From: Acidobacteriota bacterium
GTDB taxonomy: Bacteria; Acidobacteriota; Vicinamibacteria; Vicinamibacterales; SCN-69-37
Direction: 5' to 3'
DNA: 51,409 bases
Assembly: GCA_024640135.1 (NCBI GenBank)
Contig: JAHEFO010000001.1
Location: forward strand, 10,035-61,443
The notes below the pieces were generated by a model, which did not search any database, was not told where the DNA came from, and worked only from the letters and a program-made list of their open reading frames with translations. A program made the position numbers and the translations under genes. Position 1 is the stretch's first letter, and the number at the start of each line of letters is the position of its first letter. Positions 1 through 51,409 of this stretch are shown here, piece by piece.

Positions 1-73
1 ACACCTCGATCTGTTCCTGGCCTCCGGCCACGAGACGGCCGGCCTGGGAATGGTAGAGCAGGGAACGAATCAC
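1..73 (-). CDS. 5' end of an unidentified gene (partial, runs off the window)
   Basis: GTG at 73-71 lies about 8 nt downstream of a GGAAGGAG Shine-Dalgarno (reverse complement of 81-88). The frame stays open to position 1 (MIRSLLYHSQAGRLVAGGQEQIEV...). It sits 19 nt downstream of the SDR stop on the same strand. No family was recognised. Confidence 0.3.
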   Translation of the reverse strand, partial: MIRSLLYHSQAGRLVAGGQEQIEV

Positions 74-92
74 TATCAGCCTCCTTCCTGCT

Positions 93-833
93 TCAGAAAT
101 CTATCTTCCTCATCACGAACCGCGGCAGGCTTCTGATCACCAGCATCACGAACCGCCAGACGCCTGGTGTGTAGACGAGCGGCCGCTTGCGGTCCATCGC
201 GGCAACGATGTCGGCGGCCACGCCGGCGGGCTCGCCCGCAAAGGGCGGCGCCTTCAAGCCCGAGGTCATCGCGGTCTTCACGAACCCCGGTTTGACGCAC
301 AGGACCCACAAGCCGCTGGCGCGAAACCTGTGATCGAGCGCCTCCAGGTAGGCCGACAGACCCGCCTTGCTGGCGCCATAGATTGCCACCGGCTTGCGCC
401 CGCGATCACCGGCCACCGAGGACACTGCGGTGAGCCAGCCCCCGCCGCGCGACAACAGCCGGACGCGAACATGTTCGCAGAAGGCCACGGTATTGGCGAA
501 GTTGGCGGTCGTCAGCCGCCGTGCGAGTTCCACGTCCGCCTCCAGTTCGGCCTGGCTTGCGAACATGGCCGCCGTGATGACGACGGCGTCAAAACCGTCG
601 AGCGCCGCGTCGGCCGCATCGAGGGCCGCGGCAAACCCGGTCGGGTCCTCGAGGTCGCACAGCGCCCAGCCGCCCTGCGCCTGCTCGGGATGTCGCGCCG
701 CCAGGTCGGCGGCGCTGCGCCGCAGGCTGGCCTCATCTCGGCCGAGCAGGAATACGGCGTCGCCCCGCGCGGCCAGTTCCTGCGCGACCGCGCGGCCGAT
801 GCCCGCCGTGCCGCCAAACACCACGGCCTTCAT
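93..833 (-). CDS. Short-chain dehydrogenase/reductase, DprE2-like (decaprenylphospho-2-keto-pentose reductase family)
   Basis: Start chosen at internal MKAVVFGGTAGIGRAVA (TGxxxGIG Rossmann motif). YGASK catalytic motif is present. The ATG overlaps the stop of the upstream FAD oxidase (ATGA at 830-833). The N-terminal extension in the 388-aa track ORF is Arg-rich junk. Confidence 0.85.
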   Translation of the reverse strand: MKAVVFGGTAGIGRAVAQELAARGDAVFLLGRDEASLRRSAADLAARHPEQAQGGWALCDLEDPTGFAAALDAADAALDGFDAVVITAAMFASQAELEADVELARRLTTANFANTVAFCEHVRVRLLSRGGGWLTAVSSVAGDRGRKPVAIYGASKAGLSAYLEALDHRFRASGLWVLCVKPGFVKTAMTSGLKAPPFAGEPAGVAADIVAAMDRKRPLVYTPGVWRFVMLVIRSLPRFVMRKIDF

Positions 834-2146
834 GCGGCATCCCCGAACAGTCTCCGGGACTGCGCGCTGCGCAACCGCCGTGCGGGATCCCACTTCGCTC
901 TCAGCGCCAGGAATCGAGGCAGCCGCGGTTCCATCGCGCGAAAGTCTTCGGGCCGCGTAAAACGATCCTTCGTCAAGTAGACGCGGCCGCCCACCGAAAT
1001 GATGAACTGATTCAAACCGTCGACGACGCGCTGAATATGACCCGACACCGGGATATCCACGGCAATGGACGTCCCTTCCATCGGGAACGACAGCACCCCT
1101 CGGCCTTCGGGCCCGCAGTCCTTGATCACACACAGCGGCGAGGCCGCGCCGAGTGCGGTCAGTTGTTCCATGAACTTGCGCACCGCGTCCGGCCCGGCCG
1201 CGCGCGGCACCACGCACTGATACTGGGTAAACCCACGGGGCCCATACGCTCGATTCCACTCGAGGATGACATCGAGCGGAAAGAAGAATGCTCCCGGCGC
1301 CATCATGCCGGCCGCACGTCGCCGCAGGTGACTCCAGTAGTACGCGGCGTTGAACAACCCCGCCGTCGCACGATTGAGCGCCCAGTCCGGCAGCACCACG
1401 GGCATGGTGATCTCAGGCCGCGCCCCTGGGTTGCGCGCGGGCGCCTCGTCGGCGCTCGCCCAGCGTCCGGCCATCAGGACCCCTCGTCCCATCTCCTCAC
1501 CGCGCTTCAGGCAATCGATCCACCCCATGGTCATGGGCCATTCAGGAGCCGCTCTGGAAATGCTCTCGAGGAAGGCGCCGATATCGGGCACGCGCTCGCG
1601 CTCCATCCAGATCCACTGCGACGGGATGCGGTGCATGGTGAATTCGACCTCGAGGATATGCCCGAGCAATCCCATCCCGCCAATCGAGCCGTCGAACAGG
1701 TCCACGTCGGCCTCGGGCGAACACTCCACCACCCGGTCGTCGGCGAGCCGAATGCGGAGCGCGCGGACATGTGCGCCGAAACAGCCTTCGCGATGGTGGT
1801 TCTTGCCATGCACGTCGCTGGCCACCATGCCGCCCAGCGTGACAAATCGAGTGCCGGGAACGACCGGGGGAAACCAGCCTCGCGGCAGCATGAGGCGAAC
1901 GAGGTCGACCAGAGTGAGTCCGGCCTCGGCGCGCAGGACACCGGTGTGGGGATCAAAGGAGAGAATGCGGTTCGCGAAGCGGGAATTCGCGACCTTGTCG
2001 TCCGGACTGGCCGGCAAGGACGAGTCTCCGTACGAGCGGCCCAGCCCGCGTGACAGGACCGCGCCTCGAGTCAGCGTCTCGATGTCCTCGTCAAACAGTT
2101 CTCGCCCCGGCTCAGGCAGCCGGCCCCAGCCGGTGAGAGTGTCCAT
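830..2146 (-). CDS. FAD-binding oxidoreductase, DprE1-like (decaprenylphosphoryl-ribose 2'-oxidase family)
   Basis: The translation has the FAD-binding PCMH-type region (RGLGRSYGDS, GGMVASDVHGKNHH). Length is about 438 aa from MDTLTGWGR. It sits directly upstream of, and is coupled to, the DprE2-like SDR. Start at 2146 lies 3 nt after the DHS-like stop. Confidence 0.85.
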   Translation of the reverse strand: MDTLTGWGRLPEPGRELFDEDIETLTRGAVLSRGLGRSYGDSSLPASPDDKVANSRFANRILSFDPHTGVLRAEAGLTLVDLVRLMLPRGWFPPVVPGTRFVTLGGMVASDVHGKNHHREGCFGAHVRALRIRLADDRVVECSPEADVDLFDGSIGGMGLLGHILEVEFTMHRIPSQWIWMERERVPDIGAFLESISRAAPEWPMTMGWIDCLKRGEEMGRGVLMAGRWASADEAPARNPGARPEITMPVVLPDWALNRATAGLFNAAYYWSHLRRRAAGMMAPGAFFFPLDVILEWNRAYGPRGFTQYQCVVPRAAGPDAVRKFMEQLTALGAASPLCVIKDCGPEGRGVLSFPMEGTSIAVDIPVSGHIQRVVDGLNQFIISVGGRVYLTKDRFTRPEDFRAMEPRLPRFLALRAKWDPARRLRSAQSRRLFGDAA

Positions 2147-2148
2147 CA

Positions 2149-3165
2149 CTACCGCGTGAAAGACTCCATCAGCGTCCTGGCTTCCGCCGGATGCCGCTTG
2201 CACTCGAGCAGCGCACTGAGCATCAGCGGCGCCACAATCGTGGCGTCAGACTCGATGACGAACATCGGGGTGTCGGCGGTCAGCTTGTCCCAGGTGATCT
2301 TCTCGTTGGGCGTGGCTCCGGAATACGAGCCATAGGATGTCGTGGAATCGGAAATCTGGCAGAAATAGGCCCACGGTTTGACGGACACCCCGACGTCGTA
2401 CTTCAGCGACGGCACGACGCAGATCGGAAAATCACCGGCGATCCCGCCGCCGATTTGAAAGAACCCTGCGCCCGGGCCCTCCGACAGCACGGCGTACTGT
2501 TTGTACAACGCCGTCATGTACTCAATCCCGGACTTCGCGATGCTGACGTCGCAGTCACCGGCATTCGCACGCGCGGAGAAGAAATTGCCGAAGGTCGAAT
2601 CTTCGTACCCGGGAACGACGATCGGCAGATTGGCTCTGGCGGCAGCCAACAGCCACGATTCCTCAGGTTTTCCTTCAAAGAGGTCCTCAGGCATGGTGAG
2701 AACCAGTTCATAGAAATACTCGTGCCAAAAACGGCGTTCGCCCTTCTCAGTCGCCCGCGCCCACATTGGCAGGACGAACTTTTCAACCACGCGGAACGCC
2801 TCATCCTCGGGAATGCTGGTGTCGGTCACCCTGCGCATGCGGTCGTTGAGAATCCTGGTGTCATCCTGTTTCGAGAGGTAGCGATACTCCGGAAAATCCT
2901 TGTAGCTGTTGTGCGCGACCAGGCGAAACAACGACTCCTCGAGATTCGCTCCCGTGACAGAGAGGCCGTGAATCAACCCCTCACGAATGGCCGGGGCGAG
3001 CGTGATTCCCAGTTGGGCCGACGACATCGCTCCGGCCATGGCCCAGAACATCTGGCCTCCGGCATCAATGTGCTTCCAGTAGGCAATCAGGGCATCACGA
3101 GTAGCGCGGGAATTGAAGTTCTTGTAGTTCTTGAGGACGAACTCAAGAATCGGAGTATTCGTCAT
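2149..3165 (-). CDS. Deoxyhypusine synthase family protein (DHS-like)
   Basis: The 338-aa translation aligns along its length with DHS/homospermidine-synthase proteins (GANLEESL, IGGGIAGDF, SDSTTSYGSYSGATPNEKITWDK). The canonical catalytic Lys position appears substituted (see findings). Confidence 0.85.
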   Translation of the reverse strand: MTNTPILEFVLKNYKNFNSRATRDALIAYWKHIDAGGQMFWAMAGAMSSAQLGITLAPAIREGLIHGLSVTGANLEESLFRLVAHNSYKDFPEYRYLSKQDDTRILNDRMRRVTDTSIPEDEAFRVVEKFVLPMWARATEKGERRFWHEYFYELVLTMPEDLFEGKPEESWLLAAARANLPIVVPGYEDSTFGNFFSARANAGDCDVSIAKSGIEYMTALYKQYAVLSEGPGAGFFQIGGGIAGDFPICVVPSLKYDVGVSVKPWAYFCQISDSTTSYGSYSGATPNEKITWDKLTADTPMFVIESDATIVAPLMLSALLECKRHPAEARTLMESFTR

Positions 3166-3195
3166 AAGAAAAACGAGGGTAACACGAAGGACGAC

Positions 3196-4188
3196 TCAGG
3201 AGGCCAGCGCCGCGACGGTGGCTGGGGCGCCGGAGCCAAGAGTCACCTCGCGCTCCTCCACCGCGCTGTCGCGGTGCACATACCCAAGGGCCACCACGCG
3301 GCCAATGGACGGCCCCCGCGCGGCACTCGTCACGACTCCCACGTCTCGGCCCTGGTCGTACACCGGCGTGCCGGCCGGTGGAACGTCGGTCACTGCAGCA
3401 TCGGCCAGAAACTGGACCAGCCGTTTCGCCACACGCCCGCCACCCCGGTGCAGGATGCGGACGATCACCTCCTGGCCGACATAACAACCCTTCGTTGTGC
3501 TGATGGCGCGCTCGAGGAGACCGGCCTCGAGAGGAATGGTGTCGGTCGTCATGTCGACGCCAAACAGCGGACGCGCCGCCTCAATTCGGAGGGCATCGAA
3601 CAGTCCTGCTGGCGCCCCAGGTCCTCCCCCCGGCACTTCGACCGCCCCGGCCGCGGAGAGAGCCGCGGTGGCAGGCCCCCACGTCACGGCCGGCATCTGG
3701 ATGGCAAAGTTCGGCAGCGCCACGTCATCTGTCCGGATGACCCGAAAACCTCCCTCCGTCACATGGCCGAGAATCGGCAGTCCGGCGATGTCAGAGGCCG
3801 AAATGCCGGTGGCGGCGCCGACGGCCGCCGCGGCCTGCCCGCCGAACACAACGGCCTCCCGGGTGACGGCACTCTCGTCAACGACCTGCACCTTCTCGGC
3901 GAAGATCAGCCCGTCGAACCGGGCGGCCAGAGTGGACGCCAGTCCCTCTGGGACCCCGGCGATGACGCAATCGGGGTCCCTCAGCAGGCGAAGATCGGTG
4001 ATCATGCGGCCCTGCGGCGTCAGCCAGGCCGCATAGGTCCCACGGCCAACTGACAGGCCCGTGACGTCATTACTGACAAGTGAGTGCAGAAACGAAGCGG
4101 CGTCCGGACCATCGAAACGGAGACGGCCGCGGGCGCTCGCGTCAAGCCACCCGGCGTTTGAAGCGATGGTGCGATACTGGGGAGTCAT
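3196..4188 (-). CDS. Folate-binding protein of the YgfZ / GcvT aminomethyltransferase family
   Basis: Start taken at MTPQYRTIAS. GcvT-like N-terminal pattern (GRLRFDGPDAASFLHSLVSNDV) and a C-terminal barrel with KGCYVGQE are present. Confidence 0.8.
   Translation of the reverse strand: MTPQYRTIASNAGWLDASARGRLRFDGPDAASFLHSLVSNDVTGLSVGRGTYAAWLTPQGRMITDLRLLRDPDCVIAGVPEGLASTLAARFDGLIFAEKVQVVDESAVTREAVVFGGQAAAAVGAATGISASDIAGLPILGHVTEGGFRVIRTDDVALPNFAIQMPAVTWGPATAALSAAGAVEVPGGGPGAPAGLFDALRIEAARPLFGVDMTTDTIPLEAGLLERAISTTKGCYVGQEVIVRILHRGGGRVAKRLVQFLADAAVTDVPPAGTPVYDQGRDVGVVTSAARGPSIGRVVALGYVHRDSAVEEREVTLGSGAPATVAALAS
4173..4178 (+). promoter_or_regulatory. Candidate -10 box GATACT, 8 nt upstream of the hydrolase ATG
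   Basis: AT-rich hexamer in GC-rich sequence. It is part of the recurring start-proximal -10 pattern (see findings). Confidence 0.3.
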
Positions 4189-5848
4189 GAAGCAGTTGTT
4201 CAGGAATATTAGCGTCGCGCTTGTGGTGTGCACAACGTGGGGCGCACTGCAGGCCTGGCAGGCCGATCAGACGGGCTCGGCGAGCTTTACGATCTTTCTC
4301 CGGGGTCAGCGCATCGGATCAGAGGAAATTGTCGTCACTCGCCCGGAGGGCGGATGGCTGATCTCTGCCACCGGTCGCACCGGAGCACCGCTGAATTTCG
4401 GTTTCGAGAAATTCCTGGCCCGGTACGGCCCCGACTGGCAGACCCAGTCCCTGGAGGTGTCCGGCCAGATGCGGGGCCAGGCCCTGGTGCTGAACACGGA
4501 CTTCAAGGCCGGGACGGCGACATCCGACGTCGTCCAGGCGGGACAGCAGGCCCGCCTGACCCATCACGTCTCGACCGACACCATCGCGCTGCCGAACAAT
4601 TTCTACGGCGCCTACGAGGCCCTTGCGCTGCGGCTGAACGCGGCCGTGGCCGGGACGACCATTCCGATCTATGTCGCGCCCCAGGCGGAGGTGCAAGCCA
4701 CCGTAATCAAGGTCACGCCACGGACGATGGAGACGCCGGCGTCCCGCTTCGAACTGCGGCAGTTCGATGTGGCGTTCCAAAACCCCAACGGGCCACTTCA
4801 AGTTGAAATCTGGGTGGACACACGCGGCAGGCTGGCAAGACTGGCAATACCCGTGGCGGCACTCACGGTGATTCGGGACGATCTGACAGGCGTCATGTCC
4901 CGGCTCGATTCGTTCACACATCCGGGTGACGAGAACGTCTTCATTCCGGCGAATGGTTTCAGCCTCGCGGCCACGATCACCACGCCTGAGGGCATCGCCA
5001 AACCGCCTGTCGTAGTGCTCGTGTCGGGTTCCGGGCCACAGGACCGCGACGAGACCCTGTTCGGGATTCCGGTGCTGGGGCAGGTGGCTGGCCGGCTGGC
5101 GGATGCCGGATTCTTCGTGGTGCGATACGACAAGCGCGGCGTGGGCCAGAGCGGCGGACGCATTGAAAGCACCTCGATCGAAGCGTATGCCGATGACCTG
5201 CGGGACGTCGTGGACTGGCTGCGCAAGCGCAAGGACATCGACCGCGATCGCATCGCGTTGGTCGGTCACTCGGAGGGCGGCGCCGTGGCACTGCTCCTGG
5301 GCAGCCAGATGCGCGGCCAGGTGCGCGCGATTGGCCTGATGGCGGCCGCGGGCCAGACCGGACGCGACCTCACGCTCTGGCAACAGCGGCGGGCGCTGGA
5401 CAAGCTGGAGGAACCTGAGGCCCTGAAGCAGGAAAAGATCGCACTGCAAATGAAGGTCATGGACGCCGTAACGAGCGGCGCCGGGTGGGAGTTCGTGCCA
5501 CCGGAACTCCGAAGGCAGTCAGACACCGCATGGTTTCGAAGCTGGTTGCTGTTCGATCCTGCGTCGGCAGTGCGTCGTACCAACCAGCCAATCCTGATCC
5601 TGCAGGGTGCGCTCGACACCCAGGTCCCGCCCGAGCAGGCAGACGTGCTCGAGAAACTGTCAAGTGCCCGATCAGGGCGCTCGGCCACGACCCGGAAGAT
5701 CGTCGTGCCAGGCGTGAATCACCTCCTGGTGCCGGCGCTGACCGGAGAAGTGCAGGAGTACGCGTCGCTGTCGGTCAAGACGGTGTCGCGCGAGGTCACC
5801 GACGCCCTCATTTCGTGGCTGAAAGAAGTCCTTCCGGCCAGGCGGTAG
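4187..5848 (+). CDS. Secreted alpha/beta hydrolase with an N-terminal beta-rich domain
   Basis: Start at MKQLFRNISVALVVCTTWGALQA (signal peptide). The C-terminal half has a GHSEGG nucleophile elbow and the overall alpha/beta-hydrolase layout. Confidence 0.8.
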   Translation: MKQLFRNISVALVVCTTWGALQAWQADQTGSASFTIFLRGQRIGSEEIVVTRPEGGWLISATGRTGAPLNFGFEKFLARYGPDWQTQSLEVSGQMRGQALVLNTDFKAGTATSDVVQAGQQARLTHHVSTDTIALPNNFYGAYEALALRLNAAVAGTTIPIYVAPQAEVQATVIKVTPRTMETPASRFELRQFDVAFQNPNGPLQVEIWVDTRGRLARLAIPVAALTVIRDDLTGVMSRLDSFTHPGDENVFIPANGFSLAATITTPEGIAKPPVVVLVSGSGPQDRDETLFGIPVLGQVAGRLADAGFFVVRYDKRGVGQSGGRIESTSIEAYADDLRDVVDWLRKRKDIDRDRIALVGHSEGGAVALLLGSQMRGQVRAIGLMAAAGQTGRDLTLWQQRRALDKLEEPEALKQEKIALQMKVMDAVTSGAGWEFVPPELRRQSDTAWFRSWLLFDPASAVRRTNQPILILQGALDTQVPPEQADVLEKLSSARSGRSATTRKIVVPGVNHLLVPALTGEVQEYASLSVKTVSREVTDALISWLKEVLPARR

Positions 5849-5856
5849 TTATCGTC

Positions 5857-5862
5857 TACACT
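5857..5862 (+). promoter_or_regulatory. Candidate -10 box TACACT, 8 nt upstream of the FHA gene ATG
   Basis: TAnnnT hexamer 9 nt after the preceding stop codon. There is no Shine-Dalgarno between it and the ATG at 5871. Confidence 0.35.
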
Positions 5863-5870
5863 ACGGCGCG

Positions 5871-6176
5871 ATGGCTGGATGGATTCTCCAAAGCAACGAC
5901 GACACGCCGCGACTGTTGCGGCTCACGCCCGGGACCTCACGAACGATCGGCCGGGCGGCTCAGGCGGACTTCGTGTTTGATGCCCCGCTTGTCTCGCGTC
6001 TTCACTGCCGGTTGACGGCCGATGTTTCGGGCCAGCTCGTCATGGAAGACCTGGGCAGTACAAACGGCACAACGGTCAACGGCATCGCTGCAGCTCGCGG
6101 AGTCCTTCGGGCCGGCGACACGCTCGGCGTCGGCCGGGTGGAATTCTCAGTCAGCACCGGAACCCAGGTTCCTTAA
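5871..6176 (+). CDS. FHA domain-containing protein (single domain, 101 aa)
   Basis: Classic FHA signature: IGRAAQADFVFDAPLVSRLHCRL ... GSTNGTTVNG. Confidence 0.8.
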   Translation: MAGWILQSNDDTPRLLRLTPGTSRTIGRAAQADFVFDAPLVSRLHCRLTADVSGQLVMEDLGSTNGTTVNGIAAARGVLRAGDTLGVGRVEFSVSTGTQVP

Positions 6177-6835
6177 GCTCTCAGAAACGGATTGCTCCGT
6201 CGTTCCTCCCCAACGGTCGTGTCGGGACCGTGGCCGGAGTGCACGATCGTTGCGTCGGGATACACGAAGAGCTCGTTCCGGATCGACGTCAGCAACGTCT
6301 CCAGATCACCTCCGGGCAAATCGACTCGTCCGATCGACCCGGCAAACAGCGTGTCCCCCACGAACAGTTCGCGCCCATCCTGCCCGGCCCGGCCTATTGC
6401 CAGACAGACACCACCGGGACAGTGCCCGGGCGTGTGCCGGACGTCGACGATGTAATTGCCAAAGGCCAGTGACTCACCTTCCCCGTAGAAGCGGTCAGGC
6501 AGCGGCTGGGGCTCCACCTGAAGGCCGAACATCTGACCCTGCTCGGCGGCCGCCTCGTACAGGAAGAGGTCGTCCCGATGCAGCCACACCGGAACTCCGA
6601 GCGCGGCCCTTGCGGCACCAACGCCGGTGACATGGTCAAGATGAGCGTGCGTCAGCAGGATCATCTTGACGGACACCCCTTCCCTGGCCACGATTGCCAG
6701 TTGATCCGCCACGTCATCGCCCGGGTCGATGACGATGGCCTCGCGGGTGGTTTCACAGGCCACGACATAGCCATTCTTGTAGAAGGGGGGCGCCGATGTT
6801 GTCCACACATGCATAATCGAGTTCCGATGTCCCAT
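6173..6835 (-). CDS. MBL-fold metallo-hydrolase (hydroxyacylglutathione hydrolase-like)
   Basis: THAHLDH metal-binding motif, later TPGHCPG and a C-terminal GHG. An alternative start exists at 6814 (MHVWTT). Confidence 0.85.
   Translation of the reverse strand: MGHRNSIMHVWTTSAPPFYKNGYVVACETTREAIVIDPGDDVADQLAIVAREGVSVKMILLTHAHLDHVTGVGAARAALGVPVWLHRDDLFLYEAAAEQGQMFGLQVEPQPLPDRFYGEGESLAFGNYIVDVRHTPGHCPGGVCLAIGRAGQDGRELFVGDTLFAGSIGRVDLPGGDLETLLTSIRNELFVYPDATIVHSGHGPDTTVGEERRSNPFLRA
6812..6817 (+). promoter_or_regulatory. Candidate -10 box CATAAT, 9 nt upstream of the dehydratase ATG
   Basis: AT-rich hexamer with no SD before the ATG at 6827. It lies inside the 5' end of the divergent MBL gene. 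Confidence 0.3.
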
Positions 6836-7822
6836 TATCCCGGAGTCCGCGTTCCCGCACGAGTTGACGTAGAAGCAGCCGCCCGGCGCCTGGCGGGTGT
6901 CCGTCCTGGCGGGCTGGGGCGGGTTTTCCGTTCGCCAATGCTCCGATCGGCTTGGTTGTCAGACCGTGCGAAGGCCGACGTGTGGCTCAAGCTCGAGTCC
7001 GTCCAGCCCGGTGCGTCATTCAAGATCCGGGGCGCGCTCAATGCGCTCTCAGTGCTGCACTCCGAACATCCGGAGGTCACCGCCATTGTCACAGCATCGG
7101 CGGGCAATCACGGTGCGGCGATGGCCATTGCGGCGCGCCACTTCGGCCTGCGCCTGCGCGTACACCTCTCCGTGGCAGCACCGGCTGCCAAGCGGAACGC
7201 CCTGCTGGCACAAGGCGCGGAGCTGGTCGAGGCCGACGACTATGACGGGGCGGAGGAGGCCGCTCGCGCGGATGCCGCCGCGAGTGGCGCGCCCTACATT
7301 TCGCCGTACAACCATCCGGACGTGATCGCCGGTGCCGGCACGGTCGCCCTCGAGATGCTCGAAGACGCCCCCTCACTCTCCACGATCATCGTTCCCCTCG
7401 GCGGTGGCGGATTGCTGGCGGGCACCGCCCTGGTTGCCCGAGGCCACACGGCACACGTGCGAGTCATCGGAGCGGAAGCGGAGAGTTCGCCGGTCTTCAC
7501 GACGGCGCTGGCCGCAGGCGAAATCACGAAAGTGAAGGTCGAAACCACACTGGCGGATGGGCTGGCTGGCAATATGGAGCCAGGGAGTCAGACGTTCGCT
7601 CTGGTTCGAGATCTGGTTGATGCCGTGGCCCTTGTGGCCGAATCGTCGATCGAAACAGCCATGCGAAACCTGGTTTACCGTGAGCGCCTGGTCGCCGAGG
7701 GCGCCGGCGCGGCGGCGGTTGCAGCCCTCCTGCAGGGTGGGCTCGACCTTCAGGGCGGGCCGGTTGGCGTGATGGTCACCGGCCGGAACGTGGACGAAAC
7801 TGTTCTCAAGCGAATTCTGTAA
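6827..7822 (+). CDS. PLP-dependent threonine/serine dehydratase (short form, no ACT domain)
   Basis: Start at MSHYPGV. PLP-lysine motif SFKIRGA, SAGNHG and a GGGGL glycine loop are present. Confidence 0.85.
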   Translation: MSHYPGVRVPARVDVEAAARRLAGVRPGGLGRVFRSPMLRSAWLSDRAKADVWLKLESVQPGASFKIRGALNALSVLHSEHPEVTAIVTASAGNHGAAMAIAARHFGLRLRVHLSVAAPAAKRNALLAQGAELVEADDYDGAEEAARADAAASGAPYISPYNHPDVIAGAGTVALEMLEDAPSLSTIIVPLGGGGLLAGTALVARGHTAHVRVIGAEAESSPVFTTALAAGEITKVKVETTLADGLAGNMEPGSQTFALVRDLVDAVALVAESSIETAMRNLVYRERLVAEGAGAAAVAALLQGGLDLQGGPVGVMVTGRNVDETVLKRIL

Positions 7823-7840
7823 CTCATTCCGGCCACCAGC

Positions 7841-9064
7841 ATGTACGCACTTCTCACACTCATCCGGAGCAACCGCAACTTTCGCCTGCTGTGGTTCGGG
7901 CAGATCGTCAGCCAACTCGGAGACTGGTTCAATGTCGTGGCGCTTTTTGCGCTGTTGTTCGAACTCACCGGATCGGCCACGGCCGTCGCAGCGTTGATGG
8001 TGATGCAGATGCTGCCCGTGGCGCTGGTCGGGCCGATGGCCGGTGTCGTCGTGGACAGGTTCGACCGGCGGCGCATCATGATCGCCGCCGACGTGATACG
8101 CGGATTGGCGGTCCTTGGGCTCCTGCTGGTCCGGACGCCTGAGACGGTCTGGATCGCGTACGTCGTGACCGCGGTGATGGTGACGTGTTCCGGGTTCTTC
8201 GAGCCGGCGCGATCGGCGACCGTGCCGTCCATCGTCCCCCACGAGCAACTGGTGGCGGCCAACGCGATTTCCACGGGCACGTGGTCGGCCATGCTCGCCA
8301 TTGGGGCGGCACTGGGCGGCGGCGTGGCGGCGTGGCTGGGCCGGGATGCAGCATTTCTGATCAATGCTGCCTCCTTCTTCACTTCGGCCTTGTTCCTCCA
8401 GCGGATGCGTGTGCCGATCAGCACGGAAGCCCGGGCGGCACTCGGACTGCGTGGCGTCCTCGATGGGCTCGCCTACATGCGCAGCCACAGCGCCGTGGCG
8501 CGAATTGCTCTTGTCAAGGGCGGCTGGGCCATTGTGGGCGGCGCGCTCCTGCTGCTGACGGTCTTCGGAGACCGCATCTTCCGCATAGGAGACTCGAGCG
8601 ATGCCGGCATCGGCATTCTGTTTGCCGCGCGCGGTGTTGGCGCGCTGGCCGGTTCGCTCATCGTCAGTGTCACTGCCGCGCGGCGGGGCAATTTGATTCG
8701 GCTCATTGCCCCTGCCTACTTCATCGCGGGTGCCTGCTACGCCACCCTCGCCATCGCACCAACGATCTGGCTGGCTGCGGCGGCGGTGGTCGCATCGCAC
8801 GTATTCGGATCGATTCTGTGGGTGTCGAGTAACGTTCTGCTGCAGATGCAGGTGCCCAACGAGTTCCGGGGCCGGGTATTCTCGGCGGAGTTGATTGTGC
8901 TCGCGATTGTGCAATCAGGTGTCGCGTACGCCACGGCCTTTGCGCTCGATCAGTGGCACATGGATCCGCGCGTGCTCGCCGCGATTGTCGGTTTCGGGCT
9001 GTGGCTTCCCGGACTCGCCTGGAAGCTCGGGCAACGAAAGGACACAGAGCCCGATGTCCGCTAG
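7841..9064 (+). CDS. MFS transporter
   Basis: 407 aa with about 12 hydrophobic segments. The N-terminal pattern NFRLLWFGQIVSQLGDW and the DRFDRRR loop are typical of MFS_3/EntS-like exporters. Confidence 0.85.
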   Translation: MYALLTLIRSNRNFRLLWFGQIVSQLGDWFNVVALFALLFELTGSATAVAALMVMQMLPVALVGPMAGVVVDRFDRRRIMIAADVIRGLAVLGLLLVRTPETVWIAYVVTAVMVTCSGFFEPARSATVPSIVPHEQLVAANAISTGTWSAMLAIGAALGGGVAAWLGRDAAFLINAASFFTSALFLQRMRVPISTEARAALGLRGVLDGLAYMRSHSAVARIALVKGGWAIVGGALLLLTVFGDRIFRIGDSSDAGIGILFAARGVGALAGSLIVSVTAARRGNLIRLIAPAYFIAGACYATLAIAPTIWLAAAAVVASHVFGSILWVSSNVLLQMQVPNEFRGRVFSAELIVLAIVQSGVAYATAFALDQWHMDPRVLAAIVGFGLWLPGLAWKLGQRKDTEPDVR

Positions 9065-9771
9065 CGCGTCTTCGCCGGGCGAATCTCCACCTTGCTCGGC
9101 AGACTCCGGCTCGAGTGTTTCAGCAGATCGGCCACCGTCTGGGCGATGTCATCAGATGTCAGCTTCCACGAGTCGGCAGCCTGGTGGCCTGACGGCCCCA
9201 TGAATTCGGTGGCCACCGACCCCGGCATCACGACGCTGACACGAATGTCATCGTTGCGCACCTCGAGCATCATCGATTCCGTGAATGCCACCAGACCGGC
9301 CTTGGACGCGCAGTACGCACCACCGTTTGCAAAGTAATTCCGGCCGGCCAGACTCGCGATATTGATAATCCAGCCGCCGCCCGCCGCCCTGATCACCGGA
9401 ATAGCGGCACGCGAGCAATAGAAGACCCCGGTCAGGTTGGTGTCGATGACGCTGTGCCAATCTTCGTCGGTGGTCTTCTCGACCTCCGAAAACACGCCCA
9501 CGCCGGCGTTGTTGATCAGCGTGTTGAGGGAGCCGAACCTGGCAACAGTCTCAGCTACCATCACCTCGACGCTCGCCCGGTCACGCACGTCCACCGCCAG
9601 TCCGGCCAGGTGAGTGCCGTCCTTGGCAAAGGCCCCCAACTGCGCCAGGGCTTCGTTGACGCCGTCTTGAGATCGGCCGGTAATCATCACCCGGCTTCCG
9701 GATTCCAGCAGGGCCTTCGCAATGGCGTGTCCAATTCCCCTCGTGGCTCCGGTGACGATGGCTGTGTGCAT
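9061..9771 (-). CDS. SDR family oxidoreductase
   Basis: Start at MHTAIVTGATRGIGHAIA. NNAG and YCASK catalytic motifs are present. The upstream extension in the track ORF is low-complexity. Confidence 0.85.
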   Translation of the reverse strand: MHTAIVTGATRGIGHAIAKALLESGSRVMITGRSQDGVNEALAQLGAFAKDGTHLAGLAVDVRDRASVEVMVAETVARFGSLNTLINNAGVGVFSEVEKTTDEDWHSVIDTNLTGVFYCSRAAIPVIRAAGGGWIINIASLAGRNYFANGGAYCASKAGLVAFTESMMLEVRNDDIRVSVVMPGSVATEFMGPSGHQAADSWKLTSDDIAQTVADLLKHSSRSLPSKVEIRPAKTR

Positions 9772-9778
9772 CCTGTGA

Positions 9779-10936
9779 TTATGAGGCAGGCGTGGACCTG
9801 GTGACCAGATTGACGCGCGAGCCAAGCCGGGCCAGCAGCGTGCCCACGACCAGGCCGACAACGTAGCCGTACGGCAGGCCCACCGCAAGCAAGCCGACGA
9901 GGACGGCGATCGAAAAGTCGCGTCCAGCCGCCACCGTGTCACGGATGAGCCAGATGAGCGCCATCGCCTCGACGAGCAACAGCACGCCGAGGACCGGCAG
10001 CGGAAACACGCCGGCGATGTGATCGAAGCCCGCGCCAAAAAACAGGCCTGTCGTCAGGAACATCAAACCGTAGAGCACCACCGAGCCACCGGTGCGTCCT
10101 CCGAATGCGTAGTGACCGGCCATCCCGCCCGACCCGTGGCACGTGGGCACACCGCCGAACCAGGGATTGACGAGGTTCATCAGTGCGTAGGTAATCCCAA
10201 TCCTCCTGATCGTGAACCGGCGCTCGGGAAACAGGTCCTCCGTGAGCTGTCGGGTCGCCAGCACTGAGTTTCCCAGTGACAAGGGAATCTGGGGCACTGC
10301 CAGCAGCACAAAGCCGGTCAGGATATCCGTCAGTTGCGGCACGTGCATCGCCGGAAGGCGGAAGCCGAAATCCTGCGCCAACCGAGCTCCATCGAGCTGG
10401 AAAACGGCCGCATAGAGCACACCCAGCACGACGACCGGCAGGGCAGCCGGAAACCTGCGGTTCCCCAGCAAGAGCACGATCACCACAAACGCCAGGAAGG
10501 CCAGAATGTAGCCTGGCAAGCCGTCAGCCTGCACGTATCTGGCCAGGGCAATCGTCGCCAATTGCAGGCCGAGGCCGAACTGAATGCCTCGAATGACGCA
10601 CTTGGGAACGGTACGCGCCAGCCAGTCCAGGAGCCCGGTTACTGCGAGAATCAGCATGGCGACCCCGATCGCGAGGCCCGCGCCATAGAGAGTTGCTGCC
10701 GATGTTTGCTGCGCGATCACGATGGCGGCCATCGCCTTGAGCGGCTGAACCGGCATCGGCAGCCGATACGCGAGACCGGTGAGGATCTGCATCACGCCGA
10801 ACATCACCAGGACGCTGGTCCCATCGAGCTGCGCCGCCAGCGCGATGCCGACAAGCAGCGGCAAATCCGTGCCGATGTCCCCAAAGGCCCCGGCAAGTTC
10901 GTTGCGATCAAATCGAATGGCTGCAGCGGATTTCAC
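9779..10936 (-). CDS. Putative sulfate/molybdate transporter (MOT1-like, SulP-related)
   Basis: GTG start. The opening ELAGAFGDIGTDLPLL and the polytopic sequence resemble the MFS_MOT1 molybdate transporter family. Confidence 0.7.
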   Translation of the reverse strand: MKSAAAIRFDRNELAGAFGDIGTDLPLLVGIALAAQLDGTSVLVMFGVMQILTGLAYRLPMPVQPLKAMAAIVIAQQTSAATLYGAGLAIGVAMLILAVTGLLDWLARTVPKCVIRGIQFGLGLQLATIALARYVQADGLPGYILAFLAFVVIVLLLGNRRFPAALPVVVLGVLYAAVFQLDGARLAQDFGFRLPAMHVPQLTDILTGFVLLAVPQIPLSLGNSVLATRQLTEDLFPERRFTIRRIGITYALMNLVNPWFGGVPTCHGSGGMAGHYAFGGRTGGSVVLYGLMFLTTGLFFGAGFDHIAGVFPLPVLGVLLLVEAMALIWLIRDTVAAGRDFSIAVLVGLLAVGLPYGYVVGLVVGTLLARLGSRVNLVTRSTPAS

Positions 10937-10945
10937 GCGAACGCG

Positions 10946-10951
10946 ATTGTA
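10946..10951 (-). promoter_or_regulatory. Candidate -10 box TACAAT (minus strand), 9 nt upstream of the transporter GTG
   Basis: The reverse complement of ATTGTA reads TACAAT. There is no SD before the GTG at 10936. Confidence 0.4.
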
Positions 10952-10965
10952 CCGGAGGAACAGCT

Positions 10966-10971
10966 TAGAAT
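10966..10971 (+). promoter_or_regulatory. Candidate -10 box TAGAAT, 6 nt upstream of the MDH-like ATG
   Basis: The spacing places the predicted transcription start on the A of the ATG at 10978 (leaderless). Confidence 0.4.
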
Positions 10972-10977
10972 GGCCCG

Positions 10978-11820
10978 ATGTCGACCGTCGCCATTCTCGG
11001 AGCCGGGCCTATTGGCGCCAGCGTCGCACAGACCCTGGCTCGCAGGGCCCGCGTGCGCGATATCCGCGTGGTCGATGACGCGGCCGGAGTGGCGACCGGA
11101 AAAACGCTCGACATCCTCCAGTCAGGCCCTGTGGAGGGATGTGACGCCCGTGTCTCCGGAGCGACGGATCTTCTCTCTGCCGCTGGGGCCGACATCATCG
11201 TGATCGCCGATAGCCACGACGGCGGCGAATGGGAGGGAGACAAGGGGCTGGCCCTTCTCCGGAGGCTTGTGGCCGCCGGCGCGGCCGGCACGTTTGTGTT
11301 CGCCGGCCCGGGCCAGACGTGGCTCATGGAGGCCGTCGCGCGCGAACTCGGCGTGGCTGGCGACCGCATTCTCGGGACAGCCGCGGCCGCGCTTTCCGGG
11401 GCGATCCGCGGACTCACGGCGCTCGAGGTCAATGGGTCCGGCGCGGATGTCGCCGTCGTCGTCGCCGGACGGCCGCCGTCATTCGTGGTCGCATGGTCGA
11501 GCGCGACCCTCGGCGGAGCCCTCGTCACCGATGCGATCCCGGCCCACCGGCTGGTGGCCATTTCGAAACAGCTGAAGAAACTGTGGCCGGCCGGACCCTA
11601 TGCGATTGCCGCCGCCACGGCGCCGGCCGTCGAGGGACTCCTGGCAGGCACGCGAGCCCACATTCCCGCAATGACCATCGTCGACAGGGAGTGGGACGTG
11701 CGAGGTCGCGCGGTCTTGCTGCCACTGACCCTCGGGAATGGCCGCGTGCTCGCGCGGCACACGCCATCGTTGAGCCGCCAGGAGCGAGTGGACTTGATGA
11801 ACGCGATCGCGCGCGACTGA
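10978..11820 (+). CDS. Lactate/malate dehydrogenase-like protein, apparently non-catalytic
   Basis: It aligns end to end with LDH-type MDHs (ILGAGPIG Rossmann, VVDD, GKTLDILQSGPVEG), but the catalytic motifs are replaced (see findings). Confidence 0.8.
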   Translation: MSTVAILGAGPIGASVAQTLARRARVRDIRVVDDAAGVATGKTLDILQSGPVEGCDARVSGATDLLSAAGADIIVIADSHDGGEWEGDKGLALLRRLVAAGAAGTFVFAGPGQTWLMEAVARELGVAGDRILGTAAAALSGAIRGLTALEVNGSGADVAVVVAGRPPSFVVAWSSATLGGALVTDAIPAHRLVAISKQLKKLWPAGPYAIAAATAPAVEGLLAGTRAHIPAMTIVDREWDVRGRAVLLPLTLGNGRVLARHTPSLSRQERVDLMNAIARD

Positions 11821-11835
11821 AGGCGACCGCGCCCG

Positions 11836-12492
11836 TCAGCCCTTGGCGAAGACCACGCCAAACCCGCGCACAATTGCGTCTTCGACCTCATCCATCGGCA
11901 CGACGCGGCCCAATTCCGCCTCCATCGAAGTGACGGCCCTGCCGACGATGCCGCAGGGCACGATGAGTTGGAAGTGACGCAGGTCCGTAGTGACATTGAG
12001 CGCCAGGCCATGGCTGGTGATCCATCGGCTGATGCGAACGCCAATGGCCGCAATCTTCCGTTCCTGGCCCGTCTCCCCGACCCACACGCCTGACAACCCC
12101 TTGACGCGCGTGCCCGCGATGCCGAATTCCCGCAGGACCGCGATCAGGACGCTTTCGAGATCCCGCACATAGCGATGCACGTCACACCGGTCGGGTTTGA
12201 GATCGAAAATGGGATACGCCACCACTTGTCCCGGGCCGTGGTAGGTGACATCGCCGCCCCGCCCGGCCTCATGCACGGTCACGTTCTGGCGCGCAAGCTC
12301 CTCATCCGAAGCGACGATGTGTGTCGGCCCGTGGCGCGTCCTGGCACCGAGCGTGATGACCGGAGGATGTTCGAGCAGGAGCAGCGTGTCGCCGATGCGG
12401 CCGGCACGCCGATCCTCGACCAGCGTCGCCTGCAGGTCAAGGCCGTCCGGGTACGCCAGGTGACCCAGACGGCGCACGTCGATCTCAGTCAT
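11836..12492 (-). CDS. lipB: Lipoyl(octanoyl) transferase
   Basis: RGGDVTYHGPGQ, KIAAIGVR and PCGI motifs are present, with typical 218-aa length. It lies downstream of E2/E3. Confidence 0.9.
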   Translation of the reverse strand: MTEIDVRRLGHLAYPDGLDLQATLVEDRRAGRIGDTLLLLEHPPVITLGARTRHGPTHIVASDEELARQNVTVHEAGRGGDVTYHGPGQVVAYPIFDLKPDRCDVHRYVRDLESVLIAVLREFGIAGTRVKGLSGVWVGETGQERKIAAIGVRISRWITSHGLALNVTTDLRHFQLIVPCGIVGRAVTSMEAELGRVVPMDEVEDAIVRGFGVVFAKG

Positions 12493-12555
12493 CTGAGGTT
12501 CCCTGGGCTGCTAGACCCAGCTCTCGTCGAAGTCCTGCAGCCGTTCCTTGAGCGC

Positions 12556-13803
12556 CTACAGGAACCGGCCCGCGTCGGCGCCATCGATGAGCCGATGGTC
12601 GTATCCCAGCGTCAGGTGGCACATGGGCCGAATGGCGATCATGTCATCGACCACCACGACCCGCTTGTCGACACTGCCGACGCCGAGAATGGCCACCTGC
12701 GGCTGACTGATGATCGGCAGTCCGAACACGGCGCCAAAAATGCCTGGGTTCGTGATGGTGAAGGTGCCGGCCTGCACCTCCTCAGGTTTGAGCTGCTTGC
12801 TTCGCGCCCGGCCCGACAAGTCCTGGATGGCCCGGCACAAGCCAAGCATGTTCTTCTCGTCGGCATTCCTGATGACCGGCACGATCAGTCCCTGGTCAAG
12901 CGCAACGGCAATACCAAGATTGATGTCCCGTTTGTAGACGATGTTGTCGCCGTCGATAGATGCGTTCGAGAAGGGGAACTGCCGGATGGTGTCCACCGTG
13001 GCTTTCGCAATGAACGCCGTGTAGGTCAGCCTGGCGCCCGCCGCCTCGTACTCAGCCTTTCGTTTCCTGCGGATTTCGTCGACTCGTCCGAAGTCCACCT
13101 CGTACGCCGAATAGACATGCGGTGACGTGCGGATGCTCGACACCATGTGTTCGCCAATCTTCTTGCGCATGATGCCCATGGCTTCGATACGCACGTCTTC
13201 CCCGGGCGCGAACACCGGTTTCGCGGCAGGAACCGCCGGGGCGCTGGTCGAAGCCGCCTTCGGCGCCGCCGCAGCCGTGGCCGCCCCACTCTCGATATAA
13301 CTGAGAATGTCCTTCTTGGTGACCCGGCCGGAGACGCCGGTCCCGGTCACTTGACGCAAGTCGATGCCGTGTTCCTTGGCGATGTTCCGGACCACGGGTG
13401 ACGACTTCGTGCGCAGGCGAGACTCGAGGTCGTTGGCGTCTCCGGTGTTCGCGCCCGGCGAAGCAACCGCCGCTGGAGGTGCTGCAACTGCGCCAGGACC
13501 TGGAGCGTCAACTGGTTCTGCAGGGGGCGCCGGGGCCGCCGCTGCGGCAGGGGCCGCCTTCTCTCCCGCGCCGCCAATCAACGCGACAACGCTGTTGACG
13601 GGCACCGTCTCGCCTTCCTTGACCTTGATCTCCATCAGGACGCCCGCGCCGGGCGACGGGATCTCAGCGTCCACCTTGTCAGTCGAAATCTCGAACAGCG
13701 GCTCGTCGCGATCGATTGCGTCGCCGACCTTTTTGATCCAACGGACGATGGTGCCTTCCGCGATCGACTCGCCCATCTGGGGCATCACAACTTCGGTTGC
13801 CAT
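12556..13803 (-). CDS. Dihydrolipoamide acyltransferase (E2 of a 2-oxoacid dehydrogenase complex), ended by an in-frame TAG before the conserved tail
   Basis: Contains a lipoyl domain (EISTDKVDAEIPS), Ala/Pro linkers, a peripheral subunit-binding domain (SPVVRNIAKEHGIDL) and a catalytic domain with DHRLIDGADAGRFL. The frame continues after the TAG as ALKERLQDFDESWV to a second TAG at 12511-12513. Confidence 0.9.
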   Translation of the reverse strand: MATEVVMPQMGESIAEGTIVRWIKKVGDAIDRDEPLFEISTDKVDAEIPSPGAGVLMEIKVKEGETVPVNSVVALIGGAGEKAAPAAAAAPAPPAEPVDAPGPGAVAAPPAAVASPGANTGDANDLESRLRTKSSPVVRNIAKEHGIDLRQVTGTGVSGRVTKKDILSYIESGAATAAAAPKAASTSAPAVPAAKPVFAPGEDVRIEAMGIMRKKIGEHMVSSIRTSPHVYSAYEVDFGRVDEIRRKRKAEYEAAGARLTYTAFIAKATVDTIRQFPFSNASIDGDNIVYKRDINLGIAVALDQGLIVPVIRNADEKNMLGLCRAIQDLSGRARSKQLKPEEVQAGTFTITNPGIFGAVFGLPIISQPQVAILGVGSVDKRVVVVDDMIAIRPMCHLTLGYDHRLIDGADAGRFL

Positions 13804-13852
13804 TTCTTCCTCACTTCATCATGGGCCCGCTGCCCGCGGACCCCACGGACCG

Positions 13853-15274
13853 CTACATATGAATAGCCGCTCCGTGCGCGGCATGTGCCGCCTCACCTAC
13901 CGCCTCGGACATCGTCGGATGCGCATGAATGGTGCGGATGAGCTCCTCGACCGTGCATTCAAGTCTGAGGGCCACCCCGGCTTCCGCGACCAATTCCGTC
14001 GCACGAGGGCCAATCATGTGCACCCCCAGCAGTTCGTCGTACTTCTTCTCGGCAACGATCTTCACGAAACCTTCAGGTTCGTTGGCGATCTTCGCGCGCC
14101 CCAGAACACCAAACGGAAACTGGCCAACCCTCACGTCATAACCCCGCGCGACCGCTTCCTGTTCGGTCAGGCCGATGCTGCCAATCTCCGGATCGCAGTA
14201 GGTGCAGCCTGGCACCTGATCGTAGTTGATCGGCTTCACATCGAGGCCGGCGATGCGTTCGGCGAGAAGAATGCCCTCCGCCGATGAGAGGTGAGCCAGT
14301 TGCGGATGGACACCCGTGCCCATGGTGATGACATCACCAACGGCGGAGATGCTCGGCACGTTGGTCCGGAACAACGGGTCGACCTTGATGTAGCCGCGTT
14401 CCATCTCCAGACCCAGGTCTTCGGCGCCCAGGCCATCGGTCACCGGGCCACGACCGGTGGCCACCAGCAACTTGTCGACCGTAATCGACTCGACCTTGCC
14501 GTCGGCCCCCGCCATTTCGATCACCACGCTGCCGTCCTTCACGACGGCCGACGTGACCTTGGTTCCTGTCCTGGCCGCAATGCCCCGCTTCTTGAACGCT
14601 TTCGCCAACTCGGCGGAGACCGCTTCATCCTCGTTCGGCACCAGGCGCGGCAGGAGTTCGATGATGGTGACCGCGCTGCCAAAGCGCCGATAGATCGACG
14701 CGAACTCGACCCCCACGGCGCCACTGCCCATGATGGCGAGCGAGCCGGGCACCTCAGGCAACGCAATCGCGTCATCGCTGGTGATGATGTGCGTGTGATC
14801 GAGTTCGATTCCCGGCACGCTTCGCGCGTAGGAGCCCGTCGCCACGATGATTTCCTTCGCGCGAAGGGCCGTGACCTCACCCTCAGACGAGGTGACGTGC
14901 ACCTGGGCTCCCTTGCCCAGGCGTGCGGTCCCCTTGATCCAGTCGATCTTGTTCTTCTTGAAGAGGAACTCGACGCCCTTGGTCAAGCCGGTCACGACCC
15001 TGGTGCGCCGTGCGTGCACCTGCGCCATGTCGATGGACGGCTTGACGTCGCCCAGCACGATGCCCCACACCTTGGCGTCCTGGGCGATCTTGAGGGCGTG
15101 AGCGTGTTCCAGCAGTGCCTTGGTGGGAATACAACCCCAATTGAGGCAGGTGCCGCCCAGGACCGGCTGCCGCTCGACCACTGCCGTCTTGAGGCCCAAC
15201 TGCGACGCACGGATCGCGGCGACATATCCGCCGGTTCCTGCGCCGATGACTACAACATCGTATTCGTGTGCCAC
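13853..15274 (-). CDS. lpdA: Dihydrolipoyl dehydrogenase (E3)
   Basis: GTG start preceded by GGGGTGGA. Has GAGTGGY FAD motif, the redox disulfide GGTCLNWGCIPTK and the C-terminal HAHPT interface motif. Confidence 0.92.
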   Translation of the reverse strand: MAHEYDVVVIGAGTGGYVAAIRASQLGLKTAVVERQPVLGGTCLNWGCIPTKALLEHAHALKIAQDAKVWGIVLGDVKPSIDMAQVHARRTRVVTGLTKGVEFLFKKNKIDWIKGTARLGKGAQVHVTSSEGEVTALRAKEIIVATGSYARSVPGIELDHTHIITSDDAIALPEVPGSLAIMGSGAVGVEFASIYRRFGSAVTIIELLPRLVPNEDEAVSAELAKAFKKRGIAARTGTKVTSAVVKDGSVVIEMAGADGKVESITVDKLLVATGRGPVTDGLGAEDLGLEMERGYIKVDPLFRTNVPSISAVGDVITMGTGVHPQLAHLSSAEGILLAERIAGLDVKPINYDQVPGCTYCDPEIGSIGLTEQEAVARGYDVRVGQFPFGVLGRAKIANEPEGFVKIVAEKKYDELLGVHMIGPRATELVAEAGVALRLECTVEELIRTIHAHPTMSEAVGEAAHAAHGAAIHM

Positions 15275-15298
15275 GCTTCGTCCACCCCGTACGGTAAC

Positions 15299-15342
15299 AA
15301 AAAAAAAGACACCCGTGGGCCAGCGTGTCGCCGGACCACGGG
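15299..15342 (-). terminator. Rho-independent terminator downstream of the HU gene
   Basis: On the minus strand the sequence reads CCCGTGG-(16 nt)-CCACGGG, then TGTC and a run of nine T. A second hairpin sits at about 15353-15372, just after the HU stop. Confidence 0.7.
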
Positions 15343-15392
15343 CGTCAACTCCGCTGCCGCATGCGGGGCAGCTGGCCGTCGCGCGGCCGCCG

Positions 15393-15692
15393 CTACTTAC
15401 GTGGAAGTACGGCGTCCTTGAGCTGTTTGGCGATCCGAGCCTTCACGACGGTCTTGGCTGGGATCTTGATCGTCTCGCCTGTTGCCGGGTTGCGGCCATC
15501 ACGCGCCTTGCGATTCTGCACAACCAGCTTGCACATACCTGGAACGGAAAACTCGCCTGCCCGCTTCAGTTCCTTCTCGGACAACACGAGCAACTCCTCA
15601 AAGAGGTCCCGCACCATCGTGCGCTTCAAATCAAACTTGTCTGCGAAGTGCGCGAACAACTCCATCTTGCCCATGCGTCTGGCGTCTGCCAT
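15393..15692 (-). CDS. HU-family nucleoid-associated DNA-binding protein
   Basis: 99 aa with the HU/IHF arm motif RKARDGRNPATGETIKIPA. GGAG lies 8 nt upstream of the ATG. Alternative starts exist at MGKMELF and MELF. Confidence 0.85.
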   Translation of the reverse strand: MADARRMGKMELFAHFADKFDLKRTMVRDLFEELLVLSEKELKRAGEFSVPGMCKLVVQNRKARDGRNPATGETIKIPAKTVVKARIAKQLKDAVLPRK

Positions 15693-15747
15693 CGTTTTCT
15701 CCAGTCCTAAATCCGGGAATCAGCTCCCTTGCACGATCGCGGCGGGT

Positions 15748-15778
15748 ATCGTAGCCCTCCCCCCCCGGTCAGTGTCAA
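15748..15778 (-). promoter_or_regulatory. Candidate sigma70-type promoter of the HU gene (TTGACA-N19-TACGAT)
   Basis: On the minus strand there is a perfect -35 TTGACA (15778-15773) and TACGAT (15753-15748). The 19-nt spacer contains a G8 run (C8 on the plus strand, 15759-15766). Confidence 0.35.
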
Positions 15779-15788
15779 TCTTTCCGTC

Positions 15789-15794
15789 TACAAT
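15789..15794 (+). promoter_or_regulatory. Candidate -10 box TACAAT, 6 nt upstream of the queF ATG
   Basis: The spacing predicts a leaderless queF transcript. No SD is present. Confidence 0.4.
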
Positions 15795-15800
15795 ACCAGC

Positions 15801-16145
15801 ATGAGCGCCTCGCTCGACACGTTTCCGAATCCTCGTCCCGAGCGAGATTACCAGATTGACATACGCTGCCCGGAGTTCACGTCAATGTGCCCGAAGACGG
15901 GGTTGCCGGACTTTGGCGAAATCCGAATCCAGTATGTGCCGGACCAGGTCTGCCTCGAACTCAAGGCCCTGAAGTACTACATGCTTGACTATCGGAACCA
16001 GGGCATCTTCTACGAGGCGGCGACGAACAAGATCCTGGACGACCTCGTCAAGGCCTGCCAGCCACGCCAAATGACGGTCACAGGCGCATTTACGGCCCGC
16101 GGCGGCATCACGACCACGGTCGTCGCCTCTCACGAGTCCCGCTGA
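15801..16145 (+). CDS. queF: NADPH-dependent 7-cyano-7-deazaguanine reductase (type I QueF)
   Basis: 114 aa from MSASLDTF. Has the catalytic Cys context CPKTGLPDF and the QueF motif ELKALKYY. Confidence 0.9.
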
Positions 16146-16255
16146 GGCTGGCCTCTCCCTTGCTTTCCTAGAGGCGCGGCGTCGCGTACCCGGCGGTATC
16201 GACAAGCCCGGGTGGCAGATTCCGCAATACCCCGCGCCTCGGGGAGTGGCAGAAG

Positions 16256-18502
16256 GTGCCAGACGAGGACAGCCGGCGGAACGAGCCTGCCAGAGTCAGC
16301 CCGGGAGAATTTGTCTGGATTCGCCGCCAACTCTGGCGAGTCCGGAGCGTACACACCGGGGCAGGCCTCACGCGCCTCCTGGTCGAGGCGGCCGCAGCAA
16401 ACGAGAACCGGAATTTTCTCTTGCCGGCCGAGCGGTGGCGCCCCGACCGCGCCCGACCCTCACGAAGGGTGTCTTCCCGCCGCGCGCTGGCCTGGCTCAT
16501 CTCATGGACGGCCCGCACCTCTCCCGCCTTCACGCCGTCGGCAATCGTCGGAGCCCACACCCTGCTGCTGGCCTATCAACTCGAGCCGGCGCTGGCCGTC
16601 CTGGCGGGTACGCGCCGCATTCTCATCGCTGACGGAGTGGGCCTTGGCAAGACCGTTCAGGCCGCCCTCATCATCGCGGAGATGACGCAACGGCGCGCTG
16701 ACGCCCGAGTCCTCGTGCTGGTGCCCGCACCACTCGTCGCGCAGTGGTCCGACGAACTGAGGACGCGCTTCGGCATCGCCGCCAGCACGGCGAACGCCGC
16801 GGAGTTTACGCGGCTTCGGTCCGGCCGGCCCTACATGAAGAATCCCTGGCAGGGCCCCGGGGTCTGGCTCGCGTCCCCCGACTACCTCAAGCAACTCCAC
16901 GTTCTGGAAGCCATGCCGGACACGCCGTTTGATCTCGTGGTGATTGACGAGGCGCACATCCTGTCCGGCAAGTCGCAGCGGCGCGCGGCCATCCACGCTC
17001 TGGCTCGCTCGGCGCGACACGTCGTCATGCTCACGGCCACGCCGCACGATGGTGACCACGCCAGATTCACGCGTCTCGTGTCGCTGGGCGCCACCGGCTC
17101 GAAGGCCGACGCGCTGACCACCTTCCGGCGTACTCGGACGACACCCGCTCGACACATCCGCAGACTTGACGTGAACGCGGGACCGGGTCTGTCGCGCGTT
17201 CTGGAAGCCATCGATGCGTTCGAGCGTTCCGTGCGCGCCGCGCCTCCCGCCGCGCTCAATCTCATCTGCGCCGTGTTCCGGAAACGAGCGCTCTCGTCGA
17301 TGGCGGCGCTCCACGCCTCCCTCGACCGCCGCATGTCGCTGATCAACGACAAGAACAACCACGAAGGCACAGATGACTGGGAACAGCTTGACTTCTTTTC
17401 GGCCGACCTGGTGCCTGATCACGAGTGGGCGGCGCTGAACGGAGACCTGGGGCTTGCACCCGCACGCGAACGGAACTGGCTGGCACGACTTCGGAACGCG
17501 GCGTCGCCAGAGTCGGCCAATCGTGATCCAAAACTGACCCGGTTGCGCCGGCTGCTGCGCCGCGCGAACGAGCCCGTGGTGGTGTTCACGGAGTATCGCG
17601 ACACGCTGCTGGCCGTGGCAACCGCGCTGGCAACCCAGCGTGACATTGCCGTATTGCACGGGGGGCTCACATCGGCACAGCAGGTCCAGGCGCTCCGCGC
17701 CTTCGTCCATGGTCACGCGGACACGTTGCTGACCACCGACGTGGCGAGCCAGGGGATCAACCTGCAGCGCCGCGCGCGCTGGGTGATCAACTTCGACCTG
17801 CCGTGGACTCCCGCACGACTCGAGCAGCGCGCCGGCCGGGTCGACCGAATCGGTCAAACGCGGCTCGTGCATGTGACGTCGCTCGGCGTTCGCCACACGG
17901 CGGAGGCTGCTCAGCGCGCGCGGGTTGCCGCGCGGCAGGACGCGAGCAACGCGGCGGCGCTGGTCACGTGCACCCGATGGACACGCGCGGCCGACAGCCT
18001 TGCGCGCCAGTTCGCCCGCCAGCGGGCGGTGGCGACCCTCTGGCGCGGTCCGGATCCGATCGCGCTGCCTCGCGCCCGCGTGCCCCAGCAACTGATCCAG
18101 CGCATCTGCGGCACCGCTGTTCCACGGGTCACCATCGTCGAGATTCCCCTCGTCAACAAGACGGGCGATGTCCTCGAGCGCCACGCCGGTTGGGTGGCGT
18201 CAAACACTCAGTCCGACACTCCGGGCCACCCACTGCCGACGGCTCTGGCGCGCCGTGCGCTGACGCTCGGTGCCCGCGCCCGGCGGCGCCTGGCGCGAGC
18301 AGAGGCGGCACTGCCGATCGGTCCAGCCATCGGACCCAGGCAGCCCGGACTATTCGACCCGCGCGGCGTCCCGGGACTGCCCAGGGAGGATGACGGTCCG
18401 CGCAGGTCGGCCACCGGGAACGCGCCTGCCGAGGCCGCAGCCGACACGGACGTCTCCATCGGCGCCCTGCGTCCCCTGGTGATCCTCGAGGCGCAGTCGT
18501 GA
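16256..18502 (+). CDS. SNF2/DEAH-family helicase-translocase
   Basis: Motif I DGVGLGKT, motif II VIDEAHIL, motif III LTATPHDG and a helicase-C region with QRAGRVDRIGQ are present. The first ~100 aa and last ~190 aa are unassigned. GTG start with GGGGAG 9 nt upstream. The stop overlaps the next start (GTGA). Confidence 0.85.
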   Translation: MPDEDSRRNEPARVSPGEFVWIRRQLWRVRSVHTGAGLTRLLVEAAAANENRNFLLPAERWRPDRARPSRRVSSRRALAWLISWTARTSPAFTPSAIVGAHTLLLAYQLEPALAVLAGTRRILIADGVGLGKTVQAALIIAEMTQRRADARVLVLVPAPLVAQWSDELRTRFGIAASTANAAEFTRLRSGRPYMKNPWQGPGVWLASPDYLKQLHVLEAMPDTPFDLVVIDEAHILSGKSQRRAAIHALARSARHVVMLTATPHDGDHARFTRLVSLGATGSKADALTTFRRTRTTPARHIRRLDVNAGPGLSRVLEAIDAFERSVRAAPPAALNLICAVFRKRALSSMAALHASLDRRMSLINDKNNHEGTDDWEQLDFFSADLVPDHEWAALNGDLGLAPARERNWLARLRNAASPESANRDPKLTRLRRLLRRANEPVVVFTEYRDTLLAVATALATQRDIAVLHGGLTSAQQVQALRAFVHGHADTLLTTDVASQGINLQRRARWVINFDLPWTPARLEQRAGRVDRIGQTRLVHVTSLGVRHTAEAAQRARVAARQDASNAAALVTCTRWTRAADSLARQFARQRAVATLWRGPDPIALPRARVPQQLIQRICGTAVPRVTIVEIPLVNKTGDVLERHAGWVASNTQSDTPGHPLPTALARRALTLGARARRRLARAEAALPIGPAIGPRQPGLFDPRGVPGLPREDDGPRRSATGNAPAEAAADTDVSIGALRPLVILEAQS

Positions 18503-21500
18503 CGTTGCCCGGCATCGGCGGCCTGTTACTGCCCGCGCGCTTTCTGGCGGAGCGCGTCGCGCCTGGCACGACGTGCGACCTGCGTTCACAGCCACAGTGG
18601 GAACGCTGGTGGAGACACGTCTCGCACACCTGCGGCCCCGCCACTGGCGTGCGGACGCTCTTTGACCTGGTCGCAATGCCCCTGTTCGGCCGCCTCGGCT
18701 TCCGCGCCGCGCACCCGCGATTCCTGCCCGCATCAGCCACTGCCTCACTGCGGACACCTGGTGGGCAAACGGTCGCGCTCATCGTGCGGCCATGGGCCGA
18801 ACACCGGCCCACGGTGTGGCGCGAAGCCACAGTCGCGGCGCGGAATGTTGGCGCGGCATGGTGCTGCGTGTTCGCGCCACCGGTTCTGTCGATCGTGCCG
18901 GCGGCCGGACACGCCGTGCGGCGCAGCCTGGACTTCATGCTGCCTGCCGCCGTCGAACCGGCATCGCTGGGCGTCTTTCTCTCGCTCGCCGGCGCCGTGT
19001 CCTTTGATACCGACGCGCTGGAGCACTGGCTCCAACTGGCAGTATCTGACCAGGCGCGCGTGCGCGGCGATCTGCAGCAGGGAGTGGTGGACGCGCTGGC
19101 GGGATTCACCACGGTGCTGGCACGCACGGCCGGCACGGCGCCAGGCGACGAGGCCCTGACGCTCGTGTATCGAATCCTGTTTCTGCTGTTCGCGGAATCG
19201 CGCGACCTGGTGCCCCGGCATCATCCGATATATCGCGAGACATACACTCTCTCGTCGCTATGTGAGGAAGCCCTGCGAGACGCGCATGCGCGCGGTCTGT
19301 GGGACGGGTTGGCGGCAGTCAGTCGCCTGTCGCGCCGGGGCGGACGCGTGGACACACTGCAGGTGTTCCCGTTCAACGGCCACTTGTTCTCGTCACAGGC
19401 CGCGCCGTCACTCGAATCCGCGCTGGGCGGAGGCCGTCCCTCTCCTGCCAGCGACGCGCGCGACGCCGCTGCCGGCCGCGCGCTCGTGGCGCTGGGCACC
19501 AGGCGCGAACCGGCCGGCCGCATCGCAATCAGCTATGCCGACCTGGGCGTCGAGGAACTCGGCCGCATCTACGAGCGCGTCCTCGACGTCGATCCGGCGC
19601 CCGGCACAAAGCCTTATCCCCCCAGGGGCAGGGGCCACAGTACCCGCCGCAAAGACACGGGAACTTTCTACACGCCACAGGCCCTCGCGGACTTCGTGGT
19701 TCATCGCACACTCGCGCCACTGGTTGAGGGAATACCGGCCGATCGCGTTCTCGACTTGCGAGTGGTCGACCCAGCCATGGGATCCGGCGCCTTCCTCGTC
19801 GCAGCGCTCCGGTATCTGAGCGCCATATATGAGCGCGCACTGATTGATGAGGGCCGATGTCGTTCATCGGACATTTCCGATGTCAATCGCGCCGAGTTCC
19901 GGCGACTCATCGCGCAGCAGTGCCTCTTTGGCGTGGATACCAATCCGGTTGCAGTCCAGGTGGCGCGGCTGTCGTTATGGCTGGCCACGCTTGCGCACTC
20001 CAAGCCGCTGAGTTTTCTCGATCATCACCTGCGAACGGGCAACAGCCTGATCGGCGCCTCGCCAGGAGACCTCCAACGTTCCCGTGGCGCGACCACGCGC
20101 GAATTGCCGCTGTTTGACAGGAACAGCACACGCCTGGAGATCATGCTGCGTCGCGTGGTCCCGGCCCTTGCGGACATCGGGCACCAGCCCGACGACTCGG
20201 TTACCGACGTGCGCCGGAAGGAGGTCGCGTGGGCAGCGCTCCGCGACGACTCGCACCCTCTGTCGCGCTGGCGGCTGGCCGTCAGCCTCTGGTGTGCCCA
20301 GTGGCTGTGGCCGGCGGGCGATCGCCGGCCATCCTCAGCGGAGATTCGTTCCGGCGCAGACGCGCTGCTTCACGGCCAGAGTCAATTGAGTGCCGCTGAG
20401 GCCCGCCGTCTTGCGGCGGCGGCCGAGCGCACCACACAGGAACATCAATGCTTCCACTGGCCCCTCGAGTTTCCCGAGGTCTTCTTCGACGTCACCGGCG
20501 GCCGCCGCCGTGATGCCGGCTTCGACGCCGTACTCGGGAACCCGCCATGGGATGTGGTCCGTCGAGGCAACACGTCAGGCCGCCAGAGGCAGGCGCGCGA
20601 CCCGCTCGTGACCTTCGTGCGCGAATCCGGCCTGTTTCCGCTCTGTCAACGCGGTCATCTCAACCTGTATCAACCATTCGTCGAACGCAGTCTCTCCCTG
20701 GTGCGCCCCGGAGGACGTGTCGGGCTCATCGTCCCCTGGGGCTTCGCGGTAGACGACGGCGCGACGGCACTCCGATCTGCCCTCGTGGACGCCGGAGCGC
20801 TCGACACCATCGTCGGATTCGACAACGCGCGCGGCCTGTTTCCCATTCACCGGGGCGTGCGATTCGCCGTCGTCATCGCCGCGCCAGGGGGCCGGCCGCG
20901 CGACATTCGAGCCCGGTTCGGTGTCGCCACCACCAACACGATTGAAGAGATGACCGCAGCGCACGACGAGCCGCTGCCACTTCAACTCGAGACCGGATTC
21001 GTCGCCAGCGTTGGCGGCCGGACCCGGCGTCTTCCAGACCTTCGCGGCCCCGGCGACGCGGAGTGGTTAGCGGCAGTCATTGGCGCCCACCCTCCGTTGG
21101 GCGCGGCTGACGGATGGCAGGCGCGTTTCAGTCGCGAACTGAATGCCACGGACGACAAGAAACTATTCACCGCTCGACGCAACGGGCACACCTTGCCAGT
21201 GGCCGACGGCAAACACATCGAGCCCTTCCTCGCACATCCGGATCGGAGCAAGCGTTTCATTCTCGCTTCGGCCGCACGACGTCGATTCCCTGACGATCGA
21301 TTCACCCGGCCGCGCCTCGTCTATCGCGACGTCTCGGGAGTGGGTAATCAGTTCACGCTGATCGCCGCCGTGATGCCTGCCGGTGTCGTCACCACGCACA
21401 CGTTGTTCTGTCTACGCAATGACCTGCCAGTGGAACAGCAGCACTTTCTCTGCGGCGTCTTGAACTCGAACCTGCTCAATCGCGTTGTGCGGCTGCTGAT

Positions 21501-21708
21501 GGGGAGCCATGTGACGACGAGTCTGATGGAACAACTGCCGGTGCCGCGCTGGACCAACTCGGCAGCTCATCGTCGAGTCGCCGCCTTGGCGGCGAGACTG
21601 TCTGCGCCCGGACGGTCTGCGACGAGGAACCGCTTGACGGGGCGGCTGAATTCCCAGATAGAGGATCTGTATGGCGTATACATGTGTACCAAACAAGCCC
21701 GTTATTGA
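18499..21708 (+). CDS. Large gamma-class N6-adenine DNA methyltransferase (Eco57I / type IIG / BREX-PglX-like architecture)
   Basis: SAM motif I is VVDPAMGSGAFLV. The helical insert LFGVDTNPVAVQVARLSLWLATLAHSKPLSFLDHHLRTGNSLIG is present. Motif IV is GNPPWD. The C-terminal target-recognition-like domain carries LLNRVVRLL and QLPVP. The first ~330 aa are unassigned. 1069 aa in total. Confidence 0.85.
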   Translation: MTLPGIGGLLLPARFLAERVAPGTTCDLRSQPQWERWWRHVSHTCGPATGVRTLFDLVAMPLFGRLGFRAAHPRFLPASATASLRTPGGQTVALIVRPWAEHRPTVWREATVAARNVGAAWCCVFAPPVLSIVPAAGHAVRRSLDFMLPAAVEPASLGVFLSLAGAVSFDTDALEHWLQLAVSDQARVRGDLQQGVVDALAGFTTVLARTAGTAPGDEALTLVYRILFLLFAESRDLVPRHHPIYRETYTLSSLCEEALRDAHARGLWDGLAAVSRLSRRGGRVDTLQVFPFNGHLFSSQAAPSLESALGGGRPSPASDARDAAAGRALVALGTRREPAGRIAISYADLGVEELGRIYERVLDVDPAPGTKPYPPRGRGHSTRRKDTGTFYTPQALADFVVHRTLAPLVEGIPADRVLDLRVVDPAMGSGAFLVAALRYLSAIYERALIDEGRCRSSDISDVNRAEFRRLIAQQCLFGVDTNPVAVQVARLSLWLATLAHSKPLSFLDHHLRTGNSLIGASPGDLQRSRGATTRELPLFDRNSTRLEIMLRRVVPALADIGHQPDDSVTDVRRKEVAWAALRDDSHPLSRWRLAVSLWCAQWLWPAGDRRPSSAEIRSGADALLHGQSQLSAAEARRLAAAAERTTQEHQCFHWPLEFPEVFFDVTGGRRRDAGFDAVLGNPPWDVVRRGNTSGRQRQARDPLVTFVRESGLFPLCQRGHLNLYQPFVERSLSLVRPGGRVGLIVPWGFAVDDGATALRSALVDAGALDTIVGFDNARGLFPIHRGVRFAVVIAAPGGRPRDIRARFGVATTNTIEEMTAAHDEPLPLQLETGFVASVGGRTRRLPDLRGPGDAEWLAAVIGAHPPLGAADGWQARFSRELNATDDKKLFTARRNGHTLPVADGKHIEPFLAHPDRSKRFILASAARRRFPDDRFTRPRLVYRDVSGVGNQFTLIAAVMPAGVVTTHTLFCLRNDLPVEQQHFLCGVLNSNLLNRVVRLLMGSHVTTSLMEQLPVPRWTNSAAHRRVAALAARLSAPGRSATRNRLTGRLNSQIEDLYGVYMCTKQARY

Positions 21709-21711
21709 TGT

Positions 21712-21855
21712 TTTGACTGCGACCCGGCTGATCGCCTGCTGGTTGCCGCGGCGCGGGTTCTGAACTTGACGCTGGTGAAAGCCGACGAACAGCTCGTCTC
21801 CGCGAAGCAGGTGCCGACACTCGCGAATCGGTCGTGGGCTGCGGTTGCGCTATAG
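21712..21855 (+). pseudogene. 3' remnant of a VapC/PIN-domain toxin gene
   Basis: The frame reads CFDCDPADRLLVAAARVLNLTLVKADEQLVSAKQVPTLANRS...*. This matches the C-terminal DP(F)DRLL(I/V)A..A...LTLVT.D block of PIN toxins, including the last conserved Asp. There is an in-frame TGA at 21706-21708, no start codon and no antitoxin gene. Confidence 0.55.
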
Positions 21856-21856
21856 T
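21851..21856 (+). promoter_or_regulatory. Candidate -10 box TATAGT, 8 nt upstream of the GTG of the FeS-NrfD gene
   Basis: The hexamer overlaps the stop codon of the PIN remnant. There is no SD before the GTG at 21865. Confidence 0.35.
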
Positions 21857-21864
21857 CGCACCGC

Positions 21865-23388
21865 GTGCCCAACTACGGCTTCGTCATCGATCTGAAAAAG
21901 TGCATCGGCTGCCACGCCTGCACCATCGCCTGCAAGGCCGAGCACGACATCCCGGTGGGCGTCAACCGGTGTTGGGTCAAGACGGTTGAGAAGGGCCGTT
22001 TCCCGGACGCCCAGCGGTTGTTCCTGCCGGTGCTGTGCAACCAGTGCGCGGACGCGCCGTGCATGAACATCTGCCCGACCAGCGCACTCTTCCGGCGCCA
22101 CGATGGCATCGTCGATCTGCATGGAGACGCGTGCATTGGATGCAAAGCGTGCATGGCCGCGTGTCCGTACGACCAACTGTTCATCGATCCCAATACCCGC
22201 ACTGCGGAGAAGTGCAACTTCTGCGCAAACCGGATCGAGAACCAGCTGGAACCGGCGTGCGTGAGTGTCTGTCCCACTGAGTGCCGCATCTTCGGCGACC
22301 TGGACGATTCGACCGCTGCCGTCGCGCAGATTGTGCAGCGTGAAGCCTTCACGGTCCGCAAACCTGAAAAGGGCACGGGACCGAAGGTGTTCTACCTGAG
22401 TGCCGACGACAGCATCATTCAACCCGAAATCGCGTCACGGCCGTTCATCTTCAAGGAGGGCGGTGTGCACTTGCGTCCCCTGGGCTCGAGGGACCCTGAC
22501 CCGCAGTCGCCCGGTGATCCGCGTGTGGACTACGACGTGCCACACAAGAAGGCCTGGGGCATTGACCTGGTGCTGTATCTCTTGACGAAGGGCATTTCGA
22601 CCGGCGCCTTGTTCCTGGGCGCGGTCCTCTGGTTGATGGGCGACCGATCCGCGTTGTCCGGACTGGCGGCGCCCCTGGTCTCGTCGGTGTTCTCCGCACT
22701 GACCGCGCTCGTCCTGGTGATGGACCTGGAGCGGCCGGAACGCTTCTATTACATCCTCACGCGGCCCAACTGGACATCGTGGATGGCACGCGGCGCATTC
22801 ATCCTGGCGGCGCATGGCGTGATTGGCGGCCTCTGGGCACTGGCGTGGTTCCTGGACCTCTCCGGTCTCATTACAATCTGCGCCCTGCTGACTCTGCCGG
22901 TGGCCGTGGGCGCGACTGGTTACACAGGACTGCTCTTCGCGCAGGGCCTGGCGCGCGATCTGTGGCAGGGGCCGCACGCGACCATCGATCTCATCGCTCA
23001 GGCCGCCATGGAAGGAAGCGCGGCGCTGCTCATTGCGGTACTGTTCACGACGGTCGACGCGTGGGTGCTGGAGACGCTCGGGTGGACGCTGGCGGGCGCA
23101 ACGACACTCCATCTCATGATCCTGGTTTCCGAGAATCTGCTGGCGCCCAGTCCCACCCTGCACCACGAGCTGGCCGTACAGGCCATTCGGGAGGGGGCGT
23201 ACGCGCGGATGTTCTGGCTTGGCGCGGTCGGCCTCGGCGGACTGGTGCCGCTGGTACTCTTTGCCATTGCCGTGGCTACGGGATTCTCAATGGTCGCCTT
23301 GATTCCGATGGCGCTGGTCGCGCTGGCCGGCAGCCTGGCCTGGGAGTACATCTGGGTGGAGGCAGGACAATGCGTGCCCATTTCGTAA
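21865..23388 (+). CDS. Fused 4Fe-4S ferredoxin (DmsB/PsrB-like) and NrfD/PsrC-type membrane anchor
   Basis: The N-terminal ~190 aa carries four Cys clusters (CIGCHACTIAC, CNQCADAPC, CIGCKACMAAC, CNFC...CVSVCP). This is followed by about 8 hydrophobic helices typical of NrfD-family quinol-interacting subunits. Confidence 0.85.
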   Translation: MPNYGFVIDLKKCIGCHACTIACKAEHDIPVGVNRCWVKTVEKGRFPDAQRLFLPVLCNQCADAPCMNICPTSALFRRHDGIVDLHGDACIGCKACMAACPYDQLFIDPNTRTAEKCNFCANRIENQLEPACVSVCPTECRIFGDLDDSTAAVAQIVQREAFTVRKPEKGTGPKVFYLSADDSIIQPEIASRPFIFKEGGVHLRPLGSRDPDPQSPGDPRVDYDVPHKKAWGIDLVLYLLTKGISTGALFLGAVLWLMGDRSALSGLAAPLVSSVFSALTALVLVMDLERPERFYYILTRPNWTSWMARGAFILAAHGVIGGLWALAWFLDLSGLITICALLTLPVAVGATGYTGLLFAQGLARDLWQGPHATIDLIAQAAMEGSAALLIAVLFTTVDAWVLETLGWTLAGATTLHLMILVSENLLAPSPTLHHELAVQAIREGAYARMFWLGAVGLGGLVPLVLFAIAVATGFSMVALIPMALVALAGSLAWEYIWVEAGQCVPIS

Positions 23389-23454
23389 TGAGTCAGCGAC
23401 GGACATGGGGAAATGAGGAATTGGTGGCAATGACGGGAATGGGGCAACTGGGTA

Positions 23455-26151
23455 ATGGCTGAATTCCGATCGCACCCGCCGGTGTCCGACTGGGACCACT
23501 ACGTCGACTTCGAATCGACGAGTTGGCCGAAGAAGGACCGCCGCAACTACTGGATCATTCCCAGCATCTGCTTCAACTGCGAGTCCGGGTGCGGCATCCT
23601 GGCGTACGTCGACAAGGACACGCTCGATGTTCGCAAGATCGAGGGCAATCCACTCCACCCGGGCAGCCGCGGTCGCACGTGTGCCAAGGGCGTGGTCACG
23701 CCCAATCAACTCGAAGATCCAGACCGCATCCTGCGTCCCCTCAAGCGCGTCGGCAAGCGCGGTAGCGGCGAGTGGGCCCCGGTCAGTTGGGACGAGGCCC
23801 TGGAGGACATCGGCGGCCGGATTCGGAAGGCGATTCTGGAAGACCGCCGGCGCGAGGTGATGTACCACGTGGGGCGTCCCGGCGAAGACGGCTACGTCAA
23901 CCGTGTCCTCCAGGCGTGGGGTCTCGACAGCCATAACAGTCACACCAACGTGTGTTCGTCCTCGGCACGCCTCGGGCATTTCTTGTGGACCGGGGCGGAT
24001 CGGCCGTCGCCGGATTATGCCCACGCGCGTACGATTCTCCTGCTTTCGTCACACCTCGAATCGGGTCACTACTTCAACCCTCACGCACAGCGCATCATTG
24101 AAGGCAAGACCAGGGGCGCCAAGCTCATCGTCATGGACCCGCGGATGTCGAACACGTCGGCAAAGGCAGATGTGTGGATGCCGACCAAACCGGGCACGGA
24201 AGCCGCAATCCTGCTGGCCATCGCAAGACACCTGATTGACACAGGGAGGTACAACCGGGAGTTCGTCAGGCGCTGGGTGAACTGGGAAACATACCTGACC
24301 ACAAGTCGGCCCGATCTGCCGGCAACGTTTGAGGCGTTTGAAGCGGCGTTGAAGGAAGAGTACGAGGTCTTCACGCCGGAGTACGCCGAGATCGAATCCG
24401 GTGTGCCGGCCCACAAGATCCTGGAGGCCGCCGAGGCGGTCGCTGACGCCGGCACGTCGTTCTGCACGCACAGTTGGCGTTCGGCTGCCGCAGGCCATCT
24501 CTGGGGATGGCAAATCACGCGTTGCCTGTACTTCCTCGTGGTGCTGATGGGCGCCGTCGGCGAGAAGGGGGGCGTGAACCTGCACGCCACCAACAAGTTC
24601 GTGCCGAAGCATCCGAATCCGCCGCCCGCTCCCGAGTACTGGAACGAGCTGTTGTTCCCGAAAGAATTCCCCCTCGCCTTTCACGAGATGAGTTTCCTGC
24701 TGCCGCACTTCCTCAAGGAAGGCCGGGGCAAGGTCGATGTGTATTTCACCCGGGTCTACAACCCGCTGTGGACCAATCCTGACGGCTTCTCGTGGATGGA
24801 AATGCTCGAAGACGAGTCGAAGATCGGATTGCACATCGCGCTGACGCCGATGTGGAGCGAAACGGCGTGGTTCGCGGACTACGTGCTCCCCATGGGCCTT
24901 GGCACCGAGCGGCACGACACCATGAGCCAGGAGACCCATGCCGGGCGTTGGCTCGGGTTCCGGCAACCCGTCAAGCGCGTGGCACTCGAGAAGAAGGGGA
25001 CGCCGGTCGGGACGACGCATGAGGCCAACCCTGGCGAAGTGTGGGAGGAGTCCGAGTTCTGGATCGCGCTCTCCTGGAAGATCGATCCCGATGGAACTCT
25101 CGGCATCCGCAAGTACTTCGAGTCACCCTACCGGGCGGGCGAGCAGATCACAGTGGACGAGTACTACGGCTGGATGTTCGAGAACTCCGTGCCGGGCTTG
25201 CCCGAAGCCGCAAGTGCGGAGGATCTGACACCGCTGCAGTACATGCGCAAGTACGGCGTCTTCAAGGTTGACGAAGTGGCGTACAGCAAGGCGCATGAGC
25301 AACCTGTGGAGGCCGGGGGCGTGGAAATCGATGGCGGCCGGCTTGCCGGTTTCAATACGCCATCCCGCAAGCTCGAATTCTTCTCGCCGACGCTGGCAGA
25401 GTGGGGTTGGCCCGAACACGCCATCCCGAGGTACGTGCCCGGGCAGGTGTACTGGCGCGACCTCGATCCATCAACGAACGAGTTCGACCTGTTGCCCAAC
25501 TTCCGGCTGCCGACGCTGATTCACACCAGAGCGCCCGTGAAATGGTTGTATGAAATCGCCCACAGCAATCCCTTGTGGATCGCTACCGGCGACGCGGAGC
25601 GATTGGGCATCGCCATGGGCGATCTGGTGAAGGTGAACACGGGCATCGGCTTCTTTGTCACGCGGGCGTGGGTCACCGAAGGGATCCGTCCCGGCGTCGT
25701 CGCCATGTCCCACCACCTGGGCCGGTGGCGACTGGACGAAGACCAGGGTGGAGCGCGCAATGCGACCGCGCTCGTGCGCATTGCCCGCGGCACCGACGGC
25801 CAGTACGAGATGCGACAGGTGCACGCCGCCCAGCCGTTCAAGAGCGGCGACGCCGACAGCGCCCGCGTCTGGTGGACCGAAATCGGCGTGCATCAGAACC
25901 TGACGTTCCCGGTGCAGCCGGATCCGGTCAGCGGAATGCACTGCTGGCACCAGCGGGTCCGGTTGGAGAAGGCCGGACCGGATGATTCGTACGGCGACAT
26001 CATGGTGGACACCGCGAAGTCACATCAGCTGTACTTGGAGTGGATGGCGAAGACGCGGCCGGCGCCCGGCCCCGACGGCACCAGGCGACCGCTCTGGTTC
26101 GACCGACCCTTGAAGCCCGTGCGGGCGGCCTACGACGTCCCCAAGGTCTGA
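23455..26151 (+). CDS. Molybdopterin (bis-MGD) oxidoreductase catalytic subunit, no Tat signal
   Basis: 898 aa. FS0 cluster motif CFNCESGCG...C(AKG) is present, with HTNVCSSSARLG as the candidate Mo-ligand region. Overall layout matches the DMSO-reductase family. Confidence 0.9.
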   Translation: MAEFRSHPPVSDWDHYVDFESTSWPKKDRRNYWIIPSICFNCESGCGILAYVDKDTLDVRKIEGNPLHPGSRGRTCAKGVVTPNQLEDPDRILRPLKRVGKRGSGEWAPVSWDEALEDIGGRIRKAILEDRRREVMYHVGRPGEDGYVNRVLQAWGLDSHNSHTNVCSSSARLGHFLWTGADRPSPDYAHARTILLLSSHLESGHYFNPHAQRIIEGKTRGAKLIVMDPRMSNTSAKADVWMPTKPGTEAAILLAIARHLIDTGRYNREFVRRWVNWETYLTTSRPDLPATFEAFEAALKEEYEVFTPEYAEIESGVPAHKILEAAEAVADAGTSFCTHSWRSAAAGHLWGWQITRCLYFLVVLMGAVGEKGGVNLHATNKFVPKHPNPPPAPEYWNELLFPKEFPLAFHEMSFLLPHFLKEGRGKVDVYFTRVYNPLWTNPDGFSWMEMLEDESKIGLHIALTPMWSETAWFADYVLPMGLGTERHDTMSQETHAGRWLGFRQPVKRVALEKKGTPVGTTHEANPGEVWEESEFWIALSWKIDPDGTLGIRKYFESPYRAGEQITVDEYYGWMFENSVPGLPEAASAEDLTPLQYMRKYGVFKVDEVAYSKAHEQPVEAGGVEIDGGRLAGFNTPSRKLEFFSPTLAEWGWPEHAIPRYVPGQVYWRDLDPSTNEFDLLPNFRLPTLIHTRAPVKWLYEIAHSNPLWIATGDAERLGIAMGDLVKVNTGIGFFVTRAWVTEGIRPGVVAMSHHLGRWRLDEDQGGARNATALVRIARGTDGQYEMRQVHAAQPFKSGDADSARVWWTEIGVHQNLTFPVQPDPVSGMHCWHQRVRLEKAGPDDSYGDIMVDTAKSHQLYLEWMAKTRPAPGPDGTRRPLWFDRPLKPVRAAYDVPKV

Positions 26152-26180
26152 AGACCCGGCACTCCGGTCTCCGGTCGCCC

Positions 26181-27173
26181 CTATCGTTGGGGCTCAACGG
26201 ACGCCAGGGTGACGTTGGCGCCCGCCCAGATCATGTCGTCGGTGATGGTGAGGCTGCCGTCGGTGCTGGCGAACTGAATCGGCGTCCCGCGAATGGTCAA
26301 CGTGGACGCGATTCCGGCGGGCAACGCAAAGGACTGGAAACGCTCGGTCGGCAACCGCACGGTGAAGCCTGTGGCAAGAAACTCTTCGAGAGCCCCACGG
26401 ATATCGACCCGGTCGAGGACGAAGCCACACAGGCCGCCGGCCGCGTCCAGGGTCTTCTGCACGAGATCCCAGGACGCCTTCGAGGGCGTCACGCGGACCA
26501 CAATCCGCAGGGGCGGAAAGCGCGGCGTGAGCAGAATCGCATCGTCCGTCCGGGACAAATGGAGTGTGCCCGACAGGCGGTAGGTGGCCGGCCTGACTGT
26601 TCCAGTCACGATCTCCTTGAGCGGCAGGTCTCCACAGACCGCGCCGCCCACGGCACTGCCGCTCCAGCGAAAGTCGATCGCGGCCGAACCGGTCCCTGAC
26701 GCGATCCGGACGGGCAGCGCCAGGCTCAGACGGTTCCCGCCAAACTCGATGTCTGGGACACCGGTCGTCAAACGCGCCGCCACCCGCATGACGGTCACGC
26801 TGAGGTCGTACTCACCCAGTGTCACAACGCGCCGCACGTCGCCCTGCCGGCGGACTTGCAGTCCTTCCAGCTGCAAGGTCACGTGCTCGGGCAGTCCGGT
26901 CACAACCGCAGCAATCATGCTGCTGGCGAGCGTCGTCGGCATGCCGACTCGCAACTCGCGATCCGGCAGGCCGTTCAGACGAGGGTCCTGACTCATCGCA
27001 CGCAGGACGTAGGACTGAAGGCGGTCCCGCTGCGCACGCAGAGCCGTGATGTCAGCCCGCAGATCCCTGGTTGTCCGCCGGCCCTCCCGAGTCCGGCTCA
27101 CCACGGCATCCATCACGATGACGGCGACGACGATGGCCACCCCTCCCATGAACAGGATGCGGCGTGCCGTCAT
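26181..27173 (-). CDS. Membrane-anchored hypothetical protein (TM helix, coiled coil, beta-rich domain)
   Basis: Start at MTARRILFMGGVAIVVAVIVM, overlapping the upstream stop (ATGA). No family was recognised. Confidence 0.6.
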   Translation of the reverse strand: MTARRILFMGGVAIVVAVIVMDAVVSRTREGRRTTRDLRADITALRAQRDRLQSYVLRAMSQDPRLNGLPDRELRVGMPTTLASSMIAAVVTGLPEHVTLQLEGLQVRRQGDVRRVVTLGEYDLSVTVMRVAARLTTGVPDIEFGGNRLSLALPVRIASGTGSAAIDFRWSGSAVGGAVCGDLPLKEIVTGTVRPATYRLSGTLHLSRTDDAILLTPRFPPLRIVVRVTPSKASWDLVQKTLDAAGGLCGFVLDRVDIRGALEEFLATGFTVRLPTERFQSFALPAGIASTLTIRGTPIQFASTDGSLTITDDMIWAGANVTLASVEPQR

Positions 27174-27904
27174 GGCGTCGCCCTGCCGAGTTGGCCGACA
27201 TCGACATGGAGACTGATCCACAGCCGCCGCTCCATCGCCAGCACGCGCGACACGACCACCTTGATCGGGAGGCGCAGCCCGTTCAGCCTGATCGGACCGC
27301 TGGTGACGGGGGGAATGTCGAGGTCGTCCTGGATGCGCACGGGAATCTCGATGGTCGGCAGTTGTTCGTCCACCGACTGGCGAAGGAGTCGGGCGACATC
27401 GTCGAGCGATGCACCACTGAGAAAGGACTCGATCCCGGACACGCGCTCAATGTCGAGATGATCGGCCGTCATCGCCGCATGCAGGGTTGAAGTTGTCTGG
27501 TCGATCTCGATGTCGCTCAGGGCGGCGATGAGTCCGACGGTGGCTTCAAGGGCGACCACCCCGTCCCGAGCGATGGTGCCGCGCAGGCGTGCGGCGGGCG
27601 CGCCGCTGAAGCCGACTTCCACGTGCGTGAGCGTGACCGTGTAGGGCCCCGAGGTCACGTCGATCGGCAGACGCGCGGCGACCAGCCGCTGAACGAACGC
27701 TTCATCAATCGCGATGAGCATGTCGTTGGCGGGGAGGACAGGGTCTCCGCGATCGAGTCGCTCGGCGGATTCGCGAAGTCCCGCGAGCTCACGTTCGAGG
27801 ATCGCCTTCTCGGCCTCCAGGGGGCCGGCACCCGCGTACCGATCCGCACACGCCGAACCGACGGCAGCCAGCAGCGCAAGGGCGGCAAGGGAGGCCAGGC
27901 GCAT
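27170..27904 (-). CDS. Putative lipoprotein (hypothetical), with the same layout as its downstream neighbour
   Basis: Start at MRLASLAALALLAAVGSAC (lipobox-like), followed by a coiled-coil-like LEAEKAILERELAGLRESAERL and then a beta-rich domain. The upstream part of the 360-aa track ORF is non-protein-like. Confidence 0.6.
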   Translation of the reverse strand: MRLASLAALALLAAVGSACADRYAGAGPLEAEKAILERELAGLRESAERLDRGDPVLPANDMLIAIDEAFVQRLVAARLPIDVTSGPYTVTLTHVEVGFSGAPAARLRGTIARDGVVALEATVGLIAALSDIEIDQTTSTLHAAMTADHLDIERVSGIESFLSGASLDDVARLLRQSVDEQLPTIEIPVRIQDDLDIPPVTSGPIRLNGLRLPIKVVVSRVLAMERRLWISLHVDVGQLGRATP

Positions 27905-28012
27905 GCGCGTCACCCCTCGAGAGTGGACCTCATCGGTGTCTATGCTATCGAAGTATCCCGCCGGCCACGACCCATCCGATTCGCCCACTCGTGGTCTATT
28001 ATCTGGCTCACC

Positions 28013-29743
28013 ATGGGAAAGAACCTCCTTCCACGCCTCTTCGTCGCCCTGGCGATGGTGTTCACCGGCGCGCTGTGGGTTGGCATAGGGGCCCAGTCCG
28101 CTGACGTGACCCAACTCGTCGCCAAGGCAGACCGGATCATCTCCGCTGCCGCGGCGAGAGTCGGACCGGCGGCGCCAGGATGCGCCGCCGGGATCTCGCT
28201 CGACGGTCGCTCGGTCTACCAGCGTGCGTTCGGCATGGCCGACCTCGAGCACGACATCCCGAACACCCCCGACACCATCTTCGAATCAGGGTCGGTCGCA
28301 AAGCAATTCACCGCCGCGTCAATCGCGCTGCTGGCCATCGACGGGAAACTGGGACTGGATGACGAGGTGCGAAAGTACGTCCCCGAACTGCCCGACTACG
28401 GGGCGCCGCTCTCCATTCGTCATCTACTGAACCACACCGGCGGCGTGCGTGACTGGGGCGCCGTGCTTGCGCTCACCGGATCCGGCCGAGGTGACCGCAT
28501 CGTGACGCAGGACCTGGCGCTTGACGTCATCGTCCATCAGCGAGCGCTCGATTTCACGCCCGGTGACGAGTACTCGTACTCCAACAGCGGCTACACGCTC
28601 CTCTCGACCATCGTCGAGCGGGTCTCCGGCCAGAGCCTCCCGGTGTTCACGGAGGAGCGATTCTTCAAGCCCCTCGAGATGACGCACTCGTCCTGGCGCG
28701 ACGACTACCGGACCATCGTCCCCAACCGGGCGCAGGCGTATGCCGGACAGGGCACGGGCCCCTGGAGGCTCGCCATGCCGTTCATGAACGTCTACGGCAA
28801 CGGCGGTATGCTCACGACCGTCGGCGACTGGCTGACGTGGAACGCGATGCTCGACTCCCGATCCCTCGGCGGACGACTGGTCGATGAACTGGAGACCACA
28901 GGCGTCCTCAACGACGGCCGGCCGATTACCTATGCGCTTGGCTTGACCGTCAACCAGTACAAGGGACAGCGCCAAGTGGCGCACGGCGGCTCGACGGCCG
29001 GCTACCAGACGTACCTCGCGCGATATCCGGACCTGAAGCTCTCGGTTGCGGTGCTGTGCAATGGATCGTCGAGTGGGCCAGCCGCACTGGCGCACGAACT
29101 GGTCGACGCGGTCGCCGGGCCGTTCCCTGCCACGCCCGCGACACCGGTGGAGACGATAGCGATAGGCGAAGACGCACTGCGGTCGCACGCGTCGCTGTGG
29201 CGTCACGAGAAGACCCACCTGCCGGCGCGCACGGTGTTTGAAAACGGCATGCTTCGGCTGTCGGGAGGCGCCGTCCTGCGCCCGCTGCGTGACGGCTCGT
29301 TTCAGGCTGGCCAGGGCCCCGGACGCTGGCGATTCGAGCCGGGAACCCGCGGCGGGCCGGGAACGGCAACGGTGGCCCCGGACGGTGACCGCTACATCGC
29401 CGAGGGCCCATGGACGCCGACGTCCGCCGATCTTGCCGAGGTTGCGGGCGACTGGCACAGTGACGAGGCCGACGCGACGTTCACGATTCTCGTCGAGGAT
29501 GGGCAGGCGTTCTTCGTCCAGCGGCCCGCCACGCGAATTGCACTGCGTCCGCTGTATCAGGATCACTTCACGATTGGAGACGGCGACGGCCGGATCATGT
29601 GGTTCACGCGTGACGCGGCGGGCCGGGTCACGACGCTGCATATCGGCGTCTCGCGGATGCGCGACATGCCGTTCACGCGGGTGTCCCGCCGGGATGCGAG
29701 CTCCTCAGCGGCTGAGTTTGCTGACGACCGAGTACGCCAGTAG
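28013..29743 (+). CDS. Serine hydrolase of the beta-lactamase / PBP (class C-like) family with an extra C-terminal domain
   Basis: Start at MGKNLLPRLFVALAMVF (signal or anchor). SxxK motif SVAKQF, YSN motif YSYSNSGY and HGG (AHGGSTAGY) are present. A TATTAT box lies at 27997-28002, 10 nt upstream. Confidence 0.85.
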   Translation: MGKNLLPRLFVALAMVFTGALWVGIGAQSADVTQLVAKADRIISAAAARVGPAAPGCAAGISLDGRSVYQRAFGMADLEHDIPNTPDTIFESGSVAKQFTAASIALLAIDGKLGLDDEVRKYVPELPDYGAPLSIRHLLNHTGGVRDWGAVLALTGSGRGDRIVTQDLALDVIVHQRALDFTPGDEYSYSNSGYTLLSTIVERVSGQSLPVFTEERFFKPLEMTHSSWRDDYRTIVPNRAQAYAGQGTGPWRLAMPFMNVYGNGGMLTTVGDWLTWNAMLDSRSLGGRLVDELETTGVLNDGRPITYALGLTVNQYKGQRQVAHGGSTAGYQTYLARYPDLKLSVAVLCNGSSSGPAALAHELVDAVAGPFPATPATPVETIAIGEDALRSHASLWRHEKTHLPARTVFENGMLRLSGGAVLRPLRDGSFQAGQGPGRWRFEPGTRGGPGTATVAPDGDRYIAEGPWTPTSADLAEVAGDWHSDEADATFTILVEDGQAFFVQRPATRIALRPLYQDHFTIGDGDGRIMWFTRDAAGRVTTLHIGVSRMRDMPFTRVSRRDASSSAAEFADDRVRQ

Positions 29744-30004
29744 CATGAGGACGATGGCCGCGGCAGCGGCGAAGGACCGTTCCTGCATTTGCCATTCGAC
29801 GATCAACACGTCCACCACGTTGAGCACTGGAATCGCCACCAGCATGGCCAGTCCCAGCCACACCAGCGCCTCGGCCACGGGTGCGGCCGGTCCCGAGACA
29901 AGCAGCGACAGAACGAGGCCCAGGGCAAGGGTGGCGGAGGTCGCCATCAGCGCCATTCTCATGGCGCGCCCCAGCGCGGTCAACGGGGCTTTCTGGGTCG
30001 TCAT
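29705..30004 (-). CDS. DUF1634-like small membrane protein
   Basis: Three hydrophobic segments. The start at MTTQKAP overlaps the TauE stop (ATGA). It has the usual pairing with a TauE/SafE gene. Confidence 0.7.
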   Translation of the reverse strand: MTTQKAPLTALGRAMRMALMATSATLALGLVLSLLVSGPAAPVAEALVWLGLAMLVAIPVLNVVDVLIVEWQMQERSFAAAAAIVLMLLAYSVVSKLSR

Positions 30005-30813
30005 CGCAACCACAAGTACTCAACGGCGACGATGGTGAGGATCACCGCCATCAGGATTTTCAGTGACCGGACTTTGACCCTGGCACCGATCCAGAATCCG
30101 GTCCGCGACCCGGCAAGGACGCCGAGCACGGCGGCAGCGGCCAGGATCGGCCTTGTCAGGTGGCCGTCTGCGAAGTTGTCGACCACGCCGGGAATCGCGG
30201 TCACGCCGAGAATGACCGCGCTGGTCGCGGCAGCCACGCGCATCGGCACGCCACACCAGGAGTTGAGCGCCGGCACCACAAGGACGCCACCGCCTATCCC
30301 GGCAAGCGTGGAGATGATCCCGGCCCCGCCAGCGACGCCGAGTGCCAACGGGAAGCGCTTGAGACGGTAGGCCACGAGCCCACCGGTGTCGGGATCCTCA
30401 ACCCAGCCGCCAAGGACGCCGACATCCTCAACGGACCCATGCAGCACGTTGCGATAGTTCAGCCTCGAGAGCATCACCGCGGCCACCAGGACGGCGATTC
30501 CGCCGAAGATCTGTTCGCGGGTTCTCGCGGAGATGACGTCGAGGATATAGGTCCCGGCAATCGCCCCCACTGCCGACACCACCTGCAACACCATGGCGAG
30601 GCGCACATTCGAGGACTTGCGACCGGCAGAGGCCAATGAGACGAAGTTCGAGGTGGCGATCACCGTGACGAGGCTGATCGCGGCAGCCTGCGCGAGCGGC
30701 AATCCCAACGCGATATTCAGGATGGGCACCAGAAAGATGCCCCCGCCCAGCCCCAGGAGTGCGCCCAGACTGCCGGCTCCGATGCCAGACAGGAAAATGA
30801 AAATGACGTCCAT
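30001..30813 (-). CDS. Sulfite exporter TauE/SafE family membrane protein
   Basis: 270 aa and polytopic, with repeated GxGGG motifs (LGLGGGIFLVP, LAGIGGGVLVVP). Confidence 0.85.
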   Translation of the reverse strand: MDVIFIFLSGIGAGSLGALLGLGGGIFLVPILNIALGLPLAQAAAISLVTVIATSNFVSLASAGRKSSNVRLAMVLQVVSAVGAIAGTYILDVISARTREQIFGGIAVLVAAVMLSRLNYRNVLHGSVEDVGVLGGWVEDPDTGGLVAYRLKRFPLALGVAGGAGIISTLAGIGGGVLVVPALNSWCGVPMRVAAATSAVILGVTAIPGVVDNFADGHLTRPILAAAAVLGVLAGSRTGFWIGARVKVRSLKILMAVILTIVAVEYLWLR

Positions 30814-30870
30814 GGGCGGCCTTGATTGTATGTGACGCGAAGACCTGTGGGCCAGCGACCAGCCCTGGCT

Positions 30871-31788
30871 TCACGTCAAATGGGGCCTCAGCACAGCGTA
30901 GAGCGCTCGCATCATCGGGGTCTCTACTCCCACGGCCCGGCCACGTCGAACGACCGAACCGGGCAGCGACTCGACTTCGATGCGCTTGCCGACTGACAGA
31001 TCGATGAGCAGAGATGACCTCGTCGATGGAGGAATACCGCCGGTGTAGGCTGCCACCGTGTCGAGGATGTCGGCTGCGACGTTGATGCCTGTCGCGCGCG
31101 CGACGCGTTCAACCTCCCGTACCGCGTCCAGGAATGCCGACCGGCTTTCCTCGGTGCTCCACAGCGGGCCAATGGGCAGCCGGGCCGCGCCAGTGAAGGC
31201 GGCAAACGGCGCCAGGTAGACGAACTTTTCCCACAGCGGCACGCGCGCGTCGGCCACCGGCTCGGCCTGAATGTCAGCCGCAATCATGAGGTCGGCCAGC
31301 GCCCGGACTCTCGGCGTGACATCGGCCGGAGGATCGAACACCTCGCCGAACACAATGCGCCGGTGTGAGCCGGTCTGGCGAATGACGCCAGGACCATCAA
31401 TTGCGGTGGCGATATAGGTCGGCCCGGCGATGACCGCGGCCTTCCCAACCACCCGCGCCAGGTCTTCGGCGCTGTCCACCCCGTTCTGCAACGTGAGTAC
31501 AGTCGTGCCCTTGTGCATCAGCCCGCGTGCCATGGGAAGTGCGGAACCGTTGTCGTAGGTCTTGACCGCGATGATGACGACATCGACGGGACCAATGCGC
31601 GACGGGTCGTCCTCGGCAGGGACGTTGACGGTGAAATCGCCTTGGACGCCGACAATGCGGAGTCCGTTGGCGCGAATCGCGTCGCGATGCGCGCCCCTCG
31701 CCACGAAGCTGACGTCCGCCCCCGCCCTGGCCAACAGGGCTCCGTAGTACCCTCCCACAGCCCCTGCCCCGAGAATCGCAATCTTCAT
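30871..31788 (-). CDS. panE: 2-dehydropantoate 2-reductase (ApbA/PanE family)
   Basis: Start at MKIAILGAGAVGGYYGALLARAG. Family-typical length of 305 aa. The upstream track extension is junk. Confidence 0.8.
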   Translation of the reverse strand: MKIAILGAGAVGGYYGALLARAGADVSFVARGAHRDAIRANGLRIVGVQGDFTVNVPAEDDPSRIGPVDVVIIAVKTYDNGSALPMARGLMHKGTTVLTLQNGVDSAEDLARVVGKAAVIAGPTYIATAIDGPGVIRQTGSHRRIVFGEVFDPPADVTPRVRALADLMIAADIQAEPVADARVPLWEKFVYLAPFAAFTGAARLPIGPLWSTEESRSAFLDAVREVERVARATGINVAADILDTVAAYTGGIPPSTRSSLLIDLSVGKRIEVESLPGSVVRRGRAVGVETPMMRALYAVLRPHLT

Positions 31789-31810
31789 CCACCACTCCCC
31801 AACAAGACGT

Positions 31811-33187
31811 CTACGTTGCACCCCGAAAAATGCGTTCGACCCGGTAACGGCCACCGGGCAGCGGCGACAGCAGCATGAGTTCCGCCGGGGCGCCGATGCC
31901 AATCGGTGCATCCACGGCGCCCTCCGGTAGTGACAGTTCGCTCCCCACTTCCGCGCCTTCCTGCAGCGGCGCCAACACTTTTCCGGTGCCATCCACTTCG
32001 AACAGTCCGCCCGCGGTGCGCAAATCGCCGATGTCTTCCACCGTGTGCAGGATCACTACCGCTCGTCGGTCGTCCGTCACACGCACCCGGCGGTTCGCGA
32101 CCAGCCCGACATCACCTGTGAACGGTGGAATTCCGGTGCCGCTCACTATCGTGACGTTTCGAATGACGGTGTAGAACCCGCCGGTCTCGTTCTCGGGCAG
32201 TGAGTCGTATCGATCCGGATCAGCCTGGTGCACCGTCCCGTCCGCCAGCGCGTGCAACGCGTGGATCAGGGCGGTGTAGTTGAGGCGAATCAACATCGGA
32301 TCGGGCTCCGCCTCGGGCCATGGCCCGGTCTCGATGAGCAGGACCGGTGTTCCCCACAGCGTGAGATTGTCGCCGAAAGCGCGCACCTCAAAGCTGTCGT
32401 CATACCGGCCGATTCGGTGCAGGGCGAACGGCTCCAGCGCATCACGCACCACCGCGCCGAGGCGCCGGGTCAGCAGTCGCCCCTCCGTCATGGACCGCGC
32501 CTCGTCCTGCGCCACCGACAACAGCGAGATCGCCGCGCCCTTCGGCGGCTTTCCAACCGTCGTGCGCCAGCTCTGATTGTGCAGGTTGAAGCCGATGGCC
32601 GGCTCCAGCGAGTCCCGGAGCTCCTTCAACAGACGTCCCTCTGGCGTCTGCAGCAACAACGCATCGCGATTGACGTCGATGCCCTGCACGTTGCGGCGCT
32701 GAAACCGCTCAGCGCCATCAGGATTCAGCATCGGCACCGTGTGAACGGTCAGCGCGGACAACAACTGCCGCACCGCCGGCTCCGCTTCGTGCCTCCTGAT
32801 GTATTCGTAGAGGTCGAAGAGCGCGGACGTCGCGGTCGGCTCGTCGCCGTGCATTTGCGACCACATCAGGACCACGAAGGGGCCGGTGCCAAACGTGACG
32901 TCCCACACCTCCCGGCCCTCGAGCGACCGTCCGACCTCTCGGACGCGCAGCACATCGGCCCCGGCTGAAGCGATGGCCTGCACTCGCGACTTCACCTCGG
33001 CATGATCGACGAGCGGCGAGACTGGCGACGAAACGTGCTCGGCGTCCCACATCCGGGCGAGGACGGGAGGCGAGGGCGCACTCGACCGCTGCGCGAACAC
33101 ACTGGCTGAAAGCAGGATGCCGACACCAATCCACACACAGGCGCCGGCGGGAGCGGCGCCGCCGCGGACGGTCGGCCTCCGCGTCAC
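31811..33187 (-). CDS. Secreted M14-family zinc carboxypeptidase
   Basis: Has a signal peptide, the HGDE zinc motif (WSQMHGDEP), NPDG and VNRD. Confidence 0.8.
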   Translation of the reverse strand: MTRRPTVRGGAAPAGACVWIGVGILLSASVFAQRSSAPSPPVLARMWDAEHVSSPVSPLVDHAEVKSRVQAIASAGADVLRVREVGRSLEGREVWDVTFGTGPFVVLMWSQMHGDEPTATSALFDLYEYIRRHEAEPAVRQLLSALTVHTVPMLNPDGAERFQRRNVQGIDVNRDALLLQTPEGRLLKELRDSLEPAIGFNLHNQSWRTTVGKPPKGAAISLLSVAQDEARSMTEGRLLTRRLGAVVRDALEPFALHRIGRYDDSFEVRAFGDNLTLWGTPVLLIETGPWPEAEPDPMLIRLNYTALIHALHALADGTVHQADPDRYDSLPENETGGFYTVIRNVTIVSGTGIPPFTGDVGLVANRRVRVTDDRRAVVILHTVEDIGDLRTAGGLFEVDGTGKVLAPLQEGAEVGSELSLPEGAVDAPIGIGAPAELMLLSPLPGGRYRVERIFRGAT

Positions 33188-33702
33188 GGGTTGAACCGAA
33201 CCCTGGTCGTCGTGCCGTTGGCGGCTACGAAATACAGACTGTCGTACTCGTCGTCAGCCATGGTCACCGTAGCCCCGCCCAGGGCCTTGATGATCGCCGG
33301 CACGGTGTTGGAATGCCCCACGACAACCACCGCGCCGGACGTGTGTGACTTGATCCTGGCGACCAGTCCTGCGGCGTCCCGGGCGAGCACGACCTCCGCG
33401 CTGACGCCGGTCCTGGCGGCGAGCGGCGCAGCCGTGTCCTTCGTCCGTCGATACTCGCTGGTGTAGATGGCCGTCACGCCGGCGTCGCCCAGCATCGCGG
33501 CCAACTTCTGGGCGCGCGCCTTCCCGGCCTCGGACAACTCGGGGTCGGGGCTGGCCGTCATCGACGTGCCAGGGGACGCGCCGTCGTCGGCGCGCTCGGC
33601 GTGCCGCATGACAATCACCATCTGCGCCTCTGCCATCGCAGGAATCACCATCGCACCAATCGTCACAAGGACCAACATCGCCAGCTTCATCGTGTTCTCC
33701 AT
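33184..33702 (-). CDS. Histidine phosphatase (phosphoglycerate mutase/SixA) family protein, secreted
   Basis: Has a signal peptide, the RHAER catalytic motif and a later GHSN. An alternative start exists at 33690. Confidence 0.75.
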   Translation of the reverse strand: MENTMKLAMLVLVTIGAMVIPAMAEAQMVIVMRHAERADDGASPGTSMTASPDPELSEAGKARAQKLAAMLGDAGVTAIYTSEYRRTKDTAAPLAARTGVSAEVVLARDAAGLVARIKSHTSGAVVVVGHSNTVPAIIKALGGATVTMADDEYDSLYFVAANGTTTRVRFNP

Positions 33703-35015
33703 CTCGCCGTCAGGTAAAGTCCCGCCCCCACGACCAGAGCAATCAGGCCCACATCCCGCTGGAGAGGCGTGGCTCCGTACATGATGGCCACCGAGATGGC
33801 CAGCGCCAGCACGGGCACCACGGGACCACCGGGAATCGTAAACGACGCGGGGCCCTGCCGCCGCAATGCCAGGACAGACGCACAGGTGCCGGCATACACG
33901 ATCAGACGACTGACGGCGCTACTCGCCGCCAGTGTCGCGAAACTGCCTGAGAGCGCCAGCCCCAGGGCCACGACTGACGTGACGACAATCGCCGCGGCGG
34001 GCGTCTTGAACGTCGGATGCACCCAACCGAAGAACGACGGCAGGTCGCCCTGCTCTGCCAGTGCATAGAGATTCCGAGACCCGGACAGCGCCTGTCCGAC
34101 GTTGTTTCCAGTCATCGACACTGCGCCGCCCGTCGTCATCAGGAACGCGCCCCAGGCTCCGATGAACAGCAGCGACGCATCCGCCAGCGGCGTCCGCGAA
34201 GCCGCCAGGTTCGGCAACGTTCCCATCGCCACGACCTGCACCAACGTCATGACGACGGCCACGACAATGATCGTGGCGACCATCGCGAAGGGCACGGCGC
34301 GTTTGGGATCGCGCGCTTCGCCGGCGGGCACACTGATGACCTCGTACCCGCCATACGCGAAGATCAAGTAGAGAGACGACGTGGAAATCTGAGCCCAGGT
34401 CAGCGCGACGTCCGGACGCAGCGCGTCGAACGTGACGTACGGCAGCCCCAGAAGGACAAAGATCGCCAACGGCGTAAGTTTGCCGATGGTCAGCGCATTC
34501 ACGACCCAGGCGCTCTGTTTGATGCCGATCACGTTGATGCTCATGATCGCGATCACGACGGCGCTGATGACCATCTCACGCGCCATGCCGGGCTGGCCGG
34601 CTCGCAATTCCGGCCAGTAGTACCCGAGCGCATCGGTCAAGCCGTTGACCACGGACGCCCAACTGGTCACGCGGGTGACCCACAACATCCATCCCACTTC
34701 AAAGCTGACGAACCGGCCGAACGCGGCCCGGGTGTAGAGGTAGGCGCCGCCGGTGCCGTCAAAGCGGCTGCCGGCCTCGGCAAAATTGAGCGCGATGAGC
34801 AGGGCCAGCACGCCGACAAGCGCGACCGCGATGGCACTCCAGGCGCCGATCTGCGAGACCAGCAACGCGGGCATCAGGAACACCGCACTGCCAATGACCT
34901 GATTCACGCCGATCGCCGTGAGGTCCCATTTTCCGAGTTCGCGCCGCAACTGGCTGGTGGAGGGATTCATGATGGTTCGGGCAGTTGTATCATGCGACGC
35001 GCATGAACCATGCAT
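33687..35015 (-). CDS. APC-family amino acid permease
   Basis: About 12 TM segments, with LRRELGKWDLTAIGVNQVIGSAVF at the N terminus. An alternative start at 34970 (MNPSTSQ) is equally plausible. Confidence 0.85.
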   Translation of the reverse strand: MHGSCASHDTTARTIMNPSTSQLRRELGKWDLTAIGVNQVIGSAVFLMPALLVSQIGAWSAIAVALVGVLALLIALNFAEAGSRFDGTGGAYLYTRAAFGRFVSFEVGWMLWVTRVTSWASVVNGLTDALGYYWPELRAGQPGMAREMVISAVVIAIMSINVIGIKQSAWVVNALTIGKLTPLAIFVLLGLPYVTFDALRPDVALTWAQISTSSLYLIFAYGGYEVISVPAGEARDPKRAVPFAMVATIIVVAVVMTLVQVVAMGTLPNLAASRTPLADASLLFIGAWGAFLMTTGGAVSMTGNNVGQALSGSRNLYALAEQGDLPSFFGWVHPTFKTPAAAIVVTSVVALGLALSGSFATLAASSAVSRLIVYAGTCASVLALRRQGPASFTIPGGPVVPVLALAISVAIMYGATPLQRDVGLIALVVGAGLYLTARWRTR

Positions 35016-35033
35016 GATGCTGGCCGCCGGGGA

Positions 35034-37052
35034 TCAATTCCACGGCATCAGCGCCTCCCGTATGGAGAGGGCATCGTGGGCACCGTACAGGATGAAGAGC
35101 GCCGCTCCACCCCAGCAGAGCGCGACGGCAGCCCGCCGGGGTCGCGAATACTGTCTCGCGCCAAGAGACGCCAGCGCCAGCATCAGGAACATCTCGTACG
35201 ACACGCGCTGCCCGTTGCCCACGTGTCCCCACACATTCGGGTGAGTGAAGGACAGGGCCATCAGGGCGTACATCACGAATGCCGCCCCGATGAACCGGCT
35301 TGTCACGCGCATGAGGCCGACCGACAGCGCACTCACCGCGATGATCAGGATCGGAAACCAGATGGCAGCCCGCGCCAGTTCCGCCACAGCCGGGTGATAG
35401 TCGCCCCGCATCAGCGCAAACCAGAGGCCGACGAATCCCTGGAATGGGATTCCCAGGTTGTGGGAAGGGTAGAAGAACCCTGCCCACCCCCAGTCGGGCC
35501 AGAGGCCAGAGGCCACATAGACGCGCCAGACTGCCAGCGGCAGGGCCGCGCTCAGAAGCCAGATCCGCCCGCGTCTGCCCTCGCCGGCGCCGGCGCCGAA
35601 CGCCACAAGGGCGACCAGAAACACCAAACCGGTTTCACGGATCAGCAGGGAGATCGCGAACGCGGCAATGGCCAGCGGAATCCGCTGTTTGCGAACGCAC
35701 CAGTACCCGATCAGCAGGAACGCTGCCGCCAGCGGTTCTGGCAGCGCCAGCCTGACGGACTGCCAGAAGCCTGGAACACCCAGCACCATGAGCCCCCACA
35801 GGGCCGTGCCCCCCGCCTCCTGGCCGAGCCTGGCCAGGACAAACGCCGACAGTGCCACCCCGACCAACACCAGACCGACCATCACCGCCGGATAGCGGTC
35901 CCACCGGCCGCCTGCTACGGAACGGACCAGCCAGGGAAAGCCGATCCGCCCGAAACGATACGGCGGCGCGTCAGCCACGGCGCGGTACTGCTCCGGAGAG
36001 GACCGGAACCGCCGCATCAGCGGGTCGAACGCCGCGAAGTAGTAGAACTGTGCGTCGTACCCCTCGTTCGGCTGAAGGACCAGACTGTCCCGAACCTCCT
36101 CCCGCCCGGTGAACAGGGGCGAACGGTCGAAGCCGCTCTCAGACACTCGAAGCAGGCCGCTGTAGTTGCCCTCGAACTCACGTGCGGCGTGTCGCGCCAC
36201 CGCACCGTAGACCACGGCGACGATGACTGATACCGCGACGGCCGATGCCATCGGCTGCCAGCTCGGGCGGTTCCGAAATGCCCATCGCACTCCGTGACCC
36301 ACCGGCACACTGAGGCGCCACACTCGTGAAGCCAGCAAGACGAGTGTGGCCTTGATGAACGTACTGAGGGGCATCACCACCAGGTATGGCGACCACCAGG
36401 GCGAAACCACCATTGAGGCCATGAGACCTGCGACGCCGACAGACACGACGCGGTGGATCCGCACACCGGCAGGATGCCAGTCCGTCGCGGCAGGCACGAG
36501 GAGCAGGACACAAATCAACAGCCACGCGGCGGCCATCACGGCAGGGCCGGGTTGCTCGTATCGAGCCTCGACGTTCGGGAGAATCAGGAACGGCAGCGCA
36601 TGCGTGGTCGAACCGTGGTGCGTGGCCAGCTCCAGAAACTCAAGAGTCCACCCGCTGGACTGGCCCACCAGCTCGACAATGTGATCCGCACGCGGCACCC
36701 ACCCGTCCGCGGCCACACAATCCACGCGTTTGACGTCGCCGGACGGAATGTGGACATCGCAGACAGGCCTGCCGTCTGCGAGGATCGACAAGGACTCTGG
36801 CGCTCCGCCCGGATTGCGAATGATGGCAATCACAGCAACCGGGGCGGAAAGTCCGGCAGCGCGAGGATCCTGGAGGGTCGCGACTTGAACACGACCTTCC
36901 ACGGCGGCGATTGGCGTCTTGACGATCTTGACGCGTCGACTCTCGAACGACACGAACACACGCGTGGCCAGCACGGAACAGAGTGCCGTGGCGACCAGCA
37001 CTGCGAACACCCACCTGTGAGTCCATCCAGGCGGTGTCACGGGAGCCCGCAC
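35034..37052 (-). CDS. Large polytopic membrane protein of unknown function (one TM, a ~150-aa extracytoplasmic domain, then many TMs)
   Basis: 672 aa with a GTG start immediately after the upstream TAG. The profile is strongly hydrophobic, whereas the antisense 406-aa ORF is an Arg/His/Pro-rich artefact. Any resemblance to GT-C-like glycopolymer proteins is only an impression. Confidence 0.6.
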   Translation of the reverse strand: MRAPVTPPGWTHRWVFAVLVATALCSVLATRVFVSFESRRVKIVKTPIAAVEGRVQVATLQDPRAAGLSAPVAVIAIIRNPGGAPESLSILADGRPVCDVHIPSGDVKRVDCVAADGWVPRADHIVELVGQSSGWTLEFLELATHHGSTTHALPFLILPNVEARYEQPGPAVMAAAWLLICVLLLVPAATDWHPAGVRIHRVVSVGVAGLMASMVVSPWWSPYLVVMPLSTFIKATLVLLASRVWRLSVPVGHGVRWAFRNRPSWQPMASAVAVSVIVAVVYGAVARHAAREFEGNYSGLLRVSESGFDRSPLFTGREEVRDSLVLQPNEGYDAQFYYFAAFDPLMRRFRSSPEQYRAVADAPPYRFGRIGFPWLVRSVAGGRWDRYPAVMVGLVLVGVALSAFVLARLGQEAGGTALWGLMVLGVPGFWQSVRLALPEPLAAAFLLIGYWCVRKQRIPLAIAAFAISLLIRETGLVFLVALVAFGAGAGEGRRGRIWLLSAALPLAVWRVYVASGLWPDWGWAGFFYPSHNLGIPFQGFVGLWFALMRGDYHPAVAELARAAIWFPILIIAVSALSVGLMRVTSRFIGAAFVMYALMALSFTHPNVWGHVGNGQRVSYEMFLMLALASLGARQYSRPRRAAVALCWGGAALFILYGAHDALSIREALMPWN

Positions 37053-38252
37053 CTACGTTCCTACCGGTCCGGTCTTCCTTGACGGACTGAAGAACGGCGT
37101 GACCGTCACCGTGGCGAGGACTCGGTGCCGCACGGCCTCCACCGTATGTTCCACTTCAACCCGTGTGCCGACGGCCATGTGCGGGGCATTGAGCGTCGCC
37201 AAGCCGATCATCTGCTTGAGCACCGGCGACCAGGTGGACGATGTCATGCGGCCGACGGCTTTGCCGTTGGCGTACACCGGCACGGCCTCACGGGAGGCGG
37301 TGGCCTCGGCGACGGGCGGGAGTCCGACGGCGTCGTAGAGGCGCTCGACCGAGGGCCAATCGAGCGTCACACCGACAATGCGGCGCCTGGGCGCCCGGGC
37401 GTATTCGGCGACCAACGCGTCGCGACCGATAAACCGCTCCTTGTTGAAGTTCACCAGCCGGCCGAGACCCAGTTCAAACGGCGAATACAGTTGCGAGGCC
37501 GTCAAGGCCTTGCGCGCGCTGAAGAAATCCACGTCGATGAGCAGCAGCCCTGCCTCGATGCGCGCGACATCCAAGGCCAGCATGCCGGCAGGCTGCAGCG
37601 CGTACCCAGATCCGGCTGACGCGATGGCATCCCACACCTGCGTGGCGTCGGCGCGGTCCATCCACAGCTCGTAGCCGAGGTCTCCTGTGTAGCCGGTGCG
37701 CGAAATGTCAACGTCTGCGCCCGCGATGGTGGTGCTGATCATCCCGAAGTACTTCAAGTCCCGGAGGTCGGCGCGAGCCACCGATTGCAGGAGCCCGGCC
37801 GATGTCGGTCCCTGCACGGCCAGCGCCGCAACTTGTTCGGACACGTCCTCGATCAGGACATCGAGCCCCTCCGCCTGCTGCTGGAGCCAGCGCAGGTTGG
37901 GTTCGGCCGCCGTCCATCGGAACGTCTGCTCACCCAGGCGCGTCACCGTGCCATCGTCGAGCACCTGCCCATGTTCATCGCACCAGGGCGTGTAGATGAC
38001 CTGTCCGGGCTGCAGGCGGTGTGCGTCCCGGGTAATCACGCGGTCGACGAACTCGATCGCGCCGGATCCAGTCACCAGGTACTTGAACAGCGGCGAGATA
38101 TCGATGACCGCAGACCCATTGCGGATGGCGTTGTATTCGTGAGTATGGTGCGACTCGTAGGTGCTGGCGGCGTAGTATCCAGCCCAATCGCGATAGTTGA
38201 GACTCCGGCAGAGCGGAAACGTGCGATTGTGGAACGGTGTGCCGACGGGCAT
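37053..38252 (-). CDS. Aminomethyltransferase (GcvT) family protein
   Basis: 399 aa. EYNAIRNGSAVIDISPLFKY and the rest of the sequence align with glycine-cleavage T / DmdA-type folate-dependent enzymes. Confidence 0.85.
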   Translation of the reverse strand: MPVGTPFHNRTFPLCRSLNYRDWAGYYAASTYESHHTHEYNAIRNGSAVIDISPLFKYLVTGSGAIEFVDRVITRDAHRLQPGQVIYTPWCDEHGQVLDDGTVTRLGEQTFRWTAAEPNLRWLQQQAEGLDVLIEDVSEQVAALAVQGPTSAGLLQSVARADLRDLKYFGMISTTIAGADVDISRTGYTGDLGYELWMDRADATQVWDAIASAGSGYALQPAGMLALDVARIEAGLLLIDVDFFSARKALTASQLYSPFELGLGRLVNFNKERFIGRDALVAEYARAPRRRIVGVTLDWPSVERLYDAVGLPPVAEATASREAVPVYANGKAVGRMTSSTWSPVLKQMIGLATLNAPHMAVGTRVEVEHTVEAVRHRVLATVTVTPFFSPSRKTGPVGT

Positions 38253-38258
38253 AGGAGA

Positions 38259-38264
38259 ATAGTA
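38259..38264 (-). promoter_or_regulatory. Candidate -10 box TACTAT (minus strand), 6 nt upstream of the GcvT-family ATG
   Basis: The reverse complement of ATAGTA reads TACTAT. The spacing predicts a leaderless transcript starting at 38252. Confidence 0.4.
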
Positions 38265-38315
38265 GACCGAAGCCGCCCTTTGGGGCTTCGGGACCCAAAA
38301 ACCCGAAGACCTGCG

Positions 38316-38321
38316 TACAAT
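38316..38321 (+). promoter_or_regulatory. Candidate -10 box TACAAT, 8 nt upstream of the CrtI-family ATG
   Basis: No SD lies between the box and the ATG at 38330. Confidence 0.4.
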
Positions 38322-38329
38322 GTGACTCG

Positions 38330-39937
38330 ATGCCGCAGCACTACGACGCCGTCGTCATCGGCGCCGGACACAATGGCCTGACGGCCGCCGCCTATCTCGC
38401 CCGCGCAGGACGCAAGGTCCTGGTGCTCGAACGGCGGCACCTCGTCGGCGGCGCGGCCGTCACCGAAGAGGTCTACCCGGGCTTCAAGTACTCCGTCTGC
38501 TCGTACGTCGTCTCGTTGCTCCGGCCGGAGATCATCCGAGAGCTGGAGTTGGCCAGACACGGCCTGGAGCTGCTCCCGCTCGATGGCACGTTCACGCCCA
38601 TGCCGAGCGGGGACTATCTCTGGCGGACGAACGACCATGCGCAGTCCTTTCGGGACATCTCTCGACATTCGCGATTGGACGCCGAAGCCTACGACGAGTA
38701 CGGACGCGCGATGGTCGAGATGAGCCGGTTCGCGAAGCCGATTCTGGGCATGACTCCGCCCGATCCGTTTTCGATGAAGATTCGTGACGTGCGGCCGCTT
38801 CTGGACATCCTGGCGCGTTTCCGCGCGCTGCCGGAGGCCAGTCGCCACGACCAGTTGCAGTTGCTGACCATGAGCGCGTCGGACTTCCTCGATCAGTGGT
38901 TCGAGACCGACGTCCTCAAAGCCACGATGGCGGCCTCCGGCATCATCGGAACGTTTCTGGGTGTCCGGTCACCGGGAACGGCCTACGTGCTCCTGCACCA
39001 CTACATGGGTGAGATCGACGGCGCGTTCCGTTCGTGGGGCCTCTCACGTGGCGGCACGGGCATGGTGTCGGAGTCAATCGCGTCGGCGGCGCGCGCGGCT
39101 GGCGCGGAGATTCGACTGGAGGCCCCGGTCAGCAAGGTGATGATCAACAACGGCCGGGCCACCGGCGTCGTGCTCGAGGACGGCGACTACGTGCTGACCA
39201 ACACGGTGCTGTCGAGCGTGGATCCACGTCTGACGTTCATGAGGATGGTGGGCGAGGAACACCTGCCGGGCGATTTTGTCGAAGACATCCGCCGGTACAA
39301 GTTCCGCGGGTCGTCAGGCAAGGTCAATCTTGCGCTGGACGGCCTGCCGGACTTCACGGCGCTCAAGGGTTCAGGTCCGCATCTGCGCGGGGCCATCTCC
39401 ATCTCACCGAGCGTGGATTACATGGAACGCGCGTACGATCAGGCAAAGTACGGACAGTATTCCCGCCGGCCGTATATCGATATCGTGATTCCCAGTCTCA
39501 CGGATCCCTCGCTGGCTCCACCAGGCAAACACGTCATGTCGTGTTTTGTGCAGTATGCGCCGTACGACTTGCGCGAACCCTCCGACGGCGGGTCCTCAGC
39601 CACGGATGCCCCGGCCTGGGATCAACACCGGGAAGCGTTCGGCGACACGGTCGTAGACACGATTGCCGAGTACGCGCCGAACCTGAAGGACTTGATCCTG
39701 CATCGACAAGTCCTGACGCCGCTCGATTTCGAGCGGACGTTCGGACTGTCTGAAGGCAATATCTTCCAGGGCGAATTGACGCTGGAACAGTTGTTCTTCC
39801 TTCGGCCCGCACCTGGCTGGGCCGACTACCGCACGCCGATAACGGGGCTCTACATGTGCGGGTCCGCCACACATCCCGGTGGCGGCATCATGGGCGCGCC
39901 GGGCCGCAACGGTGCGATGAAGGCGATGAACCGATGA
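38330..39937 (+). CDS. NAD(P)/FAD-dependent oxidoreductase, phytoene desaturase (CrtI) superfamily
   Basis: The N-terminal dinucleotide fold is YDAVVIGAGHNGLTAAAYLARAG. The C-terminal motif is LYMCGSATHPGGGIMGAPG. Confidence 0.85.
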   Translation: MPQHYDAVVIGAGHNGLTAAAYLARAGRKVLVLERRHLVGGAAVTEEVYPGFKYSVCSYVVSLLRPEIIRELELARHGLELLPLDGTFTPMPSGDYLWRTNDHAQSFRDISRHSRLDAEAYDEYGRAMVEMSRFAKPILGMTPPDPFSMKIRDVRPLLDILARFRALPEASRHDQLQLLTMSASDFLDQWFETDVLKATMAASGIIGTFLGVRSPGTAYVLLHHYMGEIDGAFRSWGLSRGGTGMVSESIASAARAAGAEIRLEAPVSKVMINNGRATGVVLEDGDYVLTNTVLSSVDPRLTFMRMVGEEHLPGDFVEDIRRYKFRGSSGKVNLALDGLPDFTALKGSGPHLRGAISISPSVDYMERAYDQAKYGQYSRRPYIDIVIPSLTDPSLAPPGKHVMSCFVQYAPYDLREPSDGGSSATDAPAWDQHREAFGDTVVDTIAEYAPNLKDLILHRQVLTPLDFERTFGLSEGNIFQGELTLEQLFFLRPAPGWADYRTPITGLYMCGSATHPGGGIMGAPGRNGAMKAMNR

Positions 39938-41529
39938 CGGACGTCGTCATTATCGGGGGCGGGATCAACGGCCTGGTGGCAGCCACCATGCTGGCTCGAC
40001 AGAAGTTCTCGGTCCTGGTGCTCGATCGGCACGACAGGGTTGGCGGCGCGGCGATCACCACGCCGTCTGCCAAAGGCTTCAAGGCGCCGACGCTCAGTCA
40101 TTCGATCGGGCCGCTCAGTGCTGATGTGATGCGCAACCTTCGCGCCGGGAACTCGACCTTCGCGCGAGCGCATCTGAGGTTTCTGGCGCCCGACCCCGTC
40201 CTGACAACCTTCGGCCAGCGCGACGAGTTCATCACATTCCATCGCGATGACGTGTTGACCGCCGCGTCAATCGACAGACTCTCGCCCCGTGATGCCGGCG
40301 TGTGGCAGTCGTTTGCCGTCACCTTGCAGCGCCTCGCCGCGATCATGGTGAACGTGAACCGGCACGCGCCGCCGTCAATCGATACGCCGTCCTCCAGGGA
40401 ACTCTGGCGCTTGTTCGGCCTGGGCCGAAAGGCGCGATCCCTGGGCCGCGCCGATTTGGCCCGGCTCGCGCGATACGCCCCTATCGCCGTGGCCGACCTG
40501 GCGGCTGAGTGGTTCGAGCACGACCTGCTGCAGGCGGCCGTGGCCGCTCGCGGAGTCTTTGGGCACCTCGTGGGTCCCTGGTCGGCCGGTACCGGCGCAC
40601 TGCTGATGCAACGGATGGCGGAAGATCCCATGCCGGTCGGCGGCGGCGTAACGATCGTCGGCGGGCCGGGCGCACTCGCACAGGCCATCGGTACACTGGC
40701 CGAGTCCGCCGGCGCTCAAATCCGCACCGAAGCCCGAGTGGTGCGCGTGCTGACCCGCCGGGGCGTTGCCACCGGCGTGGCGCTCGACACCGGTGAGGAA
40801 ATCGGTGCCCATGCGGTAGTCGGCGCGATCGATCCGCGGCACCTGTGCCTCGACCTGATTGATCCCGGGGACCTGGGCCCCACGTTCCGGCAGCGCATGC
40901 GCCAGATGAGAGGTCGCGGTGTCACCGCCAAACTCAATCTCTCCCTGTCGTCGAAACCGTCCTTCACCGCGCTGCAGGGCGATGACGTACCCCTGAAGGG
41001 CCGGGTGCTGATCGCGCCTGGCATCGACTACATCGAGCGCGCGTTTGACGCCGCCAAGTACGGGCAACTGTCACCACACCCGTGGCTCGAGGTGTCAATC
41101 CCGACGGTGAATGATCCGTCGCTGGCGCCTGAAGGTCAGCACGTGTTGTCGGCATACGTCCACTACGCCCCGAGGGCCTTGCGCGAAAGCACGTGGGCAG
41201 ACATGAGTGAGGCCCTGTACAAGTCCGTCATCGACACCATGGAGCCCTACGCGCCAGGCATCGGCTCGCTGGTGATCGAGCGCGAGGTCATCACACCGGA
41301 GGATCTCGAGACGAAGTGGGGGTTCGCTGGAGGGCACATCTTCCACGGTGAAGAAACGCTCGACCAATGGTGGGTCAGCCGGCCCCTCATGGGCGCAGCA
41401 CAGTACCGGTCACCGATCGAGAATCTGTTCTTCGCCAGCGCCGGCACCCATCCAGGCGGCGGGCTCACGGGCCAATCGGGCCTGAACGCGGCGCGAACGA
41501 TTGCCCGGGCGCTCAAGCGCCGCCGCTGA
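39934..41529 (+). CDS. Second CrtI-superfamily FAD-dependent oxidoreductase (tandem paralogue)
   Basis: Start at MTDVVIIGGGINGLVAA, overlapping the upstream stop (ATGA). The C-terminal motif is LFFASAGTHPGGGLTG. Confidence 0.85.
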   Translation: MTDVVIIGGGINGLVAATMLARQKFSVLVLDRHDRVGGAAITTPSAKGFKAPTLSHSIGPLSADVMRNLRAGNSTFARAHLRFLAPDPVLTTFGQRDEFITFHRDDVLTAASIDRLSPRDAGVWQSFAVTLQRLAAIMVNVNRHAPPSIDTPSSRELWRLFGLGRKARSLGRADLARLARYAPIAVADLAAEWFEHDLLQAAVAARGVFGHLVGPWSAGTGALLMQRMAEDPMPVGGGVTIVGGPGALAQAIGTLAESAGAQIRTEARVVRVLTRRGVATGVALDTGEEIGAHAVVGAIDPRHLCLDLIDPGDLGPTFRQRMRQMRGRGVTAKLNLSLSSKPSFTALQGDDVPLKGRVLIAPGIDYIERAFDAAKYGQLSPHPWLEVSIPTVNDPSLAPEGQHVLSAYVHYAPRALRESTWADMSEALYKSVIDTMEPYAPGIGSLVIEREVITPEDLETKWGFAGGHIFHGEETLDQWWVSRPLMGAAQYRSPIENLFFASAGTHPGGGLTGQSGLNAARTIARALKRRR

Positions 41530-41613
41530 CACCGCGGCGTGCGTTACGGCCGATCCGGCTGGATCGGCTTCGACGCGGCCCGCCGATGGACCACAATACG
41601 AGTAGGAGGCCGT

Positions 41614-41886
41614 ATGAGAGTGATCTACAAAGCGATCGTAATCGTACTGCTCGGCATCATTGTCATCTTCGCGTTTCAGAATCTGACATCAGTCACCGTA
41701 TCGCTGTTTGCATGGAGCGCCACCATGCCTGTGGCCCTGGTAGTGGTCGCGGCGTATTTGTTCGGAATGGTCACTGGAGGCAGCGTGCGGACGCTCATGA
41801 TGCGTCTGACGCACGATGACTCGAAGGCGCCGCCCATCATGCCGCCGCCGGGTGTTCCGAAGCGACGGGCTGATTCTCACCACTAG
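41614..41886 (+). CDS. LapA-like (DUF1049) inner-membrane protein
   Basis: AGGAGG lies 5 nt upstream of the ATG. There are two TM helices with the FAFQN pattern and a Pro-rich tail. Confidence 0.7.
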   Translation: MRVIYKAIVIVLLGIIVIFAFQNLTSVTVSLFAWSATMPVALVVVAAYLFGMVTGGSVRTLMMRLTHDDSKAPPIMPPPGVPKRRADSHH

Positions 41887-42833
41887 AACACGTCCGTCGG
41901 CCAGTAGACCGGGCGCGCGTAGTCCGGAGTCGGTCCGTCGATGGCCCGGACCATCATCAACTCCGGCGCGGGTTCGGTCTTGAGAACCCGGATCTGCGGC
42001 GGATGAATCGCGGAAGGCCAGGACGTCCGCAACGTCCGATCCGTGTGCGACGGCTCGCGAGCGGCCAGCACCTCAAGCATCGCGCCCACGCGGGCACACG
42101 TGGGATCGCGGTCGCCGCACTCCTCCACGACGGTGCCGCCGGGACCGTGTGAAATGACGACGTAGGCCACGGCGCGGTGCCCTTCCTCGGTGACAAAGAA
42201 CTCCAGTGAGCGAAGACCCAGGGGGCCCAGCCCGGCAAGCGTCCGCCGTCGCATGACTCCGAATTCGATGAGCGCCGCTGAGCGGTTGAGCGCGAAATCC
42301 GAACCGTCGGCGTACAGCATCGATATCCCGGCCAACTCCGGCAGGTCGTGCGGTTCGGCCGCGCGCATCAGAACGGCGGGAGCCCCGCGGTGATTGACAG
42401 GCACATCCAGGGTTGCCAGCGAACGTTGGACGGCTTTGAATCCCATCCGGGCGTAGAAGTCCGGGCCAATCGTTGAAAACAACAGCGCCGCCTCGCATCC
42501 GCGATCACGGCCGTCGTTGATCATGGCCTCGATGAGAGCAGAAGCCAGATTCTGTCCGCGGTGACGTTCCGGCGCGAACACCGCACCGATCCCAAGAACT
42601 TTCATCGAGCGGCCGTCGGTCTGGGCGTCGAACAGATACCGCCTGGCCGACACCAGAACCTCGCCGCCATCAACCAAGCCGACCCTGGCCACGCGCTGTT
42701 GCCCCCACGGACTCAGTCCCTGCGCCCGATGCCACAGCCCGTAGGCGTGCCGCGAGAGGCCTTCTCCCCAGAGGGGATAGGTGTCGTCAAGGATCTGGTC
42801 CAGTTGGCTGGAATCGACGATTTCTTTTACCAT
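41883..42833 (-). CDS. GNAT family N-acetyltransferase (Eis-like, multi-domain)
   Basis: Start at MVKEIVDSSQ. The acetyl-CoA loop is HRGQNLASALIEAM. Length is 316 aa. Confidence 0.75.
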   Translation of the reverse strand: MVKEIVDSSQLDQILDDTYPLWGEGLSRHAYGLWHRAQGLSPWGQQRVARVGLVDGGEVLVSARRYLFDAQTDGRSMKVLGIGAVFAPERHRGQNLASALIEAMINDGRDRGCEAALLFSTIGPDFYARMGFKAVQRSLATLDVPVNHRGAPAVLMRAAEPHDLPELAGISMLYADGSDFALNRSAALIEFGVMRRRTLAGLGPLGLRSLEFFVTEEGHRAVAYVVISHGPGGTVVEECGDRDPTCARVGAMLEVLAAREPSHTDRTLRTSWPSAIHPPQIRVLKTEPAPELMMVRAIDGPTPDYARPVYWPTDVF

Positions 42834-42862
42834 CTGGGGATTCTGTCGGTCCAAGAGGTTAT

Positions 42863-44665
42863 ATGACAAATTGTCCCCGAGTCTTCGGACGCGCGGTTGC
42901 CGCTGTGGCGATCGTGGCCATCGTCCTCGGCGCTCCCGGAGTTGACGCGCAGAACGCGCCGAGTGGCGTGCCTGAGACGGCCGATGCGGCCACCGCGGCA
43001 CATGTGCTGAACCGGCTGGGTTACGGCCCGGCGCCGGGCGACATCGCCCGGGTGCAGAAGATGTCGGTGGCGGCATACATCGAGCAGCAATTGCATCCCG
43101 ACCGGATCCAGGACCCGGCCCTGGAGGCGCGCTTGGACGCGTATCCCACGATTACCCTGTCGACCGCCGAGATCGCGCGGGACTACTACGGTCCGGCCGA
43201 CGCGCTGCGGCGTCAGGCGCAACAGGCGCAGGCCAATCGACCGGACCGGCCGGCGGCTGCGGCAGGCGCCGCGGGCCAGACTATGGCGGGAGGCCAGACC
43301 ATGGCCGGGGGCCAGACCATGGCGGGCGACCCCGCGATGGCGGGCGCGCCGCCCCAGCGACCACAGCAGTCGCCTGAGTTGCAGGCCGCGCGGCGGAAGG
43401 AGCAGCAGATCCTCCAGGATCTGATGCAGGCGCGGCTGGTGCGCGCGGTCATGTCGGAGCGACAGCTCGAAGAAGTGCTGGTTGATTTCTGGTTCAACCA
43501 CTTCAACGTCTTCTCCGGCAAGGGTCAGGTGCGCGTGTATTTGACGGAGTACGAGCGCGACGTCATCCGGCCGAATGTGCTGGGCAATTTCAGGGACATG
43601 CTTGGCGCCGTTGCCGAAAGCCCGGCGATGCTCTTCTACCTCGACAACTTCCAGAGCGTGGATCCGAAAGCCGCGCAGAAGCAGGCCGACCAGCAGCTGG
43701 CACGGATGCAGCAGGCGCAGGCCCGCGCGCGGGCCCGTGGACGCGGACGTGGTCAGGCCGTCCCGCCCAACTCGCAGCAGGCTCAGCAGCAGGCCCAGCG
43801 AATCCAGCAGGCGCGCAATCGTGGCCTCAACGAGAACTACGGGCGCGAGTTGATGGAACTGCATACGCTGGGTGTTGATGCCGGCTACACGCAGGACGAC
43901 GTGGTGGCCGTCGCACGGGCGTTCACGGGCTGGACCATCGATCGGCCCAGAGACGGCGGCAGCTTCCAGTTCAACGCCGCGATGCACGACAACGACCCGA
44001 AGGTGGTTCTGGGCCAGACAATTGACGCCGGCGGCAAGATGGACGGCGAGCGTGTCCTGGACCTGCTGGCGACACATCCGGCCACGGCGAAATTCATCGC
44101 GACCAAGCTCGTCAGGCATTTCGTGGCCGACGAACCGCCCGCGGCGCTCGTCGAGCGCGTGGCCGACGTCTTCATGAATACCAAGGGTGATCTTCGAGAA
44201 GTGACCCGCGCCGTGATCACGTCGCCGGAGTTCTTCTCGGCGGAAGCGCGGCGAGCCAAAGTCAAGACCCCGCTGGAATTCGTGGTGTCGGCCGTGCGCG
44301 CCTCCGGGGCGAATCTGAACAATCCCCAGCCGTTGGTCGCCGCTCTCCGTGCATTGGGCATGCCACTGTATGGTGCGCAGCCACCCACGGGCTGGGGTGA
44401 CACGGCCGAGGACTGGGTCAGTACGGGCGCGCTGCTCAATCGCCTGAACTTCGCGCTGCAATTGTCGCGGGGCCAGTTGCGCGGCGTGCGCCTCAACGTA
44501 CGGCAGCTGGCGCCTGATACCAGCCAGTCCAGTCAGGATGCACTCGTCCAGAAGCTGCTTCTGGGCAACGCTTCGACGACCACGCGCGAGACCATGGCCA
44601 AGGCCGAGTCGCCGCAACAGTTGATCGCCCTGGCCCTCGGTTCGCCAGAGTTCCAAAAGAGATGA
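42863..44665 (+). CDS. DUF1800 domain-containing secreted protein
   Basis: Has a signal peptide and the DFWFNHFNV hallmark. It has the usual partner, a DUF1501 gene, downstream. Confidence 0.85.
   Translation: MTNCPRVFGRAVAAVAIVAIVLGAPGVDAQNAPSGVPETADAATAAHVLNRLGYGPAPGDIARVQKMSVAAYIEQQLHPDRIQDPALEARLDAYPTITLSTAEIARDYYGPADALRRQAQQAQANRPDRPAAAAGAAGQTMAGGQTMAGGQTMAGDPAMAGAPPQRPQQSPELQAARRKEQQILQDLMQARLVRAVMSERQLEEVLVDFWFNHFNVFSGKGQVRVYLTEYERDVIRPNVLGNFRDMLGAVAESPAMLFYLDNFQSVDPKAAQKQADQQLARMQQAQARARARGRGRGQAVPPNSQQAQQQAQRIQQARNRGLNENYGRELMELHTLGVDAGYTQDDVVAVARAFTGWTIDRPRDGGSFQFNAAMHDNDPKVVLGQTIDAGGKMDGERVLDLLATHPATAKFIATKLVRHFVADEPPAALVERVADVFMNTKGDLREVTRAVITSPEFFSAEARRAKVKTPLEFVVSAVRASGANLNNPQPLVAALRALGMPLYGAQPPTGWGDTAEDWVSTGALLNRLNFALQLSRGQLRGVRLNVRQLAPDTSQSSQDALVQKLLLGNASTTTRETMAKAESPQQLIALALGSPEFQKR
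43274..43345 (+). repeat. In-frame imperfect 18-bp tandem repeat encoding (GQTMAG)x3 plus DPAMAG
   Basis: The four units are ggccagactatggcggga / ggccagaccatggccggg / ggccagaccatggcgggc / gaccccgcgatggcgggc, lying within the DUF1800 linker. Confidence 0.85.
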
Positions 44666-44812
44666 GGGGACTGTCCCGATTTGACACCAGTTGGCGCAGT
44701 TGAGCGGTAACCGTTGGCCAAGATGAAGATGAGGGGACTGTCCCGATTTGACACCAGTTGGCGCAGTTGAGCGGTAACCGTTGGCCAAGATGAAGATGAG
44801 GGGACTGTCCCG
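44661..44812. repeat. Perfect 67-bp tandem direct repeat (2 full copies plus an 18-bp third copy)
   Basis: Copies at 44661-44727 and 44728-44794 are identical base for base. The third copy begins at 44795 and diverges after 44812. The first copy includes the DUF1800 stop codon. Confidence 0.95.
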
Positions 44813-44860
44813 CCCACGAAGTGGGACTGTCCCCTCCACCAGATAGAGAGACAGGCAATC

Positions 44861-46087
44861 ATGATGAACAGGCGCATCTTCCTCAAGAACGGCAGTCTGG
44901 CTCTGGTGAGCCTCGGATTTGCCCCGGCGTTCTTCACCAGGGCCGCGCGGGCGTCCCAGGCCAGGCGCAAGGTGCTGGTTACCGTGTTTCAGCGCGGTGC
45001 CGTGGACGGGCTGAACATGATTGTCCCGTTCGGCGAAAAGGCCTACTACCAGGCGCGGCCGTCCATCGCTATTCCCCAGCCGGGTGGTCCGGGCGGCGCC
45101 GTTGACCTGGATGGCTTCTTCGGCCTCCACCCGCGCATGGCGTCGCTGGAGCCGTTCTTCAAGCGCGGCGAACTGGCGATCGTCCACGCCACCGGTTCGA
45201 ACGACCCGACCCGTTCGCACTTCGACGCACAGGACTACATGGAGAGCGGCACGCCTGGCAGGAAGAGCACGCGGGACGGCTGGCTCAACCGGTACCTCCA
45301 CGCGCGCGAGCATGAAGAGGCCAGCGCGTTTCGAGCGGTGTCACTCACCCAGCAGTTGCCGCGGGCCCTGCAGGGGCGGTCACCGGCGCTGGCCATCGAC
45401 CAACTCGGCCGTTTCGGCCTGCGCGCCGGGGACCGTGGCGACATGATGCAGTCGTCATTCGAGTCGCAGTACGCGGCCGCCGCCGATGAGCTGCTCAAGC
45501 CGACCGGCAAGGAAGCCTTCGACGCGGTCAAGCAGTTGCAGGCGATCGATTTGACCCAGTACGCGCCCAGGAATGGTGCCGTCTATCCGAACAGCCCCTA
45601 CGGACAGGCGCTCAAGCAGATCGCCCAGCTCATCAAGGCCGACATGGGCCTGGAAGTGGCGTTCGCCGAAACGGGCAACTGGGATCATCACGCCAACGAG
45701 GGACCGCAGATCGCCAATCGTCTTGACGACTTCGCCAACGGCATCGCGGCGTTCGCGCAGGACATGGGCGACGGCATGGCCGACGTCATGGTCCTCACGA
45801 TGTCGGAGTTCGGCCGGACGGTGTCGGAAAACGGCAATCGCGGCACGGACCACGGTCACGGCAACGCCATGCTGGCCCTGGGCGGCAGCGTGAAGGGCGG
45901 CAAGGTCTACGGCGCGTGGCCTGGCCTCGAGCGCGAACAGCGTTACCAAGGCCGCGACCTGGCCATCACCACTGACTTCCGCGACGTCTTCTCAGAGGTG
46001 CTCCGCAGCCACATGGGCGCGAAGGACATCTCGGGGGTCTTCCCAGGCTATTCGGCAACGAAGACGCTGGGGATTATTGGGTCCTGA
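44861..46087 (+). CDS. DUF1501 domain-containing protein (sulfatase/alkaline-phosphatase-like) with a Tat-type signal
   Basis: The N terminus MMNRRIFLKNGSLALVSLGFAP is a twin-arginine signal. DHG and GTDHGHGN metal-site-like motifs are present. Confidence 0.85.
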   Translation: MMNRRIFLKNGSLALVSLGFAPAFFTRAARASQARRKVLVTVFQRGAVDGLNMIVPFGEKAYYQARPSIAIPQPGGPGGAVDLDGFFGLHPRMASLEPFFKRGELAIVHATGSNDPTRSHFDAQDYMESGTPGRKSTRDGWLNRYLHAREHEEASAFRAVSLTQQLPRALQGRSPALAIDQLGRFGLRAGDRGDMMQSSFESQYAAAADELLKPTGKEAFDAVKQLQAIDLTQYAPRNGAVYPNSPYGQALKQIAQLIKADMGLEVAFAETGNWDHHANEGPQIANRLDDFANGIAAFAQDMGDGMADVMVLTMSEFGRTVSENGNRGTDHGHGNAMLALGGSVKGGKVYGAWPGLEREQRYQGRDLAITTDFRDVFSEVLRSHMGAKDISGVFPGYSATKTLGIIGS

Positions 46088-46125
46088 GTCCTGAGTCCTG
46101 CGCGCGGGAGCACAGCGCGTACGCG

Positions 46126-46935
46126 CTACTTCCTGGTGGCCGTCCAGTTCTCGCCCTTCATCATCTTGCCGTCTTCACTCACCCGGCCGGTGTATTGGCG
46201 GCCGCCCCCACTCAAGGAAATGTCGTAGCCGGTCAGTTCGCCCGTAATCGGGGCATTGCCCCAGGTGCCACTCACCATCTGGAATTTCTGAGTGAGTGTC
46301 ATCGTGTCGGAGCCGACCGTCCACGTGCCCTCCACTTTGGCCGGCACGATGTAGAGGATGGCGGTGCACCAACTGCTCTCACACGGATCAACGCGCTTTT
46401 CATCCGTCGGCTTCCACTCATCGTCGCCCGAGCCCATCCGGAAGGTGTTGGTGACCACGCGTGTGCCTGGCTTCATGTCCAGGATGAGCGGACGCAGGCG
46501 CTCGTTCAAGCTGGGCAACAGGAACATCGTGAGCACGTTGGCCTTCGAGAAATCCGTCTTGAAGAAATCTCCCTGAGTGAACGTGGCGCGTTCAGTCATC
46601 CCGGCTTCCTTCGCGTTCTTCTGGGCCAGCGCGACCATGTCGGGATTGAATTCGATGCCCATCGCCCTGGCTCCGCGCTTCGCGGCAGTAATCACCGTGA
46701 TGCCATCGCCGGACCCGAGATCGATCAGAAAGTCGCTCTTTGTCAGTTTCGCCATGTCAAGCATCGCGTCGACAGTCGCCTGTGGCGTCGGGACCCACAC
46801 GACGTCCTTGCCGGACTGACCCACCTTCGGTTCAAACGGCTTCTGCGTCGTCGCGGTCTGTGCGGTCAACACGGCACCAGCCATGGCCACAATCACGACC
46901 CCACTTGAAATCATTCGTGCTGCAAACTTCGTCAT
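46126..46935 (-). CDS. Class I SAM-dependent methyltransferase with an N-terminal signal peptide or anchor and a C-terminal beta domain
   Basis: SAM motif I is FLIDLGSGDGITVITAAKRG, preceded by VPTPQATVDAMLDMA. The N terminus is MTKFAARMISSGVVIVAMAGAVLTAQT. On the minus strand a TAGAAT box and a GGGGG SD lie upstream. Confidence 0.8.
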   Translation of the reverse strand: MTKFAARMISSGVVIVAMAGAVLTAQTATTQKPFEPKVGQSGKDVVWVPTPQATVDAMLDMAKLTKSDFLIDLGSGDGITVITAAKRGARAMGIEFNPDMVALAQKNAKEAGMTERATFTQGDFFKTDFSKANVLTMFLLPSLNERLRPLILDMKPGTRVVTNTFRMGSGDDEWKPTDEKRVDPCESSWCTAILYIVPAKVEGTWTVGSDTMTLTQKFQMVSGTWGNAPITGELTGYDISLSGGGRQYTGRVSEDGKMMKGENWTATRK

Positions 46936-47004
46936 TGGCCTAAACCCCCAGTCGAAATTCTACGGCGAAAAAGACGTCAGGGGTCTTTTTGCATGGCATG
47001 TGTC

Positions 47005-47010
47005 TACAAT
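47005..47010 (+). promoter_or_regulatory. Candidate -10 box TACAAT, 11 nt upstream of the D-TA family ATG
   Basis: AT-rich hexamer. The predicted leader is only about 4-5 nt and there is no SD. Confidence 0.35.
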
Positions 47011-47021
47011 TACCGAACCAC

Positions 47022-48140
47022 ATGCCTGTTTTACCGCGAACGCCCTATCCGATAGTTTCCTCCAGCCGTCTGGCCGCCAATATCCAGCGGATGCAGGCCC
47101 TGGCCCAACATGCCGGTGTGCAGCTACGCCCGCACTCAAAGACCCACAAGAGCCCGGTCATTGCCCGAATGCAGCTCGAGGCCGGGGCCGTCGGGATTTG
47201 CTGCGCGAAACTGGCCGAGGCTGAGGTTTTTGCGGAGGCCGGCATCTCTGACATCCGCCTGCCGTACCCGATTAACCCTTCCAACGCTGACCGCGTCCTT
47301 GCGCTGCTCGACAAGGTCACGCTGTCGATCATCGTCGACGATCCGGCGGTGGCCGAAGAATGGGCTGGGGCGATGACTCGAGCCGGAAAGGTGTTGAACG
47401 TCCTGGTGAAAGTGGACGTGGGATTCCATCGCTGTGGCGTGAATCCAGCAGCAGCAGATGTCGTGGAGACAATCGCCCGTATCGCGGCGATGCCTGGGCT
47501 TTCGTTTCGAGGGCTCCTGAGCCATGCGGGTCACGCGTACACCGCCGAATCACCGTACGCCCTGGCGGCGATTGTCGCTCAGGAGACCGAGATCATGACA
47601 GGACTGGCCAGGCGCCTCCGTGAGGCCGGCGTGCCTGTTGATGAAATCAGCGTGGGTTCCACGCCTACGGCCTCGTTCGCGCCGGCCCAGCACGGCATCA
47701 CTGAGATGCGCCCCGGCAACTACGTCTTTCTCGATCGCACACAAGTTGCGCTGGGCTCCGCGACCTACGCCAACTGCGCGCTCTTCGTGGAGGCGACGGT
47801 CGTGAGTCGACCAGCGCCCGACCGCGCCATCCTGGACTGCGGGAGCAAGACCTTGACCTCTGACGGGGCGCGGGGGTTCAATGCGTTTCCGGGGTTCGGC
47901 GCGGTGTTCACTTCACCGGACGCGGCCGGGCCCGACGCCTCGATTGTCATCGAACGAGTGTCAGAGGAGCACGGCGTGTGCCGGATTCCTGAATCTTCAA
48001 CCCTCCGGCCGGGCGACCGGGTTCGAGTCCTCCCGAATCACGCCTGCACGGCCGTCAACCTGATGGATCGGCTGTGGCTGTCGGACGATCATGGCGCCCT
48101 TGCTCCACTACCGGTCGCGGCGCGCGGCCGGATTTGGTGA
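47022..48140 (+). CDS. D-TA family PLP-dependent enzyme (D-threonine aldolase / D-serine dehydratase-like, alanine-racemase N-terminal fold)
   Basis: Start at MPVLPRTPYP. The PLP-lysine region is RPHSKTHKSP and the family C-terminal domain is present. Confidence 0.85.
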   Translation: MPVLPRTPYPIVSSSRLAANIQRMQALAQHAGVQLRPHSKTHKSPVIARMQLEAGAVGICCAKLAEAEVFAEAGISDIRLPYPINPSNADRVLALLDKVTLSIIVDDPAVAEEWAGAMTRAGKVLNVLVKVDVGFHRCGVNPAAADVVETIARIAAMPGLSFRGLLSHAGHAYTAESPYALAAIVAQETEIMTGLARRLREAGVPVDEISVGSTPTASFAPAQHGITEMRPGNYVFLDRTQVALGSATYANCALFVEATVVSRPAPDRAILDCGSKTLTSDGARGFNAFPGFGAVFTSPDAAGPDASIVIERVSEEHGVCRIPESSTLRPGDRVRVLPNHACTAVNLMDRLWLSDDHGALAPLPVAARGRIW

Positions 48141-48147
48141 TCATCAA

Positions 48148-48177
48148 TTTGCAGACTTCGCCCGTCGTCTGCTATCG
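48148..48177 (+). promoter_or_regulatory. Candidate his operon promoter (TTGCAG-N18-TATCGT)
   Basis: The -35-like TTGCAG is at 48148-48153 and the -10-like TATCGT at 48172-48177. The -10 lies 10 nt upstream of the leader-peptide ATG. Confidence 0.4.
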
Positions 48178-48187
48178 TCTGGATCTC

Positions 48188-48262
48188 ATGTTCTGGTTGT
48201 CCCGGCACCATCACCTTCATCATCACGGCCATTTTGTGCCGCGCCGGGCCGCTCTTCCATAG
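48188..48262 (+). CDS. Histidine-rich leader peptide (24 codons: MFWLSRHHHLHHHGHFVPRRAALP)
   Basis: Seven His codons fall among nine consecutive codons (48206-48232). It sits directly upstream of a terminator and hisI. Confidence 0.7.
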   Translation: MFWLSRHHHLHHHGHFVPRRAALP

Positions 48263-48285
48263 AAGCACCAGACTGACCATGTTTT

Positions 48286-48325
48286 GCCCGCCCGGCGATA
48301 TTCGCCCGGCGGGCTTTTTCTTTTT
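48286..48325 (+). terminator. Attenuator terminator of the his leader
   Basis: GCCCGCCCGGCG (48286-48297) pairs with CGCCCGGCGGGC (48303-48314), giving 12 bp with one mismatch and loop ATATT. This is followed by TTTTTCTTTTT. Confidence 0.8.
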
Positions 48326-48357
48326 GGTTCACACATTTTCTGGAGATTGACACTCGT

Positions 48358-48735
48358 ATGACGCTGAACTTCTCAAAACTCGATGGCCTGGTTCCTGCCG
48401 TGATCCAGGACCAGGCCACCGGCCGCGTGCTCATGGTGGGCTTCATGAACGAGGAATCGCTTCGCCTCAGTCTCGAAACGGGCTTCGCGACGTTCTACTC
48501 CCGCTCCCGCAACAAGATCTGGATGAAGGGCGAAACGTCGGGTCATCGCCTGGCCATCAAGGATGTCTCGACTGATTGCGACAGCGACACGCTTCTCCTG
48601 CAGGTCGACGCGATTGGCCCTGGCGTGTGCCACGAAGGCTATGCGAGCTGCTTCTTTCGACGATGGTCTGAGGGCCAGTGGCTGGAGAGCGAACCGCGCG
48701 CCTACGAACCCGCCGCTGTCTACGGAGTTCGGTGA
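48358..48735 (+). CDS. hisI: Phosphoribosyl-AMP cyclohydrolase (monofunctional)
   Basis: [25 protein letters not shown] and the DCDSD...C metal site are present. Length is 125 aa. Confidence 0.92.
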
Positions 48736-48736
48736 A

Positions 48737-49609
48737 ATGGCGATCCTGAGACTCGGTATACCCAAGGGCAGCCTCGAAGACGCCACCGTTGACCTGTTCC
48801 GCCGCGCGGGATTCAACATCGCGGTGAACTCGCGGTCGTATTTTCCAGTCATCGACGACCCCGAGATCGAGTGCATGCTCATCCGCGCACAGGAGATGGC
48901 GCGCTACGTCGAAGACGGCGTGCTGGATGCCGGCCTGACCGGGCTCGACTGGATCATGGAAACCGGCGCGGACGTCCACAAGGTGGCCGATCTGGTCTAC
49001 TCCAAACAGAGCTTCGGCAAGGTCCGCTGGGTCCTCGCGGTCCCGGAGAATTCCCCTATCCAGTCGCTCACCGACCTGGAGGGCAAGGTTATTGCCACGG
49101 AGTTGGTCGGCTTCACCCGCCGACTGCTGGACACACACAACGTCAAGGCCAGAGTCGAGTTCTCGTGGGGCGCCACCGAGGTCAAGCCTCCCGTGCTTGC
49201 CGACGCCATCGTCGAAGTCACCGAAACCGGTTCATCACTGCGAGCCAACAATCTGCGAATTGTCCAGACGCTGCTGGAGTCCAATACTCAACTCATCGCC
49301 AATCAGGCCGCATGGAGAGACGACACCAGGCGCCGCAAGCTGGAAGATCTGACGCTGCTGCTCGAGGGCGCCATGAACGCGCTCGGCAAAGTCGGGCTGA
49401 TGCTCAACGTGGAGAGCGACAATCTGACCGCCGTCCTCCGCGTCCTTCCGGCCTTGAAACGTCCGACCATCTCGCAACTGTCGGAGGACAACTGGCTGGC
49501 GGTCAACACGATCCTGGACGAATCCACCGTCCGGACAATCATCCCGGCACTGAAGAAAGCCGGCGCCCAGGGCATCGTTGAATACCCCCTGAACAAGATC
49601 GTGATGTAA
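48737..49609 (+). CDS. hisG: ATP phosphoribosyltransferase, long form
   Basis: Start at [15 protein letters not shown], 1 nt after the hisI stop. The PRPP loop is [12 protein letters not shown] and the C-terminal regulatory domain is present. Confidence 0.92.
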
Positions 49610-49611
49610 CC

Positions 49612-50874
49612 ATGATCCGCATCCTGCCCTATCGCGATTCACGACAACTGCTCGAACGCAGGGCCGCCCGGCTGGACGAAGCCGAACGTGTGGTGGCGCC
49701 GATCATCAGGGACGTCCGCCTCCGCGGCGACGCCGCCCTGCTGGACTACGCGCGCAGGTTTGACGATTTCTCCGGCACGACGTTCAGGGTGAGCCGAGCC
49801 GAATGCGCCACGGCGGCGAACGGCCTGCCGGCGAGCTTCTGGGACGCCGTCGACGTGGCAGCGGCCAACGTCCGGGAGTACGCGCGGACGCAATTGCCGT
49901 CCGATTCCATGGTCGAGGTTTCCGACGGCCGCCGCCTCGGGCAGATCGTCCGGCCGCTGGAGTCGATGGGCGCGTACATTCCGTCCGGCCGCTACCCCCT
50001 GCCCTCCACCATGCTGATGACGGTCATCCCGGCGCAGATAGCGGGTGTCCGCCGGACCTGCGTGGCCTCGCCCCGGCCAAATGCCGAGACGCTTGCCATC
50101 GCGCACCGGCTTGGCATCACCGATGTATTCCGCCTCGGTGGCGCGCAGGCCATCGCGGCGTTCGCGTACGGCACCGCATCGGTGCCCCGGGTCCAGCGGA
50201 TCGTCGGCCCCGGCAACATCTACGTTGCCGCCGCCAAGAAGTTGGTGGCCGGCGATGTGGGAATCGACTTCATTGCCGGCCCCACTGAAATCGTCGTGAT
50301 CGCGCACGACGGCAACCCGAACTGGATCGCCGCCGACATGCTGGCACAGGCCGAGCACGACACCGACGCCTCGGCGATCCTGCTGACGACATCGCAGGCG
50401 CTGTCCGCCGCCGTGCGTTCGGAGATTGAACGGCAGCTCGTCTCACTTCCGACGGCAGAGGTCGCACGACAGGCGATCGACCGCTTCGGCGCCATCGTCG
50501 TCTGTGACGACATCGAGCAGGCGATTGAGTTCTCCAACCGCCTCGCTCCGGAGCACCTGGCGCTGCACGAACCCGAGTGGCTCGGGCGCATCGAAAGCGC
50601 CGGCAGTGTGTTCCTCGGAGCGTGCAGTCCCGAGGCTGCCGGTGACTATGCGACAGGTCCGAACCATGTGCTGCCCACCTCAGGGGCGGCGCACCTGCGA
50701 GGCGGGCTGTCAGCCGCGGACTTCGTGAAGGTCATCTCCGTCCAGGAACTGTCGTCCGACGCGCTGGGGCGATTGACTCCCACGATTGCGACACTCGCCC
50801 GGGTGGAGGGCCTGGAAGCCCACGCGCGTTCAGCGGAGATACGGCGGGAGGTGACCGATGTCACGCCCTGCTAG
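49612..50874 (+). CDS. hisD: Histidinol dehydrogenase
   Basis: 420 aa with IAGPTEIVVIA and AQAEHD motifs and a C-terminal HVLPT. Confidence 0.93.
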   Translation: MIRILPYRDSRQLLERRAARLDEAERVVAPIIRDVRLRGDAALLDYARRFDDFSGTTFRVSRAECATAANGLPASFWDAVDVAAANVREYARTQLPSDSMVEVSDGRRLGQIVRPLESMGAYIPSGRYPLPSTMLMTVIPAQIAGVRRTCVASPRPNAETLAIAHRLGITDVFRLGGAQAIAAFAYGTASVPRVQRIVGPGNIYVAAAKKLVAGDVGIDFIAGPTEIVVIAHDGNPNWIAADMLAQAEHDTDASAILLTTSQALSAAVRSEIERQLVSLPTAEVARQAIDRFGAIVVCDDIEQAIEFSNRLAPEHLALHEPEWLGRIESAGSVFLGACSPEAAGDYATGPNHVLPTSGAAHLRGGLSAADFVKVISVQELSSDALGRLTPTIATLARVEGLEAHARSAEIRREVTDVTPC

Positions 50875-51409
50875 ACCCGTTCCGCGCGACGCCGTTCGCC
50901 GCATGGCCGAATACCATCCGCCGACCGACGGGCGTGAGGGCAAGCTGCGCCTCGATTTCAACGAGAACATGGTCGGCTGCTCGCCGGCGGTGCTGGCCGC
51001 CATTCATAGCCGCGCGACCGAGGCCTCGCTCACGGTGTATCCGGAGTACGGCGCCGCACGACAGGAACTGGCCGCGTTCTTCGGCGTGGCCACAGACGAG
51101 ATGCTCCTGACGAACGGCACCGACGAGGCCATCCAGTTGCTGGTGAATACGTTTGTGAATCCCGGCGACGAGATGCTGCTGCCCAGACCCACGTACGCGA
51201 TGTATCGCTTCTACGGCGAACTGGCCGGTGCGCGGATCCGCGAGGTCGACTACCGTCGTCCCGGCCTCGACTTCCCGGCTGCGGCTCTCCTGGCGGCGAT
51301 CACTCCGGCGACGAAGGTCGTCTGTCTGGCAAATCCGAACAACCCGACTGGCACCAGCACATCCACCGACGTTCTGCAGACGATTCTCGAGCGCGCTCCC
51401 CATGCCGCC
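50858..51409 (+). CDS. hisC: Histidinol-phosphate aminotransferase (partial, 3' end outside the window)
   Basis: This is my own translation, since the frame has no stop in the window and so is missing from the track. It reads MSRPARPVPRDAVRRMAEYHPP...LRLDFNENMVGCSP...YPEYG...LTNGTDEAIQLL...LANPNNPTG. It overlaps the hisD end by 17 nt. Confidence 0.85.
   Translation, partial: MSRPARPVPRDAVRRMAEYHPPTDGREGKLRLDFNENMVGCSPAVLAAIHSRATEASLTVYPEYGAARQELAAFFGVATDEMLLTNGTDEAIQLLVNTFVNPGDEMLLPRPTYAMYRFYGELAGARIREVDYRRPGLDFPAAALLAAITPATKVVCLANPNNPTGTSTSTDVLQTILERAPHAA

Follow-up and report, generated by a model that had tools for sequence, protein, structure and literature searches.

Two long open reading frames on the forward strand were recovered exactly as the first-pass annotation had placed them, at 16256-18502 (+, GTG start, 748 aa) and 18499-21708 (+, GTG start, 1069 aa). 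Apart from this pair, the window (the whole 51-kb stretch of DNA that was analysed) has a housekeeping character. The features of the locus are as follows.

16241..16246, +: SD-like GGGGAG, 9 nt 5′ of the helicase GTG start (read from the sequence)
16256..18502, +: SNF2/RapA-like ATPase ("helicase"), 748 aa, DrmD/ArmA-like (ORF, Pfam, PADLOC)
16256..16570, +: helicase N-terminal domain, aa 1-105, with the conserved strand-rich motif PGDxVWIRRRxWRV...TFLxPxDR (alignment)
17936..18499, +: family-specific domain at the helicase C-terminus, aa 561-748 (AF2 model, pLDDT 82.6)
18341..18358, +: invariant QPGLFD peptide, aa 696-701 (helicase alignment; low-confidence loop)
18499..18502, +: GTGA start/stop overlap, translational coupling (ORF coordinates and sequence)
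18499..21708, +: gamma-class N6-adenine DNA methyltransferase, 1069 aa, DrmMI/ArmB/PglX/MmeI-like architecture (Pfam, PADLOC, BLASTP)
18499..18948, +: family-specific alpha/beta domain at the methylase N-terminus, aa 1-150, with a PD-(D/E)xK-like topology but catalytically degenerate (AF2 pLDDT 87)
18949..19638, +: helical spacer, aa 151-380, with YRxLFLLFAESR and FNGxLF motifs, common to DrmMI and Type IIG/IIL enzymes
19639..20898, +: catalytic methyltransferase domain, aa 381-800 (Pfam and motifs)
19768-19794, +: methylase motif I, DPAMGSGAF, within the catalytic domain
20539-20550, +: methylase motif IV, NPPW, within the catalytic domain
20899..21705, +: target-recognition region, aa 801-1069 (weak Pfam TaqI_C; PADLOC Type IIG C-terminal match)
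21719..21855, +: 3′-end remnant of a PIN (VapC-type) toxin gene (compared by blastn and in translation with the intact Phd-PIN pairs of L001 and L002)

The coordinates agree with the earlier description of a 748-aa SNF2 protein ending in a GTGA overlap with a 1069-aa methyltransferase, and an identical 4-nt overlap is found in five relatives (L001, L002, L005, L006, L008). All of the motifs quoted for the two proteins are present in the translations: DGVGLGKT, DEAH, TATP, and QRAGRVDRIGQ in the helicase, and DPAMGSGAF, LFGVDTNP...LSFLDHHLRTGNSLIG, and GNPPW in the methylase. The SD-type starts were likewise confirmed, with GGGGAG before the helicase and GAGG, at about 18488-18491, before the methylase GTG. 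The pair lies, as proposed, between queF (15729-16145) and a molybdoenzyme operon, which includes a fused 4Fe-4S/NrfD gene (21865-23388) and a molybdopterin oxidoreductase gene (23455-26151). The suspected toxin-gene remnant proved genuine, since it corresponds to the final ~40 codons of a PIN toxin gene that is intact in two syntenic relatives; deletion has removed the first ~90 PIN codons together with the Phd antitoxin. This remnant is outside the module, and marks a variable spot 3′ of the pair.

The helicase matches the Pfam families SNF2-rel_dom and Helicase_C, and RapA is its nearest solved structure. Its top PADLOC match is DrmD (3.9e-65); the score against the NCBIfam DrmD equivalog, 244 bits, is far below the cut-off of 610. 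The GKT, DEAH, and QRxGRxxR motifs were invariant in an alignment of 34 homologues. No PADLOC family matched the N-terminal (aa 1-105) or the C-terminal domain (aa 561-748). In the AF2 model, the latter consists of two long helices and a small beta-sheet, which is closed by the extreme C-terminus; Foldseek searches of the PDB with this domain returned nothing at E ≤ 0.001, and revealed no nuclease-like fold. Within the QPGLFD peptide, Q696, L699, and F700 vary little or not at all, and Q-x-[GSA]-L-F was found in 43 of the 54 family helicases. The peptide is located in a flexible loop with a mean pLDDT of 50-71 (fragment residues 141-180, corresponding to helicase aa 685-724), and its sequence resembles the beta-clamp-binding consensus QL(S/D)LF (PMC9690074).

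Pfam matches of the methylase comprise Eco57I, N6_Mtase, and MmeI_Mtase; TaqI_C is matched weakly, at aa 932-1001. Its top PADLOC match is DrmMI (1.9e-86); DrmD and DrmMI, the relatives named in the first-pass annotation, are thus the best matches of the two proteins. The helical spacer is matched by the PADLOC DrmMI and REase_MTase_IIG profiles (aa 154/214-364), and by Pfam MmeI_hel, weakly, in 9 of 40 homologues. The catalytic domain carries a variable insert of ~125 aa (aa 526-650), and its DPxMGSGAF and NPPW motifs are invariant across homologues. The target-recognition region is variable at aa 801-930, and conserved and TaqI_C-like at aa 931-1030. Its divergence was found to be proportional to that of the catalytic core (r 0.72), which argues against domain swapping.

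The gene order lpdA–HU–queF–(helicase–methylase)–FeS/NrfD–Mo-oxidoreductase/TauE–ApbA is kept in relatives from the Vicinamibacterales at 39-73% methylase identity. Mantel correlations of the methylase with QueF (r = 0.70), MoOx (0.86), and TauE (0.80) match those among the housekeeping genes themselves. The two genes of the pair are translationally coupled and co-evolving, with a methylase-versus-helicase distance correlation of 0.88, and both are under purifying selection (dN/dS 0.12-0.28). Their rate of evolution is 2-2.5 times that of QueF and MoOx. The pair was absent from plasmid and viral collections, where the relatives are only ~30% identical and are without the N-domain. This domain is present in only 466 clusters among 1.84 billion proteins. 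About half of the unbiased HU–queF loci have no helicase in the sequence available, and two (L117, L135) are clear empty sites; the pair is thus dispensable, like accessory defence genes. The pair is not an island: it is inherited vertically at the same housekeeping position of the chromosome across a soil-dwelling acidobacterial order, and is occasionally lost. This vertical inheritance favours a DNA-marking module of long residence over a mobile defence island. Neither this inheritance, nor ARMADA as a second close relative (see below), had been included in the first-pass annotation.

Searches for a third component were negative. No conserved third gene was found among about 87 related loci, DrmA/B/C, PglZ, and nuclease genes were absent from more than 80 orthologous loci, and a YprA-type helicase-nuclease was found neither in the 51-kb window nor in those loci (±8-10 kb). 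A PLD gene or any other kind of effector was likewise never adjacent to the pair. Orthologous pairs had been considered possible fragments of complete DISARM, BREX, or Type ISP loci; none of the more than 80 loci was of this kind. Only the distant (~31% identical) plasmid relatives of the pair, in Thermus and Nostoc, adjoin a YprA/DruE-like helicase. BLASTP against the ARMADA-like locus of the Thermus plasmid revealed 31% identity for the helicase (1e-45), and 31% for the methylase over aa 174-1015 (2e-89); the same locus also encodes a DruE/YprA-like helicase of 1838 aa. In the SNF2-type helicases of the Thermus and Nostoc plasmids, too, the ATPase core is followed by a peptide of this kind, Q-x-S-L-F-D. 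ARMADA consists of ArmA (a BrxHII/RapA-like helicase), ArmB (a PglX-like methylase), and ArmC (a YprA helicase with a Vsr nuclease), with or without ArmD (types I/II), and is carried on mobile elements (bioRxiv 10.1101/2025.09.15.676423).

Among known systems, the pair is most closely related to DrmD/DrmMI of class 1 DISARM and to ArmA/ArmB of ARMADA. The pair shares with class 1 DISARM the order of helicase then methylase, the best PADLOC matches, and the helical spacer and catalytic domain of the DrmMI profiles. However, DISARM has DrmA, DrmB (DUF1998), and DrmC (PLD) downstream, all of which the pair lacks. The two proteins are also shorter (748 aa versus ~1040 positions in the DrmD profile, and 1069 aa versus ~1347 for DrmMI), their methylase N-domain and helicase C-domain are family-specific, and the genes are chromosomal and vertically inherited, outside islands. 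ARMADA resembles the pair in its adjacent, co-oriented helicase and methylase genes, and in the ~31% identity of the plasmid loci, but differs in having ArmC and ArmD; moreover, the recognition region of the pair evolves in a clock-like manner, whereas armB is the most variable ARMADA gene among E. coli strains. Type IIL/IIG enzymes (MmeI family) have the same order of N-terminal alpha/beta domain, helical spacer, gamma-class methylase (NPPW), and recognition domain, and the MmeI_Mtase, MmeI_hel (weak), and REase_MTase_IIG profiles match the methylase; unlike them, the methylase is without a catalytic D...(D/E)xK, and has a separate SNF2 ATPase as its obligatory partner. Type ISP enzymes (LlaGI, LlaBIII) likewise join an ATP-driven motor to a recognition domain and a methylase of the Eco57I type, whereas the pair forms two polypeptides with an SNF2/RapA-family motor and no Mrr nuclease; the sequence match to LlaGI/LlaBIII is marginal, and confined to methylase motif I. 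The large methylase and the SNF2 helicase of the pair resemble PglX of BREX and BrxHII of type 3 BREX, respectively, and a non-cleaving action is conceivable, but PglZ, BrxC, BrxA, and BrxB are missing here, and the methylase scores only 28-56 bits against NCBIfam BREX methylase models with cut-offs of 400-900. Dam and CcrM are lineage-conserved orphan DNA methyltransferases, which the pair resembles in vertical inheritance within a clade, housekeeping surroundings, purifying selection, and the absence of a cognate nuclease; unlike them, it is not clade-universal, the enzyme is much larger and Type IIL-like, and it is coupled to an SNF2 ATPase.

One alternative considered was a split Type ISP/Type IIG enzyme, in which aa 1-150 of the methylase would be an active but cryptic PD-(D/E)xK nuclease. 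This domain occupies the position of the MmeI-type nuclease, ahead of the same helical spacer, has a helix-strand-strand-strand-helix-strand order in the AF2 model, and gave as its best structural (BFVD) match the N-terminal domain of a Type I restriction R-protein (E 6.8e-3). However, Foldseek found no PDB match for it at E ≤ 0.001, nor any nuclease at that threshold for this or the helicase C-domain, and no PD-(D/E)xK, HNH, or PLD family was detected in either protein by Pfam, PADLOC, or NCBIfam. In 68 sequences, only G8, G46, P47, R52, P61, L66, and W121 are at least 95% conserved, and the strands expected to bear D...(D/E)xK have no conserved acidic or lysine residue. The domain is also the least conserved folded region (mean pairwise distance 0.68). 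At best, it has a nuclease-like fold, in place of the canonical nuclease domain whose presence had been considered earlier. Since conserved catalytic residues are lacking, and the helicase C-terminus has no nuclease-like fold, the split enzyme was rejected as very improbable. That the pair is what remains of a larger defence system, inactive and in decay, might be suspected from the decayed toxin–antitoxin module beside it, and from the helicase of relative L001, which is split into two ORFs. This reading, also raised earlier, has hardly any likelihood and was rejected, because both ORFs are intact with invariant catalytic motifs, and the two-gene state has been maintained under purifying selection over 39-73% divergence.

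A partner encoded elsewhere in the genome could exist, because ARMADA defence needs all of its genes, including the YprA helicase-nuclease, and deletion of armC abolishes it (bioRxiv 10.1101/2025.09.15.676423). DISARM, too, needs a YprA-type helicase-nuclease component, and the ~1800-aa DruE/YprA-like helicases linked to the distant Thermus and Nostoc relatives fit half of a split DISARM/ARMADA-type system acting in trans. This explanation is nevertheless unlikely, given that no such gene was found within ±8-10 kb in any of the more than 80 orthologous loci, or in the 51-kb window, and that the genes of a defence system usually stay together in one uninterrupted operon. Somewhat more plausible, though still doubtful, is an autonomous, BREX-like two-gene defence against phages or plasmids that does not cleave DNA. 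Here, the methylase would mark self, and the SNF2 translocase, by itself or jointly with the methylase, might recognise unmethylated incoming DNA and block its replication or transcription. The close named relatives are all defence components (DrmD/DrmMI, BrxHII, HmaA, DpdE, PglX), and the pair is dispensable, evolves faster than its neighbours, and adjoins a spot at which small toxin–antitoxin and GxxExxY genes are gained and lost, as in defence hotspots. In addition, deletion of drmD and drmMI from Serratia class 1 DISARM nearly abolished protection against one phage. On the other hand, it would be uncommon for a defence system to be inherited vertically throughout an order at one housekeeping site while lacking mobile-element genes and being absent from plasmids and viruses, and the recognition region exhibits neither domain swapping nor the hypervariability of E. 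coli armB. Furthermore, the ARMADA pair alone is insufficient, and in some genomes the methylase stop is only 10 bp from the start of a respiratory operon.

We favour, with a probability of about 0.5, a nuclease-free SNF2-ATPase/adenine-methylase module, a putative long-term chromosomal resident derived from the helicase–methylase half of class 1 DISARM/ARMADA. Of the three readings offered by the first-pass annotation, the two-gene unit without a recognisable active nuclease stands, as Pfam, PADLOC, NCBIfam, and Foldseek agree, and the decayed remnant falls; as to the remaining choice, the evolutionary pattern leans toward a non-defence epigenetic role over minimal defence. The methylase, with its predicted Type IIL/PglX-like layout of dead nuclease-like N-domain, helical spacer, methylase domain, and target-recognition region, is likely to mark a single adenine of the cell's own chromosome within a short motif that is probably asymmetric, as homology and evolution suggest. 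The SNF2 partner probably binds the methylase, and ATP-driven translocation along double-stranded DNA would bring the methylase to its sites, or control its access. Through the conserved QxGLF peptide of its helicase tail, the complex may attach to another protein, for which the sliding clamp is a possible candidate. Since the module appears to hold no cutting enzyme, its output is most likely not restriction, but DNA marking, as an epigenetic or self-identity signal possibly read by something encoded elsewhere.

The SNF2 ATPase (referred to as the helicase) and the N6-adenine methylase are encoded by adjacent, overlapping genes, with the tetranucleotide GTGA common to the helicase 3′ end and the methylase 5′ end. 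ORF calls returned both genes exactly where the first-pass annotation had placed them, and all of the motifs quoted there were found in the two translations. The pair and its immediate flanks are as follows.

15729-16145: queF, upstream flank of the pair
16256-18502, + strand: SNF2 ATPase gene, GTG start, 748 aa
18499-21708, + strand: methylase gene, GTG start, 1069 aa
21865-26151: fused 4Fe-4S/NrfD gene, then molybdopterin oxidoreductase gene, downstream flank

Pfam searches identified SNF2-rel_dom and Helicase_C in the helicase, and Eco57I, N6_Mtase, and MmeI_Mtase (aa 382-778), followed by a weak TaqI_C match (aa 932-1001), in the methylase. The queF ORF, as called mechanically, is probably 24 codons too long, the start Met of its homologues corresponding to position 15801. 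The fused 4Fe-4S-dicluster and NrfD membrane protein (507 aa) is unusual; its gene and that of the 898-aa molybdopterin oxidoreductase are kept at 72-92% identity across the order. The other genes of the window belong to ordinary metabolism (lipoamide dehydrogenase/E2, HU, MFS transporters, glycine-cleavage T protein, hisG/hisD, ApbA, and an amino-acid permease). The 51-kb window contains neither tRNA genes nor an integrase, and a promoter and terminator scan of positions 15600-22000 gave counts not above those of shuffled sequence.

The toxin-gene remnant proposed in the first reading was borne out by alignment. Two syntenic relatives, L001 (GCA_016716905.1) and L002, encode an intact PIN toxin, the final ~40 codons of which match positions 21719-21855. 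Compared with these loci, a Phd/YefM-type antitoxin and the first ~90 codons of the PIN (VapC-type) toxin are gone, leaving a deletion scar at 21709-21860 in which the remnant has lost its original stop codon. The methylase is intact as far as the conserved LNxxxxxLY close to its C-terminus; its final ~10 codons, beside the scar, are also unlike those of relatives. In L001 (7807-10004), the ORF calls split the orthologous helicase in two (452 and 280 aa) next to an intact methylase, reflecting either a frameshift pseudogene or an assembly error.

Full-length homologues of the methylase (50-73% identity) are abundant in metagenomes, where they are labelled Acidobacteria or Vicinamibacterales, and the same holds for the helicase. 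All long contigs examined share the order lplA–E2–lpdA–HU–queF–[helicase–methylase]–(variable small genes)–FeS/NrfD–Mo-oxidoreductase–…–TauE–ApbA. A scan of one genome per GTDB species yielded 80 loci, every one from an Acidobacteriota/Vicinamibacterales MAG (in a few cases a mislabelled one). The flanks include HU–queF and/or FeS–MoOx/TauE–ApbA in many of these loci; the SNF2 gene lies directly 5′ of the methylase wherever a locus has enough upstream DNA. This context persists as methylase identity to the window drops to 39%, with LpdA at 68-88% and MoOx at 72-92%. Clustering of the ORFs of related loci revealed housekeeping neighbors as the sole conserved partners, and no DrmA/B/C, PLD, PglZ, YprA, or nuclease gene was present among the clustered ORFs.

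The spot just 3′ of the methylase is variable (L001-L006, L026, L047, L073, L075, and L083), and holds Phd–PIN pairs, a ~135-aa protein assigned to the GxxExxY type by sequence motif rather than by Pfam, ~190-aa hypothetical proteins, or nothing. In L004 (13378/13388) and L008 (15369/15379), the co-oriented Fe-S/NrfD–molybdopterin oxidoreductase genes begin only 10 bp past the methylase stop, which suggests that the pair may be co-transcribed with the respiratory operon in some relatives. Two contigs of one MAG (SMAG_U1252; L023 and L081) each carry a methylase of the family, with 42% and 45% identity to that of the window; either paralogy or a mixture of strains in the bin could account for the two copies.

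Not all loci of this kind carry the pair. HU–queF loci were sampled without bias from metagenomes; of the 36 that extend 1.2 kb or more downstream, 18 show the helicase. Two of the related loci are clean empty sites: in L117, queF is followed by TauE–ApbA, and in L135 by genes that are found beyond the pair in L055 and L061. Other helicase-negative loci are interrupted by a tad-pilus-like block, beyond which the pair may be located. L126 (4500-11500) and L171 (10700-17600) have a minus-strand block 3′ of HU–queF–Smr that includes a CpaE/ParA-like ATPase gene and ORFs sized like tad-pilus components, their identity being judged by size and strand alone; in other lineages that ParA-like gene separates queF from the helicase, indicating that the ancestral block was rearranged. 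At least 12 related loci have a ~90-aa Smr-domain ORF in the interval from queF to the SNF2 gene (L006 7248-7514; also L018, L031, L053, L068, L071, L074, L075, L086, L153, L173, and others). The Smr ORF often remains with queF where other genes intervene, and is gone along with the pair in L117 and L135. Smr was rejected as a hidden nuclease partner of the window module, since it is absent from the window and often travels with queF, and it is a possible nicking partner in some lineages.

Distance comparisons indicate how the pair has been inherited. Pairwise methylase distances are correlated with the distances of QueF (r 0.70), MoOx (0.86), TauE (0.80), and ApbA (0.80; Mantel, all p = 0.001), as strongly as distances among the housekeeping genes themselves (0.65-0.87), and with those of the helicase at r 0.88 (p = 0.001). 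The methylase and the helicase each diverge faster than QueF or MoOx, by a factor of ~2-2.5. Among the closest pairs, dN/dS is 0.12-0.28 for both genes, with dS near saturation for several pairs. The helicase GKT, DEAH, and QRxGRxxR motifs and the methylase DPxMGSGAF and NPPW motifs are invariant in the alignments. The recognition region (aa 801-930) ranks among the most variable folded parts, yet its divergence is proportional to that of the catalytic core (r 0.72), and the family comparison gave no sign of recognition-domain swapping or a diversifying pattern. Searches of IMG/VR and PLSDB found no close relatives on plasmids or viral contigs, only distant ones of ~30% identity; carriage by a mobile element was rejected on this ground and because the window has no tRNA genes. 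These comparisons show that a stand-alone pair of the DrmD/DrmMI or ArmA/ArmB type was resident in Vicinamibacterales chromosomes before the split of lineages whose methylases are now ~40% identical.

The named relatives of both proteins are components of defence systems. In PADLOC searches, run without curated cut-offs, the ATPase matched DrmD best (3.9e-65, in two partial stretches) and the methylase matched DrmMI best (PDLC02643, 1.9e-86), with its spacer (aa 219-364) also matching DrmMI profiles; BrxHII, HmaA, DpdE, Type IIG enzymes, and PglX ranked lower. The helicase scored 244.5 bits against the NCBIfam DISARM_DrmD equivalog, the cut-off of which is 610, and scores of the BREX methylase models were far under their cut-offs, so that the two proteins are homologues rather than equivalogs. 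The nearest solved structure to the ATPase is RapA, whereas matches of the methylase to solved structures were confined to the catalytic cores of distant enzymes.

In class 1 DISARM, DrmMI adjoins DrmD as the methylase adjoins the helicase here, but the core triplet of DrmA (helicase), DrmB (DUF1998), and DrmC (PLD) is missing from the 51-kb window, and none of the three was found in more than 80 orthologous loci with flanks of ±8-10 kb. ARMADA contains a comparable gene pair, ArmA (a BrxHII/RapA-like helicase) and ArmB (a PglX-like methylase), but its ArmC, a YprA-family helicase with a C-terminal Vsr-type nuclease, is missing from the window and from all orthologous loci. ARMADA is typically carried in defence islands or mobile elements (bioRxiv 10.1101/2025.09.15.676423), whereas the window pair occupies a fixed syntenic housekeeping site with no integrase or tRNA gene nearby. 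In Hma, a third gene encodes the ATPase HmaC, but no ATPase gene adjoins the window pair; HmaA matched the helicase partially (PADLOC, 7.5e-45). DpdE also matched it partially (NCBIfam, 173 bits; cut-off 500), and the helicase adjoins queF. A link to Dpd was nevertheless rejected: a DpdA/TGT gene is lacking, the DpdE score falls well short of the cut-off, and many loci have other, unrelated genes between queF and the helicase, queF being a neighbor by synteny only. Clade-conserved orphan methyltransferases share vertical inheritance without a cognate nuclease, but they are near-universal in their clades, and this pair is not.

The plasmid relatives are only ~30% identical. For two of them, in the Thermus (L099) and Nostoc (L100) plasmid loci, the gene order is SNF2 helicase–methylase–(small gene)–~1800-aa DruE/YprA-like helicase, which corresponds to the ARMADA/DISARM-type layout, and in ARMADA all four genes are essential for defence (bioRxiv 10.1101/2025.09.15.676423). 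BLASTP aligned the window ATPase core to the Thermus helicase with 31% identity (1e-45), and methylase residues 174-1015 to the Thermus methylase with 31% identity (2e-89). The Thermus locus has an NYN-domain (RNase-like) gene inserted between helicase and methylase (L099 8673-9386), and the Nostoc locus encodes a 414-aa protein without a PADLOC match between the methylase and the YprA/DruE-like helicase.

The regions in which a nuclease might reside, namely helicase aa 1-105 and 560-748 and methylase aa 1-150, matched nothing in Pfam, PADLOC, or NCBIfam, and PDB sequence and profile searches gave matches confined to the methylase and ATPase cores. An AlphaFold2 (AF2) model of methylase aa 1-385 (pLDDT 87) places an alpha/beta domain (helix–strand–strand–strand–helix–strand) at aa 1-150, ahead of a helical domain. 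PADLOC profiles for DrmMI and Type IIG enzymes match the helical part (aa ~154/214-364), and Pfam MmeI_hel matches it weakly in 9 of 40 homologues. This gives the methylase a Type IIL/PglX layout, in which the alpha/beta domain occupies the nuclease position. Type IIL/IIG (MmeI-like) enzymes likewise combine a helical spacer, a gamma-class NPPW methylase, and a C-terminal recognition domain in one chain, but their N-terminal PD-(D/E)xK nuclease has catalytic residues, whereas the window N-domain lacks a conserved D/E/K triad. Among 68 family members, only G8, G46, P47, R52, P61, L66, and W121 are at least 95% conserved, and no conserved acidic or lysine residue occurs in the strands at the D…(D/E)xK position.

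Foldseek found no PDB match for the methylase N-terminal model at E ≤ 0.001. The best BFVD match, which was the sole suggestive one from the two AF2 models, was a phage protein annotated as the N-terminal domain of a Type I restriction R-protein (E 6.8e-3, probability 1.0, TM 0.32). The N-domain is the fastest-evolving folded region of the methylase, and is rare: of 1.84 billion proteins, just 466 clusters contain it, in each case either N-terminally in proteins of ~1060-1220 aa or in fragments. We read it as a degenerate, non-catalytic nuclease-like domain. The model of helicase aa 545-748 (pLDDT 83) consists of a pair of long helices and a small sheet that the extreme C-terminus completes; it had no Foldseek PDB match at E ≤ 0.001 and no PADLOC family. 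Type ISP enzymes are single chains comprising an Mrr-like nuclease, an ATPase, a methylase, and a recognition domain, whereas the window has two ORFs and no Mrr domain; the methylase profile reached LlaGI/LlaBIII only at E 0.1-0.4 and over motif I only. A canonical split Type ISP/IIG enzyme was rejected because no active nuclease is present.

Within the helicase C-terminal region, a loop (~aa 686-732) contains the peptide QPGLFD (aa 696-701), with a mean AF2 pLDDT of 50-71 over aa 685-724. Within a stretch that otherwise does not align, the Q, L, and F show little or no variation. Q-x-[G/S/A]-L-F was found in 43 of 54 helicases from the GTDB loci, the exceptions being mostly truncated ORFs, and Q..LF arose in 0.8% of trials with shuffled C-terminal sequence. 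The bacterial clamp-binding consensus is QL(S/D)LF (PMC9690074). The ArmA/DrmD-like plasmid helicases carry QASLFD (Thermus L099, 5808-8564, aa 642-647) and QLSLFD (Nostoc L100, 6533-9379, aa 658-663), 76-77 residues past helicase motif VI; judged by sequence, these peptides resemble both the QxGLFD of the window and the beta-clamp-binding consensus. Such a peptide was missing from five DrmD-like helicases on viral contigs, and the literature yielded nothing on clamp-binding motifs in these helicases. We regard QxGLF as a lead, a putative clamp-binding peptide, which could equally dock on the methylase.

The first-pass interpretation stands in so far as it described a stand-alone helicase–methylase unit. 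Its suggestion of a decayed remnant is contradicted by the intactness of both genes, by the constraint on them, and by the great age of the two-gene unit. The best explanation overall, in which we have a confidence of about 0.5, is a nuclease-free SNF2-assisted methylation module, and the most economical mechanism would be SNF2-assisted N6-adenine methylation of the host chromosome. The absence of an effector, the stable recognition region, the housekeeping context, and the 10-bp gap to the respiratory operon in some genomes lead us to lean towards a cellular role, epigenetic or self-marking. A literature search for Vicinamibacterales methylomes returned nothing. Defence without cleavage, in the manner of BREX, is a less probable alternative: the pair is dispensable and evolves relatively fast, its relatives are all defence genes, and toxin–antitoxin genes turn over beside it. 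The PglZ phosphatase and BrxC ATPase that accompany PglX in BREX are present in neither the window nor the related loci.

It is improbable that the pair is one part of a split system with a YprA partner encoded elsewhere in the genome, as the gene order of the plasmid relatives might invite one to propose. A replication-coupled "maintenance" methylation machine, prompted by the conserved peptide, is a comparably improbable reading. The flexible-loop QxGLF(D) would be a putative beta-sliding-clamp-binding motif tethering the translocase–methylase complex behind the fork, where a hemimethylated or asymmetric adenine mark would be restored on new DNA. Such a machine would be, by analogy, a bacterial counterpart of eukaryotic DNMT1–PCNA plus the SNF2 remodellers DDM1/LSH. 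On this reading, given the Q-x-S-L-F-D of the ArmA-like plasmid helicases, clamp docking could be an unrecognized feature of the ARMADA family too.

In the current view, DISARM and ARMADA are defence systems of several genes that move horizontally, and their SNF2–methylase pair functions only with the YprA helicase-nuclease. The stand-alone, vertically inherited, nuclease-free state of the pair described here sets it apart from the known DISARM/ARMADA helicase–methylase module: it has lasted on its own at a single housekeeping locus, with purifying selection acting on it, while a whole order of abundant soil bacteria diversified. Through its conserved QxGLF peptide, the helicase has a concrete, testable putative link with the replication clamp. 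Should the pair prove to methylate the chromosome, it would stand as a clear example of a defence-type modification module retained for a cellular (epigenetic or self-marking) role, and as a natural minimal system for asking what an SNF2 partner contributes to a methylase, a question that DISARM, ARMADA, and BREX type 3 raise as well.
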